A stretch of 63,746 nucleotides of DNA, filler included, from Licmophora abbreviata (taxonomy: Eukaryota), in assembly GCA_900291995.1 (NCBI GenBank). It is 17 parts of 17 records of this genome, joined end to end, with 100 filler letters (N's around TTAATTAATTAA, not from the genome) between each part and the next. Parts side by side here need not be neighbours in the genome. Positions count along the whole stretch, not along the records: positions 32,230 to 37,200 come from OLMU01003734.1; 16 more parts are not named here. One strand, given 5' to 3'. Within the stretch, counting starts at the first letter, position 1. The number at the start of each line of letters is the position of its first letter. A program made the translations under genes and the position numbers. The notes below the pieces were generated by a model. That model did no database searches. It was not told the DNA's origin and saw nothing but the letters and a program-made list of their open reading frames with translations. Below, piece by piece: positions 1 to 63,746 of this stretch.

Positions 1-7
1 GACATTA

Positions 8-1285
8 CTATTCTTCCTCTTGTGCAGCATCGTCTTCCACGAATACGCGTTTGAGAACTCCGGGGCTATGACGAGAATAGTCCATTACAATCATGCTTGA
101 TCGCCGGAGTCCAAGACCAGCCGGCTGCCTTGGAGGTTTCCATCCTTCGTTCAGGGCATGCGTTAGAGGCGGAATAAAATCCAGCTTCCGCGACACCATT
201 CCTTTCAATTCCAACACGCGACCGTCTACTTGACCACCGTATGCCGCCACACCGAGACTCTCTTCCACAGGACCAGCAATTATGAGCGACGAGCTCAAGT
301 TGACAATATCCACGACCGCAAGAAGCATGGCTGTCAGGTTCTTTTCGCGTTGGACCTCCTGCATTTCGGGAATAAGATCATCCACACGGGCCATGGACGA
401 TTCCGCATCCGTCGTTTCAATTACACCGTATCCAATTGTATACACGGTCTTGGCGTCGTCTGCATCTTGAAATTTGAACTGCTTCATGTCACCATTGACA
501 AGCTGGTAGCTCGTCATCAGGGAAAGCTCGTGCGATTTGGCTCGGAACTGTGCAGCGGCGAGAATATTAACGTCGTTGATCGATAGGTACTGGACCAGCA
601 TGCTCACCATTCTTTCGTCCCATTTCGTGGTGGTCGGTGAGCGAAGGTTCAGTGTATCTGAAAGAATCGCAGACAACAAGAGTCCTGCAATATTCTTGGG
701 TAGAAAACGTTCATGTACGGCATAGGAATGAGTCAAAATACTGCTGACGGACCCCCAGGGACGAATATCGACAACAATAGGACGTTCAGTGATAATGGTG
801 TTGGATTGAAGTGCGTGATGGTCAATGATACCAACAATGTTCTGCATAGGAATAAGTGGATGAAGTTGCGACTGTTGTTGAAAGTCGACTAGACAGACGT
901 CGTTACCAGGATTCTCCCGCAAGAGCTCGTCCACGCTCCCCGGCAGGTCGCAGCCCCAGTGTTCCAGTGCCCATTTCGTTTCACTGTTCACGTCCGAAGC
1001 GCGCGCTGGCCTTCCTCCGTAGAGATAGGCAGCTCCAATCGCACCAGCGATGGAATCCAGGTCCGCCATGAGATGACCGCAAAAGTAGGTTCCCTTCATT
1101 TGCGGTAAAAAGCTCAGGGTCTCTCGATCCCTCTTGGGGACCTTTGTGAGAAACGCGGTGGCTTGATGCCAGGTTTCTTCGTCAGTCACGGCGGCTTCGA
1201 GAGGTGTCTTATCTCGATCGTGGTAGTAGGTTCTGTGTGCGTACGAGGAGTTTCGTCGTCTTGGAAAGAAAGCTCGAATAGACAT
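8..1285 (-). CDS. ppaC: Family II Mn-dependent inorganic pyrophosphatase (DHH/DHHA2)
   Basis: Motifs GHLMADLDSIAG, IIDHH, RPWGSVSSI, SAILSDTLNLRSPTTT, DMKQF and GMVSRK match PpaC. First ATG is at 1285 (MSIRAFF); the ORF track starts upstream at a non-ATG codon. Confidence 0.88.
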   Translation of the reverse strand: MSIRAFFPRRRNSSYAHRTYYHDRDKTPLEAAVTDEETWHQATAFLTKVPKRDRETLSFLPQMKGTYFCGHLMADLDSIAGAIGAAYLYGGRPARASDVNSETKWALEHWGCDLPGSVDELLRENPGNDVCLVDFQQQSQLHPLIPMQNIVGIIDHHALQSNTIITERPIVVDIRPWGSVSSILTHSYAVHERFLPKNIAGLLLSAILSDTLNLRSPTTTKWDERMVSMLVQYLSINDVNILAAAQFRAKSHELSLMTSYQLVNGDMKQFKFQDADDAKTVYTIGYGVIETTDAESSMARVDDLIPEMQEVQREKNLTAMLLAVVDIVNLSSSLIIAGPVEESLGVAAYGGQVDGRVLELKGMVSRKLDFIPPLTHALNEGWKPPRQPAGLGLRRSSMIVMDYSRHSPGVLKRVFVEDDAAQEEE

Positions 1286-1801
1286 CGTTTGCTGCTGAGG
1301 GTGGCCGTGATGAGTGAACGATGCTGTTCCGTGAGCCGTTCGAAACGTCAACTGTACAACTTGTACTGGCCGAACTTCTCTTGCTCTTCTACTGAATTTG
1401 ACAAGCTTTTCTTTCTTCTGAAAAAGTTATTTGGGAAAACTCTGCTCCTTGGGCTATGAAGAGCTGCGGGAGGGAGCAAGCAAGCAGCTTGAGACGTTTA
1501 GCAACACCCTCTTGCATGAAGCCATCAGTCTTCGTGCGTCGTCCTGAATGGGTGTCAACTTGAAACTTCAACTCTTGCGCGGAGGCAAGATCCGACTTCC
1601 GGGTTTTCTATATTCGTGACTGAAGCTGTTTCTCTCCCAGTCACGAGTGAGCTACGAGTATATATGTACGACGTGAGAGATGAGACGATGATGCAGCTCC
1701 ACTCCCTCTGTGGTTGTGTCCAAGGTTGTCCATTTCAGGTCACTGTACCCTGAAAGCTGACAACTTCTCATATGCGCAAGACTTGGGTACTAGGTTTTGC
1801 C

Positions 1802-4247
1802 ATGGTGGAAAAGGTCAGCTGGTCCAAGCTGTCCAAGGCGTGGACCGGAAGATTTTTGGATCCCTCATCCGATCGTTCGGCGGTGGGCGCTGCGCTAACG
1901 CGGACCCTGCCGCTCTTGGAAGATCCCACAGCCGTCCCCTTTGTCTGTCGTTATCGAGCGGATGTCATTGCGCCCTTGACGACTCCCATGATTCATAAAC
2001 TGTCCGAATATTTGGAAACGCACCGGTCGCTAGAGAGCATTCGTCGACGCATCTTGGAAAAACTGCCAGCGGAGGACACTGAATCTCGAGTTCGAGCTGA
2101 AACCAGTATTTCCAAAACCGAAATGGACGATCTGTATGCACCCTACAAACCGCCTGCAGCAGGCTCCTTGGAGGATCGCATAGGGAAACAGAATCCAAAA
2201 CTCATCGAAGCGGCGGATGAATTCTGGAGTAAAGGCAAGACTGTGTTGAGTCTTGAGCCACACGATGATGCTGTGACACTGCTTGCCAACCGCATTGCGA
2301 GTGATCCAGCGACTATTGATGCCTGCCAGGAGTGTATTAACTGGTGGTGTTCTGTGAAAGTGGGAAGATCGTCGTCCGATGAAGGTGTGGACAGCAACTT
2401 CCAGACTTACCACGACTTTGCATGCCCGGTGAGCCGATTGCGCGATCATCAAGTTTTGGCGATACGGAGAGGAGTAGACAAGAAGGCCTTGAAACTGTCG
2501 TTTGAGATTGATAGTGATCGAGTGGAACGAAAGCTTTGGGGGTCGCTTGGGCAGCGAACGAAACAGAGCTCGTCGCTGTGGAAGGATGCAATTCACGACG
2601 CCTGGAGCCGTCTGTTGCGCAAACGATGTACCTCGAGAGCCTGGAAGGCTGCCTGCTCTGTCGCGGACGACCGTGCTGTGGTCGTCTTTTGTGACAATCT
2701 ACGTAAAGCGCTGCTGGCTCCTCCAGCGGTACCTCAAACCCCCGTCCTGGGCTTGGATCCCGGCTTCAAAGCTGGAATTAAGACAGCGGTTCTGGACGCA
2801 AATGGTCAATTAGTATCGGACGGGAGAGCGCTGAGTACAGTTTACTTTACAGGAAATCATAAAAAGGCGAGGGATCATATGGCGGATCTGTTAAAGTTGC
2901 TGAAAGATCAACAAAAATCGGAAGAACGGCTCACTGTTGCCTTGGGGAACGGTCATGGCACCCAGGAAGCACGGCAGCTTGTCCGGGAGGCCTCCGAATC
3001 TTCGGGACTCCCCATTGACATCCATCTTGTGAATGAGGCCGGCGCAAGCGTGTGGAGCGTANNNNNNNNNNNNNNNNNNNNNNNNNNNNNNNNNNNNNNN
3101 NNNNNTTAATTAATTAANNNNNNNNNNNNNNNNNNNNNNNNNNNNNNNNNNNNNNNNNNNNGTGTGGAGCGTAGCAGAGGCTGCTAGTCGCGAATTTCCC
3201 AACCATCAACCTGCATCCATCGCCGCAGTCTCAATCGCTCGGCGCTACCAGAATCCCCTGCATGAGCTAGTGAAGATTCCGCCACGAAGCTTAGGATTAG
3301 GCATGTACCAACACGACTTCTCACAGAAAGTTCTGGATGACAAGCTGCACGTCACCAGCGTCGATGCGGTAGCAGAAGTTGGTGTGGATGCGGACTCCTG
3401 TAGTCTCGAGATACTCGAAAAGGTTCCTGGCATGACGAGAAAGCTTTCGGAACGAATCATCAAGGCAAGGCCTCTGAGCAGCCGGAAGGATCTGCTGAAT
3501 ATCTCGGGTTTAGGACCAAAGACCTTCGAGAACTGTGCTGCTTTTATTCGTGTGCAAGAAAGTGAGGACTATTTGGACAGAACACTGTGCCATCCCGAGT
3601 CGTACCGTCTTGCAAGGTTCTTGTTGCGAAAACTGAAATGGGATGTAGGCGACCCGACATCAGTCGGGACCTTGCCACCCCCAGAAGAACAGAGGACCGT
3701 GTGGCAAGATCTGATCGCCAAGGCCTCTACGCGTTACGACGTCACCGAAGACCGTGTATTGTCCGTCTTGCAGCATTTGATTCAATCGATCACCAAGCCT
3801 GACCCTCGTCTGGAGTCGTCAAACAGTGCAGGTGCGAAAACAACTGTCATTGGTAGTACCGACGGCTGTTCACCTCTGCTTCTTGAGTTATCACGTCTTG
3901 ACGCGCTACGGAAGTCTTGTCCTGTAAGGAATGTTTTGGGGCATGTTCGAAACATCGTGGATTTCGGTTTCTTTGTGGACTTTGGCGGGGAGAACGATGG
4001 CATGGTGCATCGTTCGAAACTTGGAAGCGTGCCCCTTGATTCTCTCCTGGTGGGACAAGAAATCGGTCTTGACATATTGGGCGTCTCCTCTAACGATCGA
4101 GTGACGGTGTCTCTTTCGGGTCTTGGTCTGCCACCAGAAAGTGCCGATAGTCTGTCCAAGCAAGAGAAGAAGAGAACCGAAGGAAACCGACCGACTTCGA
4201 AAGGAAGCACACGACCAGCAAAGCGTCAGAGAAAAACACATAAATAG
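1802..4247 (+). CDS. Tex/YhgF-like (SRBD1) S1 RNA-binding protein, split by the linker at 3062-3161
   Basis: Motifs VPFVCRYR, HQVLAIRRG, YqgF-like LGLDPGFKAGIK, VNEAGASVWSV, ARRYQNPLHELVKIPP, GMYQHD, HhH GLGPKTFENCAAF, HPESY and a C-terminal S1 domain (VRNIVDFGFFVDFG). GTGTGGAGCGTA is present on both sides of the gap. The start could be 1772. Confidence 0.9.
3062..3161. other. Artificial scaffold linker N44-TTAATTAATTAA-N44 (first of 16)
   Basis: Identical 100-bp blocks start at 3062, 6658, 10825, 15974, 19541, 22426, 24703, 26193, 30915, 32130, 37201, 45704, 48840, 53772, 59009 and 62402. The core gives stop codons in all six frames. Confidence 0.98.
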
Positions 4248-4280
4248 ATAGATGCCTCGCTAGTCTTCATTACGCTCTCG

Positions 4281-4961
4281 CTAGTTGTCTTTCGACACTG
4301 GCTTGAAGACATCCTTTGGATCCTTCCCAGGTATTGGTTTCTGCCATTCTTTTCGTTCCTGTATTCTCGCACGATACTCTTGCGCTCCGACGTTCTTCTT
4401 CCCATCGTCATCTTGCAGAAATCGACTCTGCTCTTGCTCTTTCTCTTCTGGCATATGCTTGGCATGATCAAAGTCGTTGGCTCTCATCATGATGGAGATC
4501 ATTTCTTGCTTACGTTCGCGTCGTCGAAAACAAAAGTAGTACGATGGACAGCACACCATCATTGTTGTAAGAAAGCCCACATTGACCGCCAAGTGAGGAT
4601 GAGATCCCATGCGCAAGCGGTGACTGCAAGGGCGCGTGTGTGAGAGAGTGAACGTCACACCTTCATTGACACATAGGAAGAGCATTGAACTTACAGGCTC
4701 ATAGCGGTCCCTGTGGCGATTCCCCACATGGCGCTAGGAAGAGAGAAAGACAAAGAGAGTAATTGAGGACAAGATGAGGCCCACAACAGCACCCTCGACC
4801 ATCGTTACGAGACACACACACCTTTCCCGGACACACCACCGAAACGGCGACTGTCGGACCGACTCTCGAATACCAAACGCTTCCGGAAGAAATCGTGTCC
4901 ACTTTGCGGTTTCTACTGATGCATTGGCATTCTCTGAGGGCGGGGAAGGAGAGGAAGGCAT
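4281..4961 (-). CDS. COX20: COX20-like cytochrome c oxidase assembly protein (3 exons)
   Basis: Exons 4961-4822, 4733-4695 and 4623-4281 with GT-AG introns 4734-4821 and 4624-4694. The spliced product reads CVRESAMWGIATGTAMSLHRLRMGSHPHLAVNVGFLTTMMVCCPSYYFCFRRR, a two-TM Cox20 pattern. Confidence 0.7.
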
Positions 4962-5263
4962 GGTGAGGGGTGATACGAGGACTCAAACAGGAAGTGCCAT
5001 CATCCCCTAGCTTTTCTCTCGACCTGGTAGAGTGAGTTGGTCGCTTCGCGACGCATCCCGCGGCCCGCCGTCGGCGCGCGAGGTTCATAGATCACCGCGC
5101 GGCGGCGACATTGATCGGGTAAGGTGTGTAAGGTAGTCTTTGGTCTACCTGCATCTGTTTGTTTGACTTGACCGTCTCTACGTTTCCATACTCTAAACGT
5201 ATAGAGAAGAAATGAATCGAATCTACAACATACTCTTAAACCAGCGAAACATCATAACCATTC

Positions 5264-7311
5264 TTATTGACTCTTGGATTTCGTACTATTGACGATCCAG
5301 ATCTTGAGAAAGATCCATGAAAGACCGCGATATGCCAAAATGAGCACGCACAGCAGTCCAACATTTCTCCACTTGTTCACGGGGTCAAAGGCATAAGCAC
5401 CGAGTACTGCGTCTCCTAGGGCTCCCTGGGTTCCCCACATGGTGATCATAATACCTTCAAACCCATATCGAACGAACGAAATGTAAGAGATCCAGATGAA
5501 CCACGGGTCGATGGTGTCCACGTTGTAAAAAAAACCTGCAAAGATAACGAGAGGCATCAGCAGCATAGGCCCCAACGCCAGCGCGCTTTGTACACTGCTT
5601 GCAATTGAACCGACAAAGTAGCCAAAACTGATGGCGGCCATCGAAGTCAAGACAATAAACAAGGAGAACTCGAAGAATGTGGCTACGCCGTAGCTTCCGA
5701 AACCGATAAGGAAGTAGTAGATTGTAGAAAACACCATGGGAATCGCAACGTTGAAGCCACCTTCGGCCATGAACCGCGATATCACATAGGCCGATACAGA
5801 GTACGTGTTGGCCGATGACTCCCTCCGAAATACAGGCTTCTCTGCTGGAAAAACCTGTATGACACCAACACTACCCAGGATACCTTGGTTCATAATCGCA
5901 AAGAAGAGAGAACCATTCACAGATTGGATTCGTTCCGTGTCGATGGGAGGTCGACCAATATTCAAATAGACAAGGCCCACAAGGAGAGCCACAAAGATCG
6001 ACTGCGCCAGGCGTAGTCGCCCAAGAGTAGCATCTCGCCTGTATCCAAGCACCGTCCGTCCCATTAGTTCCGTCAGCTGCGTAAACCAAGAAGCAGCAAA
6101 GTTGCTCTTCTTCAACAGCATGTCCACGCGGCTTTGTTTCTGCGTCGTTTCGAGGTGCAGTTCCTGCGTTGCTGGTGCCTGACTCCATGCATCCAAGAGT
6201 TCATCTCTCTCCTCGTTGCTGAGTAGCTTCATGTAGAAATCGGCCGGGTTCGTACGCGCGGGAAGCGGACGACCAATTGAGTTAAAGTATTCAACAGCAT
6301 CTCTGGTCTTGCCCGTATAGGCAGTCCTCCCATTGGAGAGCAGGTGAATGTGAGAAAAGGCAGAGAAGACGTAGGAAGAAGGCTGATGTATAGAGACCAG
6401 CACGGTATGCCCTGTCTCTGCGAGTTGCTTGAGCTTCATGACGACTGTCTCTGCCATGAAACTGTCGAGACCACTAGTTACTTCGTCAGCGAAAATGACA
6501 CTGGGTCTGCTGAGAAGCTCCGTTGCCAGACTGAGCCTCTTCTTCTCGCCGCCAGAGATGCGCCCCTGGATCATCGAGGCTTCCTCGCCAATAGGAGTGT
6601 CGGCACAACTTTCAAGTCCCAGTTCTGCGAGAAGTCCATTGACTGTCCTGGCCCTCTNNNNNNNNNNNNNNNNNNNNNNNNNNNNNNNNNNNNNNNNNNN
6701 NTTAATTAATTAANNNNNNNNNNNNNNNNNNNNNNNNNNNNNNNNNNNNNNNNNNNNAGTTCTGCTAGAAGTCCATTGACTGTCCTGGCCCTCTCATCGT
6801 ATGTCGTATTTTCCATCTTTAGCGTTGCCGTGAAAAGGAGATGCTCTCGCGGCGTGACACTCGGAATGAAGAGGTCCTCTTGCTCGACAAAGCATAGGAC
6901 GCCGCGTGTTGCCATGGAAGGAGGCTGGTCGTTCAAGAGAACAGTGCCTTCGTATCCGGACACACGACCAGTGAGTACTTTGAGGAGCGTGGTCTTGCCA
7001 GAACCGCTGGGCCCGATCACTGCCACTAAATCACCAGGTTCTGCCTTTCCTGCAGCGTCTTGGAGGAGGAGTCTGGGTTCCTTTGTCTTGAAGTCCTCCA
7101 CTGATACGGAAAGATCGTAACGGAGACTGACGGGCTGAGGAGGATCCAGTGGCTCTATGGACTGTTCAATATCGATGACCATGGTGCTGGAATCTCCAGT
7201 TGGACTGTCCCGGTCGGTTTTCGTTCCAGGCATTCGTACTTCCACTCCCGGGACGCGGCTGCGATTCGAACTGCTCGCGTCACTTCCTCGTGATTGAGGC
7301 GACAGAGACAT
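5264..7311 (-). CDS. ABCG (White-family) half transporter, split by the linker at 6658-6757
   Basis: Walker A GPSGSGKTT, Q-loop FVEQED, signature ISGGEKKR, Walker B IFADE, SIHQPS, NPADF, and an ABC2 membrane domain with EKPVFRRE. The gap flanks overlap. Likely ATG at 7311. Confidence 0.93.
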
Positions 7312-7737
7312 GGCAGCGGATGTTGATGAGACGAGTCGAGTCGATTGCAATGCTGCTGGCGATGATATAAGACACAACGACGAGTGTGCAGAGCGTGGTC
7401 GGTGGTCGATCGTGCGTGTGATTGGGTCGTCGCTGTGGACCGTTTCAATCTTCCCAACGGATGATGCCGTTCTATCATAGCTACCTTCACTTATTGACTC
7501 GATCGGGCGGGCGTGGTTTGGATACACTATGTATTGATTTTTTTATATATGCTTTAGACGATATCAACCCACTCTACTTATCTCGTAAATATACACTTCC
7601 ATAAAGTGTATCACAAACTAGTCTGACGCCAATGACAATCACAGCCGATGCAACAAGGTATGCGGTCAAATCAATCTTGACGACCTGAAATCACATTGCT
7701 GCATCATAGTCTACTTACTAGCTGCATTTCGGCGACC

Positions 7738-8580
7738 ATGTCTCTTCCATCTGGTAGCCGCTGCCTCGTCGTCGGGGCATCCGATCCCGATTCCATTGGT
7801 TACGCCTGTGCCAGGGCCCTGCTCGAGGCAGGCGCCGAGCGTTTGGCTGTCATGGGGCGCGACGCTTCCAAGGTCTCAGAGGCAGTCGGGAGGTTGGAGA
7901 GCGTGACTGCAGGAACGCGAGTCCATGGGGTCGTTGGTGACCTGTATCAGCCAGAAGGAATGAAGGCGGTGGTGGAGAAGACTGTTGCAGCCTTGGGAGG
8001 GTTGGACGTGTTGGTCGTTAGTGGAGGCAACGCTGGCTCCGAGTACTTGGGTCGGGATGCCCAAGACGTGAATGCCTATCGCACCATGTACGATGTGGCG
8101 GTGCTGTCTCCTCTCATGTTGGCCGAAGCGGCGGTAGCAGAGCTATCCAAGTCGCCAGCAGGCGGCAGCATCGTCATGGTCAGCTCCATGGCCGCCCATG
8201 TTCCTTGGCCAGACACTGCTCCCTACAACTATGCCAAAGCGGCGCAGAACAATATGATTGAGACATTGGCGTTCAAGCATCGGACATCCAATGTACGTGT
8301 CAATGGTGTCTTGCCAGCCTGCATTCATACGGGAGCACTGGACCGCATGGCTGCAAAGAAGAACAAGAATGTGGAAGACTATGCTAGACTACGAGGCGAC
8401 GCACATCCCATGGGGCGAACTGGCACTCCTCAGAACGTGGCCAATGCGGTTCTCTTTTTGGCCTCTCCTGCTTCTGGGTTCACGACGGGAGAGTTGGTGA
8501 AAGTTGACGGAGGATTGCATCTTTCCAACTGGTTCAACAAGCCCAGCGTATTGACTGAGTATGTGGGTGGAACAAAGTAG
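7738..8580 (+). CDS. Short-chain dehydrogenase/reductase
   Basis: Motifs GGLDVLVVSGG, IVMVSS, catalytic YNYAK, VRVNGVLP, PMGRTGTPQNVANAVLFLAS and TTGELVKVDGG. Confidence 0.9.
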   Translation: MSLPSGSRCLVVGASDPDSIGYACARALLEAGAERLAVMGRDASKVSEAVGRLESVTAGTRVHGVVGDLYQPEGMKAVVEKTVAALGGLDVLVVSGGNAGSEYLGRDAQDVNAYRTMYDVAVLSPLMLAEAAVAELSKSPAGGSIVMVSSMAAHVPWPDTAPYNYAKAAQNNMIETLAFKHRTSNVRVNGVLPACIHTGALDRMAAKKNKNVEDYARLRGDAHPMGRTGTPQNVANAVLFLASPASGFTTGELVKVDGGLHLSNWFNKPSVLTEYVGGTK

Positions 8581-9200
8581 TTCTAGCTAACATGATGCGT
8601 CGGTCGAGAGTCGACCACACTGCTAATAAATGAAACAACTAAATAAAACTTATAGAACAGAATTTCGAATTGCAATCTGCGAGCACCAAGGTCCCACGGA
8701 AGTGCTCTTCAGACGCAAAGTGTGTATAACCCATGGCGGAGTTCTGACACTGGTAGGAAGTCAGACTCAAGAAGGGCTGCTAATCTTCGAGACATTGAGG
8801 CTTATCATGCTTGATACTCTTGCTCTCATTTTCAAATGTCATCGCGGCAATGTTCAGACTCACCAGGACGATTTCCGTGATTAGGCCCTGCTCAATGTCA
8901 GCATGTCCGTCTACGGCACAACCGACCAAACGAACCCGTCGCATACAACCAAAAACAAAAGATGCAGGCCCCGAGAGACGTCGGGTGCATGTCTTTTCGA
9001 AAGACACCGACCCATGCAAGCAGTCCAACGTTTCATCATCGCATCACGCATGACGCATCACTCGTTTATCGTCGAGCTCTCACATGATCTTTGCCACGGC
9101 GCACCTCGAGACTTACAATACCTACGAACATCTGGGGCGGCGCGGCATCTAGAGCGCACTCACTTCACACTTCCAACCTGCGGAGCCACATCAGGTACCT

Positions 9201-10541
9201 ATGGCGGCCTTGTCGTCGTCGTATCTGGGCCGCCAAGAACGCCTTCTGTCTATGCCGACATCTTTCCGAGTGCTCGTACTTCTGGTGTGCTCAGTCCTGT
9301 ATCTTTCGCTTTGGACTTTACAAGTACAGGTGGCCCAGATCGAAACGAAAGCTCCTATGCTCTCGGTTCATATAAGACGAATCGTCTTGTCGGGAAATAC
9401 GACGCTTCCTTTCGGAGCAAGTCCCTCGAAATCACTGCGGCCTGAACCTATCCGAGGGATCGTAGATGATACTTTTCCTCCTCCTCGTCTGATACGGTTC
9501 GCCGGCGTGGCAGATACAGTCGTCATTGTCTTGACTGCTCGTGAGAATTTTGCTCGGCGACGAACCATTCGAGAAACTTGGGGGCGACAGAATGAGGCTT
9601 CACGAACGGTTCCAGTCTATTTCGTCATCGGTGCACCATGCCTAAAACAGAGTGGGGACCAGTGGAGCTGTGATCAAGATGATTATATGAGCACGAACAT
9701 GAGCTCGCAACAACACAGTCAGGCTGACGAGCTCTTACGCGAACAGTCTCAGCACCAAGACTTGCTCCAGATTTCGAAACCGGACTCGTATCGTGCATTG
9801 CCTTACAAAATTTCAGAAGCATACCAGTGGATTTTCATGAACTATCCGTCGGTGCAATGGGTTGTGAAGACCGATGATGACATGTTTGTGCGACTGAACT
9901 CTTTGTCGTACTATCTACAACAACTCTCGCGACACAGTGCTCACGTACTTATCAAGGACACTGCTCAAACTACTGCAACAAAAGGTTTGACTCCCATGTT
10001 GGTGGGATGTATTCGATACCACAGTTTTGTCTTTGGCAGCGGAAAGTGGGCGGAGGAAGAGTTCAAAGCCAATGAGTACTACCCACCGTACGCGATGGGC
10101 AGTTGTGGCCATGCTGCGTCTCGTCCCATTGTCGACTACATAGCCAGACATCGAACTAGTTTGCATCACTATCAGAATGAAGACACCTCTATTGGAATAT
10201 GGCTGAACGAGTCTACGCTGGATGTTCAATACATCTTGTCGAGTGTGTTTCACAACGAGCGAGCGTGTCAGGACCGAGAGCACTATATCGTGGGACACGG
10301 CCTGACCATGGAGTCAATACGAGAATGCTTTGACACGTATGGTTCACGTCAAGAGTCACCGGAGGAGATTGAGCAACGAGCCATATCGGCCTTGCGTGGA
10401 GACGATATTGTGATTGTGAAGGGCCCAATGGTTAAGGACTCGGATCGATGGCGAGAACACGCAGACCGACGGGTAGCTCAAGGCGCCGCTGGTTTGCGAC
10501 TGGATAACTTTCGACGGGGGTATGGTGGACAAGGGCAATAG
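9201..10541 (+). CDS. GT31 beta-1,3-galactosyltransferase-like type II membrane protein
   Basis: N-terminal TM, RRRTIRETWG, YFVIG, DSYRALPYK, VKTDDDMFV, YPPYAMG and EDTSIGIW. Confidence 0.9.
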   Translation: MAALSSSYLGRQERLLSMPTSFRVLVLLVCSVLYLSLWTLQVQVAQIETKAPMLSVHIRRIVLSGNTTLPFGASPSKSLRPEPIRGIVDDTFPPPRLIRFAGVADTVVIVLTARENFARRRTIRETWGRQNEASRTVPVYFVIGAPCLKQSGDQWSCDQDDYMSTNMSSQQHSQADELLREQSQHQDLLQISKPDSYRALPYKISEAYQWIFMNYPSVQWVVKTDDDMFVRLNSLSYYLQQLSRHSAHVLIKDTAQTTATKGLTPMLVGCIRYHSFVFGSGKWAEEEFKANEYYPPYAMGSCGHAASRPIVDYIARHRTSLHHYQNEDTSIGIWLNESTLDVQYILSSVFHNERACQDREHYIVGHGLTMESIRECFDTYGSRQESPEEIEQRAISALRGDDIVIVKGPMVKDSDRWREHADRRVAQGAAGLRLDNFRRGYGGQGQ

Positions 10542-11137
10542 CGAGTAGAAGGTGGAGTTCTTGTACCTACTGTAGTAGGTGTGATAGGACTACTCTACTG
10601 TCGTACCAGGTACTCTTGTTGGCAGTCTCGGTGATCGAGATCTCGTTGGTGAACGCATGATTGTTTCGTGCGAACAAAGCAAGGCATCCAGGGTGTGTAT
10701 CATACATAACCCGGCTTTACGAATATTCTAGATCTCACGATATTCGTTACGCATTGAGGATATAAAGATATTTAATAAATGATAATTATATCAATGACAT
10801 TCTTTTCGGATGCCAGAAAGCCCGNNNNNNNNNNNNNNNNNNNNNNNNNNNNNNNNNNNNNNNNNNNNTTAATTAATTAANNNNNNNNNNNNNNNNNNNN
10901 NNNNNNNNNNNNNNNNNNNNNNNNACGGATTGAGGATATATACATATTTAATAAATGATAATTATATCAATGACATTCTTTTCAGATGCCAGAAAGCCCG
11001 AAGCTCATCGTGACTCAAAACAGGCCACATTTCCCCGCGCATCGCGGCTCAGAGTATTCACGTGCATCCATCACCCTCACGATCACACTCACCTCCTGTG
11101 TCCACAAAGTCACAGTCAGATCGACAAAGCGAGAACC

Positions 11138-14100
11138 ATGATGATCCTAGCGGTATTTCTTGGCCTTCTACAAGCCACCGCAGTATCCGGTCATTCCCAT
11201 GGGTGCGACGGTGACAACTGCGAGGTTCGCGGCGCATACAAGCAGCTCGATAGCGGCCATCGGCATAACAGGTCCCTTGGTCAAACCTATGCCCCTGCTT
11301 CTCCGTCGCACGTTCGAGAAGAGTTTATTTTTGGAACAGACAGTGCATATCTTTCCGTTCCGATCGAAGATTCAACCGCACACTTCTGCGGAACCCACCA
11401 TCCATCACATGTGCAACTCGAGAAAGAAGCCGCCCAGTTGAGAACCTTGGTCAACAATAACGTCGACGAATCCGGAAGGCGGCGGCTCTGTGTCGGGTGC
11501 GTTGAAGTAGAAACAGCCTTTCATGTTATCTATGATGGTGCTGCGCCGGTCGGTAACATCACTGACGCGCAGATTGAGGCCCAAATGCAAAAGCTGAACG
11601 ATGGGTACGAAGACACTCCATTTCGGTTCAGACTCATCAATGTTACTCGCACAGAACGCTCTGACTGGTTTTATCTCGATGGGCCGTTGTTCAACAATGA
11701 TGTACCATCCATGGAGAGTGAGCTTGGGGATGCTTTGCGACAAGGCGATCGTAGAACCCTCAATATCTACTCTCTCAAGATGCGAAGCAGGGGTCTTGGA
11801 ATGACCGTATTTCCATCGTCGTTCGCGGGATCGAAAGACGGGGTTTACCTTGATCACTGCACTTTACCAGAAGGGAAAGGATGTCTTGACTTTGACACTG
11901 GGGATCTCCTCTTACATGAAATCGGCCATTGGCTTGGGCTACTTCATACTTTCGAGGGAGGGGTAAGTTCTCGTCCGCTGATCGAATATCAGAAAGCTCT
12001 TGCTTTCGGACAATTCATCTCTCACCATGGCCCCTCGTCTTCATAGTGCAACGAAGAGTATGGTGACTACGTCAGTGACACTCCACCACAAGCAGAGGCA
12101 AAATTTGAATGTCCGGCTTCGGGCAGTCCTGCCGAGGATTCATGTCCCGACTCTCTTGGCCTTGACCCCCTAAACAATACAATGGGCTACAGCGTTGAGT
12201 GCTATGAAGGATTCACAGATGGTCAAAAAGTGAGAATGTATGAACAATGGATGCTGTATCGAGAGGGAACCGATGTGTGCAAACAGAACGAGGGGATTCT
12301 TTCCGTGGAAATTGAATTGGACGACGTTCCTGAAACGAACCGGTGGAGACTATTCCACGCGAACAGTCAAATGATCAGCATGGCAGAATTCGGGAAAACA
12401 GAAGAAGGTTTAAGACAGATCTTTGATATTTGTCTTCCGTACGGGGAACCAATGTACTTTGGGCTGGGAGATGATGAAGGGGACGGTTTGGTAGGCAACT
12501 CAACCTACAGAGTGAGATTTGACGGAAAGCTCCTGAAGGATGACATCACGTTTGGCAAGTGGGCAGGTGCCGGCTTCACGATTCTTGATCCCTCTACCTG
12601 TACTCCGGATGAAATGCTGGTCACAGTCGAGCTTCTGTTGGACCACTCACCGGACGAAACCCGATGGAGAATTGAGGGGTACGACCGAACCAGTGTATAC
12701 GTGGAACCGGAGTACAGTCTACACGGCACGCCAACCTTTTACCGTGGTGCATCAATCAGGAGAGAGCTGTGTCTCCCACGCGATGAGGAGTACTTCCTTA
12801 TCTTTGAAGACAATGGGAAAGACGGTTTTGCCAATGTGAAGCATGATGACATACCATTTGTTCGAATGACTATTGATGGCGAGCCAATCATGTACAAGGA
12901 AGTGATCCGGGAAGGGTTCGAGCTGCCTTTCGGCGTCACTGGGCAAGTACCTCGACGAGAACCATCTTGGGCAGCAGGTACGCCGACTCCAAGGCCAACT
13001 CTGAGCAGTGCATCACCGACAGCTCAGTTGGCTGTGCCCAGCATCCCGCCATCGATGAGCAGGCACCCTCAATATGAAGATTTATCGCAAGCTTCAGCCA
13101 GCAACTCACCCTCTCTGGACTTGAGTCCCAGCAGCATGCCGACGTTTCTCTTCCCGACAGCTGTTCCGACTTCTTCACAGTACCTGAAACCAGTTGGCAG
13201 TGCTGCACCAAGCGCTCCATCAAGTGCTGAGCCAAGTATGAGTGCCGAACCGAGTATGAGTGCCGAACCGAGTATGAGCGCTGAGCCGAGCATGAGCGCT
13301 GAGCCGAGCATGAGTGCTGCACCCTCTGTAAGTCTGGCGCCGACGTTGGAGAGTAATGCACTCAGAAGAAGTGAGGAGCCATCTATGAGCATGGCTCTGA
13401 GCTCTGTCGAGAGCGTCAAGCCAAGCGCAAGCGCTGAGCCATCTCTAAGCCAGTCTCCCACTATGGTCAAGAGTACCCCGCCTTCGATCAGCGCGGCTCC
13501 TAGCACAAGCAATTTATCTGCGACTACCTATTTTCCACCGTTGAGCCTTGTTCCATCAAGGAGCCCCAGCTCATCTCCTATGAGCTCTTTGGACTCGGCG
13601 TTGAGTGAGAGCGACGAGCCTTCTGCTGGACCGAGTACGACGGCGCCCTGGAGTGGCGAACCATCATATGAACCATCGTCTGAACCTTCAGTTTCTTCGA
13701 GCGTGGCGCCCAGCGAGACGCAAGGTGCAGATCCTACAGTCAGTCCGAACTCGGGACCATCCATTTCTGGTTTCACTCTTATCGACTCACTCACAAACAC
13801 GGATATATCGGAACTAATTGATGGCTCCGCCATCAACTTGAACGAAGCACCTCACATAAGTGTTCGTGTTGAGACGACTGGAGCTGTTGGAAGCGTCTCT
13901 TTTGCCATCAATGGCACGGAGATTCGAACTGAGTATAGGGCACCGTACGCTATTAATGGTGATTATCCTGTTGCAAACTACACTGACTGGATCCCCCCGC
14001 GAGGAGTGATAACTCTCACTGCAACGCTATATGATGCAAGGGAAACGTACAAAGACAGTCGGTCCATTCTACTGTCCGTTCAAGACGATGATGCTTCAAC

Positions 14101-14539
14101 TCAAGATACTAAAACGATATCAGGGCTACCAGTCCAGTCTCTGACTCCCGAGGGCCCTTCAATTTCTGGGTTCACACTTGTAAACTCCACGTCAAATACG
14201 GCGATCGGAAGTCTCGGAGATGGCGATACGGTTGACCTTGACCTAGGAAGGATCAACATTCGCGCAGACACAACTGACCCAAGTAGTGTCGGTAGCGTCA
14301 AGTTCTTCCTGAACGACGAGCTCCAGAATGTGGAAGATTTTGTGCCGTACGCGCTGCACGGAGACCACGAAGGCGACTATCAGTCGTGGGAGCCAGCCCG
14401 CACCGGGATGTACAAGCTGAAAGCTGTAATATATGGAGAAGCAAAGGGACTCGGGGAAGAGGGAAATAGTCTCGATGTAACCTTCAATGTTGTCCGAGGA
14501 AACTCAGCGAACCGACGACTGAGGAGAATATTCCTCTAA
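11138..14539 (+). CDS. Secreted M43 (pappalysin/ulilysin-like) metalloprotease, paralog 1, with S/P-rich stalk and two C-terminal Ig-like modules
   Basis: Signal peptide MMILAVF, Cys-switch FCGTH, HEIGHWLGLLHTF, then a GT-AG intron at 11963-12046 joining to CNEEYGDYVSDTPP and the Met-turn NNTMGYS. Confidence 0.9.
13223..13320 (+). repeat. 18-bp coding tandem repeat (SAEPSM)x5
   Basis: AGTGCCGAACCGAGTATG-type units directly visible. Confidence 0.92.
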
Positions 14540-15058
14540 GGGAAGCCGCTCACAATGTGGTCAGGGAGTTATTCAGTCCTCTAATTCTAATAGAAGCAGG
14601 TAAAGGCACTGTGACTCCCGGAATCCCGGGATCGTGCAGCGCTTACAAATGACCGATTGGACTCCGCCTGACAAGCTGAAAAGGCAAAAATCTTGTTTTG
14701 TTCCGCCATTGGACCGGTTCCTTCGATTTCAGACTGCATCGCGAGCGCTCCGGTCATGAAAGGACAGAGCTAAATTCATTCATATTCTTCTACTATGATA
14801 TACTCCGGAGTACATACTTATGCCACTCATCCTGATGACCATGACCATCCCAATCAAGCAACTTGAAGAGGCAGATGTTCAATGTTCAATGTACTATAGA
14901 CCAATATTCGATATGCCCGTGAGACAGTGCGTGATTGACAATTATGGTAGGCCCAGCGGATTCGCGAATGATTCGGGATCCAACCATTGCAAATCAAACT
15001 GCGCAAGTCTTTCTCGTCATTCTTCTTTTGTGCCATTGCCGCGACCGACAATCTGACC

Positions 15059-17885
15059 ATGACGAAGACGAACATCCTTGTGTGTTCTTGGCTTCTTATC
15101 GCACGCACTCTGGTCCAAGCCCATGGAAGCCATCAGAGCTGCGGGGGTCATCATGATCATGATCATCATCACCATCGTCGACTCGATGGCTACGATGCAC
15201 CTCAATTGTCTTATTTCTTCCCCTACAATGAGAATGACGAACCAGCGGGAGGTGATAACTTCTGCGGCACTCATGATCCTGATCAAGCACAATTGGAGAG
15301 AGAAGCTGCAGAGTCCCGGATGTTCGTGCAACAGAATGGGGGGAGGCGGCGCCAGCTTCCCGAGGCACATATCGTGATTGATACATACTTTCATGTCGTG
15401 GCAGACGACCTCGGTTTCTTCAGTCTCGACGTGTCTCAGGTACAAGCACAAATGACGAAGATCAACAACAACTACACCAACTCTCCTTTTCAATTCAATC
15501 TTGTCAATATCTCGTACACGAACAGCTCAGACTTGTTCTATCTTGAAGGTGAAGAATTCCAGAATGACATTCCGACCATGCAGAGTCGTCTTGGCGACGA
15601 GCTGCGAATCGGAGGTCGCACGGACCTCAACGTATACTCTCTCAAGCTCCGAAGCCGAGGTTTAGGGGTGGCGACATTTCCGTCAGCGTTTGCCGGCTTC
15701 AGAGATGGCGTGTGGCTCGATCACTGTACGATACCCGATGGCTCTGGTTGTGGAATCTACAATACCGGGGATATCGCCGTGCACGAGATTGGGCATTGGC
15801 TGGGCCTGTTGCATACTTTTGAAGGAGGGGTAAGTGCTCTTATGCCGAGAGTTCTGTTCTTCTCTTGCTGGTTCGAGTCTCACCTTGAACTCTCTTGCTC
15901 ATTCGACAGTGTAACGAGGAGTACGGGGACTACATAGGTGACACAGCACCACAAGCCATTGCCAAGTACAGCTNNNNNNNNNNNNNNNNNNNNNNNNNNN
16001 NNNNNNNNNNNNNNNNNTTAATTAATTAANNNNNNNNNNNNNNNNNNNNNNNNNNNNNNNNNNNNNNNNNNNNAAGTTTGAGAATGAAACAACACGAAAG
16101 TTCGATCTTTGTGTTCGGTACAACATGCCGCTGTACTTTGGCCTGGGCGATGAGAGCTTCAATGGTTTCAATGAGACCAAAGGAAACTTTGAACTGAAGT
16201 TCGATGGGAAAGAATTAAAGAATGATGCGGTCTTCACTCGATGGGCGGGCGCTGGGTTCACAATGCTGGCACCCGCAGAATGCCAAGCGAAAGATGAGGC
16301 ACTGGTCGTTGTGGAACTCTTGCTTGACGATAGGCCAGATCAAATTTTCTGGCGAATTGAAGACTCCAACCGAAACCGAGTTTTTGAAGAGGCAAACTAC
16401 ACCCTGCGCGAGACATCATCATACTACAAGAGTGCATCTATTCGACGAGAGATTTGCCTCCCAAGAGACGGGAACTTTTTCTTTGTGATTGAAAACAGCA
16501 ACAGTGACGGTCTGAGGAGTGTTCGAGACGATGACATTCCATTCTTTCGAGTTTCTGTGGAAGGCCAGCAAATGATTTATGAAGAAGAGGGTTTAACTGA
16601 GTTCACAGATAGATTCGAAGCAGTACTCGACTTATACCCAGCGTCGGAGGTTCCGAGTGCACATCCAAGCTACACTCCAAGTGCAGGCCCTAGTGCCAGT
16701 CCAAGCACTACTCCAAGTGTGGAGCCTTCCCTATCCCCAACAAGGTCCCCTTCTTTGACTCCAACAGAAGTGAGAAGTCTCTCCCCCAGTGAAGAGCCAT
16801 CGATTCGGTCATCTGTATCTCCGACCAATCAGCCCAGTTCGTCGCCAAGTGCAGAGCCTTCGACGACCCCAAGCTCGCAACCAAGCAAAGTGGGATCCGC
16901 TGTGCCCTCCTTGGATCCTACCGGCGGACCCACAACATCTCCAAGTCGGCTGCCCACTCTGTTGCCAACGGTGGAACCTTCTTTCACTCCCACCGGTGAT
17001 CCTACCTCAGAAGATTCAGTCGAGCCTTCGTTGGCTCCAACAGCCACACCCACTGAAGTTCCAAGTCAGCAACCCACCACACAGCCAACTACGGAGCCGT
17101 CAACCAGTCCAACAACGTTTCCAACGATAGAGGGCTCTGTTGCTCCGTCCTTGACTCCAACCGATGGGCCAACAACATCTGCAAGTCAATTTCCCACCAC
17201 ACTTTCGATTGAGCCTTCTCTCGCCCCTTCAAGCGAACCGACAAGATTCTTAAGTCTTTCTCCCAGTCAGTTGCCGTCCATGTTGTCTAGCTCATCTCCA
17301 ACTGGCTTAGGCACCACTTTAGCGAGCGCGCAACCTTCTCTTCGGCCAAGTCAACAACCAAGCAAGTCTTCGTTTCCGACTTCTGTTCCTACCGTAACCC
17401 CATCCCGGCCCCCTTCGGCTCCTCCCATTTTTACGGCAGCGCCTGCAGGGATCAGGTTATCTCCATTCCCAAGTATGAGCCCATCAGCAGAGGATCAAAG
17501 TCTGGCTCCGACGTTGACGGTATCTATGGTCCCATCAATCAGCATTAGCTCGGTACCCTCTGTTGGCATGGAACCTCCGACTGTCCCCAACGATTGGCCA
17601 AGTTTCATTCCAAGCGAGATGCCTTCGCGTTCGCCGAGCATGACGCCAACTTTTGCTCCCAGCCGAGACCCTTCTATGTCGCCTAGTGAGATGACGAGCT
17701 CCATTCCAAGTGCCGTTTCTTCGCTTTCGCCCAGCAGTAGGCCTACCTCCGGTCCCAGCAGAGCGCCTTCCGTACTGCCCAGTGAAATGCCTAGTTCTAC
17801 GCCGAGTGACATGCCCTCGCCACGACCTACGGTGTTTGCACTAGAAGATAGGATGAGGACGACATTGGGTGTGATGACATCGTGA
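15059..17885 (+). CDS. Secreted M43 metalloprotease, paralog 2 (His-rich prodomain, long PS/PT stalk); spans the gap at 15974-16073 and probably continues into 17852-19279
   Basis: Signal peptide, HHDHDHHHHRRL, FCGTH and HEIGHWLGLLHTF. Intron 15830-15909 is at the same position as in paralog 1, and the accessory domains are homologous (YFGLGD, WAGAGFT, ASIRREICLP). Confidence 0.88.
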
Positions 17886-18425
17886 CAGCAGAAACACACT
17901 ACACATTTGAAATTCATGTGCACTCCATCATCGAGGCATGTCATTCGGAGCCGTCAAAGATGAACGAGATTGCCACAAAGATTAGGAAATATCTGGAGAT
18001 TCCATATTCGCAATTCGACGAGATGGGAAGTCTTGCCACCGAGAATGGAGTCTGTATTAACACCCTTCCTTCCGAGCCCTGTACAGCAAAGCCAACGTCA
18101 GGCTCGTACATTTGGAAGGGAGGTGGGCTTTGTGGATTGAGAAGCCCCGATCCAACCTGCGATACGAACGATCTACTGGTGGAGGACATACAAGAAGGTT
18201 CAAACGTCGATCCCGCTAGTTTCACTGTCGATAGCATACCTTGGTGGAACGGGCAGTGTGGGCCGCCAAGGGCTGCTGGTGGTTCCCGCTCATTGGCTGC
18301 TGCTGGTTTGGATTCTTCCGGCGACTCTGACCCCGTTCGCAGACTATCAAGCTCCGGTTCCGGTTCCGGTTCCGGTTCCGGTTCCGGTTCCAGTTCCAGT
18401 TCCAGTTCCAGTTCCGGTTCCGGTT

Positions 18426-18463
<38 letters not shown>

Positions 18464-19279
18464 AGCTCCAGCTCCAGCTCAAGTGATGATGGCTTTGACC
18501 TGAAATACTGTACCAGCAACCTTGAGGGTAAAGATGTCTTCAAGAAACTGTTCGACGCCTCATGGACAGTCGACCAGAAGCGGACCATTTACGAGATGGC
18601 CCTTGCTCTCGATTTTATGATCCGCTCAAATCGTGAAAAGCAGGACACCGCGAAAGCCTTGGTAGCGTCTGTAGGAAACGCTTACGAGGCTGACAAGCAG
18701 CGAATGAAGAACCGACATGAAATCGAAAAAAAGAAGATCGAAAAGACTGAAAGGGACACGATCAAAAATGCTCAAAAGGCTGCCGAAGAGGCACTCAAGG
18801 ACCAAGAAGATGAATACCCGAACAAAGACAGCTACAAAGCTGCAGAAAACAAGTTAAAGAAAACCCACGAGGATCAGTGGAAGGAATGGAAAAAGAAGAA
18901 AGATGACACAGAGGAACGGCACGAGGAAGAGGAAGAGCAGCTGCGGGAGAAATTTGAGTCTGGATCGAAACAGCTGAAGATCGACATCAATCTCCTAGCT
19001 GGAGAGATCACCTCGAACGAACAAAGCGCGACGGAGCAACTTGAGTCCATGGTGGAAAAAGCCGAAGTCGACAAGAACTACCTCATGTTCCTACCTCCAC
19101 CCGAGTTACGTCTTCAGGAGCTGCACTTGACCTTGGAAAAGACAATAAGCAGCCAGTTGTTTGCTAGCTTTTCTGATACATGCTTCCTCTACCAGCCCTT
19201 TATCGACGTTATAATAACAAAGGTGGAGACGAAGGAAGAAGCGGAGAGGATCGCCAACCCAGAGAATTGCCTAGTTTGA
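17852..19279 (+). CDS. Probable C-terminal continuation of paralog 2: Cys domain, RRL, Ser/Gly tract and K/E coiled coil
   Basis: The frame is open from 17852 ([11 protein letters not shown]), has no nearby ATG or signal peptide, and overlaps the end of the previous ORF. Confidence 0.65.
18353..18480 (+). repeat. Hexanucleotide microsatellite (TCCGGT/TCCAGT/TCCGGC/TCCAGC) encoding a Ser-Gly/poly-Ser tract
   Basis: About 21 consecutive hexamer units directly visible. Confidence 0.95.
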
Positions 19280-19769
19280 CGAGGGGGCTTCGAGAACAGT
19301 AAGATACAATCCACTGGCTGTGGGTAATTAGACCGTCAGTGAACCTGTACTTGGAGCTACTGTACATAGTCTGAGGTACCTGGTAGAAAGTTAAGTGATA
19401 TGCGTCAGTGGAGCAATATGAGCTCGAGAGGAGGCAACCAAACGGAGAAGCCGCATCCACCATGGCCAAAGGCTCATGGTGTCGTAAACATTAGGTGCCT
19501 TGTACGTCGCGAATGCGTTCACCAGTGTCACAACATGGAANNNNNNNNNNNNNNNNNNNNNNNNNNNNNNNNNNNNNNNNNNNNTTAATTAATTAANNNN
19601 NNNNNNNNNNNNNNNNNNNNNNNNNNNNNNNNNNNNNNNNCATGGAATATGGTAGACAAAGAAAAAGGTCAGGACGACATTTGGTATTATAGTAGCGACA
19701 TCAGGGCCCCCTACGACCCTGACAAAATGTGAGGTGTCTATTTGGGCTATGAGCGAAAAGTGACGCCCT

Positions 19770-21603
19770 CTAGGAGCGCGGTGGGTGCGGCATTGCAGAA
19801 GCATCCAAGCCGTCTCCGCTGGTGGGATCTCTGTTGAGCGCATGACAGTCTGATAGATCTACTCCGTGGATCGCTGCAGTTTGTGGCACGATATGAGCCG
19901 TAGCGGTACCTGTATCCACTGGCTGCATTCTGATTCCAGTATCGGGCGCTGCTGCGGTTGGTGGCAGTACAATGCGTTGACTCATGAGAAACTGGGCAGT
20001 TATAACGCTCTGAGCGGTCGGGCCTCTTATCGTCACGATACGGTTCTTGGTTCCGGGCACGTACTCCCCTTTCTGGCTGATGCGGATTCGCGTGTTGGAC
20101 TGCTGCTGTATTTCTGTTAGCGTTCGCCCCCCACGGCCCAGAACGGAGCCGATCAAATTGTCCGGGATGGAGACTTGAGCCAGGAAGGCATTCTGAGGCC
20201 CGGCAGCTGTAGCATGATTTGCCGCGACGTATTGCGCCGGGACTGGTCGGAACCCAGGGTGTCCATCTGGGCTCACCCGCACACTCTCTTGAAATTGCAT
20301 CGATAGAAAATCTGGCGCAGAAAAGCTTGAATGGACAGGAGAGCCCCCAGCATGTGACCTCCTATCAATCGGACCTTGGTCGAACGGCATGTACATCGGA
20401 GATGTCCTTATTGAGGGACTCTGGGGGTAGCTGGGCGATGACGTAGCAAATGGGACGGGCGGTGCGCCTCCAAAAACGGGACTGTACTGGAATGACTCTC
20501 TCGGAATTACGAGAGGAGAGGCTGGATGCGGCACAAATCCACTCTGGAGACTTGATGGGGCCGACTCAACCCCTTGGTCTACTTGAGACGATCGGGGTGG
20601 GGCATCGAAACTTCCACCGCCGTGACGAGGGTCCAGACTACTATGAGGCGCGGTGTGCGATGAAGAGAAGGCGGTGTCCCATGCCTCGGGCGCCGGATCA
20701 GTCACATGATGTACCGTCATCTCGACCGAATCACGTCGAGGCCTTGCGGGCGCAATGAAACCTGCTGCGGAAGGGGCCGTCGTGTGGACACCACATGCTT
20801 CGTGTCCTGGGGGGAGCGTGCGGGAGTAACTTGTCGTCATGTTCGTGTATCGCGATATCTCTGGATGTGCCGACATTGAGTCAAGTATTGTGAACAGGCA
20901 CTTGATGCAGCAATTTAGCGAAACGCCTACAACGGTAACGGCCCGTTCGGATGTTGCTAGAACCAGAGCTGTATTCACCTGCGTGCCGCATGGGGTCGAC
21001 ACCTTCCTTGGGCGCGAGTCGCACGGATGTGACACCCGAGATATCCACCAGCTCCTTGATGTTGGATCCAGATTTTCCGATGATCATCCCACAGCATGGT
21101 GTAGGGATCAAGATGCGCACGACAAATGAGACTGGGGTGGGTCCGGTAAGCTGATCACTGCCACTAGATACATCAAACATCAAGCCGGAGTATGCCCCGG
21201 CTGGAGTCATGGCCTCCGCTTGTGCTTGACTTTGAGTGCTCTTCCATGCAGCGTTTTGAGTCTGCAGCACCTGCTGCTGCAGCGTATAAAGCCTGGTAAG
21301 CAACATGCTTGTGGCTCGCTTGACGTTTTCCGGTTGGCCTTGAACCAGACACACGCGCTCTTGGGTACCGGGGTAGTAATCTCCGCTCTGACTGAGCTTG
21401 ATTCGAGTTGCCGACTCCTTCTGAAGTTCGGAAATAGTCTGCCCTGCTCGTCCTATGATGGACCCGGCGACATTGTTGGATACCAAAAACTTGATAGCAG
21501 CCAAGGCTGGAGCGGGACTGTTGTGATGCGACAGACTCGTCGGAGACAAGATGACGTGCGGACTCGACGTCTCAGTCCGGGGGAGGATGCAGTGACTGTC
21601 CAT
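19770..21603 (-). CDS. Triple-KH-domain RNA-binding protein (Nova/BTR1-like) with a frame break near 20957-21002
   Basis: KH1 FLVSNNVAGSIIGRAGQTI, KH2 ILIPTPCCGMIIGKSGSNI (completed by ERAVTVVG in the next frame) and KH3 VSIPDNLIGSVLGRGGRTL. Confidence 0.88.
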
Positions 21604-22886
21604 ATCCGTGCATCAGCTCGTTGCCCCATTCGGCTTGACCAGGGGACGGTCGTTCGGTCATCCGAGGCGGGCGCGGATGAGACCTATCTCCCTGGCTCCA
21701 GCGTTTCGTTTGGAAAGTGGGGTGCCCCATGGGCACCGCGATCCAACCCGTGGTGGTGCCCAGTTGGTGAGGAGCTGCCTGTACCGACGCTGCTTGCGGG
21801 AGTGGTAATTGTTCCAGTAGTTGGACTAGAGCCTTGCGGCGGAGGAGAATCGTCCTCTTCGTACGTCTTGCGTGTACCAGTACCCCGAGCCGCCTTGGTC
21901 TTCTGATGAGAAGTGGACACTACATCATTGTGCGACCGTATCAGCGCCCGCTGTCCGGGATTAGCGGACGCCGAGGCTTCGGAACTGCTCGCTTCGGAAG
22001 AGGTACTAAATCCTTTTTCGCCTTTGTGGTGATGGCTCTGCTCCTACAAGTAGAATGTCAATGTGAAAGAAGTTAGCCAGTGTTTTCCAGAAAGTACCAG
22101 CATGTGATCGGTTAGTCAACATATCCGGACGTGAGACCTCTAGCCTCCTCGAAAACACCTCCGAACTGTCTTGGCGCACTTACACGACGTTGGTCCATAT
22201 TTTGTTTGCCAAAATGTGAATCGAATGCCAATGCAAACAAGTTTCAAAACCCTCCTTGTTTCCTCGCTCTGTCCGAATCACTTCAGACCTCCTCCAACTC
22301 CATCAGATCGACACCCCACAGAAGCACACTACTTTCTCACTGCGGCATCGAGATGTGAGACAGCTTTTCTGAGATCCACCACAGTCCCAACCGACACAGC
22401 TTAGAGCACGTCGAACAGTACTATANNNNNNNNNNNNNNNNNNNNNNNNNNNNNNNNNNNNNNNNNNNNTTAATTAATTAANNNNNNNNNNNNNNNNNNN
22501 NNNNNNNNNNNNNNNNNNNNNNNNNCTCGGGCAATCATGAACCATGATTGAGTCGAGTTAGTCAATTAAAGTGAAAACACAATCAAAAATCAGCGTCGGC
22601 GCCTTCATGAGGAGTAGGCAATGAATGTATCGTATCATACTTCTTGTTTGAAGTCAAACCAACGCCTGACAGGATCGTCGCTTTGTTCTGGGACGAACGA
22701 GCTACTCGCATACAAAGCTTTACAATCACCTCCTAGAAGGAACTTTAAAGAAGGGATCCGGCCTATTCAGAGCATGTTTTGCACTCTACCGGTAAAACGA
22801 TCGCTTGCGGGGTCACGGTTCCATGGAGTTCTTGAAATTGGACACTGCCGTCTCAGGCAAACAGACGACGAAAGTTGGATCAGCGA

Positions 22887-24020
22887 CTAGTTTCTCGTGT
22901 CTACGGGAGGGTCGAGCTGACGATACCACTCTCCTTCTTGTGATGCAGAGTAGCTGTGCCCTGAGTCGCATAGATGTAGGTAAAGCCCGCCATCGTCGAC
23001 AGTGCCATCCAATGCCACTTGCTTAGGATGGCTTCTCTCCCAGGACTCGCCGGAGCGTCTCGACCCCGCTTGATTTGCTGGCAATGATGATAGTGCGGTA
23101 GCAGTAGTTCTTGGTGAGCAGGCAGAGCAAACTGAGCAGGAGCCGCGGAGACCAAAAGAGTCATACCACTCTAGAAACTCATGCGGCAGCTCCTCGCGGA
23201 CGATTTTATCCGTAACATCGACGATAGAAGTAGCAGACCAGACATTCTCTTTTGAGTCATCTACGCGATACTTGATCCGATAAATGCGATCTGGACTGAA
23301 GGGAAGCTCAGGTGCTCGACGGAAGAAGTCAAAGTTTAAGATGGCGAGCGCGGAGAGTTCTTGTCCGTCCAGACACCCGTCTTTCTCCAGTGTTCGAGCC
23401 ATGAAAGTACCAAACGAAAGTTGTGCAGCTCCACGACGAACCTCGCATTGATGACAGTTCGGATAAGGGCAGGCTCCAGCAGGAAAGACAATCAAGTTTG
23501 ATGGGTCAGAACTTGACATCGGCGGCGCAAACCTTGATGTCGCCGCCCACTCTTGAAATGAGGGAATATCCCCTACTTCCGTGATGACTCCTGATAGATG
23601 GCACCAGGCCCCACTGTGGAGATTGACATTAGTCTCGCATCGTTGCCCTGCACGAGGGATCTTCCCCGTGTAAAGAAAATCTCGACCCTGAATTGGCTCA
23701 CATCGCTTGGCAAAGGAGTCCTTGATAAAGGCCTGACGGATTTCCACCGGAAGACCTGGAGAGATGCTCATAGGGATCGCGTCAGCCTGGATGTGCCATT
23801 GGTAGGGCGCGCGATAGTCGAGATGAGTGTGCAATACGAAAGGTTGGCACGAGACATGACGGAGAATATGCGAAATTCGTGAAAGCGAATATTGGAGAGT
23901 CCAATTCACTTCGTTTCTTACAGATAGACACACACCCCAATAGAAATCTCAGAGAGAACTGCGCAACAAGGAACTTACCTCCGGGATTTCAGGGGTAACG
24001 ACGGCTCTATACGATGCCAT
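22887..24020 (-). CDS. Hypothetical protein with Cys clusters (2 exons)
   Basis: Exon 1 MASYRAVVTPEIPE with a GTAAGT donor; intron 23787-23978 joins in frame to ADAIPMS. Contains CPYPNCHQC and CSVCSAC. Confidence 0.6.
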
Positions 24021-24802
24021 TGGCTTCGACTTCTCATGAAAAAGTGATTTGCAAATCTGTCTTCTGCGCTCTACGCAATCTTGTACTGAGATCTACGTAG
24101 ATGTTGACACGTAGGTCACTACGCAAGCCGCAGTACATATTGATTCACAGATGGATCGGTAGACGAACTTATGGCTTTCGAGAGACGCGTCACTATACTT
24201 AAGTCCTTCATCTCAGTATAGGATTTAGTGGAAAAGCACGTTTCCAACCATGACTAGTAGCTCGTAGGCTCCTTGGCTTAGCTCGAGTAGATCTTCTCTC
24301 AAGAGATGCGAGACGACCAGCTAAAAATAGCTGATGCTGATTACGAGTAGCTCAAAGGACCAAGTTTCTCGTATCATACTATCATAGTTCATTCGTATAG
24401 TGGTGCCAATCAGAAAGGGCGTGTGACCCGCCAATTCAGCTCTACCACGTCTAGTTTTCAAAGCGGCTTTCGCTCTCGTCCTCGCGACTGCATCAACTCT
24501 GTAGCTTAGTTTACATGGCAGTCCCTCTTTGAAACTGTGACCCCCAGCCTGCTGGTTTTGCTAGTGGCGGAATGCTCATCCAGATCTCCTCAAGTGATGG
24601 CAGTGGATGAACAAGATGATCGACAAGACCATGACTCACCTGGAGACGCCTCCAACGTGCCTTGAAGAGGCCTCCTACACAACGTGACCGTGAACCTGGT
24701 TGNNNNNNNNNNNNNNNNNNNNNNNNNNNNNNNNNNNNNNNNNNNNTTAATTAATTAANNNNNNNNNNNNNNNNNNNNNNNNNNNNNNNNNNNNNNNNNN
24801 NN

Positions 24803-26052
24803 GGCCACACTTGCTTCATTGCAGGAATTCTTCGAAAGACGATCTGGAAGCCGACAAAAACTAGAGCGAGTCCCACCAACATCTGTTCACATCCGGAGCA
24901 AGCCCCCGGATTTTCTGAAGGAGGCGAAGCAGAGGACCAAGACTGAAGGTCGACGTCCACCAAGGAGCCACTGTCGACGCTGTTGTCGCTAGTGCAGACA
25001 ACCAGCCTGGCCTTCTCGCCCAGCTCGTCAGTTGGACAAGTGATCGGTGGGCTAATTCTCCCGAAGATGCCGAGGTTTACGAAACTGCGAAGCAATATTG
25101 TAATGAGACCCAGTGACAACAAAAGCCCCAGACTTGCATCCAACCTGGCGTGTCTTATCTGAGACTGACTGTCCCTGGTATAGCGTTCAACTTCAGTGCG
25201 TACTCGAACGGCTTCCTGCTCCGCCATGATGGCATGGTCGTGCTCGTCCAGTGACAGATTTAGAAAGGCAGTAGCGTTCAACTCAAGTTCCTGTTCATGT
25301 ACTTTGTCTGACTGGTACGCATCGTGCAGCTGCTTCTCAACCTCTTTCGCTCCCTCGATTTTCGCTGCGAGCTGGGCGATGTGCTTTTGAACACTTTCTT
25401 CGATGTCTTCGGCATTGTTTTCGTCGTCCATGAGCGTGAGGGCCTTTTTGTCTTCCTCTTCCGCATTCATTGCGAGGGCAGCGGAATGGGCGTCAACGCC
25501 ATCCCAGCCAGATATCCATCTCTTGGCAGCGTCGCACATGGGGATTCGAGGATGTTGATTGCAGAAGATCCCATAGTCTCCTTGAATCCTGGAAATCTCA
25601 CGCAGATAGCCTTGGGCTTTGTCCTCTGCCTCTTGGATCTCTTGTTCATCGATTGCCTCCCGCTGGCGCAGCTTTTCTAGCTCGTGTGAAGCCTTCTGAA
25701 ACAGCGATTGGAACAGCTTCACTCGCGCTTCTGAGCTCTCCCAGGCTTCATCTTCCAGTTCCGTGCGATTCGTCAATTCTGATGCCCTGTGATGCAGAGC
25801 TTCGCCGTGAGCAAGGTGTAGCATAGACCGCAGATTCAAGACGATTGCAACGCGAACCAGGTCCGCTTCTTTTGATGTCAGCTCTCGCTCCATTCTGAGA
25901 TCCGCTGCCCTCGCTTTCAAGTGAGCTCGTGCGGAGTGATCGAAGTGGACCCCGAGAAGGATCAGGAGGGCCAGGATCGCCCACCAAGCCGTGCTGTTGA
26001 AATAAAATGTCAAAGAGAATTTCTCGAACCGGTGTGAGACGTCGATCCGCAA
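24803..26052 (-). CDS. Hypothetical membrane protein with a long coiled coil between TM segments; 3' end lost in the gap, 5' end uncertain
   Basis: TM AWWAILALLILLGV, E/K/Q-rich heptads, then TM LGLLLSLGLITILL; about 415 open codons. Confidence 0.65.
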
Positions 26053-26292
26053 GGCTGATTTTGTCGAAGACCATGATCCATTCAGTCATTATTACCTTCC
26101 TCGGTCAATGCTCATGATGAAAGAAGAGGTTGAACGACGGCTTATCCTAGTGGGAATTGAATCGAAGAGAGAACGTATGATATTCAATTCACNNNNNNNN
26201 NNNNNNNNNNNNNNNNNNNNNNNNNNNNNNNNNNNNTTAATTAATTAANNNNNNNNNNNNNNNNNNNNNNNNNNNNNNNNNNNNNNNNNNNN

Positions 26293-27726
26293 GTTTAATC
26301 CGTTGGCGAGCGGGTCTGTAGTCATGGGATAACGAGCCGCATTCGGAAGTATGTTCATTCGGCTTTCCCAGTCAGCAGCAGCCAATGCGGGATGCTTCTC
26401 CAAGGCCCAATACGCTCTCCAGCGGGCCTCTTCGAGCGATAACTCAACAAACTGGGTACCGTCGGGGGCTTTCACAAGAAAACGGCCAGCTAAGTTATGT
26501 ACCATGTTGACGGCATCCATGGCAAACGTCCCCTTGTTTGATGTGGACGCACTGAGAAACGCCGCTGACATGGATGCAACATGCTGATTAAAGAGCAAGT
26601 TTCCCAAGTGATGCATATGGAGCACGCCATCCTCCCGGGAGCGCCCACAAATGACGTCGTTCTCGTGCACAAGAGCCACCAAGGGACCGCCAAGCTGTCT
26701 GTCATCCGTTTGCAACTGCGTCAATTCTGAACGCGGTGAGTGATGGGGGCCCGCCCTCGGGTTCAGGTAGCCATTCGAAGGTGGACGTGCATTACTGTGG
26801 CTATGTATGTGAGGAAATGTGCTGGATGCAGGCTCGGTCATTCGGTGGCGTGAGTGTTCTGATAAGCCGGGGTGTGACGCCACCGGGGAACGACGAGATT
26901 GCGCAGCCAGCGAATGCCCGTGTTCAGCTGTGGACACGAGACGTACCAGCTTGGTCTTGCCATCAAGTGGCTCTTCTATGTCTCTGTGACGTTTGAAGCG
27001 CATTTTCGGAGGTGGTTGACGCATGGTATTAGGCGCAACATAGCCCTCCCCCCTCCGTGACGATATGTCCTCGGTCCTCGACTTCTTCCTTTTCGCAGCA
27101 GAAGATGACACTCTTCTCCTTGGCTCCGAACCATAGACGTGGCCCGTATTTCGACCAATATCCCGCGTCTCCCGAGTGGGAATTCCGGCAGGAGCGGACG
27201 AGACGCCTACAGGACCCCGAAGAGGTCGTTTGGCATCTGCAGGAATTGCCGCTGGCGTCGTAAAAGTAGCTGTGCTCGTACAGAGAGTCAAGAGAGCTCT
27301 AAATACCAAATCTCGCGCATCATGGGCACCTGTAATGGGACTCCACTGGGCGCCGTTAAAGTCTGCGATCCCCAGTTTTCGTTCATATATGGCACCCTTC
27401 TCGAGAAGCTTGAAAGCGAGTGCCGTGGCGATCTCTGTGCATTCGGAATATCGACCGTCCCGCATGTAGGTGAGGAAAGTTTCCCTATACGATTCAGCGA
27501 CGCCAAGAAACCATTGGTGGCCAACATGAGTCGATGGGCAGAGGCGAGACGAGCCGTCAGCCTGGCTTTCAAAGAACATGTCAAGAGAGATAGGCGATAT
27601 CGCAAGGCCTTCCAGCGGGGAGATGGAATGCCCGACAGGGACATTCGGCGAGACCCCCGACAGTCCTACTGGGAACGAGTGGCTCAGCGACGCCGCGGAC
27701 TGACGAGCCGCTCGTTTATCGCTCAT
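26293..27726 (-). CDS. DUF6824-domain protein (diatom-expanded family), 3' truncated by the gap
   Basis: HENDVICGR...HHLGNLLF...GRFLVK...ELSLEEAR...AL signature. A degenerate second copy may lie near the N-terminus. Confidence 0.75.
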
Positions 27727-28466
27727 TTGAAACACCACACTCCGTATCACACAGCATCAAACAGCCAGACTTTGAGGCTCAATGGATGGAAATCGAGTTC
27801 CGCGTTGTATGGGTAAGGAAGTGAAATCAAGAGGGAAGCACAGTACCATCCACCATAGCGTGCATACCGCATACACCGGTATGAGTCAGATTTACATACC
27901 GGTACCAAACGTTTTACGAATACGATGCGTTGGGGTGAAGCTACATAAAAAACAAGAGTTCAAGGTCACAACGGCGAATCCAGATTGACGATGATACAAA
28001 ATTGGTATACAGCACTGGATGTAAAATCTACAAGAAAAGGCATAGACTTGCGTACTATACTGGCATAGTATGATACCGTCACCAGTGCCGGCAGCTCAAT
28101 GACGTACTCATAGCTGAATCTTAATCAATATTTCTCATTGTAAGAAATATTTTGGTATGCATTCGTAGAGTAATGGTATGATACGGCGTTCACGAGTGCA
28201 CGTCTCCGGTTTTGAAGTTCAAAGTTTTGTTGTGACCAACTTTTTGTGACGGCAACGCATGGCGCGAGGGGGTCGTCTTTCGCTCATCAGCGTCAAAACA
28301 TCAACATCAGTTTCCGTTGACGGTGTTTTCGAACGGTTTCCATCAGTCCATTTTCAAACCGTTCGACTTCCATCATGTCTCGTTTTCGTCTATTCAAACA
28401 CAAAAACCGATCGACGGCTCAAGAGACGTTTGAATCTTCAGTGAAACCGCAGCCGATCGTCATTCG

Positions 28467-30122
28467 ATGCGACGAGGACCCATTCGAAACAGCAAGGTAC
28501 ACAAGAAACAACGCTCCGTCATGGCTCTTTCGATGCCGCCTTTCATCTCCACGATCGTGCTCTGTTTGAGCCTCGTTGTCGCTGGAGGGCTCTATTCGAC
28601 GCTCTCGGCGCTCGTCCAATGTCCGAACATCGACAGCCCAGGTCCCGACAAGCTGTTGGACCACTTCTCCACCACCGGCCGTCCCGTCAATCAACTCTAC
28701 CCGAAAACCTCTCCCCAGAACTCCATCTTTCAGCTCAGCATGCCCATCGACGTGCTCAAACCAGACGTCCTGGAAGATGATGATCTCATTGGGAAAACAT
28801 GTCGCTTTCAGAAACACTCTCGCGACTGGAAGTGTCGTGACTGCGGCTTGGAGGGTCTTTACTCGGACTGGAACGACTGCCCTGTTCTGAAACGCACGCA
28901 CATGTGCGGTGATTTGACAAACAACAATGATTACGATATGCCGCAGCCACGCAAGTACACATATCTGGACCCTCTTTCTACGGAGACGCGCAACGTCATC
29001 AGTCACTATATCCAAGAGTCGAAGCATTTCGAGCAGATTGCATGCGACGAACATATCGAAGACTGTTGGGATTTCACCAAGTGCCCGACGGATAGCCCCA
29101 TGGCGGTCTATGTACATCACAATGGTGTCGACGTGCAGAAGAACAAGGCCAAGCGATACGTGGATCTGGCTTCCGAAAGATACCCTGGTGCCTTTCAGGT
29201 AGTGACGGATCCGACGGAGGCTTGCCTGTTGGTCGTGGCCTGCGATGCATACCAGAATTTCACAGAGCTCCAAACGTCGCCCGTTTGGAGAGAGGGGCGC
29301 AACCATCTGATCTGGGAGGCGAATCGTTGCTTTGACACGCTTGCCGATCGCCCGTACGACTATAGATCAGGAGTCCACTACGCCCGCGCCTCGCTTGCCA
29401 GCTCTAGCTTGATGGATGCCAACATACGGAAGGGATACGACATCGCCCTGGCCCGCACCAAGTCCTTTCTCGTTTCCAACGAGACCTACTCGACAGTTCT
29501 GGACACCATGGGACAGAAGCGTCACTGGCTAGTCGCCTTCAAGGGCAACGTCTACACCGACTGGTCTCACATCTGGTGGACTCATCGTTGGATGGCTGCC
29601 GAGTACTGGGGAAAGGACGACCCAGAGGTCGCGATCGATGTGACTTGCGACATCAAGCCCAACTATACGGACGAGTATGACTACCTGAGTTTGCTGACGA
29701 ATTCTACATTTGCTTTTTGTCCTGGAGGTGGAGCGACACAAAGCTTTCGATTCGGGGAGGCTCTAGGGCTGGGGGCGATCCCGGTCACGACCCCGGACCT
29801 ACTACCTCCCTTCGCATACGATCTGGACTGGTCTGGATGCGTTGTGAAGGTCAGCGAAGGTCGCATTCCAGATCTTCCTCGAATCTTGCGGCAGATGCCA
29901 CGAGAAGAGATCATGCAGAGACAGCAACGATGCAAAGAGTTGTTCGAAAAGACAGTTGGTTGGCGCCCTTTGTCTGGCGAATGGAAGATCGACACTGACC
30001 GAACTCTCTTCATGACCTCTCTGAAGGTTTGGGCGTGGCGAATTGCCAAGTATCATGCGACAAAGAAGATGCAGAGTGATTTTGAAGATAGCCTTTTTAC
30101 GGTCTCGAAGGATGTTGTGTGA
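28467..30122 (+). CDS. GT47 exostosin-like glycosyltransferase
   Basis: N-terminal TM, VTDPTEACLLV, WREGRNHLI, GYDIAL, AFKG, NSTFAFCPGG, SFRFGEALGLGAIPV, LPPFAYDLDW. The start may be 28375 if there is a frameshift. Confidence 0.9.
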   Translation: MRRGPIRNSKVHKKQRSVMALSMPPFISTIVLCLSLVVAGGLYSTLSALVQCPNIDSPGPDKLLDHFSTTGRPVNQLYPKTSPQNSIFQLSMPIDVLKPDVLEDDDLIGKTCRFQKHSRDWKCRDCGLEGLYSDWNDCPVLKRTHMCGDLTNNNDYDMPQPRKYTYLDPLSTETRNVISHYIQESKHFEQIACDEHIEDCWDFTKCPTDSPMAVYVHHNGVDVQKNKAKRYVDLASERYPGAFQVVTDPTEACLLVVACDAYQNFTELQTSPVWREGRNHLIWEANRCFDTLADRPYDYRSGVHYARASLASSSLMDANIRKGYDIALARTKSFLVSNETYSTVLDTMGQKRHWLVAFKGNVYTDWSHIWWTHRWMAAEYWGKDDPEVAIDVTCDIKPNYTDEYDYLSLLTNSTFAFCPGGGATQSFRFGEALGLGAIPVTTPDLLPPFAYDLDWSGCVVKVSEGRIPDLPRILRQMPREEIMQRQQRCKELFEKTVGWRPLSGEWKIDTDRTLFMTSLKVWAWRIAKYHATKKMQSDFEDSLFTVSKDVV

Positions 30123-30513
30123 GAGTCGGTAGAGAGAGTGGTTTGGGATCAGAGGCAGATTTGGAGAGTTAGTTGATAAGAAATACAGTACGTAGGTTAG
30201 CTGACGACGAATGACACTGACCAACACTAGACTAGACGAGGCCTGACGAAGGCCATGTGCTAGCACTGGCATAGTTATTGTTCCACACAAGACACTACGG
30301 ATCAAAAGACCCTTCCTGGACGAAAAACCGTCGACATGCGCAACCGCATCGCTGGGAGATGACTGGCACGATGCGTCTGCCCAGCGACCGGCGAATGGCG
30401 ACCCAAGATTTCAAGACGCAGACTGTGACTCTAGACAGACGACATCGACGACATCAGACCTTGAACCTTTGGTGATACAACGAAACACACAGCATAGTCT
30501 CTACCACTTCTAG

Positions 30514-30879
30514 ATGCCTAATTTGTCCACTCCTTTCACCCAAAAGAAAGATGCGGCGTCGCGCCGTCGAATGAAGTCGCAACTGATGCAAGAACAACTC
30601 GAGACGCAAGAATCCGTGGTGTCAAGGGGGGCCAAGGAAGCGCGCATCATGGGGTCGTCGAGATTCGCCCCAGAAGAACTCTCCGTACGACCAAAGACAG
30701 TGGTCAAGGGGCGACATGAATGGCATGTTTACATTGATAGTCCGGGAGGTCATGGTCCGAGACTGGAAATTGTTCCAGGAATTGATCAACGGGACGACGG
30801 CAGGAAGGCGACTGCGGATAGCTCAGACGGCGACGTTACTCCCAGTCTTCATGACAATCTCGACAAGCTGGACCGCTAG
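30514..30879 (+). CDS. Small hypothetical protein
   Basis: 121-aa ATG-initiated ORF between genes; no recognised motif. Confidence 0.35.
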   Translation: MPNLSTPFTQKKDAASRRRMKSQLMQEQLETQESVVSRGAKEARIMGSSRFAPEELSVRPKTVVKGRHEWHVYIDSPGGHGPRLEIVPGIDQRDDGRKATADSSDGDVTPSLHDNLDKLDR

Positions 30880-31014
30880 GCCCTGGACCTTTGTAGCTGT
30901 ATGACTTATATAACNNNNNNNNNNNNNNNNNNNNNNNNNNNNNNNNNNNNNNNNNNNNTTAATTAATTAANNNNNNNNNNNNNNNNNNNNNNNNNNNNNN
31001 NNNNNNNNNNNNNN

Positions 31015-33027
31015 GGACCTGGGACAGGGTTTACCCATCGCTTCCTGGTCTCCACGACCAGCTCGTCTTTGGGTCTGGACAGCGGCGACGCGTCATCTTT
31101 CGAAGCTAGAACGGTACCGACAGCGTCGCCTGTACTCGATGCGGGACGAGCAAGTGGCGGCTGCGGTGAGATCGGAGCCGCCAATCCGTCATCGTCGTCC
31201 AGCATGTCCAAATCGTCGTCCCAGCCATCTTGAACAATCTCCTCCTCCGCATCTTCATCACTTTGCGCAGGCGACGGTCGCGGCAGACTCATGCGTGCAC
31301 TCGTTCCATCACTGACTGGAGCCCGAGTCGACACTCCCTCTGCGGGAGGAGCCTCTCGCCTGTACAGTTGAAGAGGTTCCTCCCGCGACTGCCCCAACGC
31401 AATTGGCTCGTCTTCTGTCCGATACAGCTGGGGAGCCCGCGGAGCAGACACTGGCTCTTTCATTCCATATAGCACTGGAGCATTATTTTCTGAGTGCCGC
31501 GGTATTTCAGTTCGATACAATGTGGGGGTACTCTCTACTCTCTCCTCGTCCGGCAAAGTAACGGATTGTGCCAACCGACTCCACCCGGATCGCAGCAATC
31601 CGCCCAGAATTGGCACCGGACGAGATTGCCCCTGCTGCAGCTGCGTGGATTGTTCCACCGCACCCGAAGGAGCCGGCATATCAGATTGTTGTTGCGGTGG
31701 TTGGGTTTCACTACTGAGTTCCGAGGCTGCAAGGATCTGATCGGTGGATGGCAAGACACTACGCAAGAATTCGACCTTGTGACTGACGTTGACCACCGCG
31801 TCCATTTGTTGCAATGCCGACGCCATGCCCACATTGGTAGCCTGCACAAACTGTTGCGTGGAGGACAATTTCATCAAAAATGCATCGCGCATACCATCCG
31901 ACGTTTGTCCTTCCTCGTGTTGCGGAAGAAGGTCTTCCACAAGCGGAAGCAAGAAGGTTGCCGTCTCTTGGAGCATCGTTGGACTGACGTCGTCCAATAG
32001 CTCCACTCGTTCCAAGTGATAGCGCAACGACGGTGTATGCGGCGCAAAGTCGACCGTCACGTGCAATTGCGCGACATCGATGCGATCGAGCGTGGAATGG
32101 GGAAGCGACAAGCGCAAGTCGCATGCGCANNNNNNNNNNNNNNNNNNNNNNNNNNNNNNNNNNNNNNNNNNNNTTAATTAATTAANNNNNNNNNNNNNNN
32201 NNNNNNNNNNNNNNNNNNNNNNNNNNNNNCGACAAGCGCAAGTCGCATGCGCAGTGCACTTGCTGCGGCAGAATGGAGAAGCGACAGTGCGTGGCCACGG
32301 CAGTGGCCATGTACTGCGGTCGCACCAAGGCATCGGGTCCCGTCAGTACAGCCAGGACGTCGGCCAAAAGTGACTGGTTGGCACATCGGATCAAGAGCAA
32401 GGCGTCGGGTTGTGTGGTTTGCTCCAGGATACGTTTGACCTTGTCCTTGTCTTGAAGATGGGTGCCGTCGGGGAGTCGAATTTCATAGTCCATGCGATCG
32501 AGTTCCGTGTCGAGCGTGTAGTTGTAGAGGGCAGGTCGGTTGTGGTAGTAGGATGCAAGTTCGAGTGCATGGTGGTAGGTATTGTATTCGGCTTCCAAGA
32601 CGGCGTTCAAGGAGGGTAGCAGGAGGGGGAGAGAGTGCATGTAGCTCTGCAAGGTCTGAAAGAGTTGTAGTTCTTGGTCATTTAGGGGCTCTGCGCTGCT
32701 CATTCTGGACGTGTCTAGTACATCAATGTCGTCGTCGTCAAAGTCCCAGTCATCTTTGGTCGCAGCGACATCACTAGGAGCTTCCTTTTTACTGTCGTTG
32801 CTGTGGCTGGCGTCATCCTTGTCGGTCCTTGAGGGATGCTCTGTGGATGGCGCCGCTTCTGTCGAGGCTTTGAAACTTTCGTCGTCAAAATCCAAATCCT
32901 CGTCCCAGCCATCGTCTAGCGACATGGCGGAGGAAGACTGTGGTGGAGTGCTCGGCAGCGACGGCCACTGTGTGACGATTGACGGCGTGTTGTTCTTGTT
33001 GTTCTTGCTGTTCTTGTGTCTGGCCAT
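31015..33027 (-). CDS. Hypothetical acidic protein split by the linker at 32130-32229, 3' truncated
   Basis: CGACAAGCGCAAGTCGCATGCGCA is duplicated across the gap, giving one continuous frame (CACDLRLSLPH). Contains DDGWDED/DDWDF/DGWDDD motifs. Confidence 0.75.
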
Positions 33028-33266
33028 CTTTCCTTTTTGCTGTTGAGCAGGACGGACGGCCGACCAACTTCAAACTTTGAAACTCCGATGTTCATCACCA
33101 GTAACTCCGAGGAATGAATCTTTCTACACATCTTCTCTACTCAAGCACACGTATGTCCAACTCAGTACAAAATCCCGTAGGAACACGGAAAACTGCACAG
33201 AGCACCAAAATCCACACAACCCCCCAAAATCAAAAAATCAACAGCGGCGAGTGCCTGTCCTGTACC

Positions 33267-35379
33267 ATGACCGTTCTTATGCAGCTCTCCTCAGCCGCCC
33301 TTCTCTTGGGATGCATTCTCACTCAAGTAAATGGCAATGGAAATGCTATTGTTGTGCCGTCCTTTTCGATTTCGGACTTGCAAACGGGCCGTCGCGGACA
33401 AGACCTGACTCGAGCGCTCACCACCACGGGCCTAATTGCCGTAACGCTTGACCCACAACACGACGGAAATTCATCATCTTCCCTCAAACTGAACCGTCAT
33501 GTCGCACTCGAAGGTCTCTGTCACTGTCGTCATCATCTCGAAGCATTGGCGTCAACACAACTAGAAGAAACTTCCATGGAAACTACGACTCTGGGCGATG
33601 GACAGACGACGCGTACCACACTCGCAACGGCCACCGTCGGAACCACGCCCCTGCCCCTCTTTGACCATGCTCCCCTTCAGGATGCGTGTGGACCAGACAC
33701 CCTGCAGGCCATGGAAGAGCTGCGGGATCACTTGGCGACGGCCGCGGAAGCCTTCACGCTAGGCCTCGATCGACTCCTACTACGTTCGGAAGGACCAGGA
33801 GCTCATCCTCCTATTCTCAAGACTCACCATGGTGTCCGATACTCCTCCGTCCAGGATATTGTCGACGCCTCCACGCATCTCGAACACTTTCATGTCTACA
33901 CCAAGAAGGACAACGACAAAAACATGGATGCTACTACAACACAAGATACTCTTCCGCTCCACACGGATGCGGGACTCTTTCTCGCCTTTGTCCCCGCCCA
34001 CCACTGCGACGACCAACACCACGATCCATCCTTTTTTATCCAACCAGGAAGCAACCCACAGCAGCAAAATAGGCCTGTCGTCTTTCCACCCAATAGCATT
34101 GCCATCATGCTAGGAGCTGGAGCGGAACAGTGGTTGGACACGCCGCAGCTGCCTTTGCGGGCCACCCGGCATGCCGTTCGCATGGAACCTGGCACTGTGC
34201 GAGCCTGGTATGGAATGAGTACGTTGAAAAAATAGTACTTCTTTTATACATTCAATGCGCGTAACATGATAACGACTGACTCGCCATTTTGTCACTCTCC
34301 CTTTTTGTTTTACAGTGCACCTGGTCCCGGAGAGTGCCATCATCCAACACCATCCCAAGGAGCGTACGTTTGGAGACATGAAAAAGTCCATGGCTCTCCT
34401 GTCGTCTGTTGGAAGCAAGGACAACGACGAAACTTCCACTCAAGACGACATTTCCATTGGATGTGGCATGGTCAATGACATGTCAGAGTCATTCGATACC
34501 ATGTCAGTGAAGCCAGCATCTCCTCGTCGCCGTCGCTTGCAGCATGTCCAAGACCCCAGTGCTTGCAACAACAGCACCAACTTCTTTTGCTGGATGCAGT
34601 GCCTTGACATTCCGAATCACCAACAAGCGGTTGGCTACATAACGGAAGGCTATTCCCTGTACTGTCTGGATCCCGCGATCCTCGCCGCCTCGGGCAATCG
34701 AGTCTCCGAGGCGACGGGACCATGCGAGAATGGATCGGTGCACAACGCCAACTGCCTTGGATCGTGGCAGCCGACGGCTCCGGGTCTGTACTCACAGCAA
34801 GTTGACGTGGAAACACCTTCCGTCGAAGAGCAGTTCTGCTACGGAGGCACTTCCATGTACATGGACGGATTCCACTGGTTGGATTCAACCTGCGTCATTC
34901 TTCTCTTTCCCGCATGGGTCTTGTCTTCCGGCGGACGACTTGCGGTCGCATGTCTCGGCATGCTGGCGTTCGGAGTTGCCCTGGAGCTCGTCATCCGTCA
35001 GCGCCGAACGCACATCTCTTCCATGGCGGCGGGCTACAAGCGGTTGATGGCGTCGGGCGTCTCCTATGGCGTCCAACTGACCATGGGATACTTTCTCATG
35101 TTGGCTGTCATGACATACTCCGGGCCACTCTTCTTGTGCTCGGTCTTTGGCCTTGTCTTTGGACATGTCATGTTCAACGCAAGGGATGCCCTCCTTCTGA
35201 GGAAACAAGAGGAAGAAGAAACGACGGAACGAAACAAGTTGGAAGAATCATCTGAGGAGCTGGGAGCCGCCAGGCGTACCACGAGTGCTTGTTGTGGGGA
35301 TTCGGGCTACTCGAAGGTTCGTGCGTCCACCTCCAGCGTCCCGGAAGGAAGCACGCCGTGCTGTCAGCACACTTTGTAG
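33267..35379 (+). CDS. Fusion protein: signal peptide + 2OG-Fe(II)-dioxygenase-like domain + Cys-rich module + Ctr copper transporter
   Basis: Intron 34219-34315 (GTACGT...CAG) gives RAWYGMMHLVP. HTD at 33960 and distal His at 34170; Ctr motifs TSMYMDGF, LLFPAW, GYFLMLAVMTY (MxxxM), GLVFG (GxxxG) and a CC-containing tail. Confidence 0.85.
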
Positions 35380-35620
35380 AATGAATCATCGGATGAGGAC
35401 GAGAGTTGCGAGTACCATTAGTAAACTACTTGGTACACAGTACGGGTAGGAAAAGAAGAATAGACGTTGCATGTTAATAATAACTGTGTAAATCAATAAC
35501 TAAGATTTATCAAATGCATTTCTACCTTGCACAGCTTGCAGCGAGTCACTGTGAGCTACTGGTACGACATGTACGCACAGCTAGTAGAAGTATCAATACG
35601 AAACCAGCTTCCTGATGAAG

Positions 35621-36988
35621 TTATCCGATGAAGGTCGAGACAATCGCGAGCACAGTTGCGCTTAGAATGACAACGCCTGTACTGGGATTCGATGAGGAGC
35701 TGGTGTTGGTGCCGTTGTGGCCTGAAGGATCGTGGGTCCCACTGTGATTGCCATTGGTTTCGGTGGCGTTGGGAGCAACTGTAGCAGTTTCCACGTCGAC
35801 ACATCCAGGGAAGAACTGTGGATCGTGTGCGCCGTTCCAGAGCTGACGTTGGTCATTAATACATGCCAAGTCGAGTCCCTCCGTCTCGCATGAAGCAGCA
35901 GTCACATCCGTGAGATTGAAGCACCGATGCCAGCAGAAGTACTGGGAATCGGCTTCACAGTCGGCTTCCGCCAGGTGACGGGCATGCATAGTGGAGGAGC
36001 AGCCAAGTGCGAGGGAGTCGTCCTTGTTCTCAATCATCTCGTCGCGCAACTGTCCGTAGGTGGAATGGTGGACAGGATGGATTGCATCGCTAGGCGGCAA
36101 TACCATGCGGCCGTACCATACGCGTGGTTCCGTGGTGACTCGTGGCATGAGCAGCGCATGAGGAGGTACGCGGAGGGGTGAAACACCTTGGGACTTGAGG
36201 GCCGGGTTCAAGATCTGATTCACTCCATCTCCGAGGAGAATGATGAGATCGTCTTGGTGTTCAAAGTGGACAGCCTGCTTGGATCCATCCTGGAGCTGGA
36301 TGTAGAATCCGTCGGAAGGCTCGGAGGCGATGAGGCCAGGAGTAAAGACAAGGAAGAGACCTTGATCAATATGCCAATCAATGGTAGTAGTGTCTTTGTT
36401 CTCAGCGTCAGAACCTGTTGGCTGGTAGGAATGGAAGTGTTCCAAGTGTTCCCCGTTGTTCGTGAGCGAAGTGACGTCGAAGTAGTCCTTGTCTTGCTGA
36501 GTGGTCTTGAGGAGCGAATCTTGAAGGCCATGAAGCATTCCTTGGAGAGTTTTAGAAAAGGCGTTCGTCACAGCCTCGACAGTCTTGCGAAAGGCAGGGC
36601 TTGCTTCGTCGAAGGCATGGCACGACGTGGCGGCATGCGAACCGTGGTGGATCTCGAAGATCTCGCCAAGAAGCGAGTGAGTCGCGAGAGTGCGGCGGAG
36701 CGTGCCGTCAGGAAAGGTATGTTCCCCCACAGCAGAGGATTCTTCCATGCACTGGGAAAGAGACTCGAGTGTTTCCAATTTCTGGAAGGAAGGGACGTCG
36801 GTAACACTCAAGATACCAACGCCTTGGAGGGAAGCCAGAATCTGGGCGTCGATTTCTTTTGTTTCGTCCGATTCCAACCCGGGATTTCCCACAAGATTCT
36901 TGTAAGAAATCCTTGTGGGAGTGAAGGAGGCCGAAGCACTCCAAAACGTAGAGAAGATGGCGAACGCGGTGACGAAAGAGACCTTCAT
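35621..36988 (-). CDS. Secreted, probably GPI-anchored paralog of the ectodomain of the neighbouring Ctr fusion
   Basis: Signal peptide MKVSFVTAF, RRTLAT, HLEHFHSY, WHIDQGLFLVF, LGDG, LRVPPHAL, RVWYGRM, RHL, YFCWHRC, then an S/T/N spacer and a hydrophobic C-terminus. Confidence 0.85.
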   Translation of the reverse strand: MKVSFVTAFAIFSTFWSASASFTPTRISYKNLVGNPGLESDETKEIDAQILASLQGVGILSVTDVPSFQKLETLESLSQCMEESSAVGEHTFPDGTLRRTLATHSLLGEIFEIHHGSHAATSCHAFDEASPAFRKTVEAVTNAFSKTLQGMLHGLQDSLLKTTQQDKDYFDVTSLTNNGEHLEHFHSYQPTGSDAENKDTTTIDWHIDQGLFLVFTPGLIASEPSDGFYIQLQDGSKQAVHFEHQDDLIILLGDGVNQILNPALKSQGVSPLRVPPHALLMPRVTTEPRVWYGRMVLPPSDAIHPVHHSTYGQLRDEMIENKDDSLALGCSSTMHARHLAEADCEADSQYFCWHRCFNLTDVTAASCETEGLDLACINDQRQLWNGAHDPQFFPGCVDVETATVAPNATETNGNHSGTHDPSGHNGTNTSSSSNPSTGVVILSATVLAIVSTFIG

Positions 36989-37505
36989 GGTGGATTCTTG
37001 CAACGATCGGAGACTGTGTGAGAAATGTCCCTTGAACTTACGGAGTCGCCGTTCATCTCTACGTAGGATTTGGTACTCGAAAACACGTAGGCAGATTGTG
37101 TGGCCTGTGCAGGATTGGGCCGCAACGCCTGATTCCATCGTGACTCAACTGGAGCTCATGACTCGGGAGTTCTTCATCTCTGTTTCCATCCAAGTCAAAG
37201 NNNNNNNNNNNNNNNNNNNNNNNNNNNNNNNNNNNNNNNNNNNNTTAATTAATTAANNNNNNNNNNNNNNNNNNNNNNNNNNNNNNNNNNNNNNNNNNNN
37301 ACAGTCTCACACACTTGTGCTGTCAGTCATTTGCAATAAACATTTTATTATCATTCAAGACATAATAAAAAGAAATGCAAAGAGTCATCACATAGGCCCA
37401 AAAGGCTCAACTGTTGATGAGCTCACAAAATTGAGTTTCAAAAGTTGCACGAGTTCAGTCCAGTCCTGCAAAACGGTAGCTGCATTGTTGGATCTCAATT
37501 ACAAT

Positions 37506-39137
37506 ATGCCTCTGCCACATCAAGACTTCAGCTACACCGCCCATGACAAGCGATCCCTGGAGTATCAGGAATCGTTCTCCTCTTCCGATGATTCTTCCCT
37601 GTCGGATCTAAGCATGGACACTGCATTGTTGAAGGAGCAAGAATGCCCTAAGGATCCCTCTTCATTCTTTGACGACAACATGCTTGTTGTTCAAACGAAA
37701 CACAAAGATATGTCTGAAAAGGACAAGAATCAGCTCTCTTTCCGAGATATTGACGGAAGTGAGTTCTTGGTGGGAGACCACGGTAACGATTTTCGAATGA
37801 AAGACTTCGACATGTGTAAGAGTCCAAACCCTTTTCTTGATAGCTTGGGTTTGAATGCCCGAGAAGACACCAAAGAAGGACAGAAGACTGATTCAATTGA
37901 CCAGAACGAGCACTTGGCTAAAAAGGACAAGACCCGCAGAAGAAGGAAAAAGAAAAAGAAAGAGAAGAGGGAGAGCACGTCGACCGCCGACCGCATCGGT
38001 GATACCGACCCACCCGTCACGCTTGAAGTTCAAAAACATCGGAAGAAAATGGTTGTGAAGCAGGAACAACCCACTCAGGATCTTGCTGACGATCTTGCGC
38101 AACACCTTGGCGCTGGCCTACGGAGCATGCGCCAAACACGTAGACCGGGGCGAGAAGCCCAAGAGGAAACTAGTGACTCGACGGCTAGAAAGGGGTCGCT
38201 ATCAAGTCCTCCCCGAGAAGGGTTGAATAACACAAGTTACAAGCCCCGCAGAAGTTCCTCCCTCGCCTCTGAATCGCCTCGGGGTGAGACCCCAAAGCGG
38301 TTCGAAACGAAGGCGAGTCCACCAAACAGGCGAGCTGCTATGGCTCGTCAGAAGAGTGCCTCAAGTCTCACCATGTCTGGAAATCGTGTTGATATTATGA
38401 TTATGCCCATGGTCGAACCAAGCAGTGTCGATCGTCGATCCAAACTCGCGCGGACAAAATCAGTACCAGCTCTGCAAACGTCGGCGCAGGGAAGGAGCAG
38501 CAGGAAGCTTTTGGACATACCCGACCGCCCACCCGTGAAACCGGTCCACAACAAGAACCCAACGTCAACAAACGCTGCTCCTAATCGTCGACGAGGACTT
38601 CTTCGTTCTATGAGTGAGCGGGGTGGCTTTTCAGCTTCGAGACCTTCCAACCTTCGATCGGGCTCAGTTATGATTATGACTAGCACGCCAGAGGACCTAC
38701 TGGACAGTCCCGATGGTGTAGGCTCCTCGGCCCCGATGCACGCATCGAGCAGGAATCTATCGGCACTCGGCGCTGCCCCCAGTCGTCGACGAGGACTACT
38801 GCGTTCTGCAAGTGAACGGGGTGGATTCTCGGTTACGAAGCCGTCTAGTCTTCGATCAAGCTCAGATGTGATCAAACAGGGCAAGCTGGAGGAGCTAGTA
38901 GAGAGTCCCACACACAGTGTAGGCTCCTCAACTCCGACGAACGTCGCCGACTTGAAGGTGCAGCAGCCTCAGCCTCCACCTGCGAGGCCTCCTCCAGGAA
39001 GAAGGGCGGCTCTGCGCCGAGCCAAAAGTGAACGGGGGACCTTGGGCCATCAGCTCACCCACTTTGACGTCGTTGAAACTCCCAAGAAGGAACTCAAGCT
39101 CTCCCTGTCCGAGCAGCGGAGGACGATCTTCCGTTGA
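37506..39137 (+). CDS. Hypothetical disordered basic/Ser-rich protein with an internal repeat
   Basis: Long ORF with an NLS-like RRRRKKKKKEKR and repeated RRRGLLRSxSERGGFS. Confidence 0.7.
   Translation: MPLPHQDFSYTAHDKRSLEYQESFSSSDDSSLSDLSMDTALLKEQECPKDPSSFFDDNMLVVQTKHKDMSEKDKNQLSFRDIDGSEFLVGDHGNDFRMKDFDMCKSPNPFLDSLGLNAREDTKEGQKTDSIDQNEHLAKKDKTRRRRKKKKKEKRESTSTADRIGDTDPPVTLEVQKHRKKMVVKQEQPTQDLADDLAQHLGAGLRSMRQTRRPGREAQEETSDSTARKGSLSSPPREGLNNTSYKPRRSSSLASESPRGETPKRFETKASPPNRRAAMARQKSASSLTMSGNRVDIMIMPMVEPSSVDRRSKLARTKSVPALQTSAQGRSSRKLLDIPDRPPVKPVHNKNPTSTNAAPNRRRGLLRSMSERGGFSASRPSNLRSGSVMIMTSTPEDLLDSPDGVGSSAPMHASSRNLSALGAAPSRRRGLLRSASERGGFSVTKPSSLRSSSDVIKQGKLEELVESPTHSVGSSTPTNVADLKVQQPQPPPARPPPGRRAALRRAKSERGTLGHQLTHFDVVETPKKELKLSLSEQRRTIFR
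38574..38930 (+). repeat. Internal coding duplication, period about 198 bp
   Basis: GCTGCTCCTAATCGTCGACGAGGACTT at 38574 aligns with GCTGCCCCCAGTCGTCGACGAGGACTA at 38772. Confidence 0.8.
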
Positions 39138-39442
39138 TTCAAGCGGTATGCCTCTAATAATAATATACGTCAGAAAACGCAAACAGTGACCTCTACCCAT
39201 ATCGCCCCTAGTTACCGGCAGCTACGAATACTCTCTCCCGAGCGACAGAGAAAGCTACGAGTAGACTACATGTACCGGTAGTCTAGCTACGACTTCGTTC
39301 AATCGTAGCCGCGAGCGAGTGCAGTCGCCGGCGGTTTGGGGTCATCTGTCATCTGGTCGCGCGACTGCGCGTGCAATGACCCAGTCACGCGCCCAACGGA
39401 TTTTCGAAGCCGACCTTTCGTGTCACAATTTGGAATTCGACG

Positions 39443-40639
39443 ATGATGCTGAACGCAACCCCCTCTACGGCAGCATCGGCAACCCCCGACGCCACTTCTC
39501 CCAACAGCGATTCCAAAAATGACTGGTCGCACTTGATGGCCAACAAGGGGGAACTGGAGGACTGTATCTCGATCATGGGAGAAGCAAACTCCAATTCCTC
39601 CGGTGGGCCTCTGCGAACTAATAGCACGATGAGCCAGTACCATAGAGGGACAGCATCACTCTATTCAAAGCGTGCTAAGAAACTAGTGGGGCGAAAAAAA
39701 GAAAAGAGGTTTGAAGAGGTTGACGGGTCTGTCGAGGTTCAGAGCCATCTTAGTCCCGCCAGAACACGGCGCGCTTTGCTCATGACCTCGGGGCTATGTC
39801 TCATGGGCATGGCTTCTTTCTTCATCAGCAATGTTATTATCAACGCATTCCACCTTCGACCGATAAACCATATCGAAGACTATACCTTCTTACAGGAGCA
39901 GCATGCTCATGCACCCACCCAACGATTCGAAGAGCTCTTGCAAATGGTACTCCCAGCTACGAGCAGAGGGATTGCCGCATTCGAAACGGATTCGACACCC
40001 CAACACCGCGCGTTAGACTGGCTGGCCAATCGGGACCTCTTGCAGCTCAATGCGACATCCTCTAACCTACTTCAGCGTTACGCGCTTGCAACTTTATTTT
40101 ACAGTACTACGACGGCATCCAGCACTTGGAAGCGAGGCACGCGGTGGATGAGCGAGTTGCACGAGTGCGAATGGCACGAAAAGGGTGGCGGCGTGCGAGC
40201 GTGCAATTCACAGCAACAAATAACAGATTTGAGTCTATGGAACAATTTGGATGGAACTATTCCAGCGGAACTCGGATATGGTCTACCTAGGCTGCAAGTG
40301 TTGTACTTGGCACACAACAAGCTCAGCGGCACACTGCCCAGTGAGCTCGGCCTCTTGACAGATCTGACCTATCTTGGAGTACAAAACAATCAGTTGACTG
40401 GAAGTATTCCAAGTGAGCAACTAGGTGCACTGACAGAACTGCGAACCATATATTTGGAAAGGAATGATTTCTCGGGAGTCCTTCGACATGCCGCGCCCCT
40501 GTGTCAACTGAAGCGCGATGCCGCTGCTGGTGGATTTGGTGGTGTACTGAAGCACATAACAGCCGACTGCCGGCGCTCTCTGTCGTGGAGGTCACCGAAA
40601 CTAAGCTGTGAGTGCTGTACCAAGTGTTATCGAGCCTAG
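39443..40639 (+). CDS. Diatom-type type II membrane leucine-rich repeat protein
   Basis: TM, TPQHRALDWL, LLQRYALATLFYST, HECEW, plant-like LRRs (NKLSGTLPSELGLLTDLTYL) and C-terminal ADC...CECCTKC. Confidence 0.9.
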   Translation: MMLNATPSTAASATPDATSPNSDSKNDWSHLMANKGELEDCISIMGEANSNSSGGPLRTNSTMSQYHRGTASLYSKRAKKLVGRKKEKRFEEVDGSVEVQSHLSPARTRRALLMTSGLCLMGMASFFISNVIINAFHLRPINHIEDYTFLQEQHAHAPTQRFEELLQMVLPATSRGIAAFETDSTPQHRALDWLANRDLLQLNATSSNLLQRYALATLFYSTTTASSTWKRGTRWMSELHECEWHEKGGGVRACNSQQQITDLSLWNNLDGTIPAELGYGLPRLQVLYLAHNKLSGTLPSELGLLTDLTYLGVQNNQLTGSIPSEQLGALTELRTIYLERNDFSGVLRHAAPLCQLKRDAAAGGFGGVLKHITADCRRSLSWRSPKLSCECCTKCYRA

Positions 40640-40729
40640 AGTTTACTGCATTGAAATAGAAGAAAATGATCTCAGTAGATGAAGCTCTTGGTTGCATATG
40701 TAGTTCAAGTGTTCAAGTAGTTACGTTCG

Positions 40730-42721
40730 CTAATCAACGCGGTATCGTTCTGATGCGTCGTCCTTCATCATGTACTTTTGTTCCATTGGCTGCGATGCAG
40801 CGGCTCCAATCTCGGATTTGACCTCGGATGCCACAGTTCGAACCAACCATCGAATGGCCTTTCCGAAAATATTGCCATCATTGCTGACATTGCCAGCGGG
40901 AAGCAGCGCCCCAAAAGGCGAATCGACCGACGGTGGTGGGTCATACTTGACATCAAACACGTTGAACCCCGCATCAACGTAATCCACCAGCACATCATCC
41001 ACAGTCTTGATTTCATCACACAATCCCATCTCTAGCGCCTTCTCTCCAAACCACGTCTCTCCTGTCGCCACCTTGTCAATGTCGAGACTAGGACGATTCT
41101 CATGAACAAAGTCCTTGAAAAGCTTAAGAATACCCTCCACATCTTCCTTTGTTTTCACGATATCCTCCTTGGTCACCTTTTTCGTTGGGGTGACCGTTCG
41201 CTTGTACTTGCCCGCTGTGATTGTTTGGAACTCGCTGTAGCAGAAATAAAGCATCAGTTCGTGGGATGTAAATTGAAAAAGCTACCTCATACACTTGAGA
41301 AACTTACATTCCCTCTTCCTTCAATCGATCGTAGACATTCGGAATATCGGTAATAACTCCAATACTGCCAAGGACAGCAAAGGGGGAGGCAATGATCTTA
41401 TCCGCGACACAAGTCATCATGTAACCTCCGCTTGCTGCTACCTGTTCCACAGCAATGGTGAGCTTCATGCCCTTTTCTTTGAACCGCTGTAGCTGAGCTG
41501 CGGCTAGGCCGTAGCCTGTCACAGTACCACCTCCCGTCTGCAACACAACAAGCGCTTCGTCCCCGGGCTTGGCGTTTCGGACAATGGCCGTGACTTCCTC
41601 TCGCAGGTCCGAGACTTGAGAGGCCGTTGCATCACCCGGGAATCGAGTCACAAAGAGATTTTTCTGCTCTTCCCCCTGTTGCAACAACGCAGTCAGAGGA
41701 CGATCCTGCACTTGCGTCAAGAGGTTTCCAGCCCCACGAGTCGACACGTCTCCGAGGAGTGCCGCACGAATGCTGCTGGCCCGATCCGGTCCCATGACTT
41801 GAATCACGTCCTGGACAAAGTTAAGCTCAAGCTTCAATAGATTTTGCTGCGCCGCTGATAGCTCCTTCCATAGTTTGGAATCGTTCTTTTTGGAAAAGAG
41901 ACTGGGCATGGCAAGTTTGGTTTCATTCTTCTTCTCAGCAGGGACTTCAATCTTGGGATCCAGCTCCGTGGGCGACACCCCGATCGCCTGCATCTCATCA
42001 TCAATCGCCGTTCGTGTCAGTTGTGCCTGCAGATCAACAATGACAGTTTGCCACTTGCCGCCCCCTTTCAACAAGTTCTTCTCTGCCTCCAGCAATTCAG
42101 CTTTTTGGGAAGGAGCAAGGTCTGAAAGACCCGATCCCAAGCCCAACTTCAAAGCTTGCTCGAAGTCCTGGGAGCGAGCCTGCGATGCCGCCAGCGCCTT
42201 ACTCTTGGTCGCTGCCGTCATGCTGTACTGGTAGGAATCCAGCTTTTCGTTGCGATTCTCAATCGACAGAAACTGTTCGGAAGGGACACCGGTATTCTTG
42301 GCGAGCTTTGACGGCCCCTGTTCAGGAATTTTCCAAACGGCTTGGTCTTATCATCACCGCTCCCGTACAAGTCATTGTAGAGTTCTGCGACAACGCCTTC
42401 CTGAGGATCCATCTGATTGCGTTTCTGACTACTGCGAAACATGGACGCTGCGAAGCCAATGACGAGGACAGAAAACAAGGCTGGTACTCCTGACGTGATG
42501 ACTTGCTCGAGAAAGAACGTCGTCAGTTCCTCCGTGCTACCGCGAAGCTGAGTAGCAGAGGTCTGCTTGGATGACTGCGTCAGTGATGTCGCTCCTGGAA
42601 CAGGCACGCGGACCGAGGCTCCTCGCCGCGGTACCCCCGTTGACCGAGGTGCAAAGGCAATCGCTGTGTAGTGCGACTGGTTGGAGGCCAGCAGTAGCAC
42701 AAGGGCGGCGGATATCTTCAT
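40730..42721 (-). CDS. Plastid-targeted S49 peptidase (SohB/SppA-like), with intron 41235-41307 and a frame break near 42315-42350
   Basis: AIAFAP presequence, LQTGGGTVTGYGLAAAQL, VAASGGYMM, FAVLGSIGV, TAGKYKRT and VATGETWFG. Confidence 0.9.
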
Positions 42722-43245
42722 TCTGTTCAGTCTATTATATCTATATTTACGGTACTTCTGTCGATCAATAGGAGAGCAGAGGGTGGTAGGTCAGCAGGCA
42801 AGTCGGATCGAATCTGTGGTTCGCCAATCCACGCTAGGTACTGCCGCAACTCAAAATTCGAAATTATTCTGTCCAGTCCAAGGCCTCGTTCAGAAGTTTT
42901 TCAACACCAGACACAGCAAGGAACCTCCGATGGTCTCACCTCGTCACAGTGACTTTGTATAACTTTGAGTTCCACGAAACAATGAGTTCAGGTGTTCAAA
43001 ATAGCGCTCGAACGGCCACCTTGAACAGCATGGTCACGATGGCGGGAATTGCTCAGCGGGAGAAAACACGTCACACCCCAAGCTATGTTCTGGAGCTCAT
43101 AGCTCGTGAACTGATCTTGCAGAGAAGGAACTCGCCATGAAGCTGCCACACCCCAAAGCAGTAGGAGCAACCCTAGGAGGTCTATGACGTGATAGATAGC
43201 TACTGAAAGAGTCGGAATGAAAACCAAGGTTCAAATCCTAACGAG

Positions 43246-44301
43246 TTACGGCTCCTCAAACCATGACTTTCCAGTCATTTCTAGTTCTTCTTTCTTCGCA
43301 TCCCGGTCGAACGCACTTCGAGCAAGCTCTCCTCTGCAGAGGGCTTCTAGCTCTTGTTGTTTCGGATTAGGCTCATTGTATCCTGGTCGATGTCGGATTC
43401 CATGAGGTGGAATGGCTTGAACAGATCGAGAAAATATACGAAACTGATCCATGATGCGATCGCATCGTGTCTTCTCGGGCCCTCGAGGCTCAAAATCTCG
43501 ACTGCGATCCCCATCCAACCACCCCTGGTCTTCCGGAATCAACAGAGAGTCGTACAGAGTATCATACATTTTCAAGTGATGTCGAATCGCGACCGCACAC
43601 AACGATCGCAGTACAGTGTACTCCCAGAACTTGACCAGCGACGGAGAGGTCAACTGCCGCATGGCCACGAGCGCCCGTACGTCCCAAGCGAACAGTTTTG
43701 TCTTTCGACACGTCTTTGCCTGAAAATCTCCATTGTCGAAGCCAATGGGCAACGTGAAGAGGTTGAACATTTTAATGTCGAAGAATTCCCCACTTCGCTT
43801 GACGAAATTGGAAGTCTTGGTGCCATTCATCTTGCAACCCGCAAGGACCTTGCCTTCGAGAATCAAATACAACGTCCGGTGGCAGTCCGGCACTGCTTCT
43901 CCCTCTTGCAATTCTAGAAACTTTCCATGCTTGTAAATATGTTCAAACTCCAAGTGTGTGATCCCACTGCGCGCTCGAAAGAATCGAAAGAGAGCTAGTT
44001 CATCCTCATCCTTGATTTCCCCTCGACTGACTTCGTCTCCGACGAGCCGTGAAACGATAAAGACATTCAAGCAAAACAGCAGAATGTTAATCAGCAGAGT
44101 TACATCAATGATACCTTCCGACAACGGTATGTAGTCGAAGGAACCATCGTTGCTAAAGCCGCTGAGAGAAGCCAGGACGAGTCCCAGAAAGCCAAAGGTC
44201 AAACAGGCTCGAATGCAGAGCAAGTCGGACCAGAGAGACGACAAGACGAAGAAGGCCGTCGCCATGTAGAGGTACGGAGAAGTGTCGGCAATTTCTGCCA
44301 T
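43246..44301 (-). CDS. Popeye-domain/cyclic-nucleotide-binding membrane protein
   Basis: Three N-terminal TMs with DLLCIRACL, followed by EDELALF...ITHLEF, LYLILEGKV and GEFFD. Confidence 0.7.
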   Translation of the reverse strand: MAEIADTSPYLYMATAFFVLSSLWSDLLCIRACLTFGFLGLVLASLSGFSNDGSFDYIPLSEGIIDVTLLINILLFCLNVFIVSRLVGDEVSRGEIKDEDELALFRFFRARSGITHLEFEHIYKHGKFLELQEGEAVPDCHRTLYLILEGKVLAGCKMNGTKTSNFVKRSGEFFDIKMFNLFTLPIGFDNGDFQAKTCRKTKLFAWDVRALVAMRQLTSPSLVKFWEYTVLRSLCAVAIRHHLKMYDTLYDSLLIPEDQGWLDGDRSRDFEPRGPEKTRCDRIMDQFRIFSRSVQAIPPHGIRHRPGYNEPNPKQQELEALCRGELARSAFDRDAKKEELEMTGKSWFEEP

Positions 44302-44881
44302 TGTAAGGCGATGAGATGAATCAAGCTGTGCTGCTGGAAAGAGCAGTAAGGCGAGAGTCGAATCGCGGTGTTGGATTGAGATTTTATGAGAGGCTCGTCG
44401 CGGGATCAACAACGAGAGTGTCACAACAAAAGTGGTGCAGTTTCAAACTGCCACAGAACGACGCCGCGATCGAATTCTAGCGCGCGGTACGAATTCTCTA
44501 AAATATGCCGCAGTCATGAAACTTAGTCACTTTTCAGCGTCTTTTGAAAGGTACGCCCATATTGAAATAATGAATGTCCTGACCCACGAGCGATGAGGAG
44601 TGACTTCGAGCGCTACTACAGCAGTACGAGTAATCGCCTCGACTCTCTACCGGTACCGCTTAGCTAGCGAGTCCACCGCAATGAAGAACTTTAGTAAGAT
44701 GGATGTCGGCTCGCTTAGTATCTGGTAGAAACACGAGCTCGCCATGATGCCGGCTTGGACTGGGCGACGAGCATACAAGCAATGGTATTTTGTAATGATA
44801 TCTGCCCTCATCGATTGCACAAATCAGGCATGAACATAACAAGCGCATTCATGTAACGTGCTTGTAGCAAGGAGCGCAGTG

Positions 44882-45916
44882 TCACTGCGCCATTTTCGCG
44901 GCTTCTGCCATGAAAGCCTCTGCCGCCGCTTTCTGGGCAGCCTCGTGCCTATCCGAGGGAAGCTGTTTCACAAGCGTTTTCGCAAGCAGACGTGCATCCT
45001 TTACAATCAGGGCCTCTCGCTGACGAAACAAGGGAACGAGAATATTCCTAAACACAGCTTCGCTGCCATTGAAGATTGGGAGCATCAAGTACATGGTAGC
45101 AGCGAGGCATACCGTATAGAGACCAGGAACCGGTCCAATGGACTTCTCGGCACCAAGCATGAACAGGAAGAGGATGGAAAAGCAACTCCAGTATGTCAAC
45201 CACCTGGTCACTTCGCCGTCTGCAATGTTGACGATTGAGCTAAGGACTGGATAGACTGTACCCATTGCGATGACAGTGGCTCGTTTGAGTACAGTTGGTA
45301 ACGCCATGAAGATAGCAGCCACGAACCATAGGTGGGTCGCGTTGACCACAGCAAGCGCGAGTGTTGTCAACCACCCCTCGCATTTCTCCTTGATAGGGCG
45401 TAGCATTGGGACTAGGACAGGTTTTGTAAAGAGATTGTAACAGACAGCTGCTCCGTCGGTCATGGGCAAGAGCTGCCATAGAATCATGTAGAACTCAAAC
45501 TCGTACCAGTGCTTGAAGACCCGAGGAAATCTCTCAGCTAGGTGATCCATGAACTCGGTGGCATATGAGAAGGTACCGTGCAAGCACCAGTATTGGAGCC
45601 ATGTGGTGTTGTCCGTCTCAACGTCCGTACAGGCCGCATGGATCGACTCAACCACTGGGAAGACCATGCCCAGGGCAACGACACCACCGGGGGAGAAAAT
45701 GATNNNNNNNNNNNNNNNNNNNNNNNNNNNNNNNNNNNNNNNNNNNNTTAATTAATTAANNNNNNNNNNNNNNNNNNNNNNNNNNNNNNNNNNNNNNNNN
45801 NNNAGTGGCTTCAAACGCGGCGAGACTCGAGTTGATGGGAACCTCAAGGCGGAAACACCGTTGCTGTTCTGGATCATCAAGACCGCCATGGCAAAGAAGA
45901 CACAGAGTCTTGACAT
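44882..45916 (-). CDS. TB2/DP1/HVA22 (REEP/Yop1) family protein with two repeats, spanning the gap at 45704-45803
   Basis: Repeat 1 VFPVVES...WLQYW...LPMTDGA; repeat 2 VYPVLSS...WLTYW...LPIFNGS. The likely first coding segment beyond the gap is MSRLCVFFAMAVL. Confidence 0.82.
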
Positions 45917-46582
45917 GGCTGTCTTAACCCAGAGAAGAAGCTCGATCTTCTACTGCTTGAAGCCCTCAGAAAGACGGTTTCTCGACAATCCGAGAGTCGA
46001 TTTATGTTTGGATGGGTTCACCACTGCGGATCTCGATGGCAGCAGATCAGGCGTACCTGGCACGCACAGAGCTGCAGGAGGAATGTAGCTTCCCTTCGAC
46101 TAACAGAAGCTGTTCGATGCTCGTTATGTGCCACTCTTTCAATGTAGACGGAACAAAACAAAACATCTACGACTTGTTGATGTTGTTGACGCCAAAAGAT
46201 ACGCTGTCATGGGGTTGCTCGCGCCATTTTGGCGCGCCCGCCGCGAGTCGAGTCCCGTTTCTGGAAAGCGAAACCAACTTTTATGGGCTTCACTCCTCTG
46301 TGATGAACTAGCTATGATACAAGGAACAAGAGAGCCAAAGCATGATATGATTGACTCAGTCACTCAATGACTGCTTCTCAAGAAAGTGGATAAAAAACGC
46401 ATTTATAATTCAAAAAATGATGCACACACATAACATGGATTTCGGACATGACTAGTCGAGGTTAGCCCTCTTTGAACCGGACCAAGTCATTCCAGACGTA
46501 TACTACTCCAGTAAGTGGTTAACTCGATGATTCACTGGTCCAGAAAAGTCAAGTACGCACGGAGGAGGGGGCACAGGCACAA

Positions 46583-49146
46583 CTATGGAATCTCAGCATT
46601 GTCCCCTATTGCTGGGCTGTCTTGCTCCACCGAGGAGTCCGAGGTGGTAACAGGGGCTTCTTCTTCTCTGATTGTTCCGGTCTCTGCATCGTTCGTATCC
46701 TCCCTTGCACTTTCGGTGTTTTCCTCTCCCACCGTCGAATCAAACTGATCCAAACTTGTGCTCGAATAACCCTCCAGAACAATGGACAGCTTCTTCTTCA
46801 CAGACACTTTCTCTTCCCAAGAGAGGCGCTGATACTGTTGCAAGACAGCAGTCACAGCATCAACTGATCCATCCAGCGAAAAAGACGGTTGCGAGCCGTA
46901 CTTGCTATTCCCGTGGCTGGGTGGCACCGAAGACATGCCGCTCACCCTCACGTTCGAGGTCGACTTGCCCTTTTTCTTCGCGCGTTCCCTCAACGCAAAC
47001 ATTTTGGGAACAAAGATGAACACCAGAATGGCTGCCGACAAAATGAACAGGATCACTGAAAGCACGATGAAATATGCCTGTGGGCTCTCTCTCGTCAAGA
47101 AGAGCACGGGGACACAAATGATAATGGCTTGAAGGAACGAAGCGTTGGCCATGGCAATGTACGAACTTTCGTTGAACTCCGTGCGAACATTACGAGCTCG
47201 GTAGGCCTGGAAATTAGCCACCACCAGAGCAGTAATGTTGATAACTCCAATGACAACCAAGTATGGAATAGAGTCGCCGGCAGCACCTGAAGTGCTGCGA
47301 CACTGTCCATAGCTTCCAATGGGACGGTTCCAAGGGTCGGTACCATCCTCTAGTGTACGGATGTATTCGAGAGGCGCTATGATTGTCCAGCAAATTAGCG
47401 TGACGACATTCAATGTCAAGAGGACAACCAAAGGCCACATGACCTAGAGGCAAGCAGAAGAGAGACATGTACAGCGTGAGAGACAGCTTGACGGAGAGAG
47501 TCCATTGTTTCGACTGAATTTACAGAATAGTACTTACATCTTTCTCCGTCACCACAACGCGTTGGAAAGAATTCTTGTTCAATAGGATCTTGTTGAGCCG
47601 CCATGTCTTACTAAACAGAGCCGAAAATGCAACCGTAAAGCCGATGTTGATCAGCCAAGGCGAGCACATGCAGGCTACGTCCGCAGCGCTTTGACTATGC
47701 TCGTCGTCGATCGAAAGCGGAATGATGGCCGATCCCATCAAGAGCGTACCAACGCAAATCATGGTAAGAAAGAGAGGTTGGCCAGACCTGACAACTTGAT
47801 TCTTGCGATAGAACCAAGTCCATCCCATGAACCCAAGAGAAGCTAGGAGGACGATGGCACAAAGCACGTATCCGACAATCGCAGCCTTCCCAATATAATT
47901 GTAATCGAAGTCAAACGAAGGCAAGTCTAGCGGAATACGGAGAATTTCAAGCTGGTGAGTGCCGAAGATAGTCTCAGACGACAAGGAGCGCTCAATCGCA
48001 GTGCCATTGCCGACGGCATCTAGAACCTCGATGAGTGTCTCTGCGGACTGAGATCCCATATTGTAAGGAAGTTGTCCAACAAGGGCGTCGACGTAGCTGG
48101 TCTGCATAAGAAGGAGCTGTACCGAAAGCGCGTCAGCGATTACCGTCAGGACATCTCGATTGGCATCGACAAAGTTAGTCCAGTTGGTTGTGGGTTCTGG
48201 AAACATCGGCTGCAGGGGTTGAGTGCGGTTGCGTGAAGTCGGCTGTGTGAGAAGAGGGAAGAGCAGAACAACCATGAAAACACATTCCACTCCTTATGGA
48301 AACGTACCAGACCAACGACCGACACAATCGCCGTAAGATTTGCATTCTCTTCCACTAATTCCCACATTTTCAGGAGACTGACGTGAGAATCTTCTCTGCC
48401 GTTCTTGGGAGAACTGGAAACTTCCGTCCAGGGCGTGTCGAGCAGTCCATCTCGCACACCTTGAACTCGCTCTTGGAGGTTGCTCGTAATCTCAAAGCCC
48501 GCAACGATACCAAAGGTTCCTCCATCGGGCTTGACTTGCCTGAGGAGCTTGGCGAGTTCACGTCCCATTGCGTAATTATTTGTACCGATGTACGCAAGGC
48601 GATTACTTTCAGGAGCGTCCGAGTCAAACGTAATGATGGGTTTGCCCAAAGCCACACCCCTGTTGATAACGGGAGTGTAGGCAACTGGATCCAAGACCGA
48701 GATGGAAATACCATCAACTGTCGGGTCGTCAATCAGCTCGTTGATGATCCGGAGATTTTCTTCAACGTCTGGATTGAAGGATCCCCTGTAAATGCAGGTA
48801 ACGTTTTCATAGGAGTTGCTCTTATCAATGCACCCTGATNNNNNNNNNNNNNNNNNNNNNNNNNNNNNNNNNNNNNNNNNNNNTTAATTAATTAANNNNN
48901 NNNNNNNNNNNNNNNNNNNNNNNNNNNNNNNNNNNNNNNTTCCACCCTCCCCTGAAATTAGAAAATATGAGTAGAACATTAGAGTGGTCCAGAGCAACAA
49001 GCATTGAAACAGTCGCAGATCATCCCAATTCCACTTACATAGAAATCAGTAGCAGCCCGCATCTTGGGTACGATCGCAATTTTGTAGCTGTCGACTGGCG
49101 CTTGGAGCGCTGCACCCACGGCCAGCAACAGCAGCGCATTCGCCAT
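46583..49146 (-). CDS. Class C (GABA-B-like, 7tm_3) GPCR with a sugar-binding periplasmic-protein-like ectodomain (4 exons, spans the gap)
   Basis: Introns 48952-49038, 48210-48307 and 47444-47537. Ectodomain IAIVPK...VDGISIS...GKPIITFDSDAPESNRLAYIGTNNY; 7TM VVRSGQPLFL, ALFSKTWRL, AYRARNVRTEFNES and IFVPK. Confidence 0.88.
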
Positions 49147-50072
49147 GCGGTGCAGTATCAATCCAGACCGAGAACGGTGACGCAAAGACGTGTTGTATTG
49201 TCGAAGCATGTGATTTTTTGTGGTTCCACACGTCGTCCACACGAACAATCTGCACTTTGAAATCTGTGTTTCATTAATCGTTTCAAAGAACACAAGAATG
49301 TTGACGCTGGCAGATGCAGTTTTCACATCCTGCTTAGAGTTTCACCGCATTGTAACAGATCGTCGTAGAGTGCTACGATGTCGCACTGGTACTTGTACTG
49401 CGTGGTAGTCTGTGTACGAGTATGCAAGTAAATCTAGAAGGTATCTTCTGTCATTATGGTTCAAGTCTCGAAAAGTAGCATGTTGACCCCCCCATTCCGA
49501 CGACGGATCCTGAACCAGCAGACCGAGGAGCATCGAGGGGGGAAGTTTCCATGCCAAAGCCCGTTTTCGAGATTCCCATTTACTCGACGAAACGTCTTAT
49601 TCCTTGAACACCGACTTCCAATAGTTCACTGTAATATGTAGCTACTGCGGTTATGAGCGCTCCGTAGGGGCCCTTCTCCCACGGAGCGATGGACAGGTGA
49701 CGGCTTGGAGGCGCAGGGCGCGGCCGGGTCATCAAGTGATCGCTAGGGACTGAACAACGACAAGACGACGCTTGGAAGATGAAGCGAAAGTCTAGAGTTC
49801 GGTTCGTCTACACAACACCCAAATTGACCGTCCAGTAGAAGGATTTCAACGGAGTTAGACATGCCACTGAGCAGAGTCATGACAAGAAGAGAAATCGAAA
49901 CTTTAACATCGCGCATAAAGGATACATTATATGCAGCGCCCCCTCCTTGAAGGTCAGAAGCGTGACCTATCTCTCGACACGAGTCACCACCAGCCATCAT
50001 GCCTTCGTCCCTCTTGCTACCATGACCTTTGGTGATATTGCAACGGGCTAGTCGACTTTTCTGTGCATGGAC

Positions 50073-51380
50073 TCACGACGTCGACTTCTTTCTCTTTTCC
50101 AGGACGGACACGATCCCATTCAACGCGGTGAACAGCGATATGATTCCTGCCCCAATCACTGGTAGTGTGAAAATAGCTGTGTTGCACCAAAAAGCTGCGA
50201 AAGATAGCACACAAACAATGCAAGTGCATGAGCGACCCTTGCTTCAGACAGTCACTCAACAGACAATGCCAGCAGCGGATAGTATGGAAGACAAGACACA
50301 CAAGAACCAACAACACCCGACTCACCGCTCATGCACGCGAACACAAGAGACGATACAAAGTTGAGTTCAATGAAAGTTGTACCCTGGAGGCGTTTTCGAT
50401 CTGCTGCGTCCTTGAGCGTATACATGATGGCCATGAGAACAGATAACTTTGCAGATCTAGCCAGACGTGTGGAAATCTGAGCCAATGGGCTGGCATTCTG
50501 TGTGAGGCCGGTCGCCGATAAAGAGATGAGCTTGACATAACACATTAGAGTACAAAATCAAGAATCAAACTCGACTCACCCGTATCTCATACACGACCTC
50601 AAGCAACTTGTAAATGTTGAGCACCGCCGCGAACAGAGTACCTGCAAGATAGCCGGCCGCATTGAGATTCTTGATAGATAGCATACCCTTGACCGATTCT
50701 TTTGTGCCGTCAACAATCTCCTTCACCAGACTCTTGTCATAATCAACACCACTCATCCATCCCTTCAGCGAGGGGACACTCGCCAAGAGACTCGAGACGC
50801 CAAACACCAGGTAGGGTGCTGTCGGCAGGTTGCTGCCAGACGTGGTCAGTGCCTTGACAACGCCAGTACCGACCAGAAAGATGGAACAAGCTGCGTACTG
50901 GAAAGAAAACAGATTGAGCCTTTTGTACGTGTCACTACCAAGCCGGTTGTTTTGAGCGGCACCTGCGAGAATATACTGGATGGAGCCGCCTAGGAATGGC
51001 CCCATCGCAATGTAGAGGACGTTCGTTTGGAAACCTCCATTTTGAGCAAGAATGAGTGCTGCTGTAACAAAGTAGGCGATCGACCCAAGCTGATATTCTC
51101 TCATAAGACTTTTTTCATCAGAAGGTGACCTGCCCGCTTCCGAAGAGGACATGAACATGACATGGGACCATTCAGGCCGCCTGACTCTCCTAGCATCGTC
51201 ATGGCTTGGACCTGTTGATGCTAAGTTATGCATAGACACGCTCTGCTCCTTCTTGTTCGAAAGAAGCACCGCACGGCGTACATGCGAAACTGGCGCCAAG
51301 GAGTGCAGAAACCCATGAGCACCCCCAAATAGGATGGCATCAAGAAGGGCAAACCAAATAACGGGTGTTGTGGTTCTCAT
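50073..51380 (-). CDS. Multi-pass membrane protein of unknown function, probably plastid-targeted (3 exons)
   Basis: Signal peptide ending AHG|F; introns 50498-50579 and 50177-50325. Internal repeat AGAAQNNRLGSDTYKRLN / KDAADRKRLQGTTFIELN. Confidence 0.75.
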
Positions 51381-51842
51381 CGCGTCATGATCATGATGTG
51401 TGGCGTGTTGCACCAAAACGAAAGAGTTGACAAGCGACGAGAAAATGAGAAAAAGATACGTATCCGTCTGTACTTCACCCGAGTCTATTGAAGGTCGAAC
51501 GAGTGAGTCGAGTCGAGTGAGTCAAAGTGTCCCCGCGCGTTTTTAACAATCAGCATCGGTCATGGCACTTATTTGAAAGGTCATTATAAATGACCTTCAC
51601 ATTGGTCGTATTCTTGAAAGGAAGACTCGCGATTATTGGATTGGACAGAAAGGTCTATCTGTTGGACATGAAAGAGGCATCATGACACTTTCATCACTTC
51701 TGCTTCAACTTTCGCCCCACTCGGTTCGAACAACCGAAAAAGCTAAACAGTCGCATTGTACTGATCGTGAACATACAATAGGAAGACCATTGACGGATTC
51801 ATAAACCGAGACAGTAAGGCAGAAGAGCATTCCCCCAACATC

Positions 51843-52688
51843 ATGACGCAGAAAGGTAGCAGCAGAGAAGAAGACGATGTATCGGTCTTGGAAATGGACA
51901 GGTACGGCGAAGATCCCAGTATGATGCGTACTTTGCGACAAGCCCGTCGTGCAAACGAAGCCATACTTCAGCACAGCGAACGTTCTCGGATGACGGGTTT
52001 CATGCAAAGGAGCAATTCGCAAAGGGGATCCGATGCTCTCTGCTCGTCGTCTCCGACCGTTCCAAAATTCATAAAAGTCAAATTGGACACGGAAGCTGAT
52101 GAACTTCCAATTTCAACAATATCAAGTCCGAAAGGACCCCGTTCATTCGGATTCAACAACACAAGCAACAACAAGAGCAACCGAACAGTATCAACCCACG
52201 GAAGTAGCTCCAGCCGAGAACCTCACTCCCCACGACCAGACAAGGATACGAGGAAGCATGGTTCACACCCGCCAAGATGTGATAGGATGAAAAAGTCTGC
52301 CTCGGAACGGACGAGCAAATCTTCATCTAGCAAGGAGACCCATCACAAGGCTCGAGTGCAAGACAAGACCAACCTAGACCGCGTAGCTCGGGAATGTCAC
52401 TCTCATGGGAGGAAACCTCGATCCCTTTCCCCCAAGCGAACTCATGGGCGGAGAGACAGCAGGTCACACACTAGTGGTCACAATGCGTCCGTGCACAACA
52501 CAAAACAGGATCACGTCAAGGGACCGTACCTGGACACCTTATTCGGATCGTCCCATACCAAGGACAAGTCCTCGCACTCTTCAAAATCACACCATAGGCC
52601 AAAGTACATTGACAGGCTCTTTGACAATTCCACTCACACTTTACCGTCCTTGCTATCCAACCGACGGCGAAGAAGCAAAGTTCGATAG
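51843..52688 (+). CDS. Hypothetical S/H/K/R-rich disordered protein
   Basis: 281-aa ATG-initiated ORF with no recognised domain. Confidence 0.55.
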   Translation: MTQKGSSREEDDVSVLEMDRYGEDPSMMRTLRQARRANEAILQHSERSRMTGFMQRSNSQRGSDALCSSSPTVPKFIKVKLDTEADELPISTISSPKGPRSFGFNNTSNNKSNRTVSTHGSSSSREPHSPRPDKDTRKHGSHPPRCDRMKKSASERTSKSSSSKETHHKARVQDKTNLDRVARECHSHGRKPRSLSPKRTHGRRDSRSHTSGHNASVHNTKQDHVKGPYLDTLFGSSHTKDKSSHSSKSHHRPKYIDRLFDNSTHTLPSLLSNRRRRSKVR

Positions 52689-52906
52689 ATGCGGTCATAC
52701 ACTCTAGATAAACTTTAGTCAAGAGAACTGACTTGTAGATTGCGAATGGGTGTGCGACGTTCTAAGCATGAGCCTTAGTTGGAAAAATGAAACTAAAAAT
52801 ATACTTGTTTGGGTGATTTAACTGACCAGGCACCTAGTATCTTGATATCGCACAGTACCGGTATCTCTAAATGGGTTGGACACAAATTCGCCCATGATGC
52901 AGAACT

Positions 52907-53960
52907 CTAGTCGTCGCCAGCGTGTACAGATGGTTGCCATTCCTCGTTGGCTTTGTCTTCCACAATCGGTCGCATGGTTGTATCCAGAAAAGACGGCATG
53001 GTCTTACTCCGCATCGGCGACACAAGAGCAGCTCTATCCTCTTCCTCTTGCTGAGCTTTCGCATACTCGGCTGCATTCTCCCACAATTCCTCCTGTGCCT
53101 GTTTCGTACTTTTCCTCGTTCCCACGAATCGCTGAAACTTGTTGCGCGCCTTTTCCATCGCCAACTCCTTTTGCTCCCCCAGTTTACCCTGACTCTTCAT
53201 TTTCGATACCGTTTGCCGTCGTTGATTCTTCACGCGATTGACTTCGACTGTCGCACGTCTCAGGTCAGACGTGGACGCCCCCGCCAAGTCTCGTAAGAGT
53301 GATTCTCTCAAATTCGACGACAGGGCCAATTCGTCGCGTCTGGCAAAGGGACGCGTATTTTCGTACTCGTTGAGGGAAACCTTGCGCGTGTGGCAAGTCC
53401 GTTCGTCGTACCAATCGAGGGAGACGGGGGGTCCTCGACTGACGGAGGGATTGTCGCCCACGACAATGGGGTGTTCTCGAATTTCAATGGACGTGAAGGA
53501 AACGTTTTTTCGCAGAGGAGTAGTAGTAGTAGTATGGGAGTCTGTATGTTTTTTGGACCAGCGTTGTTCCAAGGATTCGCCTTGACTTTCTACGCTCAGA
53601 CAGGACTTCAAGGCGGGAGTGGATTGAGATGCGGAGAGGGCGTTCTCAATGGCGGACGACTGAAGGAAGCGATCATTGTTGTTGTTGTTGTTGTTGTTTT
53701 TGCTTCTTGAATGAGAACGACTGATGTAAGGCTCAGTGATGATGTCAGTGTTGTTGCTCTTTGAAGTAGTANNNNNNNNNNNNNNNNNNNNNNNNNNNNN
53801 NNNNNNNNNNNNNNNTTAATTAATTAANNNNNNNNNNNNNNNNNNNNNNNNNNNNNNNNNNNNNNNNNNNNTGCGTGGAGGGATCGTGGACTCGGCGACG
53901 CCGTCCGGCAGTGGACAAGGCTCCCATGGTGGCCGACCGCCGTGGTTCTAGAGATGACAT
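52907..53960 (-). CDS. Diatom-family hypothetical protein (VxF...IREH...GDNPSVSRGPPVSLDW motif), spanning the gap at 53772-53871
   Basis: Motif KNVSFTSIEIREHPIVVGDNPSVSRGPPVSLDW...YE...R; probable start MSSLEPRR at 53960 beyond the gap. Confidence 0.75.
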
Positions 53961-54544
53961 GTTTGTGTTTGGAAAGAGGTTTATGTAGAATGATGAAACG
54001 AAGCTTTGTTTGGTTTATAGTATGATACACACTTCCAACAACACTCTTTCAAACTTGATGAAATTGAAAGAAAAACGACGAGGGCATCATGAAACGTGGT
54101 ATTGAGATGAAGGCTTGTCCGACGTTGAAAAAGGAAGAACTTGTCCTCCTCTCTATCTAATTGGCTGGTTTTCGTGTCGCATGCGACATTCAACATGAGT
54201 CATCGCACCAATCGTCGTAATGACTCCTTTCACATATGTTAAATGTTTCACTTATCTATACGTTGCTTCAAGATATATCTACATGTTTTACACTCAGATC
54301 ATAACAGCTCATCCACTTATGGACACGACCAGAGTTAAGTCTGCAGCGCCAAGCGTGCCTCTGTGCACCCTTTTCTTGCTGCAGACAGGATCCCGCCATT
54401 GCGCAGCGTTGAAGACTGCTCACACAGTCTGCTTGGAGCCGCGAGTCGCATGCTTGATCGTATCAAAACGGCTGACTGTCCCCCATCCCATTTCCTGTAT
54501 CGAACAGCAGCACGATACAATCTGTAGCAGAGCAAAGAGAGACC

Positions 54545-55132
54545 ATGGCTCCCTTCGACTCTGCGTCGCACGTTCCGGCTGCAGCAACGACGTCTACACC
54601 ACCACTCACCACCGCGCCTACAACGACCAGTACCGGAACGACCAAGGGCGTGCGATTCTCCCCCAATGACCCCGTCGTCATCGCGTCTCTTCCACACTCT
54701 ACTACGAAAACGACTGCCACACAACCCACTCCTGCACATACCGGTACGACCACTCAAAAGCCACAGCCACGGCCGAACGAGACGTGGTACGACTCACGAG
54801 ACTACCTCTTCTTTCGACTCCAAGCAAGAAGAACCATTCGGAAACTACGAAAAGCCGCCCACCCCGACAATAACAACAACAACAACAGCCACGAAGACAA
54901 GCACTGCGCTCGCGGCCTCGAAGACTTCCTTTCCCGCGACCCCCGTAAGCAACGAACCTCTCACATCCAAGCGGTCTTGCACCGACAAGAGCAACAGCGC
55001 AAGGAGGGCGTCTGTGATCCCGAAGCACTCCGACTTTTATCGACCATGTGCAGCAAGGGCTCACGGGCGAGGGCCGTCCAGCTGGCGGCTGGCTCTCCGC
55101 CACGGCGGATGGTGGCGTCCAAAACGGCATAG
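54545..55132 (+). CDS. Diatom-family hypothetical protein (VRF...WY...RGLE...AVL..Q motif)
   Basis: KGVRFS, TWYDSRDY, HCARGLE and HIQAVLHRQEQQRKEGVCDPEALR. Confidence 0.75.
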   Translation: MAPFDSASHVPAAATTSTPPLTTAPTTTSTGTTKGVRFSPNDPVVIASLPHSTTKTTATQPTPAHTGTTTQKPQPRPNETWYDSRDYLFFRLQARRTIRKLRKAAHPDNNNNNNSHEDKHCARGLEDFLSRDPRKQRTSHIQAVLHRQEQQRKEGVCDPEALRLLSTMCSKGSRARAVQLAAGSPPRRMVASKTA

Positions 55133-55385
55133 AAGAAAGCCGGGACTGCTAGGAGAGGATCATAGCCACTCTGACTGTCACTGCGCTGCAATACAGTACT
55201 AGCTATCAGTACCATGTGTACGGGCAGTCCAGCAGCAACATTACAATATAGAATCACCTTTTTCCATTCGTTCATAGCTCTTTTTTACTTTAGCTTAGCG
55301 AAAAAGCATTGCTTGACCTGTTTCATAGGATACCTGACGGTGCTCCGTATGATCTAGCTCATCCTCATCCTTGCAGTGCCACTTT

Positions 55386-56900
55386 CTACACAACCCCCGG
55401 AACAATCTTGTACGGCACCTTGTCACAATACTCCTCCCACGCCTTGCCATACTTTTTCTTGCACCGATCATCGTCTCGGAACGCCCGGTCCATCAGTAGA
55501 ATCGTGAGGTAAATGACATAAAAGTACGGTCCCACCAGAGCCGTATTCAACGCCGGAAGGCCCCAACACAGCGACGCCAGGATTTCAGGGACGTAATGAA
55601 AGTGACGCGAGACTCCCCACCAGCCATCCAACAACAGCAAGGAACGACGGCTTTCACCACCCGAGGTCTTGTACTCTGCGACGAGAAAGTCAGGCTCCTT
55701 GCCCCACAAGAGACAATTTCCTTCTGTTTGACGAAAGACATAGCGTTGGTTGTCGCTGTCGTAGTTGATAAAGATCATGAGGAAGCCAAAGAAAAAGATA
55801 AGTAGGGCAGTCGGTGCGCCAATGTCGGGAGCGTGTTCGGCCAGGTAGAAGGAGTGGGATGTGTAGACGGCAGGGACCCAGACGAGGCACCCCCAGCAAA
55901 TGTAGTATCCAGCGCGGTCGTGTTGAATGTCCTTTTAATATAAAAGAAACGCGAATGATAGTATGATAGCAACAAGGTGAAAGCATGAGTGAGTACACAC
56001 ACGATATATGCAAGTATATAGCCCCTCGCGTCACTCTAGTCTCACCATACTACACATGTACCCCATTTCCCAATAAAAGAACTTGGAAATGTAAATGAGC
56101 TGCAGTGCGACATTGACCGCCATGCCCGTGCTCATGGTGCCCTGATGGACTTGCATGTTTTTATGCGCAAAGCAGACAATCCCGACCGCCCAAAACATCA
56201 TTCCAGCCCGGCAGTTGGTAAACATCTTGACGTCCCATCCAAAGATACGCGGATAGAGTTCCATGCCCCAGTAAAAGTCGGTAATGGAAGAGCCCGTTGT
56301 GCCAGAGTCCGTGGTGCTGGGAGCCACGTGTCCTTTGAGCCAGAGCATGGCGCAAAAGACGAGGGCGAATACGTTCATGCTGGAGAGTATGTGTCCGAAG
56401 TTGTCGTAGACGAGTGCTGGGTGGATGAGATCCAAGTAGGTGAGTAGCAGCAGGGTTCCCATGGTAACGAGGTAGGCCTGCATGCCGTTGGCCGTGTAGA
56501 CGGGGACGTTGCCCTTGGGAGTGACTGTGGCTCGAAAGGTCTCTCCCGGCAAGTACTTTTGCAAGATCAGTTGAAAGACTAGGAAGCTCGTAATCATAGT
56601 CCAGGTTTCCTTGTCCCACGGCGAGGGCCAGATCGAGTAGACAGTGCGGAGGAAGCCGTCGGTCCAGAGGACTTTGGCAAAGGCCAAGAAGTTTCCCTCC
56701 ATGTTGGCCACGACGTGGTAAAAGACAATGCTAAAGACGGGTGTCGTGAGCATGAGAAAGATGGGACCTGCGGCCTCTCGTCCGGGAATCAAGCCGTCTC
56801 CTCCGGACCAGTCGCTTGCCTTGCTACTGACGCTTCTGCTGCGGGTGGGCGTCTTGGAACGAGAACGCGAGGCGAGCCCTTGACTGCGAGTCGAAGGCAT
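55386..56900 (-). CDS. DHCR7: Sterol delta-7 reductase (7-dehydrocholesterol reductase, ERG4/ERG24 family)
   Basis: VPVYTANG, DFYWGMELYPR, KFFYWEMGY; intron 55932-56045 gives SMDIQHDRAGYYICWG; then GWWGVSRHFHY and RDDDRCKKKYG. Confidence 0.9.
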
Positions 56901-57126
56901 TGTGTATCTGTATACGCAGAAGCGGCAGGCAAGGACGAGAGATAGACTCGTGTGAAGTGTCAGTACACAGAGTACAGAGACGGCGTGTGTCAAGCAATGC
57001 CATCTTTGCGATCTTTTTCCTTTTTCGGCAGTTTTCATCAGATGAGTCAGTGCGAAGTATTTAGCTCAAAAATACCCGCTATACTTTGAACCGAACTTGG
57101 TGATCGACGAGCAACTAACTAACTAA

Positions 57127-58785
57127 CTAACTACTTATCTCTTCCAAGCATCGCTCAAACTCTTCTTGCGTTGGAAAGACTTCTTCGTAGAATGCCGCTC
57201 GCTCGCGACGAATCTCCGAAAACGACTTGAGACTCGTCGTCAATTCCGTCTGCAGCGGTGGCTTGCCGATACGCCGCCCTTGAAACACAAAATCTCGAAT
57301 ATTGGTACACACAAACAATAGCCTCTTCCAGAGTCCCTTGGGCGAGGGTCCAAACGACAAGTCGTACAATGCCTTGCCCTCTGGAACTTGGCGATTCGAG
57401 TAGTCCAACAGTGCTTTTCGAAGAGATGCTTCCCTCTTGGAAGTAGTAGTAGTGTCACTGTCATTGCTCGAAGTAGTATCCTGATTGAAATGTTGCGTCA
57501 AACACTCCACCAACACCGCCGCATCGACCAGCGCACTGTTGACACCCTGTCCCGACACTCCACCCGTCGCATGCGCTGCATCTCCACACAAGACCATATT
57601 ATTAGTATGATGATAGACATTGCACTGCACCGAAGAGGCTCTGGACGCTTCTGTTTGGGTCAACTGTTCTGCCATGCTTTGTAGATTACTTCCTTGTAAT
57701 TTCGGAAAGCGTTCGAGTATAGCAGTGGCAGTGGCATTGCAGTCGGTGGTACTGGTGTTGTTGTTAGTGATGGCATTCAATATGGGGTCATCGGCAGTAC
57801 CATCGCTGTTCCCTGCAAACAAGACACAGCTCGTTTGATGAATGGTTGGTTCAATGAATGCTGTCGTGGATCCCATCTTGGGCAACAACAAAGTGACACT
57901 CGTGGGATCCAACAAGGGCGGCGATGCATCCAATCGACACACCTTGAACTCTCCTGGAAGTGTGTGGAGTGTGCATTCAAAGGAAGGAGACTCTTGCGAC
58001 ATTGTCTTGCGAACAATACTATTGACACCATCGCATCCAACAATGAGATCGTAGGGTGGACTGTAGAAGGAATTGTCATCTTGTTGTTGAACAAGTAGTC
58101 GCGGTTGTTGTTTGTGGTTCGTTTCAATCGATGTGATTGCTTGCTGAAATGTAATTTTAAGATTGCTTTTGCGTTGCGTGGATTCCAGTTCATCCAAGAG
58201 TGCCGCACACAAGTCCGTCTGATACAAGAGTACAGATGGTTGTTGGTGTGGAAGATCCTTATTTTCCCTTCTCTTTCGTTTCACTGCCCCATCCCTCAAT
58301 GGAATGGAAATCCCATTCGGCAACATGAGAACAAACCTCTCACTCTCATATCCCCGTTTCTTCACTGCCTCCCATAAGGCATGACTTTGTTGTTGAATAG
58401 CAGTCCGCCCCCGTATGCCCACTCCCAGTGCATACGCTCTGTTACTACTAGTAGTAGTACTTCGTGGATCACTTCGTGCTTCGTACACGTGAACTGCCGC
58501 AGCTCCGTGTTGGAGCAATCCATGTGCCAGTAACAGGCCAGAGGGACCCGCTCCGACAATTGCAATGCGGAGGGTTTCCAGACACGATGAAGAAGAAGCA
58601 GTAGCTAGATGGAGACACCTTGTTGTTGTTGTAGCTCTCGTTCTTTGGACTGGAATCACCAGAAAGGAAGCGTGAACAAAACTTAAAGTAGAAGTAGTTG
58701 ATGTAGTAGTATTCCAGAAGAAGACGAAGAAGAGCAGGCATGCTACTATCGTACTCATTGTTGTTGCTGAAAGAGACGACTTCAT
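57127..58785 (-). CDS. FAD-dependent monooxygenase (kynurenine 3-monooxygenase-like), probably plastid-targeted
   Basis: Signal peptide plus HAS|FLV, VGAGPSG, VYEARSDPR, IVGCDGVNS and GDAAHA...GQGVNSAL. Confidence 0.88.
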   Translation of the reverse strand: MKSSLSATTMSTIVACLLFFVFFWNTTTSTTSTLSFVHASFLVIPVQRTRATTTTRCLHLATASSSSCLETLRIAIVGAGPSGLLLAHGLLQHGAAAVHVYEARSDPRSTTTSSNRAYALGVGIRGRTAIQQQSHALWEAVKKRGYESERFVLMLPNGISIPLRDGAVKRKRRENKDLPHQQPSVLLYQTDLCAALLDELESTQRKSNLKITFQQAITSIETNHKQQPRLLVQQQDDNSFYSPPYDLIVGCDGVNSIVRKTMSQESPSFECTLHTLPGEFKVCRLDASPPLLDPTSVTLLLPKMGSTTAFIEPTIHQTSCVLFAGNSDGTADDPILNAITNNNTSTTDCNATATAILERFPKLQGSNLQSMAEQLTQTEASRASSVQCNVYHHTNNMVLCGDAAHATGGVSGQGVNSALVDAAVLVECLTQHFNQDTTSSNDSDTTTTSKREASLRKALLDYSNRQVPEGKALYDLSFGPSPKGLWKRLLFVCTNIRDFVFQGRRIGKPPLQTELTTSLKSFSEIRRERAAFYEEVFPTQEEFERCLEEISS

Positions 58786-59108
58786 TCCTCGTTCCTCTAC
58801 GTACTAGAGATCCGTCTCTGTTGTTGTCTTAGAATCAATCTCAATCTTCATCGTGGTCGCGTCCGAAACATCAAACATCACATCGCCCGCGCGAGGCATC
58901 CTCCCTTGCTTCGACTCCTTCGACTCAAACAGAAACCGCGGATACAGAAAAAAGGTTCATCCGTTAAGTAGAAGTGACGTTATAGTCTTCTACAGAAGGA
59001 TCGTGTACNNNNNNNNNNNNNNNNNNNNNNNNNNNNNNNNNNNNNNNNNNNNTTAATTAATTAANNNNNNNNNNNNNNNNNNNNNNNNNNNNNNNNNNNN
59101 NNNNNNNN

Positions 59109-59542
59109 GGAACAGCTTACTCACTCTCCTACGTTTCTGCGGTCGGCTTGGCCCAGACTGGCCTCGCATGGTGGTACTTTCTCCCCGTGACGTGCACTTC
59201 GGTTGGACATCCGCAGCAACCCTGGTCAATCTCAATGGCTCCTTTGCCATGCAGCAGTCAGCGAGTGATTCGACTGTCGTGGCAGTCGGCCATGCGTCAG
59301 CCTTGACGGCCACCGCGCTTGGTGTGGGCGTGACATTGGCACAGTCGTCACCCTTCTATGGCTTGACAATCGCATGGGCTTTGGCGGCGTGTGCCGATGG
59401 AATGACGAGGCGTTTGTCGGAAAGCAGCTCGCAGCAGAACCAACGAGAGGCGCTCCAGAAAGGAGCTAGTGTGCAGCGTCTCTTGTGTTGGGCGGGATCG
59501 GCTCTCTGTGCGGGAGCGTCGATTATGACCTTTCTAAAGTAG
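59109..59542 (+). CDS. Membrane protein, 5'-truncated by the gap
   Basis: Hydrophobic segments with HFGWTSAATLVNLN and YGLTIAWAL. The frame upstream of 59168 is unclear. Confidence 0.6.
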
Positions 59543-59852
59543 TAGGACAATACATGATTGAGTAGACTGCATAAGCTTTCACAAATTGAAGTGGTAGGAG
59601 TTTGTCATCGAGTTCAACAGTGTGCTTGACGCTTGCCGCAATGACAACAACAAAGACTGAGGCGATGAGGCCGGAGACCGTCTTATCACACGTTAAGAAG
59701 CCTTCGGCGACGGACGGACGAGCAAGAGTGACATTCAGTCAGGCGGGACTGACTTGGCCCGCGTTTCTGTTTTGGGTTCACTTTTTGTGTGTCGCAGCCG
59801 GCGCTGCGGGCAGTCTCGATTGAGGAGGCTTCTTGGAGTCGTTGAGAGGAGA

Positions 59853-60494
59853 ATGAGAGCCCTATTGATCGTTCTGTTGCTTGCTTTGGTCAGAGAAGGC
59901 GCAAGGGCAAATATTCTCAAAGACAAACTGTTTGGAAAACTCAATAGCCGTATGGACCAATGTTTGACTCCAATCTACCGCCAAGTCGACCACAGCGGCA
60001 ACGGCAAGATTAGCTTTGACGAATGCTACGAGAGTCTGCTCAAATTCAATGCTTTTCTCAATCGGCAAGCCCCCATTCGTCCTCCCACACGAGAAAAAGT
60101 ACGTGAACTTTATGAGCGAGCCGATTTGAATCAAAACAACCGCCTCAACGAGGAAGAATTCAAGGCATTGGCGCTCACACTCGGTGCTCGAGCGGCGACG
60201 CGTGTCTTGGCCTTCAAGACTGTCTCGTTTGTGGCAGCTCCAATATTGGCTAACTCTGCCGTCAATTGGCTCAGTAGCACTACGGCTCTGACGAACGTTA
60301 GACACGGACTCCAACATAGAGCCAAAGCCATGTTTCCGAATGCTGTGTACAAGGAGTTGGTATCAGAAGAGCTATGGAAGACCGTCTTTACCGTATCGGC
60401 AATTATGAATCTGGCGCCAGCTACGTTCATCGTTGTGGATTATTTTTTAGACCAAGACGACAGAAGAGCTTCTCTCAACCCCCAGCTCAAGTGA
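59853..60494 (+). CDS. EF-hand protein with signal peptide and C-terminal hydrophobic segments
   Basis: MRALLIVLLLAL; EF loops DHSGNGKISFDE and DLNQNNRLNEEE. Confidence 0.8.
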   Translation: MRALLIVLLLALVREGARANILKDKLFGKLNSRMDQCLTPIYRQVDHSGNGKISFDECYESLLKFNAFLNRQAPIRPPTREKVRELYERADLNQNNRLNEEEFKALALTLGARAATRVLAFKTVSFVAAPILANSAVNWLSSTTALTNVRHGLQHRAKAMFPNAVYKELVSEELWKTVFTVSAIMNLAPATFIVVDYFLDQDDRRASLNPQLK

Positions 60495-60835
60495 TGATCA
60501 CTGTCGACAATCAGAGAAACGTTGAGGCGTCCAGTCGCCCGTGACAGCGGCTTCTTTTGCACGCCAACAACTACTTGAGGATGTCGTTCGAGGAGGTGTA
60601 GATTTATATCCCGAAGAAGGTATGGCGGCCCTGTTCCAAATGAGAATTAACCCGCATCCCGTACCTCCAACACGGGGTCATCCTCGATCTACGGTGCCGA
60701 CAGATAGTTCCAGTGTTGCAGGGCGCGTTTCTATGAGTACTCTTGCGTAGTAGGTAGTAGATACAACAGACATGGAACCAAAAAGGAACAGATACCGACA
60801 CGTCTAGCCAAACAAGTCTGCTCTAACGAAGCACT

Positions 60836-62161
60836 CTACATGTCTTCAAAAAAGGCATCGGAATCACATAATCGAAACTCTTCTTCACTGACAGGAGTGA
60901 CACCTTTCATCTTGAGCTTGATGTTGTAACGATGCCAATCACCCCTAAAGTGTGTTCGATACTCTGCCGCAGATCCAAACGACCCGCCACAGGTGTTGCA
61001 GCTCTTGGGCTTATCGCCGCCTCCGTTGCTGGTTTCGACGGTCGTCGCGGCGCTAGATATTCCCAAACTCTCTGCCCGTTCTTCTTGTCGTTGTCGCTCG
61101 GCTGTAATACGCGCCTGCCGTTCCACCTCCTCTTCCTTTTCACGTCGCTTGGCCTTTTTACTCTTCTTTTGTGCCTTCTTTTGTGCCTTGCGGGTGGACG
61201 GTGCGGAGAGGTCCAATGATTCGTGGTCCTCAATGTCGTTTGGCAGACTCCCACTGTCTCGATCGTCGTCCCGCAGCGTCGTGTTCTGCAACCGTGTCAC
61301 CAGCAGTGACTCTTCTTCGTCCGCTGTCACAGTGCTTACCCCTCCATTGCTCGTCCTCCCACTGGCAGTTCCCAGCTTGCGACGCTCCAGTTCTTGCTCG
61401 AGATCGACATCTCCCTCTTGCTGCACGACCTGTCTTAGAATCTCCAAGCGCCCGCTGACCTCCTTTGCTAGTTCGTCCAGTGGTCGATACAGACTGGGGT
61501 CGACCAACAGCACGCGTGAACACTCCTCATCCGACTCGTTGCTACTCGACCCAGTCGCTGTTATCCTCAATTCCATCAAGGCTTCCTCGACTCTGTTCTC
61601 ATAATTCTTTAAATAGTACAAGGACAATTCCATCTTGGCTCTTTCAATCAACAAAACTTGCTTGGCTTGCAGCAGTTTCACACACTCTAAATATTGCCGC
61701 TTGACAGATTTGTTGGGATGCACCGCAAACTCGGCCTGCCTCATGGCATTTCGTATCTGCGAGACAGTATAGGGCCTCTGCGAGGCCGGATGGACACAGT
61801 TCTGCGCCACCCACGTGGCCACTTCGCGCTGTACATTTTCCAACTGCTGTTCTCGTTCCTTATCACTGACTTGCATGACCCCCTTTTGTAATATGAGCTT
61901 GGCAATGTCTTCTTCCGTGCTGGAAGGCCCAAATGACGCACTGAGATCTTTGGAATTGGCAAACTGTCCTTTGGAGACATTCGTAAAGACCCGTTCTGTC
62001 TGCAAGACTTCGGACAGATCCGTTTCCAATCCTTGTCGGTAATTGACGACCTTGTTTTTGTAACAGGCAATCTCGAAGCGTTTGCCGTTCTTGTGGAGCC
62101 GCACCACGGCAACGTTGGTCAGTTTGACTTGGTTGATGGGCTGGTTGATTTGACGCGACAT
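60836..62161 (-). CDS. SBDS: Ribosome maturation factor SBDS/Sdo1 with C-terminal C2H2 zinc finger
   Basis: QVKLTNVAVVR, RFEIACYKNKV, VFTNVSKG, RPYT and IERAKM; C-terminal CNTC...HFRGDWHRYN. Confidence 0.95.
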   Translation of the reverse strand: MSRQINQPINQVKLTNVAVVRLHKNGKRFEIACYKNKVVNYRQGLETDLSEVLQTERVFTNVSKGQFANSKDLSASFGPSSTEEDIAKLILQKGVMQVSDKEREQQLENVQREVATWVAQNCVHPASQRPYTVSQIRNAMRQAEFAVHPNKSVKRQYLECVKLLQAKQVLLIERAKMELSLYYLKNYENRVEEALMELRITATGSSSNESDEECSRVLLVDPSLYRPLDELAKEVSGRLEILRQVVQQEGDVDLEQELERRKLGTASGRTSNGGVSTVTADEEESLLVTRLQNTTLRDDDRDSGSLPNDIEDHESLDLSAPSTRKAQKKAQKKSKKAKRREKEEEVERQARITAERQRQEERAESLGISSAATTVETSNGGGDKPKSCNTCGGSFGSAAEYRTHFRGDWHRYNIKLKMKGVTPVSEEEFRLCDSDAFFEDM

Positions 62162-62590
62162 CTTTTTTCGGAAGTTCTTGTTTGCTTCGACTTCTTTACA
62201 AACGATCGGTTACTCTAGACTGCAAAGATAAAAGAGCAAACTGCAAAGAAGAGAGACTGCTGCAGAAGAGAGACTGCTACAGAAGTTGAAGAGCGCAAGG
62301 GAACGGCGATGATGAGCAAACACAAAACACCACACACACTTCGGAAAACAAACTTGGAACGCGGCGCGCCAAAAGTCCAAAACTTGCAAAACTCATGTTT
62401 GNNNNNNNNNNNNNNNNNNNNNNNNNNNNNNNNNNNNNNNNNNNNTTAATTAATTAANNNNNNNNNNNNNNNNNNNNNNNNNNNNNNNNNNNNNNNNNNN
62501 NCACGAGAAGTGAAGTTGGTGAACTCGTGAACAACCTTCACGTTTCCTGTTGCCTTCATTATTGCTCGTTTGTTTCATTGCGGTCGCCCA

Positions 62591-62591
<1 letters not shown>

Positions 62592-62623
<32 letters not shown>
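62592..62623 (+). repeat. (CAA)n microsatellite immediately upstream of ATG 62626
   Basis: About 10 AAC/CAA units directly visible. Confidence 0.9.
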
Positions 62624-62625
62624 CC

Positions 62626-63624
62626 ATGATCAAGAACAAGTTCCGCAATGTCCTCCTTGCGTGCCTCACGGGCTTTTCCGTGTGGACGCCCTCGACTGAT
62701 GGCGTCTGCTGCATCAAGAGCGGCTCCAACGACGACGCAACCGCCGTTGACGTTGCTTGTCCAGGCGGATTGTATCCCGCCGCAAGGACCCCACCCATGG
62801 TCTGCAGCGGCACTTGTGACGACATTGACGTCAATGGGGACGTCACTGGCTTCACCATTACTCCCGCGACGATGTATGAGTTCCTGTGCTGCACCAGCGA
62901 CACTCCAATTACTGAGGGAGTCCCAGTTGCCCCCCAGGATTGTTTTCCTTGCTTTCCGGATCGCGCTGCTGTTAATGATGCCTTTGACGTTGATAAACTC
63001 CCTACTGCCGAAGCTGAAGCAACCTACGGTCCCCTCAAGGATTGGTGCTTTGACACCATGAGTTTCGCCATTCTGTTTGCTAGCAGCTCCTCTTTCAATC
63101 AAGATATTTCTGGTTGGAATGTTGAGAAAGTCACCAACATGAGGAACATGTTTGTTTCCTCCTCTTTCAATCAAGATATTTCTGGTTGGAACGTTGGGGA
63201 AGTCACCGACATGCAAGGCATGTTTGATAGTGCCTCCTCTTTCAATCAAGATATTTCTGGTTGGAACGTTGGGGAAGTCACCGACATGAGGAACATGTTT
63301 ATAGGTGCCTCCTCTTTCAATCAAGATATTTCTGGTTGGAACGTTGAGAAAGTCACCGACATGAGGAACATGTTTATAGGTGCCTTCTCTTTCAATCAAG
63401 ATATTTCTGGTTGGAACGTTGAGAAAGTCACCGACATGAGGAACATGTTTATATTTGCCTCCTCTTTCAATCAAGATCTTTGTGCTTGGGGGCCTCGAAT
63501 GCAGGCAGCACCCATGGTCTCTTTTGTTAGTTCCATGTTTGTTCTCTCAGGCTGCCCCAACAAGAGCGACCCCATTAACCTTGGTAGTGGCACTGTGGAG
63601 CCCTTGTGCAAAGATACATGCTGA
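62626..63624 (+). CDS. DUF285/BspA-like (PARCEL) repeat secreted/surface protein
   Basis: Signal peptide, Cys-rich N-terminus, YGPLKDWCF, 25-aa repeats SSFNQDISGWNV.KVT.M..MF, FNQDLCAWG and SGCP. Confidence 0.9.
   Translation: MIKNKFRNVLLACLTGFSVWTPSTDGVCCIKSGSNDDATAVDVACPGGLYPAARTPPMVCSGTCDDIDVNGDVTGFTITPATMYEFLCCTSDTPITEGVPVAPQDCFPCFPDRAAVNDAFDVDKLPTAEAEATYGPLKDWCFDTMSFAILFASSSSFNQDISGWNVEKVTNMRNMFVSSSFNQDISGWNVGEVTDMQGMFDSASSFNQDISGWNVGEVTDMRNMFIGASSFNQDISGWNVEKVTDMRNMFIGAFSFNQDISGWNVEKVTDMRNMFIFASSFNQDLCAWGPRMQAAPMVSFVSSMFVLSGCPNKSDPINLGSGTVEPLCKDTC
63085..63480 (+). repeat. About five near-identical 72-75-bp coding tandem repeats
   Basis: TCTTTCAATCAAGATATTTCTGGTTGGAA occurs five times, plus a partial sixth copy. 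Confidence 0.95.
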
Positions 63625-63746
63625 ATGCCCTTACTTTGTACGGTATTGGAGTATTGGAGACGTGGTAGGTGGTAGATGGAACGTGCTCGGTGAGCTGTCA
63701 TTTACTTCTCGTCGACAGACGAGCTGGAAGATAGCAAACAGTTTAA

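Follow-up and report, generated by a model that had tools for sequence, protein, structure and literature searches.

Accessory copper domains, both fused to Ctr channels and free, have been described in Cryptococcus and Chlamydomonas. In the accessible part of the published account, Cbi1 of Cryptococcus neoformans is a GPI-anchored protein with an enzyme fold and no redox activity, which binds Cu and interacts with Ctr1 (PMC9258870). BIM1 domains are also fused to Ctr in fungi, according to the excerpts available (PMC9258870; bioRxiv 10.1101/2023.10.19.563170). The available text of the latter source, the 2023 preprint of Strenkert et al., further describes the Chlamydomonas CTRA-CTR transporters CTR1 and CTR2 together with a secreted CTR3, and reports an "unannotated N-terminal domain" on a protist Ctr cluster (Albugo candida Ctr) and in the stand-alone Cre05.g236039; that cluster carries C-terminal HMA domains (bioRxiv 10.1101/2023.10.19.563170).

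In this study, we analyzed a 63,746-nucleotide stretch of Licmophora abbreviata DNA (hereafter the window), in which two adjacent genes share an ectodomain. The initial annotation knew of no characterized example of such an arrangement; functional analogs do exist, namely Cryptococcus Cbi1/Bim1-Ctr1 and Chlamydomonas CTRA-CTR/CTR3. Similar to the fungal system as described in the part of PMC9258870 available, the locus would place an enzyme-fold, metal-binding, GPI-anchored surface protein alongside a Ctr channel. In contrast, Cbi1/Bim1 has an LPMO-like fold with a histidine brace and a role shown by experiment, whereas the window genes are known from sequence alone. Membership of the ectodomain in Cbi1/Bim1 (LPMO-like X325) was ruled out by its double-stranded beta-helix (DSBH) oxygenase fold, and the analogy is purely functional. 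As with CTRA, some copies of the ectodomain are joined to Ctr and others are free secreted paralogs, but CTRA, in the preprint text available, is a small Cys-Met domain unrelated to the oxygenase-fold ectodomain (bioRxiv 10.1101/2023.10.19.563170). With the protist Ctr cluster of the preprint, the window family shares the N-terminal fusion to Ctr, the C-terminal HMA and the stand-alone copies, and the nearest ESM Atlas clusters of the ectodomain include Oomycota; this likeness is circumstantial and drawn from the available description. By that description, the "unannotated domain" is probably the same Ctr fusion as that of gene 1. The word "oxygenase" has 0 occurrences in the preprint text available, and an oxygenase-fold assignment for the Ctr-fused ectodomain was not found in print.

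Two convergent genes with a shared ectodomain

Gene 1 (33267-35379, plus strand, ATG at 33267, two exons, TAG stop, 671 aa) and gene 2 (minus strand) are convergent neighbors whose stop codons lie 241 bp apart, with no N run between them (35380..35620 checked). Their features are as follows.

33267..34218, plus: gene 1 exon 1; predicted signal peptide and most of the oxygenase-fold ectodomain (N-terminal hydrophobic core; orthologs align from residue 1-2)
33267-33335, plus: gene 1 predicted signal peptide, aa 1-23 (N-terminal hydrophobic core)
33876..33899, plus: gene 1 HLEHFHVY strand, aa 204-211; conserved His cluster plus Tyr
33960..33968, plus: gene 1 H232-T-D234, putative first two ligands of a 2-His-1-carboxylate triad (invariant in 42- and 28-sequence alignments)
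34167..34208, plus: gene 1 RHAVRMEPGTVRAW, with distal His302, Arg312 (+10) and Trp314 (H, R and W invariant in 54, 42 and 28 sequences)
34219..34315, plus: gene 1 predicted intron, 97 nt, GT..AG, splitting the ATG (Met318) codon (homology basis)
34316..35379, plus: gene 1 exon 2; remainder of the oxygenase fold, followed by the Cys-rich module, the Ctr channel, the cytosolic Cys tail and the TAG stop
34456..34839, plus: gene 1 Cys-rich module, Cys367 to Cys492, including FFCWMQC (conserved Cys columns in 54- and 42-sequence alignments)
34813..35217, plus: gene 1 Ctr domain, aa 484-618 (Pfam PF04145, 49.4 bits)
35290..35364, plus: gene 1 predicted cytosolic tail with two CC pairs (35290-35295, 35359-35364); C-terminal CC nearly invariant in fused proteins
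35380..35620, no strand: 3' intergenic region between the convergent genes, 241 bp, five GTAC sites
35621..36988, minus: gene 2, single exon, 455 aa plus stop; predicted signal peptide, oxygenase fold, Cys-rich module, linker and hydrophobic tail
36929-36988, minus: gene 2 predicted signal peptide, about aa 1-20 (from the translation)
36365..36448, minus: gene 2 HLEHFHSY (36425-36448) and H206-I-D208 (36365-36373); H184, H206 and D208 invariant in 54 sequences
36116..36163, minus: gene 2 PHALLMPRVTTEPRVW, with distal His277, Arg289 (+12) and Trp291 (invariant in 54 sequences)
35801..36001, minus: gene 2 Cys-rich module, Cys330 to Cys396, including YFCWHRC; seven nearly invariant Cys (54 sequences)
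35624..35800, minus: gene 2 linker (aa 397-438) and 17-residue C-terminal hydrophobic tail (35624-35674), from hydropathy and inspection

The adjacent, convergent genes with a shared ectodomain that the initial annotation had proposed were recovered element by element at these coordinates. The two proteins are 31% identical over 238 residues (BLASTP, E 7e-14), a similarity well beyond chance that marks them as paralogs at the sequence level. Both translations contain all nine of the matching motif pairs that had been claimed, namely TRTTLAT/LRRTLAT, HLEHFHVY/HLEHFHSY, HTDAGLFLAF/HIDQGLFLVF, MLGAG/LLGDG, LRATRHAV/LRVPPHAL, RAWYGMM/RVWYGRM, IGC/LGC, RRL/RHL, and FFCWMQC/YFCWHRC. When each protein was used as a tblastn query, gene 1 and gene 2 were the two copies of the ectodomain found in the whole window.

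The predicted intron of gene 1 is strongly supported by homology. The spliced junction RAWYGM/M/HLVPESAI restores the conserved RAWYGMMHLVPE.AI, and exactly one residue lies between the exon-1 and exon-2 matches in 12/12 aligned Ctr-fused orthologs (BLASTP), three of which are transcriptome-derived (P0145, P0153, and P0155). Moreover, the junction sequence reads alike in 9 of the 11 ortholog junction regions compared.

The exon-2 product of gene 1 exceeds the PF04145 cut-off of 25.3 bits, and the profile of Ctr-fused relatives aligns to the solved CTR1 structure 6m97 at E 6.7e-17. As defined in the available part of a review, the Ctr family carries a Met motif ahead of TM1 and the signature MxxxM-x12-GxxxG in TM2/TM3 (PMC9502191). 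Similar to Ctr/COPT transporters (CTR1, PDB 6m97/6m98), gene 1 has MYM (34855-34863) before TM1, MLAVM (35098-35112) and GLVFG (35149-35163) in the spacing MLAVM-x12-GLVFG (35098-35163) in TM2-TM3, and a Cys-rich cytosolic tail, with hydrophobic segments at about aa 510-544 and 561-604 by hydropathy. Across 42 fused sequences, the Met of these motifs are invariant and the Gly nearly invariant. The full Ctr domain ascribed to this gene is therefore borne out by Pfam score, motifs, and CC tails; by sequence, the C-terminal part of gene 1 is a canonical Ctr copper channel, for which trimer formation and Cu(I) transport are predicted from family membership. In contrast to the usual short, Met/His-rich N-terminus of Ctr/COPT transporters, gene 1 presents a folded ectodomain of ~480 residues (oxygenase fold plus Cys-rich module).

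The gene 2 frame is open from 36988 down to 35624, with the stop at 35621-35623, and homologs cover 95-100% of the protein. The model of gene 2 has a pLDDT of 82-91 for residues 361-410 and a low value for 335-359. The 42-residue linker is Ser/Thr/Asn-rich with four NxS/T sites, and the 17-residue tail has a Kyte-Doolittle value of 2.41 with no cytosolic residues after it. By inspection and hydropathy, this C-terminus looks like a GPI-type signal: of the ending claimed for this gene, the signal peptide, small-residue linker, and terminal hydrophobic stretch are present, and its GPI identity is a reading by inspection. The same simple hydropathy rule detects such a tail in 65/117 non-Ctr relatives.

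Ectodomain fold and putative metal site

Based on the AlphaFold model of gene 2 (pLDDT 81.6), the ectodomain resembles GA2ox3, T6ODM, DAOCS, IPNS, and ANS in Foldseek (E 1e-13 to 1e-11, 300-370 alignment columns). VIA-align matched 250-276 residues to oxygenase structures at Z 21-24 and rmsd 2.7-3.6, spanning residues 17-335 of the model, and ESM Atlas returned PF03171/PF14226 clusters at 0.92-0.93. The dioxygenase fold suspected earlier thus reappears in the model: the shared ectodomain is predicted to be a double-stranded beta-helix with the whole IPNS/DOXC-type 2OG-Fe(II) oxygenase fold, including the N-terminal alpha/beta part (~320 residues). At the level of sequence, the ectodomain has no Pfam match in either window protein, 0/54 family members match PF03171 or PF14226 at E<=10, and the PDB oxygenase matches are confined to sub-threshold ones to 9hdl, at E 0.0028 and 0.27.

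The H-x-D...H pattern, which had been read as a metal triad, is invariant together with the Arg and Trp in alignments of 54, 42, and 28 sequences, dinoflagellates included. In the gene 2 model, the triad His lie at strand ends, as expected for the oxygenase fold, and a weak sub-threshold alignment puts His302 of gene 1 on the distal-His region of the solved 9hdl. The triad is accordingly a putative one, placed in the pocket by sequence pattern, secondary structure, and this single alignment. Additionally, in the 28-sequence alignment, L205, E206, H207, and H209 of gene 1 do not vary at all, and Y211 hardly does. The Arg follows the distal His at +10 in gene 1 and +12 in gene 2 and is invariant. 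In the IPNS/DOXC class, R-x-S ~10 residues after the distal His is the carboxylate-binding motif; in the ectodomain family, the Ser position is an invariant Trp. The site is atypical because of this replacement and because none of the 54 members matches the Pfam 2OG models.

Similar to the IPNS/ACC oxidase/DOXC class (PF03171 + PF14226; GA2ox3 6ku3, T6ODM 5o7y, IPNS 1bk0, and ACO2 5gja), the window ectodomains have the whole-enzyme fold, H-x-D...H, the Arg at +10-12, and a Tyr on the preceding strand. In contrast, their identity to the structures is 9-17%, and they differ in the missing Pfam match, Trp for Ser, and the extra conserved His cluster. Furthermore, oxygenases of this class are known as cytosolic enzymes, whereas the window ectodomain is predicted to be secreted, disulfide-bonded, and membrane-tethered. 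Signal peptides, conserved Cys pairs, NxS/T sites, and the Ctr N-out topology are the extracellular hallmarks predicted for the family, and the signal peptide, Ctr topology, and tail point to a cell-surface location.

Conservation and recurrence of the Ctr fusion

PF04145 was found in 33/34 long relatives of the gene-1 domain. The family comprises 1077 cluster representatives at E<=1e-30, and among the best 150, whose architecture was read, 113 combine the full oxygenase fold with Ctr; 20 of those 113 additionally carry a GMxCxxC/HMA-like copper motif, and the HMA in P0157 was confirmed by Pfam. Relatives occur in diatoms and dinoflagellates, and the dinoflagellate members have C-terminal HMA domains. 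The gene-1 and gene-2 clades are split by a branch with 99% SH-aLRT, which by sequence makes the two genes ancient paralogs and excludes a recent local duplication. Members of the gene-1 clade almost always carry Ctr. In the gene-2 clade, it is absent in 115/119 rows; this clade is mostly tail-anchored, and some of its members have a DOMON-like domain. Relatives differ in what anchors or accompanies the domain: a GPI-type tail, Ctr, DOMON together with a tail or, in one case, a Hint module. The domain tree shows at least 4-5 switches between presence and absence of Ctr, and the placement of all Ctr-bearing rows in one group was rejected (dlnL 442, p-AU 1e-44). Collectively, these sequences indicate a conserved and recurrent Ctr fusion that is widespread in marine protists, and therefore an ectodomain tied to copper import.

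A DOMON-like domain is found in many long tail-anchored relatives and is absent from both window genes. The domain scored 21.2 bits with Pfam DOMON (PF03351) against a cut-off of 32.7 over profile positions 3-123 of 124. The model of this domain has a pLDDT of 78.5 (52-72 in four other models), and its top Foldseek rows are the dopamine beta-hydroxylase (DBH) DOMON and the cellobiose dehydrogenase (CDH) cytochrome at E 0.01-0.1. The assignment is weak and suggests a partner in redox chemistry or electron transfer.

Possible roles of the ectodomain

We give about an even chance to the reading in which the ectodomain is a copper-acquisition accessory at the outer membrane face, present in two old paralogs of a protist-wide family. 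It is supported by the Ctr fusion, the HMA-like motif, and their recurrence on the tree, as well as by the precedent for fused and free accessory copper domains given in the available accounts of Chlamydomonas and Cryptococcus. The secreted core would combine a complete 2-His-1-carboxylate site, a conserved Arg and Tyr like those by which IPNS/DOXC enzymes hold a carboxylate (co)substrate, and the His cluster, followed by the disulfide-rich module. In gene 1, this ectodomain would face the outside as the N-terminal part of a trimeric Ctr Cu(I) channel, and in gene 2 it would sit on a GPI-type tether. We infer that it may capture metal or strip it from ligands: its metal centre might bind Cu(II) or a Cu-ligand complex and perform or mediate a redox step that either reduces the copper to Cu(I) or removes the organic ligand by oxidation. 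Cu(I) might then enter the underlying pore by way of the MYM motif and the MxxxM selectivity ring. The paralog with the GPI-type tail would carry out the same chemistry with no channel attached, and obligate pairing with gene 1 would not be required. Against this reading, it is difficult to see how a labile Fe(II) site and a supply of 2OG could be maintained outside the cell, where seawater is oxic and poor in iron. It is possible, though somewhat doubtful, that the ectodomain is an active extracellular non-heme metal enzyme on a Cu(I) channel, reducing Cu(II) or oxidatively destroying strong organic ligands directly above the pore, with electrons supplied by a bound co-substrate of the carboxylate or ascorbate type or, in relatives, by a putative DOMON heme domain.

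It is unlikely that the enzyme fold has been retired and the ectodomain serves as a non-catalytic Cu(II) binding-and-release shuttle to Ctr, with the triad and His cluster as its copper site. General metal-affinity trends suggest that an extracellular site of this kind would be occupied by Cu(II) in preference to Fe(II). Both ectodomains are His-rich (21 in gene 2 and 26 in gene 1), the conserved HLEHFH strand lies beside the triad, and the GPI-anchored, redox-inactive Cbi1 is a precedent in the part of its account available (PMC9258870). However, the Arg and Tyr that hold a carboxylate (co)substrate in the IPNS/DOXC class are conserved from diatoms to dinoflagellates, the Arg invariantly and the Tyr nearly so, although a pure metal shuttle would not need them, and the DOMON-like partner suggests electron transfer.

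Ctr absence in 115 of the 119 gene-2-clade rows means that the core job of the domain may not be copper uptake. A true oxygenase of the secretory pathway or cell surface, acting on wall or frustule components or exported metabolites, with Ctr as one of several anchors or as a metal supplier or sensor, would fit this absence, the interchangeable anchors, and the complete catalytic set. We consider it quite unlikely; Ctr and the HMA-like motif, both copper-specific partners, occur with the domain in 113 and 20 of the best 150 representatives, respectively, and the fusion states recur on the tree.

The initial annotation envisaged a two-part system, a claim that rests on adjacency and finds little backing in the deep paralogy and in linkage elsewhere. 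Relatives of the gene-2 type were compared at 80 metagenome loci; at least 2.5 kb of flank was available at 26 of them (17 distinct groups), and neither a second copy nor a Ctr domain lay beside the gene in any of these 26. An obligate, dedicated pair with adjacency reflecting co-regulation is thus improbable, although the genes are close neighbors, source names place both types in Seminavis and Amphora at least, and the shared 3' region holds five GTAC sites; convergent genes have no promoter in common. Finally, Ctr proteins are also known in vacuolar membranes in the available part of a review (PMC9502191), and a lumen would make 2OG, ascorbate, and Fe(II) easier to supply, but the large number of relatives with a GPI-type tail favors the outer plasma-membrane leaflet and makes it highly improbable that the fusion resides in a vacuole or endosome, as Ctr2/Ctr6-type exporters do, with the oxygenase fold in the lumen mobilizing stored or endocytosed copper.

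For the copper-acquisition role, the triad, the Arg, and deletion of the ectodomain offer clear experimental handles. Copper limits or co-limits marine phytoplankton, and its freeing and reduction at the cell surface are assigned to FRE-type reductases, largely by analogy. As stated in the available part of the review, dissolved copper in seawater is nearly all organically bound Cu(II), and Ctr channels accept Cu(I) only (PMC9502191). The ectodomain family, with its best representatives mostly fused to Ctr, would be a strong candidate for this copper-freeing or copper-reducing step, or for an aid to it. Should the ectodomain be a mere copper shuttle, it would be a second independent instance, after the LPMO-like Cbi1/Bim1, of an enzyme fold taken over to supply a Ctr channel with copper. 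Should it be an active enzyme, it would fill a gap in the high-affinity copper uptake of diatoms and dinoflagellates, namely the step that reduces copper or releases it from its ligand, and would be the first known case of an oxygenase fold joined to an ion channel. The IPNS/DOXC class would extend to a secreted, membrane-tethered, and channel-fused setting, and the fusion of Ctr with an oxygenase fold may represent an undescribed step in copper uptake.

Gene models of the convergent locus

The two genes lie inside a single piece of the window (32230–37200), are convergent, and are read as follows:

33267–34218, plus strand: gene 1, exon 1, starting at ATG 33267
34219–34315, plus strand: gene 1, intron of 97 nt, GT..AG, splitting a Met codon
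34316–35379, plus strand: gene 1, exon 2, ending at TAG 35377–35379; product 671 aa in all
36988 to 35624, minus strand: gene 2, single open frame of 455 aa

A distance of 241 bp separates their stops. The exon-1 product of gene 1 is 31% identical to gene 2 over 238 residues (BLASTP, E 7e-14), and the Cys-rich stretch of exon 2 likewise aligns with gene 2 (E 4e-4). All nine motif pairs by which the initial annotation had related the two genes were found in the translations, and no further copies of either gene were found elsewhere in the window. The exon-2 product matches the Pfam Ctr model PF04145 at 49.4 bits (cut-off 25.3). Moreover, MYM directly precedes its first hydrophobic segment, MLAVM-x12-GLVFG comes next and the tail holds two CC pairs, and a profile of 42 fused relatives aligned the MxxxM and GxxxG regions with the solved CTR1 (6m97, E 6.7e-17). 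Based on these features, the C-terminal half of gene 1 is classed as a Ctr family member and a predicted transporter.

The spliced reading RAWYGM-M-HLVPESAI matches the conserved RAWYGMMHLVPE.AI. Exactly one residue is left between the exon-1 and exon-2 matches in all 12 fused orthologues compared by BLASTP, three of which are transcriptome-derived, and of the 11 junction regions shown, 9 carry the same reading. Homology thus supports the predicted splicing of gene 1. Two short contigs came from the one sequencing run that shared words with the locus, and one of them crosses intron 34219–34315 unspliced; this contig is therefore probably DNA and says nothing on expression or splicing.

The window is eukaryote-like, with a G+C content of about 50%, and consists of 17 pieces with 16 junctions within 3062–62501, the spacers being N44-TTAATTAATTAA-N44. 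A 24-nt overlap flanks the left spacer of the locus (32130–32229), which makes the left neighbour piece truly adjacent; no flanking overlap was found at the right spacer (37201–37300). Other junctions show 12-nt and 7-nt overlaps, so that some, though not all, of the pieces can be called truly adjacent. To the left of gene 1, its divergent neighbour (31017–32129 plus 32230–33027, minus strand) is an acidic protein of low complexity without a Pfam match; it carries on across the spacer, and the motif DGWD(E/D)DLD recurs in both pieces. A Pfam scan of the genes neighbouring gene 1 and gene 2 in the window found no metal-related families. The 3′ intergenic region (35380–35620, 241 bp) holds five GTAC sites, against 3.67 per kb window-wide; in green algae, GTAC forms the core of copper response elements of the SBP type.

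Fold and conserved residues of the ectodomain

Pfam oxygenase models matched neither of the two window proteins and none of the 54 aligned relatives, and sequence-profile searches of the PDB gave no significant oxygenase match; the ectodomain fold is revealed by predicted structure only. For gene 2, an AlphaFold2 model based on the 54-sequence alignment has a mean pLDDT of 81.6, and 276 of its 455 residues score at least 90; segments with at least three residues below 50 are 1–4, 335–359, and 411–445. Its top Foldseek matches in the PDB were solely 2OG-Fe(II) oxygenases of the IPNS/DOXC class (E 1e-13 to 1e-11), including GA2ox3, T6ODM, deoxypodophyllotoxin synthase, DAOCS, IPNS, and ANS. VIA-align gave Z scores of 21–24 with 250–276 residues aligned over model residues 17–335, a span equal to the whole enzyme, N-terminal part included; ACC oxidase and ethylene-forming enzyme scored about 21. 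These Foldseek and VIA-align matches bear out the dioxygenase-like fold that the initial annotation had proposed. Additionally, an independent listing in the ESM Atlas gave PF03171/PF14226 clusters at 0.92–0.93.

In alignments that take in both diatom clades and dinoflagellates, the invariant residues are H206-x-D208, H277, R289, and W291 of gene 2 (H232, D234, H302, R312, and W314 of gene 1), the Arg following the distal His by 12 residues in gene 2 and by 10 in gene 1. Most positions of the strand GEHLEHFHxY are also invariant or nearly so. In the gene 2 model, H-x-D lies at a strand end while the distal His and the Arg open successive strands, as in the layout of the IPNS/DOXC class. In a sub-threshold alignment to the solved structure 9hdl, ...LRATRHAV of the family falls on ...KAVPHFV. 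The R-x-S of the class is altered here, with Trp in place of Ser. Furthermore, C80 and C123 and seven Cys within residues 330–396 (gene 2 numbering) are invariant or nearly so; together with the signal peptides and NxS/T sites, these Cys indicate an extracellular or lumenal protein.

The signal peptide of gene 2 (36920–36988, minus strand) ends at ...WSASAS/FTPTR (residues 15–25), where the Phe and Pro of FTPTR are conserved in the family consensus; this resembles the ASAFAP cleavage motif of diatom plastid targeting. However, the folded domain of gene 2 begins immediately, with pLDDT 97 from residue 21 onward, so that a transit peptide would have no space.

Partner domains and phylogeny of the family

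A search with gene 2 returned 241 relatives at E ≤ 1e-3. Among the best 120 of these 241, the named sources are the diatoms Fragilaria, Nitzschia, Seminavis, Fistulifera, and Amphora, and one relative bears the UniRef name 'Fe2OG dioxygenase domain'. A Ctr part was present in only 4 of these 120, as judged by phmmer plus smaller Pfam scans, and a simple hydropathy rule found a hydrophobic C-terminal tail in 65 of the 117 proteins that lack Ctr, gene 2 counted. When longer proteins were searched with the gene 1 domain, 34 relatives emerged, of which 33 carry PF04145. Their sources, where named, are Seminavis (annotated 'mucin 13'), Mayamaea, Epithemia, Amphora, and an Odontella transcriptome.

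Among 1.84 billion cluster representatives, the profile built from the 42 fused proteins gave 6449 matches at E ≤ 1e-3, of which 2540 reach E ≤ 1e-10 and 1077 reach E ≤ 1e-30, the weaker counts consisting in part of Ctr-only or HMA-only proteins. The 150 best representatives all lie below E 1e-93.

Table. Architectures among the 150 best representatives
Full domain + Ctr: 113 (20 of them also with a GMxCxxC/HMA-like motif)
Partial domain + Ctr: 2
Cys-rich module + Ctr only: 23 (exon-2-like, probably split gene calls)
Domain only: 12

The 23 proteins with only the Cys-rich module and Ctr (308–474 aa; e.g. the relatives P0213, P0217, and P0250) match the profile from the intron position of the window onward, and public gene calls probably often split genes of the gene 1 type at that intron. 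The divergent member P0157, whose relatives include Symbiodinium pilosum 'COPT6', carries the domain, Ctr, and an HMA domain in one protein. It belongs to the dinoflagellate-type relatives P0157–P0175, in which the oxygenase fold and Ctr are combined with a copper-binding HMA domain at the C-terminus.

A tree of 152 domain sequences (quick LG+G4, SH-aLRT support only; four short rows and an exon-2 piece left out) fell into two clades parted by a 99% branch. Clade A holds 33 rows, gene 1 included, with Ctr in 32; its member P0151 has a hydrophobic tail instead of Ctr. Clade B holds 119 rows with Ctr in 4, at no fewer than two places on the tree, and gene 2 falls within a 42-row sub-clade without Ctr. 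Holding all Ctr-bearing rows together was rejected (dlnL 442, p-AU 1.4e-44) in a subset of 59 rows from which one long branch had been omitted, the Ctr group having been named after the tree was seen. Repeated gain or loss of Ctr on this ectodomain follows from that result.

At least 26 gene 2 relatives among the best 120 of 241 are prolonged by an extension in which NGMHG is invariant. The majority of them are long forms and some are cut short inside the extension; examples include the tail-anchored P0075, P0086, and P0094. Translated from L004:1831–2361, a metagenome locus encoding a gene-2-type relative, the extension gave a full-length but sub-threshold Pfam DOMON match (E 3.4e-4, 21.2 bits vs 32.7). 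Its model reached pLDDT 78.5, the other four models being worse, and best matched dopamine beta-hydroxylase in its DOMON domain and cellobiose and pyranose dehydrogenases in their haem domains (Foldseek E 0.01–0.1, probability 0.9–1.0). This modelled likeness hints at extracellular electron transfer. In another gene 2 relative, P0026, the ectodomain is followed by a Hint module of the hedgehog autoprocessing type (Pfam E 6e-21).

A candidate accessory of copper acquisition

Within the sections available of a review on marine microalgae (PMC9502191), Ctr proteins have short Met/His-rich N-termini, Cu(II) reduction is ascribed to FRE-type reductases, and no mention of a folded Ctr ectodomain was found. 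The available part of a preprint by Strenkert et al. (bioRxiv 10.1101/2023.10.19.563170) defines CTRA-CTR fusions and a secreted CTR3 in Chlamydomonas, and describes a 'protist cluster' of Ctr proteins with C-terminal HMA domains and an 'unannotated N-terminal domain', represented by Albugo candida. That domain also stands alone, and its copy in Chlamydomonas, Cre05.g236039, is a CRR1 target; nowhere does the text use the word 'oxygenase'. The unannotated domain is likely the same as the ectodomain of gene 1 and gene 2, given the architecture, the HMA variants, and the ESM Atlas, whose nearest clusters, leads only, include Oomycota. No account of a Ctr protein bearing an oxygenase-fold domain turned up in full-text literature searches, which, like a search for Cre05.g236039, brought up this preprint alone. 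The fold assignment thus appears unreported in print, and the fusion itself was probably touched on once, in that preprint.

Our preferred reading, held at about even odds, is that the ectodomain would be a copper-acquisition accessory with a redox step taking place at its metal centre. The main alternative, which we consider unlikely, is a non-catalytic copper shuttle. Its model would be Cbi1/Bim1 of Cryptococcus, a GPI-anchored, LPMO-like, non-redox copper-binding protein that is induced under copper limitation and interacts with Ctr1 (PMC9258870); for the role proposed for gene 2, it is the closest characterised analogue. This precedent, and the fact that Fe(II) and 2OG are hard to maintain outside the cell, speak for a shuttle, whereas the conserved Arg/Tyr and the DOMON partner in relatives favour chemistry over mere binding. 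A surface oxygenase without relation to copper uptake seems a little less likely again.

The initial annotation had paired gene 1 and gene 2 as an obligate two-part uptake system. At 80 metagenome loci encoding gene-2-type relatives, no second domain copy or Ctr part was found; 26 of these loci, forming 17 distinct groups, offer at least 2.5 kb on one side, and 18 offer at least 2.5 kb downstream, the partner's side in the window. As far as these loci show, the adjacency is not conserved, and the two-part system loses its main support; we regard it as improbable. The observations of the initial annotation were confirmed and its interpretation was partly supported. Placement of the gene 1 fusion in an internal membrane is very improbable.

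Collectively, the locus encodes a variant of an already known kind, a Ctr with an accessory ectodomain. The safest statement is that a secreted metal domain of the IPNS/DOXC type has been joined, repeatedly and durably, to copper-specific partners and occurs in tail-anchored forms too.
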